In this document: positions 1-64,000 of the stretch, piece after piece
Layout: the number at the start of each line of letters is the position of its first letter
Numbering within the stretch: the stretch's first letter is position 1
Origin: Trichoplax adhaerens
Taxonomy: Eukaryota; Animalia; Placozoa
Assembly (NCBI RefSeq): GCF_000150275.1
Contig: NW_002060947.1
Coordinates: 7,363,880-7,427,879 of the forward strand
Direction: 5' to 3'
Length of the DNA stretch: 64,000 nucleotides
The notes under the pieces: model-generated
Told to the model about the DNA's origin: nothing
What the model saw: the letters and a program-made list of their open reading frames with translations, nothing else
Database searches by the model: none
Made by a program: the position numbers and the translations under genes

Positions 1-158
1 TGCTTGATTTAATTGTTTTATTTATTTATACTCGGCCCCTGATAGGTCTCACTGTCAGATCTGAGGCCATTGCTTTGCTGTCCTGATTGAGTAAGGTCAT
101 TTAATCTAACAATTTTAAAATAAATACATGAAAGAGCTGAAAGGGGGTAGTATCTATC

Positions 159-665
159 TTACAATTTCATCTGGCAATTGTACCATGGTAGTTTACCATG
201 GACTACAGACGACAAACCAAGGTACTGAAATCCTGCTTTCTCGTAAAACGATATCAGGTGGTCATGAGTAATTAAATTAATTATCGAAATCGATGAAATG
301 TTTTCCTTGATGTAAGCTATATAGCGTTTAAGCAACATGGACGCGATACCTTTTCGCCGAAAGTTGCCAGTAACACATACGGAATGAATACATAAAGTTT
401 TCCCATCGGCTACATGTTCGTGTATAGATTGAGCTGTTAATAATTCATCATTGCATCGTGTGCCACAAATAAACGCGATAATGTTGCCATGGACTTCGTA
501 TCCTAGAAATAATTCACTTGCTACCTCAAATCGATTCATTAGTTGTTCAGGACTTGCAGCTTCATCTGATGGAAAGCATTCTTGCTCTATTTGACAAACA
601 GCTTCCATGTTTGCTTGCGTTATTGGTCCTACGATGCCATTGAATTCACGTTGTAGAGACTCCAT
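159..665 (-). CDS. GNAT N-acetyltransferase, non-vertebrate AANAT / yeast PAA1-like (copy 1, intact, intronless)
   Basis: 168-aa ORF with AVCQIEQECFP..EAAS, LCIHSVCV, acetyl-CoA motif A FRRKGIASMLL and motif B LISFYEKAGF. Confidence 0.9.
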   Translation of the reverse strand: MESLQREFNGIVGPITQANMEAVCQIEQECFPSDEAASPEQLMNRFEVASELFLGYEVHGNIIAFICGTRCNDELLTAQSIHEHVADGKTLCIHSVCVTGNFRRKGIASMLLKRYIAYIKENISSISIINLITHDHLISFYEKAGFQYLGLSSVVHGKLPWYNCQMKL

Positions 666-3023
666 ATTTCATAGCTAGAAGAAATAATGATGACGTGCCA
701 TTAAGAATTAAAAATTGATGCTTAACTGTTACAGATAAGTCGTGTGGCGAAAGTAATTATGATATGATATCTATTGCTATTGATACAGCAGCTGATTTCA
801 TCGATATAATAGTAAAAGAATGAATGGAGGTATTCAGATATTAGAATTAAGGATAAAAGACTGACTTGAGAAGATACATTTGCTGCTGCTTTTATTAGCT
901 AGATCGCAATTATGAGCAATTCTTTGCTGGTTATAGATGTCAGATCTGATTAATTCCATCTACTGTTTACTCTAAATTATTCGATGATTAAATTTATCCA
1001 GTATAGAGAGTTTAAGGAAGGCCCTGTATAACTCTTATAAGAGCTCAAGGCCAACATGCACCAGTTCACTAATAAACGCATGCTCTAGTAAGTAATTTTG
1101 ATCTAATTTTTAATAAATCTATATTACTAAATATGAAATAAATAAATTACTATAGATGACGGTAGTCTAAGTCTAGAGGCCTTCTACTGCATTAAGCCAT
1201 TAAGAATGCATTCCTTATTTATAGATTAAAGCACTAGAAGTAGTACATAAATTAAAACTCGTACTAGTAAAGTTGATGTCTAGCCTCAAAGCCATACAAC
1301 ATGTAACATCGCAATCAAAGGATTGACAATTATACAGTATGTAATTCGTGTTTTAAGCCTAGATAGCACTTAGGGTCGAGATTCAGCTATTTCCGAGTTT
1401 TCTGGCTTTTACAATTCGTAGCGTAAGTTTGGGTTGAATTTAGAGATTATTAATTAGTAATAAGAACACATTTACAGATATCCACACTTCTACAACTCTA
1501 CAATCAATTTATATTAGAATTGTCGACGGTGAACGTATAAAAGTCACCGTCTTTTCAAATGTAGTGAGCATTCACATCGAGTGTGGTATTTTTAATTCTA
1601 ACTCTACCTACGTATATACACCACAGTTGCGAGGCTTCTCGTAAATATCTCCTACGCTAGTTAGAAGAGCTACTTATCGTCAATTCAGTTGCTGCTATGC
1701 CACTCAAGTTTATTTCTTCACCACAGTTCCTGAGATACTTCAAACTCTCCTTAAATTACCGTATCCTTGCGATTAACTATCAGTCAAATTATCAGTACTT
1801 TCCTATATAATGTTAAGCAACTACTATCACTTAATAATTTCAAGTCCAAATCTAATTTTGCAATCGACTCAATATCCGGTGTTGAGTAATCTCTCGTCCT
1901 TGCTTCTATTTTGCTGGATAGGAAATCGAGTAAATGGTTTATGATCAAGCATGCGCAACTTTATTAGCTACAACAGGATTTGAATAATTCATAAGCCGGC
2001 TTGTCCAAAATAACTAATTAATTTATGCAATAGTTCTGCTTTGAATATACCAAATGTCATGATAATTTCTATCTAAATTGATCAGTCAAATGCAGAATTA
2101 TCCTGTATTACTCAACCAAGTCTAGGTTGTATACAGCTGCAGAAAAGCCGATGGTAATAATAGTCTAAACTCTGCAAATGCAGTAGGTTAAATAACGACA
2201 GTTAGATTCCTGCTTGTGGGATAAAAACGAATTTATGTGATGAGAAATCGCGAAGCCGTTCAATAAAATACATGAATATATGGGATCAATTCATTGAGAT
2301 AGTCTCAATGTAAGTTGATCAATCATGCTAACGATTGCCTAAAATCATCGAATACTGTAGTCTAGCCGTGGATATTGCCCGGAGATAAATGCAAACTTAT
2401 GAAATTAAGCTTCTGCCATAAGCTTATCGAACATACGTACAATATAGCTTGCGATCATGGTCAATTTCTTGAAATGACGACTAAATAAAAGCTCTTGTTA
2501 TGCCTCTAAATCTTAAGTTACTACCACTTCCAACCGGTTAGCTTAATCGACACTATCAACGTTAATAGGAGTTAGTGTAATTTGCTAGCCTGGATCTGAG
2601 GAAAGTTGATACCATAAATGTTAATGCAAGCTAGTGGAATTTGCTGGCTTCTGACAATACAACGGTTTGGGTACTGTGAATACAAGGTGAACCATTTGTA
2701 ATTTCGCGAAAATAGGTTTACAAATAACTTTTTAACACCATGCAGCAATTTTATGTTATGTCTTTATTCGAGCACCTTTCCTACTCCATACTCTTTTTAC
2801 ATGTACAACAATAATTGTCTTTTTATCCATATACGGTATATCAAACGTTAGCGTACAGTTACTTTCTATTCGCAATACCTATATGAAACAGCCAATCACA
2901 ATATAGTTCAGAAGAGTTTTAATGCTTAGCTGTCCTGACTGAGTAAGGTCATTCAATCTAACTTTATACTTTGATAATCCTAAAATAATAGAATGCATGA
3001 GCTGAAAGGAGGTAGTATCTATC

Positions 3024-3952
3024 TTACAATTTCATCTGGCAATTGTACCATGGTAGTTTACCATGGACTACAGACGACAAACCAAGACATTGAAATCCTG
3101 CTTTCTCGTAAAACGATATCAGGTGGTCATGAGTAATTAAATTGTAGTGCAGCCCAAATATAGCTTAAGATTATATACAGTATGTGTGAATATCGTGCAT
3201 GACGTAATTACTAGGCTAATTAAGATAGATACACTTGTATAGGTGCTAGATCGTAGAGTGAGATTAAATATGTGAGGATTTGTATTAGTAATTGCAATAC
3301 GGATTGTAAAAGTTATTAGTCATACTGTTTGGCACCTCCAGGTACGCTAGAGGTGTGATGTTAGCCTTATTAAGGTAGATAACGATTTATGTGTCACGAA
3401 GATACTCTGTACACAATTGTATATAAGCAGGAGATTTTATCTCCGAAGACAGAGTAGCCATAGATAATCTAGTCCTTGGTAGAAGACGTAATTATTGTAA
3501 TAAAGTGATTTTCCTTCAAGTTGTGGAAGTCGTTGCGTTTCGATAGACACTTTATTACATAAATTAATTATCGAAATCAATGAAATATTTTCTTTGATGT
3601 AAGCTATATAGCGTTTAAGCAACATGGACGCGATACCTTTTCGCCGAAAGTTACCAGTAACACATACGGAATGAATACATAAAGTTTTCCCATCGGCTAC
3701 ATGCTCGTGCATGGATTGAGCTGTTAATAATTCATCATTGCATCGTGAACCATAAATAAACGCGATAGTTTTGCCATGGACTTCGTATCCTAGAAATAAT
3801 TCACTTGCTACATCAAATCGATCCATTAATTGTTCAGGAGGTTCAGCTTCATCTGATGGAAAGCATTCTTGCTCTATTTGACAAACAGCTTCCATGTCTG
3901 CTTGCGTTATCGGTCGTACAATGCCATGGAATTCATTTTGTAGAGACTCCAT
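3024..3952 (-). pseudogene. AANAT/PAA1-like GNAT copy 2, interrupted by a solo LTR
   Basis: Near-identical to copy 1 up to ...ISIINL. The remaining C-terminus (ITHDHLISFYEKAGFQCLGLSSVVHGKLPWYNCQMKL*) resumes beyond the insertion and ends at 3024. Span 929 = 507 + 417 insert + 5 TSD. Confidence 0.88.
3143..3559 (+). mobile_element. Solo LTR of an LTR retrotransposon (417 bp)
   Basis: Begins TGTAGT and ends ATTACA (TG...CA with short inverted ends). Flanked by direct repeat TAAAT (3138-3142, 3560-3564), which is single in the uninterrupted paralog. Internal TATATAAG at 3420 and AATAAA at 3499. Confidence 0.85.
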
Positions 3953-6900
3953 ATTTCATAACTAGAAGAAAATGATGAAGACATGAAGAGTTATAATGTC
4001 TTCCCACCATTAAACTCCGATTTCTGTGGTGTGTAAAATTATGATACGATATCTATTTCCATTAATACAGCAGTTGATTTCATCGATGCAATAGTAAAAA
4101 GAATGAGCGGAGATATTTAGACATTTGAATTAAGGATGGAAGACTGATGTGAGACGATATATTTGCTGCTGCTTTTATTAGCTAGGTTGCAGTTATCAGT
4201 AATTCTCCGCTAGTTGTAGATGTCAGATTGGATTTGTTTCCATCTATAGTTGACTATAAAGTATTAAATTTATACTGTATAGTACAGAGGTTTGAAGAAA
4301 GCCCAGTAAAGGAACTCATTGCTAACACGCTAGAATTTACTCATACACTCTCGTAAGTAATTTTGCTTTAAATTTTAATAAATCTATGTGACTAAATGTA
4401 AAAGAAATTGCTATCGATGGTGGTAACCTGAGTCTACAGGTCTTCTACTGTCAAGAAACCGTTAAATATTGTATTCTTTAGCCATAGATTACAGCTGTAG
4501 AAACACAAATTGGAACTCGTATTAATAAGGTTAATATTCAGACTCAAACCCATACAGCATGAAACATCGCAATCAAAGAATTGACAGTTATAACTAATAT
4601 TTATAGGCATGAAGATTATGTGTTTACTGCTACATATTACAGTGTGTTACATTTTGATCGTGTAATAATAAGTTAATACGTACATTTAAGCCATTTAGGC
4701 TATTCGTCTACAGTGTTTATGATATAGTTGTGATATATTAATACTGTATTTGTTAAATATAGTATGTTACGAATATGCAATGATTTCTTCTTACAGAACG
4801 TTGTTACCGATCTTATTTGGTTATGGCTACGATGAATATGATAGCTTCTACACTCTACAATCTGTTTTGTACTTAAAAAGTTACGTTGTATACGTATGGA
4901 ATTAATTACTATGTTTAATTACAATCTACACTTCTATATGTTATTGTGGATATTGCAATATGCAATATTTTACACTTGAAGTGCAGACAGCGCACGTCTA
5001 AAAGCCGCCATATTTTCAATCAATAAATCTATTAGTGGTAGTAATTACAATTTACAGAGCTTTGCGTATTCTCAGTTCTTTGCGTCAGTGACTAATCTAG
5101 AGTAACCCGAATCTTACATGTGGTTGATTGTATCAGCTCAAGTTAGTTCACTCACAACGTTGACTACTAAAGGAGATGATGATTAAATATCATAAAAACG
5201 ATAATGGCTACTTACATTGAGGCTAGGATCGAGGATATACATTGACACAAAATGATTTGAAATCGAGATGTAAGCATCTGAAATTGTTGCATGTTACACT
5301 TAGTCGCAATAGCTAGCTAATGTTGAAGGCCGGAGTTAGCGATGTGATGGGATAACAGTACTAACCATCAATGCCAGAAATGACTTATTGTCACGAATAG
5401 GCAGGAATGATTTTACTAAAGTTAGCATCGAGGATGATAAAAAATTCTAGAAAGTACTTAGGCTGGAGATTGAGACATTTCCGAGCTTTCTTGATTTTAC
5501 AATTTGTATAGGTTTGAGTGGGGATTATTATATACTCATTACAGATGTTTACACTTCTACAACTCTACCGTATAATCAGTCTATGTTAGAATTATAGACG
5601 ATAAAAGTATAAAAGCCCTTTTTTTGTCAAATAGTAGTAAGCATTCAGATCTAGTGTTGTGTTTTAAACTCTAACTCTCCCATATGCATATATACGTACG
5701 CCATTACTATCTCCTACGCCAGCTAGAAGTGGTACTAACCGCCAATTCAGTTGCTGCAACTCAAATTTATTTCTTCACTACAATTCCCGATTGTGCTCTA
5801 GCTCCTGAGATACTTCAAACTTTCCTTAAAATGTTACTTCTTTGCGATCAACTATCAGCCTTATATGTTAGTAAAATCTGTAACGCTTTTCGATACAGCT
5901 TCTTTCGCAATGGTATTGTTGGATCGATATCATAAGAAATGCGCTATTTAATTACTTTATTGAAATACTGGTGATGAACTGGTCACTAACATAAAATCAG
6001 CATTTTCCTATATAGCGTAAAGCGATTGCTATCAGTACTTTCAAGTTCGAATCCCATCGCGCAATAAAGACTATCCGATGTTTCTTAATCTCTGTTTCCC
6101 TACAGTTATTTTGCGTGATTACCTCGATACTGTACTAAAACGCATCAATCATTGGTAATGAAATATGCACGACGTTTTAGCTGCAGTGGATTTGAATTAT
6201 TCATGAATAGGCTGGCCTAATTAATACTAATTAATTCAATGGTTTTGCTTTAAGTATACAAAATGTCGGGATAGTCTCCATATAAATTGATCAGCCGTGT
6301 ACAGAATTATCCTTTACTATACTCAATTAAACCTATGCTGTATACAGCTGCTGGAAAGCCGGTCGTGATATTATCTAAATTCTCTAAATCGGCTGGATAA
6401 ATAACGACAGTTAGGTTGTGTCTGCAAGATAAGAACAAATTCTAGAGATTTACTGTTAATACGTACATCAATCGAGCACAAAATTATCCTTTAACTCATT
6501 GATACTTATAGACTGCTATAAGAATGTCAATGCTAGTAAGAGCCTAAGTCAGTGAATGCAGTAATTTAAACAAGGATAACTATGGACAATATCTGTGGGT
6601 TAAATACAGACTACGAAAATTGATTACAAACTGCTTATAAAATATATGAAAAATTGGGATTACCTCAATGTAAATTGATCAATCGGGAATGTCGATGCTA
6701 ACGGTAATCTAAACTCTGCAAATGCTATAATCCAGACGTGGATAATTAGGTCGTTTGTCTATGTGATAAATGCGAACTAATAAACATGAGCTTCTTCCCT
6801 AAACTTATCGAACACACAGTAGCATGAGATAATGACCGATTCCTTTAAATTAAAAGTATTTCTAAATAGGAGCTCTTGTTATGTAGCTAAATCTAATGCT

Positions 6901-7680
6901 ACTACCACTTCCAATAGATTGTTGGTTTAGTAAATTGACGAAATTTTATCACTCCGTTACTAATAGACCCTTGCAGTAAGACCCAAGATCGGTCACTGTC
7001 ACCGACGAGTTGTCAAAATTTAGGTATAATTTATTGAGTTGTTAATCTATACAGAATCAATCCAATTATTAGCTTAGTGGAACCACAGGTATTGCCAGGC
7101 AAGTTATACTAAGCTTATAACGAGGAAAATTAAATCACTTCTTGTAGCTTAATATTATCAACCTTTTATCAGGCTTGTCCTCTTCTACTTCTATCTACAG
7201 TACGACTTTAAATACTGATATTCTCTCATCTTTAGGTTATAGTAAACCAATAGTCACTGTTAGACAAAACTGAAACCAAATTGATTAAAAAAAATTAGTC
7301 AATTTATAGTGAATCTAGATAAACATAGAATATCAGCTCATAGATAATATTATAAAATTACGCTTTTATCTATTAAAATGATGTAAGATGTCATAGATAC
7401 ATTAATGAATCATCAATATATTCCTAGGTAAAGTTATCTCATGATAATTATGCTACAACCGCTAGCCTCAAAGGTTATTCTGAAACAACTAGAAATAAAC
7501 TTAATAAAGAGTACAGTTAGTCATTCTATAGGCTTACAATAATTTCGATTCTAACCGTATTCAATGTTTTCTATATCAAGAACTTTTTGACTTTTGATGT
7601 TTTAAATTAGTAACTGTATAAAGTATACATTTATCAATCTAGGAAAGGCAAAGATAATTTGGGAAGATGTAACAGCAATA

Positions 7681-8196
7681 TTATAAGATCATCTGGCAAT
7701 TGTACCATGAAAATTTGCCTTGGACTACGGAGGATAAACCAAGGCATTGAAATCCTGCTTTCTCATAAAATGGTATTAAATAATCGTGAGCAATCAGATT
7801 GATCACCGATATCGATGGAATAGCTTGCTTAATGTATTCTATATAATGTTTGAGCAATATAGAGGCGATACCCTGTCGTCGGAAATTGCTCGTAACACAT
7901 AAAGCATGAATGCATAATGTTTTACCATTTGCTGCATGCTCATACATGGACTGAAAAGTTAATAAATTATCGTTGCTTCGCGTACCACAAATGAAAGCAA
8001 CGATTTTGCCATTGATTTCGTATCCTAGAAATAAATCACTTGCCACATTAAATCGATCCATAAGTTGTGCTGGGGTAGCAGCCTCCTCTATAGGAAAGCA
8101 TTCTAATTCTATTTGGCATATAGTTTCCATATCTGCTTGGATTATCGGTCGTAAGATGCCGTTGATACCATCTTGTATCGATTCCATGTTTGACAT
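7681..8196 (-). CDS. AANAT/PAA1-like GNAT acetyltransferase (copy 3, more divergent, intact)
   Basis: 171-aa ORF with LCIHALCV, FRRQGIASILL and LIPFYEKAGF; aligns end-to-end with copy 1. Confidence 0.9.
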   Translation of the reverse strand: MSNMESIQDGINGILRPIIQADMETICQIELECFPIEEAATPAQLMDRFNVASDLFLGYEINGKIVAFICGTRSNDNLLTFQSMYEHAANGKTLCIHALCVTSNFRRQGIASILLKHYIEYIKQAIPSISVINLIAHDYLIPFYEKAGFQCLGLSSVVQGKFSWYNCQMIL

Positions 8197-8739
8197 TAAT
8201 ATTAATGTTATTCTTAAATCAGTTTCACGAATGCCACGATTATTGCAATTCTACTATTTGTTAATAAAATTTAAGGATCAGAAAAGAGTTTAAAACATAC
8301 ATAACCTCGAATTAAAATAGCAAAGATTTAAAATCGTTTAAAAGTGATTCGTTCAGGCAATCGTTATCAGATGAGACTACTCATTATCACAATGTATATC
8401 AAATTTGTATGAAATATAGTGGCAGTGCCTAAGTTAATTTCTTAATATAATGCAAATACTTAGTAATGCTCTTTCTCTTTCTGGAATTCGCTTTTAATTT
8501 TTCAGCGTCCAAGCTATGAATTATCTACATACTGATATCGAGTACTGAAAAAGATGCAATATTGTCATCTAAAGAGATCGTCATATTTTAATTTAAATCT
8601 ACTCTGCTACTATCTAAAATTGTATTAAGCTACTAGCTAAATCAATTTAAATTATTCTTTGTATAATCTTAAACTTCTCTACACTAATCATGTAGACGAA
8701 TAATGCAAACACATAACAAAAATATAGTAATGCTGAAAT

Positions 8740-9330
8740 ATGTAGATCAGCAGGCATTCATGAGAATGCAAACCCTACCCTGAAACACTGTTTCTTAGTA
8801 GCAAAGTACAGATATTCTCCTATGGAAAGTTGCTGCCCTAAAAATTTTAACCTTAATCTTAGCAATGTAATAATATCTCACGACTCTTTCTAATTATTCC
8901 AATAATTACTTCAAATCACAAAGTAAAAGACAGAAAATGCTACTAATCAAGCATGCACAATTTTGGCTACTAGCAGAGTCGACTTAAACCATTTCGCATA
9001 TAATCTAAGCATCTCTACGTTTATTATGCTCTTAATTAATGCAACTACATTAGTAAAAATATATCAATGCTGTAATATACAGACCAGCATACTATACATA
9101 AATGAGAATGCAAATCTTACCTGGAAATGCTGCTTCTTTGTGGAAAAGTACAACTACTCCCTTACGGAAAGCTATTTCTCTGTAAATTTCAATCTCAATC
9201 GTAGTAATCCAAGAAGATCTCGCAACTACTTCTAATTATTATTCTAATTATCACCACCCAATGGCAAAGGTCAAAAGTAGAATAAGTCATGAGTCAAGCA
9301 TGCGCAAGTTTACTACCAACAGATTTCAAT
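8740..9330. repeat. Diverged ~340-bp tandem duplication upstream of GNAT copy 3
   Basis: TGAGAATGCAAA...AAAGTACA...GGAAAG...TTCTAATTATT...TCAAGCATGC occurs at ~8761-8960 and again at ~9103-9310. Confidence 0.7.
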
Positions 9331-9731
9331 TAAATAAATTGCTTTGATGGAAATTTACGTCATAAATTATAGGATCAAGATTGTTTCGATTCATCTAATA
9401 GTAATATAAGCAATCAAGTTTTGAATGGTAGCTTGCAGTATATAGAGGCTGTCTTATTATTTTTTAGTCCAGTTCTGTTTCTAACAACGTTTCATAAACT
9501 ATAGCGCTAACGGCTTGAATGTTGCTTTTTATTCGATATACAGTCGTGATTATGATAACTGTCGCCAGTCATTATCTAGTACTTTGATCTAGTGCAGATG
9601 TGCCTTTGATTTATTGCCGAATTTTTCAATTTTCCTTAGCATGGCATAAGGCTGTCCTTGTTGGGATGAGATTAGTCCTAAGGAGTGAGTTTATTTTCCC
9701 AATTGTTGAGAGTTATCTTAGAAAGAAGCCA

Positions 9732-10800
9732 ATGGATCACATGCGTATTCAGGAAATCAATTCTCTGCGTGAAAATAGACATCATCTATTTAATAATAGA
9801 GATTATCTGCAACCTAGAAGTAGCTATCTCCAAGCGTCAGATAAAACTCATCGGTTGACAAGCAATGATATTGCTGGAGATTAACTACAATGTGATACTT
9901 ATCTAAATATTTCTATGATCTATTAGAAACAACATGAATTAGCATCTGCTCAACAAAACTGTGATCGATCAGGAACGCTAGCAAGAAAGATCATGGATCA
10001 AGTTCGACTTGCTCGATATTTCCATCATCAATGGGACATACAAGCAATGAAATAGGCTTATGATGATGCATTAGATGATTATAAGCAATCATTAGCTTTG
10101 AAATTAAAATTGCCAGGAGAGAACCATGTCGATGTAGCTGAAGCTTATCATAGTATGGGAGAAGCTTATTTTCGCCAATCGAAATTAGATGATGCTTTAA
10201 TTTTATATCAGAAAAGCTTAGATATTAAAATTAATATATCTGGTGATAATAATTTGAATGTTGCTCGATCCGACAATAGCATTGGCAGTGTTACAGAGAT
10301 CTTAAGCTCGATGCTGCTCTATCCATGTATCAAAAGTGTCTCCCTATTGAGCTAAAATTGTTAGGGGATTGCAATTTACACGTTACAATATCTTACAACA
10401 ACATTGGTAGTGTTTATCAAAATCTATCGAATTATCATCAAGCTCCATCCATGTATCAAAAATGTCTAAACATAGATTTGGAAATACTAGGCGATGATGA
10501 TCTAAAAGTGACTTTATCTTATAATAATATCGGAGCTATATATACAATCTTCAAGGCAAGAATAATGATGCACTATCCATATACAAGAAATCTCTTGATA
10601 TTAAACTGCAAATTCTAGGCAATAACAACTTAGATGTTGCTCGAACTTATAATAACATGAGTATTGCTTATGAAAATCAATTTATATATGATGAAGCAAT
10701 TACTACGTATCAAAGGCCCTTTCTATTCAACAGAAAGCATTTGGGGGGTCGAAGTTTACATGTTGGTACATATGTTGCTACATATAAGAAGAATATCTGC
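9732..10800 (+). pseudogene. TPR-repeat region (42-aa kinesin-light-chain/NPHP3-type TPRs), disrupted
   Basis: Repeats such as DVAEAYHSMGEAYFRQSKLDDALILYQKSLDIK and HVTISYNNIGSVYQNLSNYHQA.SMYQKCL. In-frame stops at 9882, ~9924 and ~10053, and frameshifts between ORFs 10098, 10325 and 10657. Confidence 0.85.
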
Positions 10801-11039
10801 TGTTCAGGTATTATTTTTAATTCCAACCCTAATGATACAAGTCGTAAGTCTTTACTACAGTGACGTCAATGTTGTAAGAAATTGCATAAAATTATTAAAC
10901 AGTTTACCAGTAATTTACCATTTATGCAACGGTCTATTCCTACACCTTGGTATATTATGGCATCCTTGCTATACACATCCGTTAATAATATCAACAGATA
11001 GAATATTTCTGATGAATTTAAAGATATATTAAAAAAAAA

Positions 11040-12045
11040 ATTGCAACATTATGCGATATGAAGATATTAAAAAATTAGCTAAGGATTTCGGATTTTTGGA
11101 AAATGATAAAGTTACGCAGTATTCTTACGTATCTGCATGACACTGGTGATATCGTATTTTGTCAGAAAGAAGGCATCAATAGAATGATTGTAACCAATAT
11201 AGACTGATTGCTGCAAATATTTCGTAGTATCATTAAATTAGATCGGCATCAGTTTAAAATTGCAGAAGCGAGAGAAAGTTATAATTTAGCTCGTCGGACA
11301 GGTATTATGTCTGAAACTTGTCTTGATTATGCTATCACAGAATTTAAATTAAATCAGATAGAAAAAGAATTTGTACTACAATTGATGGAAAGTTACAATA
11401 TTATCAGTAAGATTGATGACGAACATGAAGATGATGAGGCAACAGCTCTAAATCGTCTATATTTTATACCTTATTTACTTAATTCATATGCTGATGAACT
11501 CGATTTAAGTGGTTATAGCGTATCCGATTGTTTATATATTGGCTATAATAAATGCTTCGTTCCTTATATACCGAATGGAATATTTTATTGCCTGCTATCA
11601 GCGTGTCTAAAAATGTGGAATAATCGCCGTGTAAAGTTATATTACCAATGTGCTAAATTTTTCCCATTGGACGATTATTATTATGCCATCGTTAGGAAAG
11701 AAAAATCTTATATTAGCCTACAGTACTGCTATCAGGAGATAAACGATGTCGAAATTTTGAAATTGATCAGTCAGAAAGTCGAGATATCAATTCATCAAAA
11801 GCGTCCATATAATACTATCAAAGAGAAATTTTATAAAATTATGAATGAGAGAATGCCTAAGTATGCAAATTTACCGTGCCAGTTCTCTATGTTCGATGTA
11901 GCGAATGCCATCAAATGACAAATCTTAATTATCGATATCATGAAGATCGGAATATATTTCGTTGCTGTTAAGATAATTGCAATAAATTTTTCAAAAGTCA
12001 GTCGATTATTGATTGGATGCTTTATAAAAGAAAAAAAACTAACAG
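11040..12045 (+). pseudogene. COR (C-terminal of Roc) domain region of a Roco-type protein, disrupted
   Basis: LRSILTYLHDTGDIVF...IVTNID*LLQIFRSII matches the COR signature (L.YLHD.G.I.F...QWL...F..II), with TGA at 11205 in place of the Trp. Later YFIPYLL and PNGIFYCLLS; frameshifts near 11110 and 11885. Confidence 0.72.
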
Positions 12046-12412
12046 GTACGGATAGGATAATGCTATAGTATATTTAATTATCGTAAGATGCTTGTCGATA
12101 AACATATACTATAAAAATGGCAACTAGTTGCTTTCTGTAGAGCATCACTATTTATCAGACTGATTTTACTATGTATAAACACTCGACCTCATTAATGTAA
12201 AATATGAGTATAGCTAATTAATAAAAGTTTAATGCTACAACATATTATACCATATGTATTGGTAACGATGTACATTTTCTCCGATAGTGTGAGCAATGAA
12301 TATCTACCAATATCGTGATTATTAGTCTAACCAATCTTATGAAAAGGGTAACTTACTAACATTTTAGTCGTAACTGAAAAATAATCGGTTGTACTGTATT
12401 TAAAACTATATA

Positions 12413-12760
12413 GGGACGCAAAACAAATTCCAACCTAGTTCAAATGGAATGGAATTTATAAACGCGGTGATGGAAAGAAATTATAAGACAATAATAAATG
12501 ATTTGCCGTTAAAATCGTTAATCTACGACTTTAGAGGAATTAATTCTTAAATGATGACGATGTCGACTTATTAAATTTAATTTAATTAATCATCATAAGA
12601 AACGTAATCATGAACTTATCATCATCTTATAGCGAAAAGGAATAGATTCATTCTTAAAATTTTGCAATACTTTAAAGGAAAATGAACTGCGTTGTTTACA
12701 AAACCTTGGGAAGCAACTAAAAATGGATATAGCCAATCTCGGTACGACCATAATTCCTTA
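12413..12760 (+). pseudogene. CARD-like death-fold exon, disrupted
   Basis: MERNYKTIINDLPLKSLI...LNDDDVDLL...RNHELIIIL*RKGIDSFLKFCNTLKE...LQNLGKQL. The L.RKG..F..F...L pattern is typical of CARDs; contains a stop and frameshifts. Confidence 0.6.
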
Positions 12761-13822
12761 AAAAATCATTACGGCATATGCACGATGGGGAAGCCAACGC
12801 GTAACGCTAATTGCCCGGCCTGTGATTATGTAATTATGGCATATTAGGATATACAACCTAATTGCTATAAATTTATTGGATCATATTAGGCATAACATTT
12901 TCAATGCAATACATGGATATAATCAATTACTCCTTAGTAGCTGCAATGAAAACTACGAGCTAGCAAGGTTATTAATATACCCTAAACATAATTGATTACC
13001 ACCGTAAATCTATTTTTTATCATTGGTACGAGCATTGTTATAAAGATTTGTTAAAAATTATAAATGACAATGATTGACTAGTCCTGGCTTAAAGCTACAC
13101 GTTCGTGGGATCTTTTATTTCGCGTAATGTTCTTTCTAATCATCAATACAGATTCAGCAAAATAAAAGTTTAATCAAAGCATCTTATATCTGAATACAGC
13201 CTTAAAAAGTGTCATTTTCATCACAGTTTTTAAATTACCGAGCAATAAAGATAATAAGGACAAAGATCTATGAAAATAGTCATCAGTCCATTAATTTCAA
13301 CTATCATTATGATAGAAGAGTGCTAATATTCGAAAAGAAAATCAGATATGTGCACAGCACTTATGACGAAAACTAGATGAATTTATTGGACAAATTTAAA
13401 GTTTCTTTATGTGCTGTCTGTCTTTCAATTTTATAATAAATCCAAGGAAATGTTACCTATAACATTTTTGAGATTTAAAAACTCGTGTCGGAAAATGAAT
13501 TAACTATAAAAAATTGACAACGTGCTCCGAAAGTTATACGTAAAAATTGCAATTTCTGGCATTTCGGAAGCTGCTAGTCATAATCTGACAGTTATAAAGA
13601 CACATGTTTTATAATATCCAAAGGATTTCTTAATTTTTTAAATAGATATCAGACAATTTGTAGCAAATAGATATCCTTTTCATTTTATCTATCGTACAAC
13701 TGACAACAATAGTATACCAGTGAGTGTTTTGTTAAATTATGGAAGCTATTCATTACTAAATCACTAGTTCTTACGGCGGATTGATAAGAACTACAGACGA
13801 CGATGAAAATAAGCCGTCACCA

Positions 13823-18094
<4,272 letters not shown>

Positions 18095-19725
18095 TTTCGA
18101 TGTTTCTGCCTGGAACGATCTGATGACGGTTAAAGAGTTAACTTCGTATTTAATTGAAGTCAATCCTAGGTCTATCGGTGGATAATTTCAATGGTGGTTC
18201 AATAATGCTAATCTAATTTGTTGATATTACATGCTATTAGTTGGATTTTAGCATGGGTTGAACTTTCACCTTGGCTCTTGTTCTCGTTATGTCGTAATGC
18301 CTAAGGCCAAGCGATGACAAGCCAGTTTTCAACAAGGCCGGAAAAAAGTTTGTGTACACTCCGAAGACGATACTTGCTAATACTACCACAGTATTGAGCG
18401 TATTGTACCTGATGTTGACTCTAAGTCAATTAGTGCTTCTTATGCAATATCGAGTTTGCATTCCAATCCTCTAGACAGTGGCCACCCTACTACTGTAATC
18501 CTTCTTTCAAGGCGTGAATCAATGCATACCTAATAAGATGAGTTCGAATCGATAGGCACTCCTACTCTATCGGTAATAAGAGCTTCTTAAGCACCTTGCA
18601 GACTCGGCTGAGTAGCATCGCCATTGGCATACCCTTCTACAGTATCAAGCCTAGGTTGGCATCTTCAACAGCCGAAAGTATATCCCAACAAACATGCGAA
18701 AGAACTTGGCTTGTTTGAATAGAATAATATCCATAATACGATAATGCATTCATCATCGTAATCATTGTCCTGTCAAGATGTCAATAGAGAAAGAATTTGC
18801 TTTTATGATTCATCGATTACGAGCAGCTAATTGGATCGAATTAAATGGAGTACTCCTTGCAGGGTGCATTGCATTCGTTGGTCCACTATAGTCTACACTC
18901 TGTCTTATTAGTCATGGAGAGAGATATAGTGCCTATTGTAGAGAATAGTCGAGAAATTTGCAATTTAATCAAGGTGATGGCAATTTGTGGACCGAGGACT
19001 TCTCGATCCTTGTCTTATCATGGAGAAATTCCTCTTTCTACCATCATGAGTGCTGTCGATCTCCCCTATCCAAAACAACTTGCCGAGACTTGGATACTAC
19101 ACTGCAGAGTTGGAAGAGACGCTTCCAATGATTGTCAATACAGTAGTCGGAATAGGGGAATCGTTCATTCGATGAATCCCTCTGCCCATATGTCCATTCG
19201 ACGAACACAATTTAATTTGCGATCATCAACATCGCAGGAAACATGTGACCAATGACCAATCGGTAAGCGATGATCATTGACTGATGGCGACGTCCACGCT
19301 CAATTTTCCCATCAAGTCCTTCTAGCAGCGTTTACGGGCAGGGACAACGTTGTAGTGTACACTCTACTTTATTGCTAAGCTTATTTTAGTCGAAATCGCT
19401 ACGCTTTTCCATTTCTACCTCCCAGTATTTTTATTATTATTAATCAATGCATTGCTAGTGCTAGCTATCGCTCTTCTAACAGCAATGCTATTGACGCCAA
19501 GTATTTCAAGTAAGGGGGGGAATAAACTACGGGACCCGGGTACATGGACTAGATTATTATTATTAAAATCAATCAAAGCATTGCTAGTGCTAGCTATTAA
19601 CAGCAATGCCATTAAATTAATTTATTTTTAAGGGACACCGGCACATGGGCTAGTAAAATTGACCGCTGAATTCACTATAGTGTAGTAGTGCATGGAAAAA
19701 TCCGGACGGACAACGTGACCTTGAT

Positions 19726-20057
19726 GACGCAGAATCTTCGAGCTCATCCATGAGTGTACAGTGTACAGTGTACAGTACATGTACACGGTAAAGTACTGTA
19801 CGATTGACCGTACTGCGCAATACTGTCCTCTGGAGAGTAGTGTGCAAATGAAACGAAGGTCACGATATCCGTCCGGATATGGAGAGCTCGAGGATTCTGC
19901 GTAACGGTCCACAGTATTGTACTGTACTGTACTGTACGTACAGTACTGTACACTTAAATGAAATGTACAGTGTACAGTACGGTCCATCGTACAGTACTTT
20001 ACACTGTGAGTACGTACAGTAGAGTACTCTCATGGATGAGCTCGAAGATTCTGTGTC
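19726..20057. repeat. Foldback / long inverted repeat with ACTGTAC-rich interior (possible MITE-like element)
   Basis: 19726-19754 matches the reverse complement of 20029-20057 at 28/29. Inner arms 19790-19815 and 19975-20000 match at 25/26. A third partial arm copy lies at ~19875-19905. Confidence 0.75.
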
Positions 20058-20387
20058 GTGGTAACAGGCTACAGGATGACCTTCTGTATCAAACTTGATG
20101 AAAAAAGTGCTGTACGCGTACCTGTACCGTACACTTGTATCATAAACACTTGTCTGTCTATCTGTCCTAGGTGTCTTGCAATCTTCTACTGTTCTTCAAT
20201 GGCGTACTCTTGTCTCTCTCGTAGCTCTAGTTCTCTTTCTCTCTTCTTAGCCACGTTTCTCGTCGAATAAAACTCCATTCTTTTCACTCACTTTTTGTTC
20301 CTTACTTTGAGGCAATCAAGATAGGACATACAGTAGCAGACATAGCAGTACTGATTTCATACGCAGCATCATCGAATAAGAAGGCTT

Positions 20388-20401
20388 GTTACCAAGGAAA
20401 C
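20388..20401. promoter_or_regulatory. Candidate RFX X-box upstream of NEK4
   Basis: GTTACCAAGGAAAC fits the GTTNCC-NN-GGNAAC imperfect palindrome, ~930 bp upstream of the NEK4 ATG. Confidence 0.45.
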
Positions 20402-21327
20402 GCCTCCCAACGCGATCGAATTTCAAGACGCATACAATGATTTCAAAATGACTACCGAGAGTATTCTACTAGCCTTTCAAACTATTGCACAGTAGACGTT
20501 GATTTAAACTATATCTTTTACATATTATACAGACTTCTTTATTGTAGCGACTCTCTCACTCGAATTGATCCTCTGTACAATAGACCCAAAATGCCTATAG
20601 TAACTGTAGTAATCACGGAAGAGCTCCATCCATTCACGTCGATTGCTGATGCATTACTGCTATTCTACATGCTTATTTTTCAATCTAAAATACTAGTATA
20701 TTATGCTATTGTTGATCCTAAAAACGTTATAGACTATGAAGATAATGAATTGATTATGTACAACTCTCCATAATGATGAGTGCATTTTACTGTATATTGT
20801 ACTGTAGAGAAGAGGTATCAAATGCAACAGACGTACTGCTTCAAAACAACAGAAGCCTTAATAGGATACACTAGTGATACTTGATGGGTCCTCTATTATA
20901 CACATCAGAATAGAATAAAATAAACGTTTTCCATGATATAATTAGCATGATAATTATTGATTGCTATACAGTATTTCCACTACGCTAGACAGCATCTATA
21001 GTGACATATCGATTCTGTTTCAAATACTATACTACACTTTTTTTCAATGTTACAAGCAAGGAACTCACTCGGCACTGTAGCCTAATTGTTCTTGACTTGA
21101 ACAACTAAGACAACATTTTTGGAAACTTATTTAATTTCAATTACACTTGGATGCGCCTTTCATATTCTATAACTAGTTCATGATGCTCGCCATCATTGAT
21201 GATTAAACTCAGTTATAGTGTACTTTTCAAACTGTAATTTTATATCTGAGGATGAGATTAACCTAAATCAACTCGACGTGTATTCAATTCATGCTTGTAA
21301 TTAGTAACAGCCAGAGAATTTGCCAAT

Positions 21328-24300
21328 ATGCCGTTAGATTCATTTAATGTTTTGAAACAAATTGGAAAAGGTTCATATGGAGAAGTATTCCTTGTCAGGC
21401 ATAAGCGTGGAAATAAAAAGGTAAATTTGATAAATTTTAAATTATCAAACAATTGTACCAAATTGGGCAATTGATGGTCAGCAATGTCATTCACTGATAC
21501 ACTGATAGTGAAATGAATTCATCATGTGCAGTAGGCGTTAGCTTTCGTTATTATTGTATCGTGAAAATAAATAAATAGTTCAACTTTTCAACTATGACTA
21601 TGTAGTGCTGTCGAAATGAATAAGAGATTGATTAAGTTACCTTTTTTGCTTTTTCCAATGGCTTCTTCCATATTATCCGTTGCTGTAACAATTAGTATGT
21701 CATGAAGAAAATACAACTAAAAAATGCCTCTACCAGAGAAAGAAAAGCAGCGCAACAAGAGGTTTTACTATTTTCCATATTCTACTATTCTAAGAACAAA
21801 GTCAATCGACGATTGTATATGCATAACATGCTTAATTTACGTCTTATCATGCATTGACTATGTTAGGCTCTACTACTGAAGAAACTTATCCATCCCAACA
21901 TCGTCTCTTACAAAGATTCCTTTCAGGATAGAACGGGTTACTTATACATTATAATGGGATTTTGTGAAGGTGGAGATGTATACAACTACTTAAAGAATAG
22001 AAATGGCTTACCAATAGATGAAAGTCAAGTTATGGTTTGGTTTATGCAGATAGCATTAGCCCTTCAATTTATGCACAGCAATAACATCTTACATCGCGAT
22101 TTAAAGACACAAAATATTTTCTTAACAAAGCATGACATTATCAAAGTTGGAGATCTCGGTATAGCTCGCGTCTTGGAAGGAAGTTGGGATCTGGCAACAA
22201 CTCGTGTTGGTACACCTTATTACATGTCACCAGAACTATTTTCAAATCAACCATACAATCATAAAGTGAGTAATTTGACATTCTTTCTTCCTTGTATGCT
22301 TTACTAAGGGAGCAATTGATCTTCATCGCTTTACTTATTCCAATTATTCGTTTTCTTTTAATAGTCCGATGTATGGGCACTCGGTTGTTGTGTTTATGAG
22401 ATGTTAACGTTAAAACATGCATTTAGTGCGAAAGACTTGAATTCCTTAGTATACAAAATTTTAAATGGAAAGGTATCGTAGCTAATAAACTAAAATCGAT
22501 GGTCTTGACATTATCCTTTAAATAGATGCATTCAATATGTTGTATAAATACTTTCATTACTAATTTTAGGTTCCGCAAATGCCAAAGCAATACAGTACCC
22601 AATTAGGTGATATTGTAAAGTCAACTTTAGCTCTAGATCCCAAGAATAGACCAAGTGTTCCTCAATTACTTCGTTTGCCATACATGAAAAGGCATATAAG
22701 CCAATTTCTTCAGTCAACCGATCATAGGTAACGAAGCGAACATAAGAAATGTCAGTCTTACTTGTATAGATTAAATTTTGCATCAATAATTACATCACCA
22801 TTGTAAAAAAGAATTATTAAATACTAGCTCGAAACAGGCCAACAAGGAAAAAAGTAATAAAAGTGAACAGACAATTCAAAGAAATAATTCTGGTAAAAAT
22901 TTCGAAAATCACAAAACGGATAAACACAATCATAAAGGCTATCGATATCTGATGATTAATTAACTTACTTTGAAAGACTCCATTAAACAACTAATGCATA
23001 GCAGAATCTATTAGGTATCGAAAGTTGACTTTAAATATTTTTCAATTATAGAATCAAGTCTATCCTCAGTATCTACAGATGAGAATGTTACCAAAGTTAA
23101 AAATAAATATATAGTCCAATCTCCCAAAGAAAGTAGCGTCGATAATGCAACTTTTGTTAAAGGTGAAGACAATGAAGAATCAGGGAAAGTATCAAGAAAA
23201 CCCAGTGATCCTGCTATTGCACAAGGAACAGAGGTTAGCAATATATTATATACTACTACATTGACCATTTTGAATAAGTGAGTTAGTAAAAATTGTTTGT
23301 AAATTTCCGATAATAACGCCTACTTTCAGGCTAAATCTTCACGACGAGGTCGACCACTACCAGATCCACCAGTATCAGCTCAAAGCGATATCTTAAGTAG
23401 TAAATCTACAATAAGTGGCAATGAAGGTAGTCCAGCAAAATCAATACCATTAAATCGACGACGACAATCCGAACCAGTCAATTCTAGATCAAGTTCCAAG
23501 GAGTATGCTCTTTATTTTGAATTACAAATTATTGTAGCTTTATTTAATTTTGGTTAGTCTTCGTTCAGTATGTTTACTTCTTATACAGGTAGCAATGGTG
23601 CTAATTTATATAATGATAAAAACTGCTCTCTATAGAGAGTCAAATATTCACTTTTAGAATTTATTATGATGATAGGAGGGAAATTGAAGATGTGGAAGCA
23701 TTTCCAACACCGAAGGTAGCTAAATTAGATTATAAAACAATTTTACTATGATTTTTAGGCCAAGTAATATTATGGCTAGCGTTATAATCCATGCATGTAT
23801 ATTGAAGTAGTCTTATTTTTACCGGCGTTACCTTTTAGTCTTCTGGTGGTCCAACCATAAGTGCTGCTCGTGAGAGGCGTAGAATGAAACAGCAACGCAA
23901 TCTATTCGATGTTAGTGTATTCAATTCTCCCAAAATCCCTCCAGTTGGGGAAGAAGAAATCCTGGGTCTGCATCATGATGTTCTTGATAGTATCGATCAG
24001 TTCTCAATTCCTGAAAATCAGGTAATTTTCTGTTTTTTTAACGCATTATATTTAGCCTCAGCAATTCAGTCATTAAAGCAACCATACAGCAAAAGCATAT
24101 AGAAAAATAAGCGTAAGCATATAAAATGATTCTAAATGACAGTACGATTTTGCTTCGATAGCGCGAACCAACTGCTCAGTATCAACGTTTAAAGTCCTAC
24201 GATGCAAAAAAATTCAGTACAGGAAACGTAAAAGCCTCGAAAATTAAACAAAGTGCTTCGGCAGACGATAACTCGTGTGATCCTGATGAGGATTCGGACA

Positions 24301-25984
24301 ATCAAGGTGAAGGAAGCCATTCTGATAACAACATGTCAGATGATAGTGACAATGATAATGAGTTGCAGCCCGAAGCAAAGAAACAAGATGATAGGTTATC
24401 ATGGATTATTTGTAACATGTTTTAATTTGCATTAGTCATTACTTGCTTTGGAATACTCTCTGTAAGTTGTATAACTTTCACTTTATGAGGATTATACAAT
24501 TGTATTTAGGCATCAAAAGGAAATGTCGTCCGTAATGTCATTGATGGAGATCACTCTTAAGGTTTCTGATGATAGTGAAAATGAGCCGCAACAACCGGAA
24601 GCTAAAGGTAAAAGATTGGCTATACAGTAATATCTGTTATAAACCATCCTTACCATTCATTTTAGTTACATTTTGGAGTAATATAATAATACTGTACCAC
24701 TGTAGTAAATTGTACTTCGAAAGATATGGTAAAAATATGTTTCCTTTCAATGGTATTTAGAAGCAGACAAGATTGAAACATTAAGAGATGGGCTATTAGA
24801 AGAAAGGATACGCAATTTGAAGTAATTACTATTTTGTATTTCTTTTAAATTAATTAACTAGAATTCAGATCATGAGTGGAGAATAATGATACAGTGATAG
24901 ATATGCAGTATTCAATGGAAAAAGAAATTTAGTATTTTAGAAAATCTTTCCTTTAAGAGTCTTCTACCTTATTCGATTAGTTACTATAGTCTGATATACA
25001 GGTCTTAATCTTTGCCCAATGTTTAGAGATATTTTTGGTTTAGAAAATAATCGATTCAACCATTTTTTCTGTATATAGAAAAGATTTATCTGAGATTGAT
25101 AATGGTTTACTACAAGAATGCTTTCGTCTACTTGACATTAGCGGTGTTGATGACGATGAGGAGGTGAGAAGCTATTTGAAAATACTACTGCAGTAGTTGT
25201 CCAATATTGACAGGGATATATGATGACGACTTCGAGATTAAATCGTTAACAGTAGCCACTGCAAATTCATGAAACTTGAAGCAATGATTTTTTAAAATAG
25301 CTATTTTATACTTAATCAGATTTAGTGTGAGATTTCAAATGCGAAGTACCTTAAAGTAAATTTATGAAATTATTGTAAGACTGTCTGCTAAGTACCGCAT
25401 GATATCTTAACGATGGAGTTTAATAATTTAATTATTAGATCATTAACTTAGTGTCTTAAGCTTTTAAATTATTAAATATCAGTCTTAATCTTATTAGAAA
25501 TTACATTTTTTGCATACTTTGCTAGCGTTATTTCGTCTTATAATAAAAACGTATGGCGACTTTTAGAAATTGTATTAACTGTTAGAGTATTCATGATAGC
25601 AACATATTATTTAGCCTTATAAACTTGCTATGTGTTCACTAACTTTCTTCAAATTAATAATACTGCATCGAGAATTGAAAAAATTAACATAAAGGATATA
25701 TTATAGACCGTGCGTTATGTACTATAAATGTTATTTAATATCTGCCATAATACAGATATAGAAAGGACATTAAATTTATTTACTATCACAACCAATATGT
25801 AAATGACTCATTTTAGAATAATTTGATACTGATATAATTGAGAATAGCGAGTGATATTAACCAATTTCATTTTAACCATTTCTTCTAGTATTTGCTGAAG
25901 AGATTGCTTGGAGAAGATTTATACCAGAAGCATAGACAAAATATATTCCACTTACATTTATTTAATAAGAAATTCACTGCTTAA
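21328..25984 (+). CDS. NEK4: NIMA-related Ser/Thr kinase NEK4-like (multi-exon)
   Basis: [104 protein letters not shown]; last exon [17 protein letters not shown]...*. Confidence 0.9.
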
Positions 25985-28950
25985 CTTCCTTAGCTAAACC
26001 CGTTCAAGTATCAGATATACTGTATCTATTTGATGGTAGCCCAATTCGATAGAGAAAGTATGAATTAATATTTCCCTTGGGATCTGTCCACAGCCACCTG
26101 AACCCGAGATTAATTTGATACAAAATTTTTAAAGTGTACAAATAACTTCTGGTAGTCCATAAACATTATGAATGTGCTGACTATTTCGATCAACATAACT
26201 AGTCAATCTTGTATGTACAACTACTGTACTTAAATTATCCAATTTTTTTTATTTCCAATTTTGGCGGTAGCACAGTTGATTGAAATCGATTCCAAAATTG
26301 AAATTGATGAAATAAAATTGGCTTCAATAACAAATAATGCTTTTTTCAATAGCTGAAAATCTATCATTCAATGCGTAGGAATGCAGTTGATGAATTTACT
26401 GTAGAAAAGGAAATGAGCTAGAATGCCTTTATTGTTTCGATTTCGTAGTTACTATCTCGTTCTGTACAAGTTGTAAGTTGCCATGATAATGAAATTTCAG
26501 AAATTCGAATAAGTACATATGTCTAATGGCTTTAAATAGTCTGAGTTTGGTTCTTCTAAATTAGCATAGATACGCTACTCAGAATGCATGAGAAGTTTTC
26601 ACTTGAAACTATATTTAGAATGAAAGCTACGCGAATTATACATTTTATTCACAATCAAGGCGCTATTTATAGGGTCATTTAATTTTAACTGCCGTTTCTC
26701 AGATACTAAGCGCAAGTTAATATTAACAAAAATATAGCTTTAGCTAATTGATGGCTTTGCAGCCTAAACTGTTAGTTAACGCTGCTATGCCTACTAGTAC
26801 AGAAAAATTTTTAAGCTATTAATTTGTAATTATGTAAATCTTACAAGCAATCCATTACAGTTTCTGCCTGCATTAGTAATGACGATTGACAGCTGACTAT
26901 CACAGATAAGCAAGTCAATTTTAAAGTGAAGTTATATATTCTAATATTTTCCTTCCGAACTCAACCTTTAATCCATATGTCATGATATCAGTGGTTAATA
27001 TAAGCTTAGCTGTTATCCTGATATTTTAATTGTTCTAACATCTCTATTTAAGAATATTCTCCTGAATTTTAATACTTTTAATTATTCTCTATCAATTTTG
27101 CCGTTGCCATAAATTTTACATGCATTATTTTTACTTGAATCTGAATACATAAGTGTAATGTATACTATTAGTTTAACGAATAATTTCATATGCTGTTTAC
27201 ATTTTATCCACTTAAAGTTCCCATTTTCAACGGAAGTGAAGTTTAAGTGCCCATTTTGATAATACTATACTATATTAATTGTAGCCATAGAGACGCAATA
27301 TCATTTACATGACGCTAAATGTATTTTAATAGAAAGAGAGAGTTTCCAGACAATCCTCGTACCTTTAGCTGGTTGATCAATGTTAAGCGTATTTTGATTA
27401 TGGATATGCTGCTATTATATCCCTATAGATAGATGTTTAAATTGAAGTAATAAAAATGAAAGTATTTTTATTACTGTATTTTGTTTCTACCTACTAAAAT
27501 ACGTATGTATAGTTTCATCTTACTAGCACATTGTAACAAATTAATTTAGTAAAGGGTCGAATCAAATCGAACTTTGTATCATTTTTATAAAACTTTATAG
27601 AATGTTAGGTTAAAACTGTTCGATTTGCTGATATTTGTACTGAAAGAGGCAATTATAAATTCTTTTTACATAAGCCAACGCAGTGAATCATCATAACGAG
27701 AACATCTAGTGAAAGATAGTTTTTGTAGCTTAATTCTGGGTTGATCTGCATATTAACTATGTTAACTTTAATAATGAATTAGTATTAATAAGTTGTATGT
27801 GCTGGATATCAATTTCTGGTAGACAAAGAAAATTTTAACGGCAAGTTCATATTTTATTATCAGCATTATTTTAAAATATTGCTCGTTCCATGAGATAATA
27901 TTTCGAAGAGTAAATGAAGAACGCTGCTAAGACATTTATAAATCATAATTATTCTTAGTACTGTTCAATATAATGTTTAAAATAGAAGTTTTCTCATCTA
28001 TTAACTAATCGATCTACCGTTCGGTTAGCTTTTACTGCATGAGCCTCATTTCCATGCCTTATTATTATTTTATAATGCCTAGAATTGATCAAGATAATCA
28101 AAATCGACATGTTATCTTTATTCCCTTATTATTGACCACTTTGGTCTATAAAATAAGCTCAACGATAAAGTATTGGTAAAAGTAGTTCACGATAAATAAA
28201 CTATAAAGATATAATTGTTAGAATATTCCAATTGATTCGATAGAAATTGTATAATTAATCTTTATTTTCCAAGTATCTTACAGTTTATTACAAGCCAAAT
28301 TGTTTGCTGAAAAATTATTCTTAACTACATTGAATACAGCCCCATATTAACCCTGTATAAATAATAATTAATGAGCTTACAGAGTAGATTGATTCTATCA
28401 TAAATTCTACATGTCTTTCATAGTTTAGTTACAATTTAGAATAGATTGAATCATTGCATTACAGCATCATGTTGTTCACATTATGTATAGAGAATTGTAT
28501 AGAAAATTCTTCTCTTTTTTAGTTGATCTGCATGACATCGAGGCTATTCTAAGGCTTGGTAAAATAGCAACTACTTAACCGGGTAACGCTATTATGGTTA
28601 TTGTCTTCTTCTTTACATTAAAAGGGAACACCTGCCATAAGTATAATTCACGTGATCGAATTACATAAAATGAAATAGAATTGATCAACAATAAATCTTC
28701 AATTGCTATTGTCTTAATTACTTTTATAAATGTGGCCAAGAGTTAGAAGAGAAATGGGCTGGTTATACATTCGATTACACAAGATATAAACCACACTATC
28801 TCAATTGGTAATCTATTCAATTTCAAGTTGTCTTTCTTTATAGTTCTGACTTATTCATTTTTTCTTTAATTTCTCTGTCATCAATTTTTTAATTTTTGGA
28901 TAATAACTCGCAAACTTGCGCATCATTTCGAGGCATAAACGATAATGATT

Positions 28951-29113
28951 TGATGATTGGCTGAACGATAGATGATGATTGGCTAGCTATGAAATAAATA
29001 TTTTTTAATTGCTACTACTGTCGCTGGCAATTAGTATTTTATCGTTCTAGATCGCTTGAACATTTTTATAATCGACTTCCAATTTCATGTTGGCCCAGCG
29101 GAAAATACAATAT
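28951..29113 (+). promoter_or_regulatory. Probable promoter (two inverted CCAAT boxes) and non-coding first exon of the dystroglycan-like gene
   Basis: TGATGATTGGCT occurs at 28951 and 28973. Consensus donor GTAAGT at 29114 could splice to acceptor TTCTAG at 32030, upstream of the ATG. Confidence 0.45.
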
Positions 29114-32100
29114 GTAAGTTAATCGATCGTCATTTCTTTTAGATATGTTCGTAAGTAATAAGGATATTAAGCTAGTTCAAACTTGAACAACTCGTCAAGA
29201 AATTGCAATAGATATTCTAGTGGTGTTCTTACCGTTAGCTAGCACATGTTATTGCCGCCTACAGATATAAAATTGAAAAAAAATGGCCAAAATACATAAC
29301 AAAGCTTCTATTTAGATGACGAAAAAGGCCTTAACCAAAAAAGTAACCATTCATATTCGTATATGATCATTATTGAATTTATATTTTGCAAGTCGTTCTC
29401 TTCATCGCATTACGCTATCCTAACCTGTAAGGCTCTTCCTTAAACCAGTTAGTACGACTTGATAATGAGATAGTACGCTTTTTTAAGTATATCGTGAACG
29501 AATAATATGGTCACGAATCGTGACAAATTGACCACTAAATTTATAACTTACGGGATTGGTGAATATACTCATATAACGTACTTATAGTGTTAATGATTAA
29601 ATTTATCGCCTCATCATCGAAATTTTTTATGTCTGGATAATTAAACTTTTGAACTCAGATGAGATGATGTAGATTTTTTAAATCGAAATCATTCGATTGA
29701 TGATCACATAAAGAGGTGGAATATAAAGTTTAGGATTTAGACTCATCGTCATTCGTGCTGCTATTTGCAGCAAATATTGTACTGTATGCAATCCAGTTGA
29801 GAACTTAGTATACCTGCTCATACATTGTTTATTATCCAGGCCATTATCGAAGGAGGAGCAACTACATTTAAAATATAATCGTATGCCTAAAGTTGAAAAC
29901 TACAACCCAGTTGAAATCAGTATTAGAGAGAAATAGTGTCGAAATAAGTTAATTTAATGTTTATTAGGGTTCCATTCTGACTGATTAGTCTCTAATTTGA
30001 TTCCCATCAACTTAATATTGTATCCTAGTTTTGTATTACAGTAATTTTTGGTTTAGTTATAGATATTCATTTCATATTATCATCTTATTTCGCCTGGAGC
30101 AACATAGGACTACACTATGACTGATATAGATGCCATTGATTATATTGTTCTTGTTAGCATAATTAGCTAATATAAAATTCCTATGTACCTTGATCTCGAA
30201 TTTGAAATTTTTGTGGAAATAATATATATCAATATAGAGTTACTATAGTTTACAAGGAGTAAAAGAGTGGATGATTAGTGCAATTATTGCTGTCCTGTGT
30301 AAACTATCTTTCGCATTTCTGCTAAATTCTAGAGTGGAGACAACCATAAATGCATCGCGAATAATCAAAATACTCCGTTCATCTATTAAAAATGCTTTTC
30401 CATTAATGAGAGGATTAACCGTACAGTAAGTTGAGAGACTGGAATTGCAATGCTTCTGTAGATTTAGCTATTAGTAGGACTTGCAAATGTTGAGAGTTGC
30501 TATCCTCGATATCTATCATTTTAAACTACTACATTATCTGTTTATTAACTAAGGGATTATGAATCAATAATAATTCATGTTTTAAAGCATTAGAATTCGA
30601 TGCTAATGCTCTTCGGTATATTGTTAGTAGACCAAAGAAATCAATTCACTTCATCTATTTCGTTAATTAACTTCGTCTAATCTAGAATTAATAAATTAAA
30701 TAAATGGCATTCTCATAATATTTAGTTACGTGACCTAGCTTCTTATTTTTCGGCTTTTCATTACCAAATGGAGATTAAAATATGATGAAATGATCAGTCA
30801 GAATAATAGTAGAATACATTCATCTGTTAAAAACTGTTACGATGAATCTTTAATGTAGCATTTACTGATGATATATGGGTAACTAATTGTAAGGCTACTT
30901 TTAGAATTTTTTATCAACTTCAAGGGCTGTCAGTAGCTGTCAGTAATTAGTCAACATTCAGTACATGTTATATAGTACTTCGATTTAGGAAGAGTAGACA
31001 GACATAAATGAATATGAATTGAAATTTACACCTTAATGACATCAATATGTCGAAGACTTATGATTAACCGGGGATATTGATTTTGGATCACTAAGATACT
31101 CCTAGTATGAATAAATTTTGAAAGGTAGACACAGAACTCAATATATTATGACATCATAGCAATATCTACCGTCACGAGGAAAAAATTGAAGTTTATTGTT
31201 ATGACAGTCTCAAAGTATATTACATTTTTACCAATCACCAATAATTTTTAAAGGATATTGTTTTTACATGATTAGAAAATTTTATATACGCTACATGGGA
31301 TAATTTGAAAGCGAAATAGTAGTCCGTACAGTAAGTGGACAAATGAGTTTATATTGCCGACTATGAAAGTATTTCCGCACTTTATGATAGTCTTCTACGA
31401 ATCGAAGGCTAAAACTGCTTAGCGATATTTTTAATAATAATTGATAAACTATGATCATCTTCACCATTACAAGAATCGAAATGAGAAATGGAGAAATTAA
31501 TTTTAGCATTAATTCAAGCACTATACAGCACTTTAACGATGTTCGACAGTTTTGAGCATTTGACTGTGTGATTAAAGCTTCTTAACAACAGCCACAAATA
31601 ATAAAGACAACAATTGAGTTTTCTTCTATTGGCACATTTATGAGGTAAAATGACGTAAAGAAAATTAAAAGAATCTAAGAATCTATTATACTTTATATAA
31701 CGTTTACCAACATTTGCTTAATATTATACGAGTAAACATTTGAAATGTTTATCTATCATATCTTAATAATAGTTTAGAATGAGCTACCATATAAATTAAT
31801 TTAGTAAAGCGTTGACATAAATATAATTAAAATTCTTCCTTAACGTTTATGTTGTATCATTCATTATTATTTAATGTGATTTACCGTATTTTTGGCAAAT
31901 CACGCCATCACTTGAAATATTTTCATTAACGCAGTTGTACTATTGCGTATATACCAGTATAAATAAAAAATACACAGTCAAACTAATTTTACAATATTTA
32001 TAATTAACGTGCTTGTCCATTTTATTCTAGTGAAAGATTAACAGTTAAAGCTTAAGAGATCAAAAAACATCAACTTCGATGCTAGATTCAAAGGATGAAA

Positions 32101-32208
32101 AGAATTCACGCTAAAAGCTAATTTTCAGCCTATGCATTGACAGTACCGGTATTTATTATTATACAAGGCAATTAAGAATAAAAAGAAGACATTTTCTTGC
32201 TGGATAAC

Positions 32209-35033
32209 ATGAAAGAAAAAGAAAAAATGTACTTGCTTTACATGCTAACTTTAAATATTGTTAGTGGGGTAATTAATGCCTGCCAAACATGTAATCAACC
32301 GTTAGCTAGTTTTAGTCAGGAATATATTCCTTATTCGAGCTTGGACATTGGTCTTTCGAATGATAAAAATATCTCAATAGACTCTCAAGAATCGACATTA
32401 TTTGATGAAATTCAATCAAATAACATAAATCTACAATCTGGTTATAATGAATTAGATAATTCTATGAACCTATTTACTGAAGAATTGAAGACTAGCATAG
32501 CAAACAATGTACCATCACAGTTTTCGAATCAATATTCCGGGATTGCATATTCTATGGAAATGTTAGCCAGTAGTCCTCTTAATGAAAATACGTTAGGTAA
32601 GCCATAAATCAGTAACCAAGCTAACCGTTATTAATTATTTAATACGCTTTTGCCACGGATGATGATTTTGTTTCCTGTTACTAATCTTTTGATGGTGCTT
32701 AATACAAAATTTTATTAGATCCAGCAGAAAGTTCTTTTGTGGATTTATGGTCTACTGAAAATTTTGATGCGAGTTCCGGATTTGAGCTAGTTCATACAAT
32801 TGTAACGACACTATTTGATGATCAACAAACTGTAAGTATCGAATCTAAGCATCAAACAGTTACTGCAACACCCACGACAGAATCATTTATTCCTGAATTT
32901 ACGATCAGTGATAAAGATTCTGGTTCAAACCAATTAGAAGTAACTTCGTATCCTTATAATACATGGGATTCCATTGATGTTTATAATACTCTGTACATCA
33001 CATCTGAATTACTATTAGTAAAATCAACAGAACCATCCTCATCCACGCTTAATTCTGAGTATCTCATTTTGGAATCAATGAGCACTGATGATTTAATTAT
33101 TACTAGCACTAGTTCATCCCAGCTTGATGAGATAGACGAATCAGGAATAATAAATTTTAACAGCCATACAACATCTATGGTGATATTTACATATTCAGTA
33201 GATATATATTCTTATTCTCCATCTCATAAAACGCAAATGCTATCGAATAAAACGGTATCCAAGAACCCGGATAGTTCTTTATTCGAAGTGACATCGATTT
33301 CAAATCAATTTTCAGGTTTCAGCGGCAATTCTATTACTCCGTCAACTTATTTACAAAATACGCTCTCGACACTAGGACTGGCTTCTAGTAGTAGCTACCT
33401 ATCGGCTGTTGAAATTTCTGAGATTTCTTATTTACAATCAAGTCCGCCGGATAGCTCTTTGGAATTACTTGATACTCAAAAAACTGCAATTTATCCTGAA
33501 TTCAGTACTTCTAACGAAATGATGAGCTCTTCTAATTATCTATTTACTTCTTGTTTATCGAGATGCGATAGCCTCAGTTACACAACATCAATTTCAAGCT
33601 ATTCCATAAATTCAATCAAAGAGATTTCCTTCCAGCTAGAATCTGCAATAACTAGCAGCTATGAAAGTTCTTGCTATCCATCCTGCACGCTAAGTCAGAG
33701 TCTGCAGCTGGAAGTTACTGAGTCGAGTACATCGACTCTAAATATTAAACCAACTTCACCGTTAGCTAATGTAACATCAACCATTAATGCCATGTATCCC
33801 ATTGTAATACAAAATATAGGAGCATTAAACGCGATAGAAGGAATAGTATTTAATTTTAAATTGCCAAGTAATTCTTTTTATGATGTTACTGATGGCTTTA
33901 CACCCAATCTAAATATTCATATGATACATAGCAACGGTAATAATATCTCTGCTCATTCATGGATACAATTTAATGCAAATAGTCAAGCCCTATATGGCCT
34001 ACCGTTGCAAGCTTCTGTTGGAAGTCATTATTACAATTTCACTATCACAAATACGAAAGGTTTTACACTCCTCTATCCTATTACGATTAATGTAAGAAAG
34101 ATGTATATAAATGCAACTATCAAAGATTATTCTAGATTTATATTAGCTATTGATAAGCCTTTACAGCTATTTGCAAACGTTAGTAAAAGAATTGATTTAA
34201 TTTCGAGAATTGCGTCTTATTTTGGTGACTCAAATACAAGTTATATTACAACTTTGTCGCTTACTAATGGTTCGACAATTATAACATGGACTAATGCAAC
34301 CAATCCTCCCAAATTATGCAGCTCTTCTTTATTTGAGAGGTTGACAACGTTGCTTGTCGATGCAAATGGCAAGGCAATCAATAAATTTGTTGTAGCAATG
34401 TTGCCTGAATATCCTATTATATCAGTAGTAAGAGAGTTATCGCAATCATGCAATCAAAATTCTAATTCTTCACCATCTATCTTAACAATTGTTTTAGTTC
34501 CAACGAGTATATTACTACTAATCATAATTATTATCACTCTAATAATTGTTATGCGTAAAAGATATGGAACCAAAGAGCCTGATTTGGAGTTGCATACATT
34601 TTACAAGTCTCGTAAGCCAATGGTTATGGTTAAAGAATTAGAACCACCAATGCCTATAGCACTATCGCCTGAAAGCGACGTTAAAGATGCTATTATAATA
34701 CCTGAAAAATCTTATGTAAATGAATTCGATAAGAAAGAACCTAGTTTATCGAGTTCTGGCGGTAGCTCTTTGTCGCTTGATAGTTTGGGAACGACATCAT
34801 TTTGCCCCAAAGAACACGAGAAAGAGCTAGAATCACTATTTAGTGATGCTAATAGAACTCGAGATATATCATCTCCAGATAGCTACCATTCCTTTTTGCA
34901 ACAAAGTATGTCATTGTCTTGTTCGTTAGATCGAAGTAAAGATTATGATGACGAATTTTGCTTAGATTCTCCGTCGTTGACCTCAGGTTATAGTACTAAT
35001 AGAGATGAAGAAATGACTGAATATAATACATAG
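32209..35033 (+). CDS. Dystroglycan-like type I membrane protein (~900 aa; exons 32209-32596 and 32719-35033)
   Basis: Signal-like N-terminus, long S/T-rich mucin-like region, cadherin-like CADG domain (FKLPSNSFYDVTDG...SWIQFNANSQALYGLP), SEA module with LTNGSTIITWTN (cf. DAG1 ITRGSIVVEWTN), TM helix and basic RKR. Phase-1 intron keeps the frame. Confidence 0.85.
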
Positions 35034-35380
35034 TGATGCATTTATTGATGTGCATGACTTTGATTCTAACGTGTATTAACATAAACTTTTACAATACATT
35101 CGAACTTTATGCTATATTATTATCACAACGAATTTGAAATTTATTCATAAATCGATCACTATTATTATTGAAAACTTAGCTGCTGATGTAGTTGTCATAT
35201 TAACCTACTGTACAAGAGCGATAAGGCGTTTTGACATAGCATTTTCTGCAAGAGTTTATTTATTTTGTAATCTTTTAAAAATAGAAAAAAAGTTGCTATC
35301 TTTGCAAAGGGAGCAATAAGCCTACAACAATAATATCATTCAAATAAATTTACAAGAATTACTATAATTGATTTGTCATG

Positions 35381-38317
35381 TTATGGTGGTATTCGATCGA
35401 AAGGGTCTAGATCAGCAAAGCATGAATCAAATACTGTATCAACAGCATTTCTAGCTTCATTTTCGTCAACATCCATCACACATAAAATAGATTTTACAGC
35501 TCGATCTTTGACACATTTCTAAAATAGAAAATATTCAAGATTGGGTATATTATTGACTAAGGCACGCTTAATAGCCAACATGCAGTTATGATGCATAGTT
35601 TGCACAGTTTACTTTTATGTAAGCTGGAATGATCAAAGTGTAATAGATTACCTGCTGATGTTGTTTCAAGCCAAAGTTAAAACGAGCTAAATTTTCTTTC
35701 CAAAAGAAACAATCACCGCTAAGATTTGCGGCTCTAATCTACGGGAGACAGTAAATACAACATAAACATGAGAATAGAAATAAGCATTTCATGCTTACTT
35801 GGCCTTTAATCCAACATTTCTAGATTTTAACTATACTTTACACATGTAGGTGCTAGTCCAGATACAGTATGAAATTGAAGGCACACAAAACGTCATGATC
35901 ATAGTACAGGTCAGACAGACTATTAACTATACATACCAATACAGCATAATTTTAGCAACAGATTCTAACCTCAGAGCAAGCAAGATGATGAATATTTAGC
36001 CAGTCGACATGGGCTCTACAGTGATCATACGCATGGATTAACTCATGCGTAAGTACGTCTTTCATACATCCCGGCGAATATATAGTATTCTCGCATAAGA
36101 CTATCTAAAATATTAGCCAGCAAAAGAAAAATGGAAATGCAAGTATCTAACTGGCTCTTCAATAAAATTATCGTTAAATTCAATGAATTTGAGTAGAGCC
36201 CTATCTTAACTTAAAATGAAGCTCAATCTAGTTACTATTCTTCATTCTAGAATAGAGTGGAATCATTTACAGAATAGACTACAGATAAAATAAACTACTG
36301 TTTCTACAACAAGCTAGAATTTATCATTGCTATCGAAATAGAATTTAGCTAAATATATCGAAATTGGGACTAGCAAGATAAAATTAGTTGTAGTATCATT
36401 ATGTGATATGATATTACCTGTGAAGCTCGGCTATCGAATCCGCCAAGAACTTTGCCTGAACAAGGCTCACACACTAGTTGTTTTTCAATATTAACTTCAC
36501 TAACAACAGACAGTAAGACATAAAGTATAAACATAGTGATTGATAAAGTTAACATTACAAAGTTGTGACCTATTTCTATTACTATAGCGTTAACTATAAT
36601 AGTGTACCGGTGGAAACTTTATTAGGATAAAACTGAATTTCTCACGATGCAACATCACTCGTTGGTGATAAATTATTACATATTAGAGAATAGTATCTTT
36701 TGCATAGTAGCAATAGATCCAAAGGTTACGAAGATACTACAGTTTCTAGATGTACTTTACTGTCATTACTGCTAGAGGATCCTTGGCTGTAAATGATTAC
36801 TGCTATTGGTGATGATTTTGCTTCAATGCTATTCTAGTTATGCTATCTTTAACTTAACATTCATCTTGTCCTTAGCATCATACTATGACATGTAAGCTAA
36901 GGTTTAACGGAAATATAACTTCAATGTAGTCATGCCGTACTGTAAGCTAGGATCATTTACAGTCAGGTAAATCATTCCAATAGGAAATTATTTTTAGCAA
37001 TTGCCATTAATACGGTATTCTATGCGTGTAGTTTAGTTCTTGTCGACTTACCATCCAAGCTTCTTCATTGATTCTAGCATGAATTTAACATAGGGCGCTA
37101 AAAAAAAAATAATTCAAAAAATAAATTGTAAATCGCTATTCGAATGTGGTACTGTAGTAAGTTACTATTGATTGAAGTGGATCGCTACTGAGCTCTAGTA
37201 TGTACTGGATTTCCATAGCAGTAACGACTTTCATACTTGACAAGTAGCGAGATGTACGAGTATCAAGTACCGAGCTACAGCGCATCTACTGAATTTGTAT
37301 AATACCAATGCTTTTTATACTTGGCAGGTTGCAAGATGGCGAAAGTTAATCACTAGTTTTGATATCACGATGATCTCTACTGAGCACTAATCGTTCCTAC
37401 GCATTACTAATGCCAGACTTTTGTCGTTTACTGTATCAACTTGACAAGTAGCGAGATGTACGAGTATCAAGTTAATTGCTACCGAGCTACAGCGTATCTA
37501 CTGAATTTGTATAACACCAATGCTTTTTATACTTGGCAGGTAGGGAAATGGCGAAAGTTAATCGCTAGTTTTGATATCGCGATGATCGCTACTGAGCTCC
37601 AGTCGTTCCTACGCATTGCTATTGCAAGACTTTTGTCGCCTATTGCATCAATACTATTTGCTACTAGATAACGTCATACTACACTTAAAATACTCCAGCT
37701 TCGATCTATCTTATTCTACCCATTCATCATGGCAGACACTACAAAATTGCATGGATTTCTTCTATGTTGACATGTCGACAGCTCGTCCATCAACGTATCT
37801 TGCATGCAAGCCTATTAGCCTATTCCATCATGATTACGTGGGATGCAAAAGGGACATTTCTCAACACCTTATGCAAGTTATGCTATACAGATGGCTTCAA
37901 GAGTAATTTAGATCATAAGAAACTGTACTATACTTTAGTCTATTCTAAGTGTAAAGCTTTAGATCATAAGAAACTGTACTATACTTTAGTCTTTTATAAG
38001 TGTAAAGCAGTGGCCAAGAGCCATTCTATCTTGCTTCAATGGACCTAGCAAGTCCTGTGGTCTACCGTAGTTGAATTCATTCATCAAGTTGACGACACGA
38101 GGTTATAGCAAAGCTGGCCATGTTAGCCTACTACCAACTTTGCAATCCATCGGTACAATCGTCATTATCATTCATCAACATAGCAAATGGACTTACATCG
38201 TATGGCATAATTTTTCCACTTCTCGCACACAACATGGTACTTATTATCGCTGCCAAAAGGGCCATGTCGAGCAGGATAATTGATTCTTTCTGCTTCGGAG
38301 CTTTCTTGCTCAGCCAT
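35381..38317 (-). CDS. ATP23: Mitochondrial inner membrane metalloprotease ATP23 (peptidase M76)
   Basis: Exon 1 (38197-38317) MAEQ...[10 protein letters not shown], then [46 protein letters not shown] (HExxH), [16 protein letters not shown] and [15 protein letters not shown]. Confidence 0.95.
37236..37650. repeat. ~204-bp tandem duplication in ATP23 intron 1
   Basis: CTTGACAAGTAGCGAGATGTACGAGTATCAAG... starts at 37236 and 37440, with high identity along the unit. Confidence 0.9.
37907..38008. repeat. 51-bp tandem duplication in ATP23 intron 1
   Basis: TTTAGATCATAAGAAACTGTACTATACTTTAGTC...TAAGTGTAAAGC x2. Confidence 0.92.
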
Positions 38318-38519
38318 TTGGATATGCCACTATTTCTTCACGGATCACTCAATACAGTCTACCCACTCTGAGATGCATCACGTCCACTAGTTTTTATATA
38401 CGTTAACGTCCAGTACGCTTCTACAGTACTAAACCAGTAAGGCAACGATCATGTCCAAATCGGGCTGCAGCGATACTCCAATTGTATGACGTTATTACTG
38501 GCGTGATTGCGTTATGCTG

Positions 38520-38863
38520 CACTGATTACAGACTACAGGACGGCATTACGGTACAGGACGGTATTACGGTAGGTTCTTACGGTACAGTACGGTATTACGG
38601 TACTGTACGGTACAGTACAGTACTGTAACGCACTCTACAGTACAATGAATTGTAAAGTCCAATTCCACTTAGTACTGTAGCGTCATGGTATTTTAGCTAG
38701 AATTTCAACATATAAATTGATTTTTTTAAAACATTTTTTATTACGATATTTGAATTTTTAAACATTGAAGCTATCAAATGATACAAGATTTGTCTAATAA
38801 GGACTTGAAATTATAATTTCATATAATTTCAAACAGTGGGAAAGACTTATGAGACACCCTGTA
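38520..38863. mobile_element. TACGG/TACAG minisatellite followed by a truncated Tc1/mariner-like end
   Basis: GGTATTACGGTACAGTAC-type repeats at 38525-38645. On the - strand, 38863 downward reads TA-CAGGGTGTCTCATAAGTCTTTCC, a mariner-like terminus next to TA; no partner TIR found. Confidence 0.4.
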
Positions 38864-40001
38864 CTCTACTGACTGTGTAAACTCGTAGAAGACCTGGACC
38901 GATCACTCTCAGATGGGCAGACATTTTCGGCTTCATCTCTTTAAAACATGGTGTCAAATATGACGCTAAATCTTATTATCTGCTGCTCAGTTCCGCTTGG
39001 AGACAGTTATATAAGATCATCGATGTTATTAGTTCTATCGGTGGTTTAGAAAACAGACGCGGAAGATCCATACTAAGTAGCCATTTTTGGATCATGAAGG
39101 CCTTATTGGATAAGTAAAGTCCATCTGTCCGAAGGAGTGATCAGTCCAAGACTCATTCAACAATCAAAGTTGTTTTGCGTTGAAATTCCTGTATAGTATT
39201 AATATTAAAGTATGGATATACATTTTATATACGTAGATATAGATGAAATGATGGATCAACATAGATATTCGAATCCTACAGTATGAAGTTATTTTTGACT
39301 GTAGAATTTCTAAATCGTGTTGGTCTGAAATGACTAGCAAAATAATAAGTCGATTGCCGGACCATTTCCTATCCCTTTCATTCATTTTTAGTAGTCCATG
39401 TAACTGTAGCAAATGGAATATGCTACCAACGAACTAGGACTTTTTGAAAGAGAATTTCTTATGTAGAACAAGGATTCCTTTTTCACATCAATTGACTTTC
39501 ATAGATCAATCCTTTTTGGACGCAAAATACCGCCTACATTCAGTTTCAATGACATTCGAAATTTTAAACTCCAAATAAAACCAGAAAAGACCGACAACTG
39601 TGCGGTCTATCTTGCTTTAAATCGGGTCTATACTGTATCTTTATTACTCTCGATTAATCATCGATAATAAATTAATTTACAGGTAGAGAGATCAAACGAG
39701 AAGCGTCTAGCTTGCATTCCAACAAGACTTGATCATAATGTCTATTACCCAAGTTGGATCACTGAGGATCAATTCATTTAGAATAATAACCAAACAGTAA
39801 AAAATAATAAATAAAAAATGGCCATTGAAAGTAAAAGAGTCAAATTTGATCAATCATGTACAAAATTAGAATATCGCTGTAGTATAACACACAATAGGTG
39901 ATCATTTTATCTTGTTTTCATAGACATCGGTAGATGGCCTATCACATAAACGATAATTTTAAATCCAGATATACATGAATAATAACGTCCATTATAAATA
40001 A

Positions 40002-43000
40002 TTAGGTATATTCAGAATCGTTCATAATTTGAGCAGAGTACGGTGTGTAAGCTCTTTCTAATTCATTTCGTCTTAGTAAGAGACCCTGAAAGGATGATAA
40101 TAAAAAAGAGTCCATTTTCGTTAGTAAGAAATAGATAACAGTTTCTAGACTGCATGCATAATCTCGTTTCCAATCCAGTATCTTCTACTTTACCTTACGC
40201 AAAGTTGCTAATTGGTCTAAAATTTCATCTTGCGGTAGATCATTGGATACAGTAGGTATAGATACAATAGGTTTACTTGGAGATGGGGTTGGATCTCGTT
40301 TTATCATAACTTGCCGCCCTAGATCTTGAATCTAGCGTACAGCATAATAAGAAGGTATAATAAATAATATGATTCGCGTACTAGGCAAAGACCGCAGATA
40401 GCTGAATTATAATAATAGCTATTTTATCATACTTTATGCAGTAATAAGATACGGTATAAGTTAATTTCATAGGCAATATGTTACTGATATCCATAGATTT
40501 ATTCATTTCAGTCATAACGTATAGTTAAGCTATTTCTGCCGTACCTGCTCTTTCAATTTGCGAACTTCCGCTTCTAATTCGTAATTTACTAATCTCATGG
40601 CAAGAACCTCATTGGAGGGTATAGGTGATGTTGTCTATGACGATAAACATAAATAATTGTATGATCATTATGGAATAGATTTTGCTGCTGATAGGAATAT
40701 TTAGCAATATAACAGATACTGATCTCCTATCTTCAACATTATCAACAGTATTTACTCATTAAATTAACGCTTACCATAATAGGTGCAATTTCAGATCGGC
40801 TTTTTAATTCTTTCATTCCTCTATGGTTTTGAACGACATAATTTCTCTGAGATTTCAATTCCGGTTCAGGAGTGTACATTTCTTCTGCTGGATCACGATC
40901 ATACTCTACTGTTGGGCTAGGATCCGATTTTGGGCTATTAATCAATCTGATGGAAGGCTTATTATTTCTTTCAGTTCTTTCTCGTTTGTCCCCATTCGGT
41001 TTATTAGTTTTACTTTGTATACTTTTATGGGTTTTATTTTTATCATTCTGTAAGCCATTACGTCGAGCTGTAGCATTAACTTTGTCCTGTGTCTTCACTG
41101 CTCTCGACTTTGTAATTTTACTATAATTATGACTTCCTTTGGCTTCATTTTTATCGTGACTACGAGAATCTGACTTATTTCCTTTACCCTTTTCGCGGAT
41201 ATCGTTGTCCACTGATTTCCTGATCTTATTTGAAGTTCTAGCGATGGCTTGTGGGCTAGTATACTCTTCTCCAGTATCCTCTCGACTGCCGTAATCTCTA
41301 CAAGGGTGTATATTCCAGTTAAACTCATTTTCAATGTAATTCTAACTATAACATGATCGAAACAAGCATCAGCTTAATTAACATTCATAAGCTTATCTAG
41401 AAATAATTTCCAATTGATAATTTTAATTTACCAAAATCTGAAGCATCTCCATGATATGCTCAATTAAGTTAAATTTTGAACTCTATACGATGATAGATAG
41501 GAGTTTACAGTATCGATATACCTAAAATGGTCATATTGGCTTTGTTGAGGAGTTATCTCTTCTTCTTTTAATCGTTCTTCTTCTTCTTCTGCCAATTGTT
41601 CAATAGGAACAGGAATAGCATGACTACTTGAATCTAATAGTAAGCCTTCCTTCTTTCGACGAGGACTTTGTAGTTGAATGTCATCAGGATCAGAAGCATT
41701 TTGCATTACAGCTGGATCATTCGTCGGTTCAGGGATTTCTACTCTCTCCAATACGGGTACCATAGGTTTATTATAACGAGATTCCATCGGCTTTTCTCTA
41801 GCATGGCCACCTGTTGTAGTAGTTGAGGACGAAATTAACATCAATAAGTTAACATAACAGAATTCTAAAAGCTTCTATTCCTCATATGTTTACTGTATAA
41901 TTATTCCATAAACAGTTTCTGAATATCGAGTTCGTGGCTTTTAAACATTAAAATCAAAAAGGCAACTATTTAACTACGAGATAGCGGACGGTAATTAAGG
42001 CAATAGTGATTGAACTGTCTAATAATGCTAAGATAGCTACATCTTGTAGTATTGAATTTGTAAGATGATATTATAGACGCTGTTAGCGGCCTGCTATAAA
42101 ATAGGGAATAACAACAAGGTATCAAACACATTCATTTACTGACCTTCTCTTCCGTATAAATTGGAAACGTCATGTCCATGTTTCTTAAGTTTTCTCATTA
42201 GCTTCTCCTTTTTAGCCTAAGACAGTAACCATTGTAATACAGAATTCATCAATAGTGCTTAATAAATTTTAGTACTGAGATACAGGTAGCTCAACTTGGC
42301 AATTAATTAAAGTTATCGTAAGCTGGTGCTTAGATTTTCAATCATGGAATTAAAATTCACCAATTTCGCGGCTTCCTGAGCTTCTAAAATCTTTTGATAT
42401 GTATTATCAACGTTATTGTTGCCTTTCCTCTTCTGTAATTGGAGTGGTGAGCACTTTGTTAATACATGTATTATAGAAATAAATCTTGATGTAGATTTTA
42501 AAAATATTTTACCTGCTTTAATTCTGAGATCAGCATTTCTTGTTGATCATCAGGAACTGCTTGATCTACCGTACTAGTATTGGATTCCAATCGTTGAATT
42601 TCTAAATTCTCTTCACGAAGAAGTTTATCTTGTTCTTGCTGCTTTATTCGTTGTTTTTCCTCCATTTGTTGTTTATTATAAAGCTACAATAGATAGAAAG
42701 AGATGATTGATACTTCTATAACTGTATTGTTTAAGCAACTGGACATAAATCATGTTTCGTATTTATTAAATAAATACAATGTATGTGCAAGGAACAGATG
42801 GTATGGTTGGGTAACAATGTGTATGTTTCTACACCCTATTTACTCAAAATTAATATCCCGATTCCGCTCATTTATGATCCTTTTTCATATCGTAAATTTA
42901 TCGTCTTTTCTAATTTTGACAATAAAATATAATTTGATTATTTACTTGATTTTGCATTTCTCGGTTTCTTTTTGCTTCAAGCTCTTTCTGAGTTTGAGAA

Positions 43001-45437
43001 TCTAAAGCAAACCCTCTGCCTCTTAAATAAGACCTATTGGTAAATTTAATAGATTATATAAATTATTCAGTGATACTTAGTCTCAGTTTATCTATCATAC
43101 AATAATTAAAACTTTGAGTTTTACAATCATTCTGAATAAATCAATGTTATAGCATACTTGTTTTCATCTTCTTCTTTATTTGCAACGGGTGAAATTTGCT
43201 GTTGGTTCTGAATTAGTAAATTACTCGGTTCTTGCGCCTATATGATAACATCATATTTACTTAATGTCCTCTATTACGTACACTGCTTATAAATCACTGC
43301 AAGATTAAGGAATTTATTTACTATCTCCAAATTGGCTGCATTAATTATTGCTCATTAACACGAAGATTATTCTTTATATCATTCTATATATATATATGCA
43401 TTTTTCAAATCGTTTCGTTTCTAACCTCCGAAGAAAATTTACTAGTTTTTTTACGTTGCTGCTTGGATTGAATTTGTTGTTCTAATCAGTTAAAAGGTAA
43501 ATTTATCAATTTATGATGATAGAAACATTTATGAATTAGAATCTAAGAGAAATTATGTACGCTATGTAGTTGTTTCCGACCTAAATCTGCTAGCCATCGG
43601 CGCTTTTCTTGCTCTTTTACTTGATCAACCCAATTTGATGGAGCAACTTCCTATTAGAAATATTGAATTTTTTTATTTCTGAAAGTTTATCGACACATTC
43701 AATTTCTAGTAATTTATTACGTATACCAGACAGTAGATACTTCCTTTTAATTTGCAGTCTTTCTATAACATTAAGGTCTCTCAAACTCACCCCTATAATC
43801 ATGGATGATCTCATGGCTGGTGGCAAATTATCATTAAAATTAGTCGTTGGGGATAGAGCTAAGATCAAATATCATTTTTAAAGTACAGGTTATAAAAGCA
43901 AAATTTAGATATGCAGTAATTTATTGATATGTCAAGATGACTTATACGAAAACAAGATAGCATTGAGCTAAAATTGAAACCCATAGTAACGAAATTCTAA
44001 CATTGAATATATTCATAACTATTATTCAAAATACTATAATTTAGAAATTACAGGTTTTGTTTTGATCCATATGAATAGATAATCGACTTTCGGTATTTAA
44101 TGTATTTTCTTGCCTCGGTAAAGAATCAGTCTGTGTGGGCTGCAAAATGTAATTATATAATTAATAAATATTGCCAGTAGATAACGAGAGGCAGGAATGG
44201 GCAGGCATCTATACTAGTAAGTACCATCTCTAAGCTTTCATTTAATTTTCTCCTTCTATAATCATGAACAATTTGTCGGTTATCATCTACTATTGGTGCA
44301 CCACATCCTGGCCTTCCCCATGGATTATAATATTCTTCTACATCGTCTTTACGCTATAGTTAAGTAAAAGATAACGTTGTACGTTTGTAATCTAGTTGCC
44401 TATGAGATATGCTGTAAGTGAAGCGGAATTATGCTTGGAGAAATATTTTATTTCATGAGAAAGCAAAATTGACGTAAATTTGACATACATTCTTGATCGC
44501 ATCTTTCATTTTCTTTCTTTCCTGTACCTGTTTAGCTGTTAAAACAAGTGGGTTTATTAGTATTATTAAGTAGTGTCTAATTATCAATATATTGCTGAGC
44601 TAAATCATTTTTACCCAAGTCTTGTTTCCATTTTTCATTTAGACGTTGCTCAACTACAATTCGATTACTCGATGACTGTTCATGTGTATGCATCTTAATA
44701 CTTTTAAGTAAATCATCATCATTTAGAAGATTACTTTGTGGTTCTTCCAGCCTTTCAACGATATTTGGAGCCGATGTAGGTTCTGATATTTTCTTCTCGG
44801 GTATAGTTGATTCTAACAATTCTTGATTTGTTGCATGATCATAAGTCTGTAACGGTGCTGTCGATAGTCCTACATCTCCTGCTGTCGTTATGTGCTCATT
44901 TTTTATAGTTTGTGCAGGCTTTATTGCTGTTTTAGATCCACTCTTTGATGAGTTAATCCTACTTTTAATAGCATCATCTGGCTTTGGCCTAGGCCTACCG
45001 GATTTATCTTGATTAGCTAATTTAGGCTTTGAATTCTTTACAGGTTGTGATGTTTTCAAGACCTTGGCACTCTTATTCGGAACAGAGCTATTAGTATTAC
45101 TGCGTTGAGGCTTAGTTTGTTTCGTTGTATTTGTCTAATCAAATAAATAAATGAACATATTAAGAAAGTATTCGGACAATTTTTACTGACTGTTTTTCTA
45201 TATGTAGTACCTACCGATGCTTTCTTTGGTTTACCAATAGATACCGTTCTGTCTATAATTTTTTGAGATAAACTCTTGTAAGTGTTAACAGATCCCTTTA
45301 GTAGAAGTAATCACGAAAGAAACTTACCTGACCCGATTACAATTTCTTTGCCTCCAGATTTTAATGATATTGGAAACTGAACTCTTCTACCACTTGGTAA
45401 AATAACATTTTTAGTACTTATACGAAACTGATTTACC
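40002..45437 (-). CDS. CCDC66: CCDC66-like centriolar/ciliary coiled-coil protein (multi-exon; start codon not located)
   Basis: WKQDL.KQVQERKK, QQMEEKQRIKQQEQDKLLREE, ILEAQEAAKLAKKEKLMRKLKKHGHDVSNL (cf. CCDC66 AQELAQRLKQEQRIRELAQKGHDTS) and C-terminal QDEILDQLATLRKGLLLRRNELE; also a YNPWGRPGCGAP motif reminiscent of CSPP1. Confidence 0.7.
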
Positions 45438-46479
45438 TAATCGTTAGAAAGCACTAAATTTATAATGTAGCTACCTGGACATTTTAGGCGCTGGTATTTA
45501 AGTTGGCTCTTATTCTGAGTGATGTATACTGTATAGTATTGATTGACTTATGCAACTTGTTTCCATGTATCTTCAAATAGGATGACTTAATCAGAAAATT
45601 TGATTGATTACATGAAAGGAAATAGGTAGAATAAAGCATAGCATAGTATGAAGTGGCTATAACGTCTTTATGTTAAAGTTAAATATAGAGTAACCTATCT
45701 TCAGAGATAGACGATTACGTCAGTGAAATCATTATATGTGGTAAATAGCAATGAAATAATGTAGAAAAATGATAAGAGTTGAAAGTTTGGTAAAAATTTT
45801 AAATTTTAAAATGAAATGAAAACCTATCATGCATCGTATTAATTTGCATAGGACAAGATTGAAATCCAAAGTTATATTTTTGCCTCTATCTATATCTTAG
45901 AGTAAATAATAACCAGTAGAAACTTATAATGTTCGTTAAAAATACTTGATGCTTTTAAACGTCTACTACAGCATAGGCTAGCAACTGGGTAAAGTTTGGC
46001 GATAATATTGGTAAATGCTCTCGTCCTAAGATAATTTAGCAACTTTATGCTATCATTAATCCTTACGCTATAATATGCACTCAAGATTTAACAGACTATA
46101 TCGTTAAAATTAGTACTATTTTACTTACAAAAATATATAATGGCTATCAATTTAATGGAAATAAATGTCTTCCATTTCGGTGATAGGGTACAGCAGAAGC
46201 AAATTTCGAGAAAGGAATATTTAAGTCCTAGCAAACAATAAAAGAAACTCAGAATGCCAGATTTTTACTACGATAACAGACTACAGTACAGAGGATAGGC
46301 CTGTATTAAGTATATACGATATATCATATGCTCTTTTGTTACTGTTCATTATACTACTAATGCAACAGAAGTAAAGCTTCTTATTACTGTAAATTTATCA
46401 CGCCAATTGAATGTGTAGAATATAGTTGCTATAGTGCTGTATGGAGCTTAGACTCAGTTTGATGCAGCAAAAAGTCTTC

Positions 46480-46523
46480 GTGGGCGGTTTTGGGTGCAAA
46501 CTAGTATCGGTTGCTATAGCAAC
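46480..46523. promoter_or_regulatory. GC box and perfect palindromic RFX X-box, probable CCDC66 promoter
   Basis: GTTGCTATAGCAAC at 46510-46523 and GGGCGG at 46482-46487 in an otherwise very AT-rich interval upstream of a ciliary gene. Confidence 0.7.
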
Positions 46524-47064
46524 CGAGTAGACGATTATAGAGATCTATAAGGAAATTAAATTGATAATGTACGTACTCGATCATTTCGTAGTAGCTCATA
46601 ATATTACCTGTTATGACTTGCTTTCTACGCAAGGAGCAACCTAATATTTCAAGTTTACCATTTCGTATCGGTACCAAGCCAACCATAGCCTAAATGCTAA
46701 GATATCATGCAAAAGTGCATGAAGGAATTTCGCGGTATGTTTTATATAAAGCTATAGAATCGCATAAGTTGCTAAGATATGATGTTAAAATTGCTTTATA
46801 GATACAAAATGACAGAGCGAAAAGTCAATTAGATTTGAGACTTGCTTCTTACTATTAATAGGCAATGCCAGAGAATTGCAGTTGTATATAATTCGAGGGT
46901 AGATTAATGAGGCAGGAGAAACTTTCACATATTTGTATTATCGTTTAGAATAAACAAAGTTAAATAAGATCTATAGCATATTCTATAAAGCTACAAATAT
47001 GGTTTGATGTCCTGAAAATTTTGATATAAATTGATTTCAATTAGAGTGAGTATGAAGCACTCGC

Positions 47065-47345
47065 TAAATAAAAATTTTAATAAAACTTTAAGTTTTTAAA
47101 GTTTATTCTTAGCCATGTATTCAATAGATATTAAAGATGTTACAGTATTTAAAAAATGGCATTAATTTGTTCGACCACACAAATTGATTTTAATTTGAGG
47201 AAGTATAGAGCTCTAGCTTAATAAAAATTTTAATAAACTTCAAATTTTCAAAATTCATGCTTAGCCATGCGTTCCAATACATATGCAAGACTAGTGCTAC
47301 ATTTTAAGGTAGCTAAGTATTAATTTATTCGACTGTACAAATTTC
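47065..47345. repeat. Diverged ~150-bp tandem duplication
   Basis: AATAAAAATTTTAATAAA...CTTAGCCATG...ATTAATTT.TTCGAC...ACAAATT occurs twice. Confidence 0.7.
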
Positions 47346-47799
47346 AATACCCAAAGCCAGATATGAGTCATAGTGAAATTTTATGAAAGATTTTAAAACA
47401 GATCTTGAATGATTAATCCAACGTATTTTTATAGTACAACCAAAATAAGATATATGTGTATACTATACATAGAATTGAATAGTTTTAAAATCTTAATAAA
47501 TAATGACTTAAGAACATCATACGAAATTACGTCACGAGTATTTAGCAATTATTTTAGTGCATTAAAATGGATTTGATCATCTCATGTGAATTTAAGCTAA
47601 ACGCATAAGTAGCGTGTAAATGTTAATTAAATAGCTACAGAATTCAGCTAATGTTCGAAATAGAAGAGAATAAATAGCTATTTAAAATTTCGATTTAATC
47701 ATAGTGAACATTTAATATTAGCTTTAAAATGTTAAAAACAAAGAATATTAAATTTGTTTCAGTATTAGTTTGAAAAGACTGATAAAATATTTTCTAAGA

Positions 47800-50700
47800 A
47801 ATTTGTTAACAGTAGAGCGTCGTTTAAAATCCACGACTTGGGAGGTAATGTAGATTTACAGTGGCTAGAAGTTCCATTGGGGCAATTCTGGTAAAATTAC
47901 TGCCACAGGAAACTAAGTAAAATATAATACAATTACAGAAACTACCAAAAATTATATTAATAGCAATAAATATTAAATTCTTTGATCATTTTATCAAAAG
48001 CTGTATCTTGATAGTAAATATTAGCTTGCTGCCTAGCATTTTATTTTCAAAAGCAACTTACAATGCTTCGTTTTCAGTATTTGCTTTACCAGATTGCTGA
48101 TTATTTTTCATAATGGGATCAACGACCATAACTTTCTCAACCGTGCTATACAATATTATAAATGAATAGATGATTACGTAAATAATTAAATAAATCTAGT
48201 ATTGGTATAGCCCTAATGATAATAGTTTCGTAATATCAAATTGAAACATAACATTGAAAAGCTTACGTAATTTCCTTCTTAGAACTTTTTCGAGAAATAG
48301 TGCTTCGAGTATCTACATTTGATCCATTGGTCAACCTAAGTATATTATGAAGTATATAGATATTATGCAGTTATTTTGCTAAACTAAAATAGGAAGAAAT
48401 CGTAAAGACTTACGATAACGAATCTTCCTCTTCATCATCGTCGCTATCATCTCCATAATGACTCAAGCTAACTTCCATGATAAACGAACCTCTTGTTATG
48501 TCATTATCATAATCATTTTCTTCACTATCAGGTTCCGTTTCCTGCGGTTCTTTCTTACTAATATACAGAATGGATAGTTAACGAGTAATGCAAAGGAACC
48601 ATTAAACTTTAAATCAAATGATAAGTCATAGTGATCGTATTTGAAGCACATCGAAAGGTTGCTAAACGCCAAATTTTCACTATGTTAGAACATACACGTC
48701 GCTATCCGCTCTTGGAATTTGGAAAGAATTTACAAATGATGTCATCTGGTGACCTCTCATCATGTCTCTATTTCAGTAAACAGATTGAACTTCTTATTTT
48801 AATAGCCGTAAATCGATTATAATTTAAAACGCATTATTACGAATAGCACTTACAATGTCGTTCGTTTTGTTTCCCCATCATTCTAGATATAAATAGAAAA
48901 TAGTTTGTGATACGATTATCAATACTGTCTTACTGAATCTTGGATTGCGAAGAAGCAGCATTCATTTTAAAATAATTCGTTAACCTATTGAAGTCGTTTA
49001 TTTATCAGAATAAATAAACTTACGATATAATCCCCAAAAAGATAGAAAACAGGTGTAATGATGCCCTAAAAACAAGATGTAATAGTATATACGTTTGTCA
49101 TTGTCGATAATTCTATATCAAGTACTTTGCTTCTGGCCTCATTATTCGATATTGTCGCATAAAAAATAATGAAGAACTTAGGTATCACTACTAATCATTC
49201 AAATGATAATTTAGTCGATAAATCTACGTCTACAAATCATATCTATAGTAGTAATATTGCAAACATAGAAGATATTAATATTAGAGCTAATCAATTAAGA
49301 GATTATCTTGAAGCGCTGTTTCAGCGAAAGCAAACTAATGAATTTGATACTGATGACAATTTCAATGCAGTTATTCATACTTATACTTATTATAAGAGGA
49401 TGCTTACCTGTACTGCAATTAACACGTTAACTAGAATTTCTAAATTAGTATATTTATAGGTGAAGTAGATTGCAGCAACAATTTGATCACTGGCAACGAT
49501 TAATGACCATAGGGATAGGAATACTAATTTAAGCCTAACAAATACAGATTTAAAATGATTAACGCATGTCATTAAGCAGAAGGAATTTTCTTAACGACGT
49601 TCTAAATGTTACTAACCAGAAGCGATTAGTAGTTGAAACAATCTTGTTATACCGAACCATCTCACAAATTAAAACGATTATAGTAACCTAAGTAAAGCAG
49701 CATTAAAGATTAATTAAATATTATATGGTAAATTCTGCGTTAAACCTTTGCTCTTATATAAATATCAAATCTATAATATCAGGTACAGTAGCTTCTATTG
49801 CCATTACCAAAACCATCAGCCCAGCTGGGCCGATAAAAGCCATAACCATAGAGTTAATAGAGCTTAACCAACATCTTAGAAAGATTTGCATCATATTAAT
49901 TGCATATATACATCTCATTGTACTATGGACTTTTATAGAACTATTGCCGAATTTCAGTATAGGTACTGAATTAAACTCTCTTACATTGAAGAAGAAATGT
50001 AGCTTTGCTTCCATACACCAGCTGCAACTCCAGGAGGTATCATAGGAATAACTGGAAAAGCAAAATGGAATGTTTAAATTGATTTCATAATGAATAAATT
50101 ATAATTAGTATACCTAATACTCACTTAGTGCTAACGGTAAAGACCATTTCAAGCTAATGGAATAAGTATTTAAGGATAGAGATAAATACAGATGGGATAT
50201 AATCGGGATAAGAAAAAATATGACCAAGGACGTGTAATGAGTTGCTATAGTAATAATGAGGCAAATTACCTAAATGAAAATAAGATAATTGTAAATGCAT
50301 TAATGGTCGAAACTTAGCAAATTTGATAGAATTTATTATCTAGTTACAACCGTTAAATTATTTTGACGGTAATATCTTAGTAATCACATTAATGTATTAG
50401 TAGCATAAAGTATAAATTGACGATCGTTTCATCTGCCAAATTAGCGAGAACACCTAAATTAGCCATGTTATCAAAAATTTTATAGCTAGAAATCTACATT
50501 GTATTCCATTCATGGTGAATTAACTAACTCTATCTGCTGAAGCCAACTGAGGCTGTAAAGCTCCGAAAAATATTAAGCCTAATGACAGCAAGAAGAATAT
50601 TGACAAGCACAAAACCACTCCATCGTACTTTCTTCGACGTTTACTAAAGGAGGAAAATAATCGATGAAAATTAAGATAACGGCTATTTGCATCATATAAG

Positions 50701-53700
50701 TTTGTTACTTTATAGTAATGTAAGTAGTATTATTTAACTAGCAATTAGACATTAGGGAGATAATGAGTATCAGATACTTACATGATGCCAATAATACTAA
50801 GTACTAAAGTAAGAAGACTGCCAGCTGCTCCTAAGCCGAAGCAGATCAAGGTCGCACTAGAAACGTAACCTTGAACTTCTATTTCTTTCTGAAATCAAAA
50901 GATTAATGAGTAGAAGATGTAGTAAGATGAACAAAACAATGTTTCTTTTCTCCGATATTTTGAGTTTAAAATTAGTAAAAGTCGCTGGATTAATACTGAT
51001 ATTAATGAACTTATATGCACTGGATAGCAAAGAATCATGATAATCAAATTTTAAAGTAAGGATTGGAAAGGAATAGGTATTGAATTTAATTCTTGATATG
51101 GGTTTAATAAATAATTACGGACCTCAATTGAAGTGGTTAGTAAGCTAAAAACTGTTAAGTGGGTGCATTGGCAGTCGGTATGAGTTGAATTTGTCGACTT
51201 GATGCGGCAACCATTGTCAGACCAGGATTTGCTGCAATATTGAAGAAGTTGTTAGTCGAACGATAAGTTAAACCATGTACCTATACGTTGTAATTGAACA
51301 GTATATCTACTAGGATTTAGTTCTTCTACCTGGTATAGTTCCAGAAGCAACAAACTGGCTGGACGATTTTAAGATCAATAGGCTGAAAATAGATATTTAG
51401 AGTGTTGAATGGATAGCTGGATACTAAAATGGGGAAAGTTTCGTACTACTATATATATATACAACTTACACCGCTATGCTGGAAATGCAATATAACGGGT
51501 GGATCAAGGATGAAGCTCATTTCCGGAATAAAAGAAGCGGATAAAACATCTGACTTCATGACCGTCATTTTGCCTTTCTTAACTTGACTGTAGATAGCAA
51601 GAAATTTTAATGAGCTCGACGAAAATGAATTTAGATAGCAAGCAGGACTGTATCAATTTAAAAATCAGAGAGGATATGTAAACGATGGACGCAGCATCTG
51701 CAGAATCTTAGGAAAGAATATTAGTTTAATTATTTAAATTTGATTTATTAGATATGATATAGTCAGTCAATTTATTTAAATAACACAGCTAAAAATACTA
51801 ATATTTAAAATTGAAGGAGTAAATAAACGAAGGACACAAACATGTAGAATATGAGGAAAGAATACCAGTTTATGTATGATTGAATCGTGGATATCTATTT
51901 TAATTAATTTGATTTATTGGATTTAATATAGTTAGTCAATGTAGTTAAGTAACGGTAGTAGCCATGCTAATATTTAAAATTAGAGATAGAAAGTAGATGA
52001 TCAATATCTATGGAAACCAGAAAAAACAACACTTACGCCTAAGGATTACGATTGTCAAATTGAGTTTGTTTTATTTAATGCACGGCAGCGACTATAATTT
52101 GTGAACTCGAATTGTTATTATAGAATCTGAACGCAATAAAAACTGTATAGCAATCATAAAATTACGTTAACCTTGTTATATGCAATAGTAAAGAAAAAGA
52201 ATAGTAAAAGTGTTCTTAATATACTATATTAATCAACAAGCTTTAATCACCAACTGTTATAAAGCATACATAACAGTTATAAAAGGGAATTATATAAAGC
52301 ATTCAGAAAGACGATCTCTCTTCACCTAATTACTAGCTATTGTATTGTAGGAATCCTTCTTATAATAACTCAAAAAAAACTTTTAAGTTTGTTATTAGAA
52401 CACATCCGCTAATCAACTTGAATTTTGCGAACCTGAAATATATTTGATCCTGCCCGAAGGTCCAGAGAGATTGAAGTTTCGAGAATTTGATGCCAATAAA
52501 GCTCTCTAAATCGCCTATAAATAAGAGTTTACGGCGATCATTATTGCTCTCGATTGATTCATTTATTGTCTAGATCGCTATTCCAATTACAGATGTAGCA
52601 ATCGTTCTAGTAATCACTTAATTGATGTTATCGCAAGCTGGAGAAATACGCTCAATCTTGGCATTTAGATATAAATAATACCTGAATCTCCAGTAAAGAG
52701 AGATGAAGGTAAAATGATTCTAGAAGTAGAGTCTAATTGTTGATTTGCAGGAAAAATGAAATCCTGAGATTGATCTCTAGCAATTCTCTGCACTTTCAAA
52801 TCTGCAACAGAAGTGATAATAATTTAGTTAATCTAATTGTGCTAAAAATTTACACCTACAATAAATGGCATGTAAAATATCAAATTCCAAATCTTACAAA
52901 TATTTTCTTGTGTGATTTGTGCTATTTGCGTGGGGACAAGGGTCTGACTATATCTTTCAGCTACAGAATTTAAGTTTTGTATAATTTCTGGAATTTGAGC
53001 ATCAGGAATCTGCCAAAGTCGTCGGTTATTGCAATAAATAGCAAGATGTTAACAATTCATCATGTATTTGCAAATTTAAGTAGATTATAATTAAGTATGT
53101 CCAGCAAAATGGCAAAGATTATATCTAATTGCTATCTAAAGTCCAGTTTTCTTAGGATTCTTGAAAGATTGTTATTATAATCTCGAATTGAAGAATTCTA
53201 ATGCAAACCTGTCGCTCTTGAAGATAATTCCACGAATCCTTGTTTTGTTGTCGTAAAATATTACTCGCTATCGTTGTATAGTTCTGTCATATTCATTATA
53301 GACATAAAATATTGCCGATTTAAGATTTAACCTGTTTATTTTGTTGTCTACAGAGAGATATTCTTCTACTGATTTATCTTACCCGCAATACAGTTTCCGT
53401 TAGTAACGATGGTGTTATTAACTTTGAGCCAAGTATTTTCATGATGATCGAAGACTCAATCAAGTTTCCTTGAATATTTATATTTGACATCGAAGTCAAC
53501 TCAACTGTTGTGCCAATGTCATTAAATAGAACTAAATCATCGCGACCAGGTAAAATATCCTGGATTTATTAAAATGAATCATAAAAACAATAATCAGCTT
53601 CTCTATTGCTGTATATGTATGACTAACTTTTATAGCGTAGTTTCTCAATTTTATAGGATTATTGACTTTTTAACTATAAAATAGAGAACTGCAGTAGCAG

Positions 53701-56700
53701 CACTGATCAATTTTACCTTTAGAGACTGATGTAGAACCAGTAAGGAACTACTTTTACAATTGGTTAGATCGGGTTGTTGCCATGATGGCAGATTACTGCT
53801 ATTCCCAGGCAAGCAATATCTTGATGCATTACCTATGCAGATGAAGCCAGTAATAAAATAAGGATTCATAACAGTAAGAAATTGAACAGTAATGGCTTTA
53901 ATTGCTCCATAATTTAGAGCTTTTGTCGTTATTTAAAGTGAGCTATCACCTTTTAGTATTATATTAATTTCAAAACTATCTTTAAAACCAAAGTTTTAGG
54001 TAAATTTTATGATTACCTAGCATATTATCAGGGCAATCTCTAAAGTTATAACTGTTGGCAGGTGTTAATAACCAGTTAATTTGATCTTGTCTTTCTGCTG
54101 GACAAATACTGTTGACATCTGCATTAATCAAAATCATTATACAAGAGATGTATAAGTCGTAGCAAACTTTACTAGTAAGCAAACTATGTTGAAATGATTA
54201 CCTGAAGGAAGAACTGTAACATCTGCTTCAACGCTAGAACTACCTAATATATTAGCAACAAGGCATCGAATTCGAAGCGGCGAAGTAGAAGCTAATAAGC
54301 CACTCATTGTTAGCTTAGAAAGAGTGCCTTGTGTTTCGATCGTTGTTTGTAAATCTACAAGAATAATATCTATAGTAAATACGAAATATCAGAGAAGATA
54401 GTGTATACGTGTTTTACCCGGCACGATATTGTTTCCGTTTCTAAGCCAAGTGAAATTAACTGGCGTAGCAATGAAACCCTGCCCTGTATTCAGTGATGGA
54501 ATCGAACATTGCATCTGAGCATTATTATTTTCGTAGATTGCAATAGAAAATAATTGAGGCAAGGGAGCAATTTGGACAGCTATCAATCACGAAATAAATA
54601 AAAAGATTCGTATGAGCTTGCTTGTAATTGGAGTTAGATGTAAGATAAGTATAAAGTAGTAAAATGCAAGGCTGTATGATTAATATCAACAATCATAACT
54701 CATGCAAACGTATAAATAGTAGCAAAATTATTAAATTGTAGAATTAAACGGGTTGCTCGAACGTATAAGACATCTATATCTTGTGAATTGATTAATTCTC
54801 TGTAAATGTTTGTTATTAATAAAGCGGCAACGGTGATTTTGGGATTGCAAATCATGCAAAATAGAAGAAATGATAATTAAGGCTAACGCCTGGATATGAA
54901 TTAAGTACAATTTACGCTCATGCATAGTTATAGATTACTAAAATGTGCATGCACAAAATGATAACTGCTATAGCTTTCATAGATAGAAAAGATCTGAAGT
55001 AATTACTAGGGCAAATATTATAATGCGATCAAAGGATTACATGATAAGAATAAAATCTACGTGAGAAATTTTGTAGTTATGTTTATACTCTAAAATATTG
55101 TGGAACATCATTGAATCATATTTACGGCCGCTATTGATTTGTTCAAATCTAAGTGAACAGTAAGCACAGCAGCAGTATTTTTACCCCTCTTTATAAATGA
55201 GGACAATCAATTTCTTATAGTATTAAAGCTTATAAGGAGTTAAAAATTAGCTTAAATCCATACCTTGTTGGCAGGAACTACCTTGCCATCCAGGTCTACA
55301 CAAACAGTTAGTGCTAGATGTAGTTCCATTACAATAACCATGAACGCAAGGGTTATTAAAGCATGGGGTGATAACTGAGGTAGAAAATTAATTAATCATA
55401 TATTAATCATGGGTGGCAGTAGAAATTACAGTTATTATTTTATATAGCTCCAGTAAAACTTCAATTCCACATTAACCTGCTATGAAATATAAATTTTACT
55501 GTTGGATGGAACTGACTAGGTGTATGATGAAACTAACTATCGTTGTATTAATATTAATTAAATAATTTAGATACTCAACTTGAATTTTAAACAGGAGAAT
55601 TATCATAATTTGTTAGGCTAATTTCTTGATTAAAAAATTCATTAGATAGCTATCTACCTACATGTTTCACATTTAATACCAGTATAAAACTGACTGCAAT
55701 TGCAGAAATATTCATTAATGGTATTCGTACAAGTGCCATTATTTAAACAAGGATTAGATGAACATTCATCAATTTCTAGACGGAATAGAACAGGGACACG
55801 ATTATTAAAAGTTTTACATCTCCTGAAAAGATAATTTCTCACGAGTAAGCTAAAATAGAAGCACTTGATAATAGTACTATACCAGTTTCACAATATGCAC
55901 CAGTCCATCCAGCTTTACAAGAGCAAGTAAAAGCATTTATTAAGTTGTTACAGCCCCCATAGACACATGGACTGGATAAGCATTCATTGATATCTATATC
56001 GAATTAGTAACAGTAACGATTTAAACTCTCAATTTATAAATTTATATGAAGCGGTACTTAACTAGATATTTGTTGCCATTAAAAGGGATTAAGATAATTA
56101 ATTTAAATGTTTAGATCATGGTGTAATAGTAATTCTATTGCACTTGATTAGATGTAAGCCAAATTGTCATATTCAAATTAGACTTCATCTTACCTGTATT
56201 ACAAAATTTTCCTGTCCAACCTTGGCTGCAATTACATGTAAAACCGTTAATTTTGTCTGTGCATAGACCTTGTAAACATGGGCTCGAACTACATTCATTT
56301 ATGTCTGTTCAAAATCATAATTCAAAATTGTTAAAATGCTATTGATTATGAAAATCCTGGTCAGAAGGAGGGCTTATCTTAAAGTAGCTGTAATAAACTC
56401 TCAAACCTGTTTCACATTGAACACCAGTATATCCAGGCAAACAATTGCATTGATATTTATTTAATAAATCAAAGCAAGTTCCATTATAGCTACAAGGACT
56501 AGATATACATTCATCTGTGTCTATTAATTAAAGTGAATAAAATTAGTTATAATTCCATTCTTTTTCTAGAGGCTACATAGAATAAAAAAATTATCATCAA
56601 AAACTTGGCATTCCAATTTGACATTTAGGTTAATTACAAACAGACTATAAGAATTTAATTCGTCCAAGAATGAGTTTTTTCATACGAATAGCAAGAAACT

Positions 56701-59700
56701 GTAAAAATAGTATCGTACTTACTTATCGCACAAGTTGTACCTTCCCAGCCTGGATTACAGGAGCAATTAAAATAATTTATGAAATCGCGGCAATTTCCAT
56801 TTAAGCAGGGGGTTGAACTACATTCGTTGATATCTGCATCGGAAATAGAATAAATTATCCTATCTATCATAAGGAAATGTTAGTTTATGGTAGTATTAAT
56901 CGAGGAAACTGACCAGTCTGGCAAGTCTTGCCAGTAAACCCAGGCAAGCATTGGCAAATAAATCCATCCAGTAAGTTAACACACTGACCGTTAAGGCAGG
57001 GGCTGGAGTTGCATTCATTAATTTCTAGAATAGCGTAGATTATTAGTAAAATTACTGTAATATAGAGGTACATCGGGTTTTGGCCGCAACATAGATAAAC
57101 CTTTACTTCTTTCTAAGCGCTCTGACACGAAATATTAACGCCTAATAGTGTAACCATTAAGCACATCCTGTATGGCCTAAGTAACTATTGATCACATTAT
57201 AGTATTCTATACGTAATAGCTATATCGAATCCAAACTGTTATTTGTAGTAGTAGGTTTGATAATGCTATAAATAAGCTGAATTTACTCATTGGAATTTGT
57301 TAATTTTCTTTTACAGCTACGTAATACTTCTATTACTTCTGAGTGCTCGAAAGCTAAAATATTAATAAAATAACAAACCGCAAATATATCGAAATCTTAT
57401 TGCATTTTCCTACAATTTGTTTACACTCGTACTATAAACTCGTTTATTTTCTCATTAAATAAATCATAAGCATCTCTATTATGCGAAAAACCATTTGATA
57501 TCCAAGCTCTTGCTAGAACTACATATCCTATTATTTATGTTACCGATTCCGAAGTAATAGATAATACCTTGATCGCAAATGAATCCTTCCCAACCTGGCT
57601 GGCATGAGCAATTATAGCTATGGACTAAATTATTACACTGGCCATTTTTACATGGATTGGAAAGGCATTCATCCACATCTAAGATGCATCGAAGTAGGCA
57701 ATTTGAAAGGATGTAAATGACATGAATTTAAGGAACTGTATTCAAAGAGTTATTTTAATAAATTGACTTCACTGATTTCCCATAAAATGAATAAGATCAA
57801 ATTTGTTGGTTTGCAAGTTGCAAACACTTATGCTTTAGTTATTACTTGTTTTAACTAACCTTCATTGCATATTGTGCCTTTAAAGCCATCGAAACATTTA
57901 CAACTAAATTGATTAATTTCATCTGTGCAATTTCCATTAATGCACGGATTAGATAGACACTCATCAATGCCTTAAGTAGAAGTAAGAAATTATTTGTCAT
58001 TCTTACTAATTAAGATAAATAGAATATTCTACTTGACGTAAATTTTACGTAGTCAATCTTGAATTACCAGAAGTACAAATGGCCCCAGTCCAACCTGAGA
58101 AACATTGACATGAGTAACTATCCACTAAATTACTACAATTTCCATGGATACAAGGGTTAGAAGTGCATTCATTGACATCTAAGAGAAAGAGACCGCAGCA
58201 ATATAAGCAATAATATAATCTCCCTGAGCTAATAATAAATTTCTTTACCTGTATTACAAACTAAGCCAGTATAACCAGAATTACATTGGCAGCTAAATTT
58301 ATTTATGCCATCAGTACAATTTCCGTGAATACATGGACTTGATAGACATTCGTCAACATCTTTGTAATAAGAGTAAAAGTATTTATTTTATCATTTAATA
58401 ACTAGAGATGCTTATACTACATATTCAACTTAATTATCGAATCCAATGGATAGTTACTGGTATAGCATTATCAAAGAAATGCTATATCTCTGTCAGTATG
58501 AAAATAATTAAGAAGACTTACTGATGGTGCAAATACTGCCTGTCCAACCAGATCGACATGTGCAATTATATTCGTTTAAAAAGTTATTGCAATAGCCATT
58601 AATGCAAGGATTTGAGCTGCATTCATCAATATCTATATGGAGCAAGCAGTGAGAAAAACAGGGGATAATATAAAAAAGACAATAAAATGGCAAGATACAC
58701 CAGTTAAAATAATATAATATTTTAATTTTACTTCATTTTTAAATCAAAATTTGTACCATCATTGCATATATTTCCTGTAAAGCCAGCATCGCATTGGCAG
58801 GTATAACCATTCACTTGATCGATGCAATTTCCATGAATGCAAGGATTAGACTGGCATTCATCGATATCTTGGAGGAAATTTAAACAAAAGATCAATTATA
58901 GGTAGACATAACGATATTAATATTTTCTTAGCTAGACTGATTGAAACAATTACCTATTTCACATCGTGTTCCAGTCCATCCAGTAGAACATGTGCAATTA
59001 TATTGCTTTAATAAATTATTGCATTGACCATTTAGACAAGGGCTGGAAGTGCACTCGTCAAAATCTGCAAAATAACAAGATATATACCCATAGGATATCG
59101 AAATAGAAAGTGAATTGCATTCAAGAAAATACTTCGCAGTAAAGCCGAATTTTTAAATGTGATCAAGGTTAAATCATACTAACCGTCATTACAAGTTTTT
59201 CCGGTATACCCGATAAAGCAATTGCATTCGAAACTATTAATGCCTTGGGAACAATTTCCATAAATACATGGGTTGGATAAACATTCATCAATGTCTGCAA
59301 AATTGAATGTCATTACAATTGGATTCAAAGATCGAGTGTATCATATCCTATATTAAGCTGGCGCCTACTAGTAGAAACTAAAATAAAGCAAAAAATGCCA
59401 CACCTAGGGTGCAATGTGTTCCATTATATCCTGGGCTACAAATACATGTATAGCTATTAATATTATCCTGACAGACGCTGTTATTTCCACATGGTGAAGA
59501 TAAGCAATCGTCAATATCTAATGATAGAGACAAAATTTTGATAATCTTTAATAACCATTTAGTCATCTTTATTAGATAATAGATTACGATGTAGTCATAT
59601 TATAATATACTTGTCTGACAGTTCTTTCCAGTAAATCCAGGAGAACAAGTACAATTATAATTGTTCAGGTAATCATTGCAATCACCATTCTGGCAGGGAT

Positions 59701-62700
59701 TCGATTGGCATTCATCAATGTCTATAATGATAATAAAATGCGATTAGATATTTGACTGGGTGCAAGATTCTATCCATTAGATCATTTAAAAGGCCTAACT
59801 ATGATACAATATTGCTACTTTAGTAATTACAACTACTTAGGTATATGTATAATAGTAAATTACGGTGATTCTTCTCTATGTAAAATCTATCACCGATTAC
59901 TCGACTAGTGCTATAAAGTTACTCTTAATAAATGTGTAGATCATTATTTGACTACATTCGCTATATAGTAAATAGAATTACCTGACTGGCATTGTAAACC
60001 TGTCCAGCCTGTATGGCAACTGCAAATATATGCATTAATTCGATGATAACAATCTCCATTAATACAAGGTTTGGATTGGCATTCATTGATATCTAGAGAA
60101 TTAATAATAAAATAGAATAGCTTGAATACTCGTATTAGCAAATAGTAGCTTCTTAATTAATGGATTGCAGTCTATCCTCCACGTAATCTAGCTAGATTTG
60201 AATTCCATAATATTTTAAGCAGCTTATTTATGCCTTTCTATATTAAAATATTTATGAATGAAAGAAAAAATTACTAGATACGTATAGTAATTGCGGAAAT
60301 TTAATTGTATGCATTTTCGAAGAAATGACCAGCTTTAATAATAGCTACGAAAATCAATATACTAAATAAATCTCGCTAAATTATAAATATTCCTTTTAAT
60401 TAGCGATGCATGGCTATGTAGCTATTGGTCCGATTGACAGATGTAAATTACATTATCGTTAAAAAGTGAGTTAGTTCAACTTGAAATCTTACTGAATTGA
60501 GAAATACCTGGTTTTAATATTAGTCTGCCTTAATCTTATACCTGTTTGGCAGTTGTATCCATCGTATCCTGGAAAGCAGCTACAGTTATAGGCCGCAATT
60601 TGATCATTGCAATTCCCATGAATGCATGGATTTGAGGAGCATTCATTAATTTCTAAAATCAAATAGATAATAGAAGTAAAGGCCTAGAAGGAAGTAATAA
60701 TCACGTTAGGAAGAGATTCAGTCTCACCTTGTTCACAAGTATTTCCAAAGTATCCTGCTTCACAGTCACAACGGAAGGAATTAACTTGATTTTGACATGT
60801 GCCAAAAATGCAAGGACTGGATTGGCATTCATTGATATCTGGAATAGAGTTTAAGTCGACCATTATAAAGGTATAAAAATTAATACACTCGTATCGATGT
60901 TCGATACCTGTTCTCTGTAAAAGACAATTATTAAATTGGAAAAGACTTTATACACTGAATATAACTTCATTACCTAAATCACAGCTAAATCCACTCCATC
61001 CTCCTTCGCATGTACAGTTATAATAATCGATGTAATCAAGGCAAGTGCCATGTTGGCAAGGACTTGATAAACATTCATTAATATCTACAAGGCAAGGAAA
61101 TTTATTAGTTAAAATGTAGGTGAAATCCTTCAATTTCAAGAAATTTCATTTACTGTTTTGGCAATGGATTCCAGTCCAACCAGGTTGGCAAGTACAGTTA
61201 TATCCATTAATGTAATCTTCACACATTGCTTGATTAAAGCAAGGTAGTGAGGCACATTCATTTACATCTATAGTTTATTACCATTTCATAAAATGATGCC
61301 AATAAATTAATGATAAATAGATCTCAATGACGAACAAACTCAGTTTTATCGACTCTGGAGTAAATCAAGTTACTTATTGAGCAAATAGTTCCTTTCCATC
61401 CTGGATCACATGTACAGTTGTAACTGTCTACTATATCTATACATTTTCCGTTGATACAAGGACTGGATTGGCATTCATCAATATCTAAAATAGGAATAAT
61501 TTTGATTTAGAACGGTGAAGAACGAATTATTTTACTTGACGAGAAGCTTTTAAGTCCCATACTTATATTACAGTTGGATCCTTTCCAACCGGAATCACAA
61601 GAGCAATTATATCCATTAATCAAATCTTGGCAGATACCGTAGATACAGGGCGAAGATTGGCATTCATCGATATCTATATTTGACAATTTAGATTGGACAT
61701 CGTGAGTAATTACCCTAGTTTATTTATACGTATCACCAATGAGGTAGGTAGGAGTCTAAAATTTCGATTGCGGTAAAATTTCTAGACTAACCTATATGGC
61801 AGTTGGTTCCATTCCAGCCACCGAAACAGGAACAACTATATTGATTTAAGTAATCGTTACAGAGTCCATTGGCACAGGGATTGGAATTGCATTCATTAAT
61901 TTCTAATTTAAAATGAACGGCATCGGTGAATACATTATCTTAATGGTATTTAGCAAATACAATAGAGCAAGAGATTATAGTTAAAATAAACTATAGAGAG
62001 GGGCTTGGCAAGCTTACCTTCGCTGCAATTGTAGCCTGTATAGCCTGCTGTACAGTTGCAGGTAAATTCATCAACAAAATCTGTACAAGTACCATGAATG
62101 CAAGGATTTGATGCACATTCGTTAATATCTATAGCATAATGAGAAAAATTTAATCAATCTTCCTAGTCACTAGTTACACTTTAAGCTACATTCTCCTGGC
62201 TACATTCCCTGGAAATTAAGTAATCGATGAACTACATTTACGATGATCATCAAACTAGATCCGGTATGAGTTGATAGGGTTCTTCGACCTCAAAGTTATA
62301 CGTAAACTAATCAACGGCAGAAACATGTAGAGAATAACTACTTATTGCTATAGTACATAGGCTTATGTTTAATGCATAGAAATGCATAAATCAATTATTC
62401 GATCCTTGTATGAATAATATTCAGATGTGATTGAAAGTCCTATCATGTATTGCCAATCGTGAAATCATTTTAACAAGTCTACACTGTCAGTATTGCGTTT
62501 ATATCTCACCCGTTTGGCATCGATGACCAGTATAACCGGGATCACAAATGCAAGTTAATGTTGAATTGCCTTCAGTATCGATGCAGGTTGCGTTATTTTG
62601 ACATATAGTCCCACACGTTCTGGTATCTAATTACGACAGCATGATACAATAATACAATAAATCATATATATTTATGATTAATCTATTCAAGCTAATACCG

Positions 62701-64000
62701 TATAAAGATGAATTTGTTAATACATGATTTCATAGCGATTTAGAAATTGTATTATGTTGATTTTTGGTTTTGAAAAATCGAAATTAAAATAAGCGTATTG
62801 TATTAGTTGATCAGTTGCCTAGAATAAATTATTGCAAAAAGTATGATCTATGTTACTTGACTGTAAAATTATTCTAATGAACTATAATAAAAACTGTAGC
62901 TAGTAGAAAGCTACAGAGTGGCCAACTCGACCTCTTATGAGCAAATTCGATGTCAATACTTTATATCTTGCAGTGCAATCTAACCTGAGACACTCATGCT
63001 ACTTTTAGATATTCTCGAAGAGCAGATGATTATTACATGCCATGCAAAAGGCAATAAGCCTCGTACTGGCTAGGGTTTACAGGTTGCTATCTTGCAATGA
63101 CCTACCTAGATGGATCAACTGAAGGTAATTCTCTTCGAAACCACACAGAAATGTTGGCTTTAATATCCAATAACGTGTTAGAATTATTTGACATGCTTGA
63201 TTACGTGTTTCTTGATAGGTTATTGAAGGCGAAGGAAGTTTAACACCAGGACAGTCTTGACCATCGTAGACTAGAGGCTGACCAATAGACGACGGAGCAA
63301 GATCTTCAGGACATACTACAGTTACATTGGCAGGTTCAAGGTATTCTTGCAACGGATAGGCAATAATAATTCTTTGCATGCCTTCAGCAGAAGTATTACA
63401 ATCATCGGATACAAACCAGTGTCGATCAATTTGTAGACCACAGCTTGAATTAGTGATCTGGTCTATATAAGAAATAGGATTGATTGTGCAGCGAAAATCA
63501 TCCGTTGCATTTGCATAGCCAGTAGTTATTGGGTTGGAGCTAATATTTTGAGGAGCACAACTCCTAGATGTCAAATTGGATGGGATAAAAAGTTGTAATG
63601 GAGATAGAATTAAATCTTCATCGATGCGTCCATCACCATCATCATCAATTCCGTTAGGCAATTCTTCATCTACTCGATAATCACAGTCATTATCCAATCC
63701 ATCAGCTGGTTTACCGATGGGTTTACAAATAAGTGATAACGATTGGCCTCCTGGGTATCCTAAACCTGTAGAAGAACCGGCACCATAAACTCCAACGCCA
63801 AAGACGACGTTAGGATCCAGATGATTTAAGGTGATGCTGCTATCTTGAGCTGGTATGGTGTAGTAAGCGACAGAAATATTAGTATTATTCACCAAAGACC
63901 AGGAAAAAGAGTAGGAAGCATTATTTAATAGCAAACCAGTTATCTGATCACTCTCTATTTGGATATAAACATGAATATCACCAGAAAAAGAAGCTCCAAG
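47800..64000 (-). CDS. Very large adhesion GPCR (5'-truncated by the window; exact stop uncertain)
   Basis: [28 protein letters not shown]|TVFSLL (51122-51231), [14 protein letters not shown]...CP....GNASRYC....WQQPDLTNC (53717-54118), Ig domain (54202-54580), 7TM exons 49020-50890 including CWLS...AFIGPA, 27 EGF exons and the large exon 63108-64000. Confidence 0.9.
55264..62627 (-). repeat. Array of 27 EGF-like domains, one per phase 1-1 exon (mostly 111 or 114 bp)
   Basis: Counted by eye. 25 start with the Ca-binding-type D/E-I/V-D/N-E-C consensus or a close variant (e.g. [35 protein letters not shown]); the two terminal repeats lack it. Confidence 0.9.

Follow-up and report, generated by a model that had tools for sequence, protein, structure and literature searches.

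The minus strand of one stretch of the Trichoplax adhaerens genome (64,000 nucleotides, here called the window) carries a large head exon, a long array of EGF exons and the exons of a GAIN-7TM part, which raises the question of whether these belong to one gene and, if so, what kind of receptor it encodes. A first-pass annotation had proposed one giant gene of the adhesion GPCR type with this domain order, and had named transcripts placing the GAIN-7TM part in a gene separate from the EGF array as the finding that would speak against it. We consider it probable that the locus is a single expressed adhesion-type receptor gene encoding a type-I-oriented protein of approximately 2,400 residues (head, 27 EGF, Ig, HRM, GAIN and 7TM), which would act through a ligand-binding head, cleavage and a tethered agonist. 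Its gene structure, transcription, domain content and family membership are described below.

Gene model and transcripts

The exons were arranged on the minus strand in the order signal peptide, 1,857-nt head exon, 27 single-EGF exons, Ig, HRM, GAIN/GPS and seven-helix exons, all in phase (Table 1). The head exon extended 962 nt past the window end and the signal-peptide exon lay wholly beyond it. From the start codon to TM7 the spliced exon model gave a stop-free chain of 2,350 residues in which all introns were GT-AG and 48 splice sites were correct.

RNA contigs were mapped to positions 49401-55400 of the window. Spliced contigs from four runs (X9, X7, X10 and X12) in four studies covered EGF27 to TM6 and confirmed each exon. 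They joined the EGF array to the GAIN-7TM part in one spliced molecule, as the proposal of a single gene had required. The continuity from EGF to Ig had only been inferred in the first-pass annotation, which asked for a check of the junctions across 54580-55264 and placed short linker exons at 54700-55200. No such exons were found: the EGF27 donor (55264) was spliced straight to the Ig acceptor (54579) in phase 1 in contigs from all four runs, and the RNA depth at 54601-55200 was zero in each of them. Further downstream, the exon lengths from GAIN1 to GPS summed exactly to the positions on the X7 contig. One contig of 9,178 nt carried 5,841 nt upstream of the Ig exon, compared to 4,930 nt in the model for the signal peptide, head and 27 EGFs together (an excess of 911 nt that the model does not account for).

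A representatives search with the head revealed no near-identical protein, the best match being an orthologous exon of 614 residues that came from a different sample. A length-limited search for a full-length annotated protein matched only a head-only paralog, TRIADDRAFT_54093.

Table 1. Features of the receptor gene, in window numbering and in the order of transcription
Feature	Position	Strand	Basis or remark
Signal-peptide exon	65337-65280 (past the window end)	-	MVRFILFILISILTSSVIP; phase-1 donor
IgGFc_binding domain (PF17517), part in the window	63782..64000	-	domain to ~64645 and exon to 64962, past the window end
Asp-rich, Cys-containing motif (DNDCD..DEE..N..DDDGDG.IDED)	63611..63727	-	between head domain and repeats
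Two Ig-like repeats, four cysteines, HYR_4C-related	63106..63607	-	end at phase-1 donor
27 EGF exons, one domain each	55264..62626	-	111-117 nt, all phase 1-1
Single 684-nt intron, EGF27 to Ig exon	54580..55263	-	joint 54579/55264, GT..AG; contigs X9, X7, X10, X12
One Ig domain, two exons (54579-54418, 54354-54202)	54202..54579	-	RNA joints
HRM, two exons (54118-54017, 53832-53717)	53717..54118	-	RNA joints
GAIN body, seven exons, ~245 residues	51330..53559	-	RNA joints; exon lengths equal X7 contig
GPS motif, cleavage consensus CQCTHL/TVFSLL and presumed tethered-agonist segment	51123..51231	-	Pfam GPS, E 6.9e-10
7TM region, eight exons	49024..50888	-	RNA joints to TM6; hydropathy
TM1 exon	50888-50782	-	
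TM2 exon	50643-50529	-	
TM3 exon	50269-50125	-	
TM4 exon	50051-49985	-	
TM5 exons	49874-49808, 49687-49617	-	
TM6 exon	49534-49408	-	
TM7 exon	49065-49024	-	
Putative cytoplasmic tail exons (48882-48854, possibly 48767-48696, 48557-48410)	48410..48882	-	splice-site scoring

The EGF array

The first-pass count of 27 EGF exons proved exact. Domain searches of the gene were run exon by exon, on single exons; Pfam EGF models matched 4/4 of the EGF exons tested, and EGF_CA scored below its cut-off on single EGF exons. The six cysteines were kept in 27/27 domains, the cbEGF start (D/N-x-D/N-E/D-C) in 25/27, C-x-S-x-P-C likewise in 25 and the beta-hydroxylation consensus (C-x-D/N-x4-F/Y-x-C) in 23/27; cysteines, start and hydroxylation consensus are the marks of calcium-binding EGFs of the Notch/fibrillin type. 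EGF2-26 formed 25 consecutive domains of the calcium-binding type with Notch-like spacing. Pairwise identity between the EGFs averaged 50% and reached 65% at most.

The membrane-proximal core

Among the single 7TM, GAIN, Ig, HRM, GPS and EGF exons, significant Pfam matches were obtained for GPS and EGF only. A phmmer --max search gave weak matches to the exons of paralogs (described below) in the same order, the HRM, GAIN, GPS, TM3 and TM5 exons each matching best at the corresponding place; tblastn of the receptor exons against eight paralog loci found only the head and the GPS, apart from a few weak hits. The first Ig exon showed a weak match to Pfam Ig_2 (E 0.13) with a visible Cys...W...C pattern, and the best weak matches of the Ig exons were the Ig exons of paralogs. 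The first HRM half-domain exon matched Pfam HRM (PF02793) at E 0.089, with 13.6 bits against a cut-off of 26.2. The Cys/Trp pattern of HRM was complete over both exons, the second of which matched its counterpart paralog exons (E 1.4e-4 to 0.07), exons that adjoin Pfam HRM hits. Compared exon by exon, the GAIN exons showed weak matches to paralog GAIN exons with the order preserved. Between the end of HRM and TM1 lie ~297 residues, inside the range of 280-330 residues given for HRM-GAIN-7TM modules (PMC12716839).

The GPS exon matched the GPS exons of eight paralogs (E 4e-9 to 3e-4), and together with the preceding exon it showed the canonical spacing C-x2-W-x6-W-x4-C-x11-C-x-C. As in adhesion GPCRs (class B2), GPS/GAIN lay directly before TM1, which started 27 residues past the cleavage site, and ~2,090 residues with IgGFc_binding, EGF, Ig and HRM domains preceded that site. 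The consensus visible after THL makes autoproteolysis and tethered-agonist activation putative properties of the receptor.

The seven-helix region

Seven hydrophobic segments were found, only after the GPS. An RNA loose end at 49407 continued into the TM7 exon. Splice scoring of the C-terminal tail, with the gene's own introns as the model, gave candidates and no firm chain; the candidate last exon (48557-48410) would have an acidic end and a stop codon. Past the TM6 exon, the X10 and X7 contigs continued for 1,160-1,257 nt. The CW (ECL2), GP (TM5) and N..QG (TM7) motifs were kept, whereas W..EG (TM3) and PxxG (TM6), both present in the C1414 paralog, were missing. No single 7TM exon matched Pfam 7tm_2, even at E 10, and this locus was absent from the hits of a genome-wide 7tm_2 scan. 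For the TM3 and TM5 exons, the best matches were paralog exons that bear 7tm_2 hits; the TM6 exon matched only itself in the whole genome.

The first-pass annotation had the receptor couple to G-protein signalling. The divergent 7TM region and the lack of a 7tm_2 match make such signalling less certain than was assumed, and with W..EG and PxxG absent the coupling may be altered or lost. The same architecture could then serve mainly as an adhesion or anchoring molecule whose seven helices are a membrane anchor without G-protein coupling. The two missing motifs and the failed matches, at a locus absent from a genome-wide scan in which five paralogs appear, argue for this, as does the finding that 7/9 strain differences in exons alter an amino acid, three of them in TM exons. 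On the other side, the helices are all present with CW, GP and N..QG, the GPS and tethered-agonist consensus is intact, introns differ between strains ~4 times more than exons, and the shortness of the 7TM exons (21-48 residues) could by itself explain the failed Pfam matches. We regard the anchor reading as unlikely and favour that of a signalling receptor.

The head exon

The head matched Pfam IgGFc_binding over profile positions 2-297 of 297 (E 5.8e-41; L003:1-1845:-). The full-length score was 141 bits, where the cut-off is 25.6, which places the head in PF17517. At E<=0.001 the head had 3,392 relatives. An AF2 model of the head was all-beta with a mean pLDDT of 87. A PDB search by sequence gave no match, and Foldseek with the whole head model gave generic beta-sandwich arrays alone (TM ~0.1). 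VIA-align matched head residues 4-116 to 1nc7 (TM1070) with Z 10.9, which may be taken as a lead to the fold only.

In an alignment of 36 sequences, nine columns of the Asp-rich motif were invariant and many near-invariant. The motif, which resembles a metal-binding one, scored 16.6 bits against Pfam Cu-binding_MopE, below the cut-off of 27; the relatives P0053 and P0010 scored 38-39 bits. Its region had low pLDDT in the AF2 model. The repeats that follow had been called HYR-like. The HYR_4C profile (PF23237) did not match them directly, even at E 10, so that they fall outside that family as defined by Pfam, but they aligned to the HYR_4C repeats of P0164 (BLASTP E 3e-23 to 3e-7), which itself matches Pfam HYR_4C at 1.2e-14. 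Their modelled fold was an Ig-like sandwich, VIA-align giving residues 454-615 a Z of 6-7.4 to PKD/Ig-like domains. The likeness to HYR repeats is thus an indirect one.

The paralog family

The gene is not unique but the EGF-stalk member of a family: 11/23 IgGFc_binding exons in the genome, at nine loci, had a same-strand GPS 5.6-21 kb downstream, where ~0.12 would be expected by chance. The same kind of head caps an HRM-GAIN-7TM receptor at at least nine placozoan loci, so that the 27-EGF gene varies a receptor class already known, in a lineage-specific way, and is not a new kind of system. The stalks of the paralogs were mostly Ig/FN3, and one had three EGFs. Five of the head-GPS paralog loci had Pfam 7tm_2 hits. 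In the paralog on contig C1414 (head exon at 11117218), 9 kb suffice for the head, 3 EGF, HRM, GPS and a canonical 7TM.

The joint between head and EGF1

The donor of the head exon had been placed at 63108; the last exon base was 63106, with the intron running from 63105. RNA mapping covered 49401-55400, downstream of this joint, and head-only genes exist in the genome (TRIADDRAFT_54093, with 679 residues, belongs to a tandem set of four on C1412), which would suit two genes, a secreted head protein with signal peptide, IgGFc_binding domain and repeats, and a separate downstream EGF-Ig-HRM-GAIN-7TM receptor. Several observations make this very unlikely. The donor at 63106 and the EGF1 acceptor (62626) agree, both being in phase 1. 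The 69%-identical orthologue P0001 keeps the donor position, and its sequence past the donor is wholly divergent, so the read-through tail is not kept. No signal-peptide start codon lies between the head exon and EGF1, and a further signal peptide or domain exon was found neither upstream of EGF1 nor upstream of the head. Ahead of EGF1 the 9,178-nt contig carries another 2,829 nt. In addition, eight other loci pair a head with a same-strand GPS, and in the C1414 paralog, too, the head is followed by EGFs. The evidence for continuity of head and EGF1 in a single gene is thus the agreement in phase, the conservation of the donor, the 9.2-kb contig and the lack of a second signal peptide.

The divergent 7TM and the predominance of amino-acid changes among the few strain differences might suggest that the gene, as one of an expanded receptor family, is decaying or no longer functional. 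This is hardly credible beside an open 2,350-residue chain with 48 correct splice sites, spliced transcripts in four studies, six cysteines in all 27 EGFs and an orthologous head exon, 69% identical, that is intact in a different placozoan sample.

Proposed mechanism and wider meaning

Ligand binding, cleavage and signalling of the 27-EGF receptor are predictions from its sequence. The head would bind an extracellular partner, for example a glycan, mucus, a microbe or matrix, and a calcium-stiffened EGF rod would keep it tens of nanometres off the membrane. The GAIN domain would cleave itself, the two fragments staying together; pulling or displacing the outer fragment would then expose the TVFSLL... 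segment, which could act on the seven-helix domain. The receptor might in this way serve as the mucus or microbe sensor, or the mechanosensor, that the first-pass annotation proposed.

Adhesion GPCRs are thought to convert a pulling force on a long ectodomain into a signal. The receptor and its paralogs form a natural series with the same head, the same HRM-GAIN core and very different stalks, which bears on stalk length and stiffness. The animal that carries this series has few cell types and feeds while it glides over biofilms. Lineage-specific ectodomain combinations are frequent in invertebrate adhesion GPCRs, which limits the interest of this one receptor. More speculatively, the IgGFc_binding-capped adhesion GPCRs might be a placozoan family that, like the CTLD-GPCRs, serves recognition at the cell surface, with microbes, food films or mucus-like glycans as targets. 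Their reach would be set by the stalk (27 EGF, 3 EGF or 10-25 Ig/FN3), the symmetric phase-1 EGF exons could allow length isoforms, and the 7TM of the 27-EGF member, which has lost the usual TM3/TM6 switches, might use an unconventional activation route. We hold this only tentatively.

Comparison with known systems

No description of this architecture, or of IgGFc_binding combined with a GPCR, was found in the literature searched, and 0/150 of the best relatives of the head had a GPS or 7TM bundle, in agreement with the earlier statement that no characterised adhesion GPCR has this domain order. Those 150 were secreted, single-pass or bacterial surface proteins. FCGBP-like proteins with an IgGFc-binding N-terminus share the head, and in them the Asp-rich motif and HYR_4C repeats often come next. 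The fibropellin-like and notch-like names of amphioxus LOC109480924 suggest that EGF repeats follow the same head there.

The EGF-TM7 receptors, ADGRE (EMR1-4, CD97) and ADGRL4/ELTD1, resemble the Trichoplax receptor in having EGFs, some of them calcium-binding, on a GAIN-7TM core, with an outer fragment thought to transmit force. They have few EGFs and are without HRM, Ig or a separate head (PMC6626334, PMC8191316). The Trichoplax receptor adds its 27 EGFs, IgGFc_binding head, Ig and HRM, so its ectodomain is not of EGFs only as in ADGRE, and on this comparison of ectodomains we do not place it in that subfamily. Compared by domain order, ADGRA (GPR124/GPR125, fly CG15744) shares the membrane-proximal series Ig, HRM, GAIN and 7TM; the tip described for ADGRA consists of LRRs (PMC2571103), whereas here it is the IgGFc_binding head on an EGF rod. 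Notch and fibrillin have similar long cbEGF runs with the D-x-D/N-E-C start, the beta-hydroxylation and C-x-S-x-P-C O-glucose consensus and one-domain phase-1 exons. The receptor, however, is without LNR/NRR, ankyrin or TB, and its array terminates in Ig-HRM-GAIN-7TM.

A parallel within the phylum is the expanded family of CTLD-capped secretin/adhesion GPCRs, of which 28 were reported by Kamm et al. 2019, who proposed that they link pattern recognition to GPCR signalling (PMC6321704); the IgGFc_binding family is not mentioned there. Both place a recognition-type ectodomain on a family-B 7TM, the cap being a C-type lectin in the one and IgGFc_binding in the other. IgGFc_binding is a second recognition-type cap, after the C-type lectin, on placozoan family-B receptors, and this lends support to the view that surface recognition was coupled to GPCRs in early animals.

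Transcript structure and continuity

RNA contigs from four runs (four studies, two organism labels) were examined over window positions 49401–55400. Spliced contigs of all four runs carried a joint that skipped 684 nt with GT..AG borders, and RNA depth was zero within the skipped stretch; EGF27 is therefore spliced straight to the Ig exon. The EGF-to-Ig continuity that the first-pass annotation had inferred was borne out by this joint, and the short linker exons it had placed at 54700–55200 do not exist. Every joint across the Ig, HRM, GAIN, GPS and TM1–TM6 exons was present in the same RNA contigs, which read on into the TM7 exon. A constrained GT-AG boundary search using the RNA joints gave a single chain that stays open for 2,350 residues, start codon to TM7, and the exon lengths from the first GAIN exon (GAIN1) to GPS summed exactly to positions on the contig of RNA run X7.

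The joining of the head to EGF1 by splicing rests on four points. The phases of the head donor and the EGF1 acceptor match; the donor position of the large exon is kept in P0001, a 69% identical orthologous head exon from another placozoan sample in which the sequence after the donor is unrelated; no other signal peptide was found upstream of EGF1; and, of the 9,178 nt of the X7 contig, 5,841 nt precede the Ig exon, where the model requires 4,930 nt, and 2,829 nt precede EGF1. The unexplained excess of 911 nt may be 5′ UTR or retained introns. The original observation is confirmed.

In the stretch covered, RNA run X9 (organism B) and the window disagreed at nine exon and 10 intron positions, roughly 0.4% of exon bases versus 1.7% of intron bases, the intron part coming from unspliced X9 contigs. 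Seven of the nine exon differences change the protein, numbers too small for a selection test. In two intervals X9 had intron-crossing contigs beside spliced ones; those that cross introns stem from unspliced RNA or from DNA in the library. Separately, the first base of GAIN1 was a plus-strand T in all four RNA runs and under both organism labels, versus C in the assembly, changing the first GAIN1 codon from GAT (Asp) to AAT (Asn). This mismatch may be an assembly error, a variant of the reference strain or editing.

Coordinates of the features in the window, in its flank (L003, 20 kb beyond the high end) and in the T. adhaerens genome (G000)
Feature	Position	Strand	Remark
EGF27–Ig joint	54579|55264	-	
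First base of GAIN1	53559	-	
X9 intron-crossing contigs	50334-50643; 51470-52117		
Large head exon	L003:1-1845	-	
Next upstream gene	L003:7285-9730	-	7.3–9.7 kb past window end
Four tandem IgGFc_binding exons	G000:C1412:787581-801744	+	open frames 637–715 codons
Paired tandem IgGFc_binding exons	G000:C1396:1298119-1302035	+	
Paired tandem IgGFc_binding exons	G000:C1397:482085-486192	-	
Three EGF-like exons by the C1414 head	L013:1-649 (G000:C1414:11116001-11116649)	+	

The head and its flank

The gene is on the minus strand and extends past the high end of the window (G000:C1410:7363880-7427879). The large head exon has 615 open codons and matches the full Pfam profile IgGFc_binding (E 5.8e-41), together with a MopE-type metal-binding motif at a sub-threshold Pfam score. 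An exon 320 nt upstream supplies the start codon together with a signal peptide of classical type; its phase-1 donor is compatible with the large-exon acceptor. No additional domain-like exon was found between this exon and the next upstream gene. That neighbour, on the same strand, has by eye the look of a GBP/atlastin-type large GTPase and contains a long coiled-coil exon.

When the head was aligned with 35 relatives, conservation was highest in the Asp-rich motif DNDCD..DEE..N..DDDGDG.IDED. The two repeats that follow it had no match of their own to Pfam HYR_4C; they aligned with many repeats of P0164, a metagenome protein that itself matches HYR_4C at 1.2e-14, with E-values from 3e-23 to 3e-7. 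P0164 (ENA, 901 residues) contains, two times over, the Asp-rich motif with HYR_4C repeats after it, which suggests that motif and repeats move as a unit that does not depend on the IgGFc_binding domain. The AlphaFold model of the head exon was all-beta (mean pLDDT 87). Residues 454–615 were predicted to form two Ig-like sandwiches (Z 6–7.4 against PKD/Ig-like domains), and the modelled N-terminal sandwich resembled TM1070 (Z 10.9). Among solved structures, no relative of the head was found by sequence.

The EGF array

The donor into the EGF chain reported by the first-pass annotation is present and is followed by 27 EGF exons, although it lies at 63106 and not at 63108. Each exon encodes one EGF (111–117 nt), all are phase 1-1, and the introns are GT-AG and 69–543 nt long. 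EGF2–26 have a calcium-binding start and the C-x-S-x-P-C O-glucose consensus, and 23 EGFs have the Asp/Asn hydroxylation consensus. The inter-domain spacing resembles that of Notch. Because the repeats share a mean identity of 50% and a maximum of 65%, the array is old; it arose neither by recent duplication nor through faulty assembly.

The membrane-proximal part

Pfam and database searches were run on single exons. GPS was matched at E 6.9e-10 with canonical Cys/Trp spacing and the sequence THL|TVFSLL, and HRM and Ig, of two exons each, had weak Pfam scores with complete Cys/Trp patterns. About 297 residues separate the HRM end from TM1, within the 280–330 residues of HRM-GAIN-7TM modules (PMC12716839). 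Hydropathy picked out the signal peptide plus seven further segments, all seven of them after GPS.

No 7TM exon matched Pfam 7tm_2 when searched exon by exon, nor did a 7tm_2 scan of the whole genome yield a match at the locus. The TM6 exon has no counterpart elsewhere in the genome. Relative to the canonical paralog on contig C1414, TM3 keeps VIC...HY...LY and misses W..EG, and TM6 keeps its Trp and misses PxxG; CW of ECL2, GP of TM5 and N..QG of TM7 are retained. On these grounds, the region is described as a putative, divergent family-B 7TM.

A family of head-capped receptor loci

A scan of the genome (105.6 Mb, 1,414 contigs) gave 23 IgGFc_binding exons and 52 GPS matches. A same-strand GPS lay 5.6–21 kb downstream of 11 of the 23 exons, at nine loci, where about 0.12 would be expected by chance. 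Five of these loci also had 7tm_2 matches and two had HRM matches, in the correct order. In the paralogs, same-strand exons of 100–140 codons fill the interval from head to HRM; those tested encoded Ig I-set and FN3 domains. The HRM, GAIN, GPS, TM3 and TM5 exons of the gene matched the corresponding paralog exons best, if only weakly, and in the correct order, TM5 doing so in eight of eight paralogs.

At C1414 the head exon spans 667 codons and matches HYR_4C weakly; the locus also contains three EGFs, HRM, GPS and a 7TM of textbook type. Three further EGF-like exons lie just upstream of this head; they could be part of the receptor, which would then carry EGFs before as well as after its head, or part of an adjacent gene. 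On C1396 and C1397, paired heads lie upstream of a single GPS/7tm_2, either as a double-headed receptor or as a head-only gene adjoining a receptor. The four tandem exons on C1412, with no GPS nearby, appear to be head-only genes for secreted proteins related to the receptor head; for one of them the annotation is TRIADDRAFT_54093 (679 residues, IgGFc_binding only).

Comparison with known receptors

A search with the head gave 3,392 relatives (E<=0.001); their sources are amphioxus, molluscs, an annelid, a shark, bacteria and metagenomes. The GPS motif and 7TM bundle were absent from the best 150 of these 3,392, and one amphioxus protein carrying this head is named 'notch/fibropellin-like'. 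No paper was found coupling IgGFc with Trichoplax or linking an IgGFc-binding head with a GPCR. The proposal that the gene encodes a giant GPCR of the adhesion type, its domain order undescribed, is supported, with the amendments that its 7TM is atypical and that the gene belongs to a family. A ligand, cleavage and signalling would be expected by analogy with adhesion GPCRs generally. Surveys of invertebrate adhesion GPCRs emphasise lineage-specific ectodomains (PMC2246102, PMC4302439, PMC6900090), and the closest precedent is the placozoan family of CTLD-capped secretin/adhesion GPCRs (PMC6321704).
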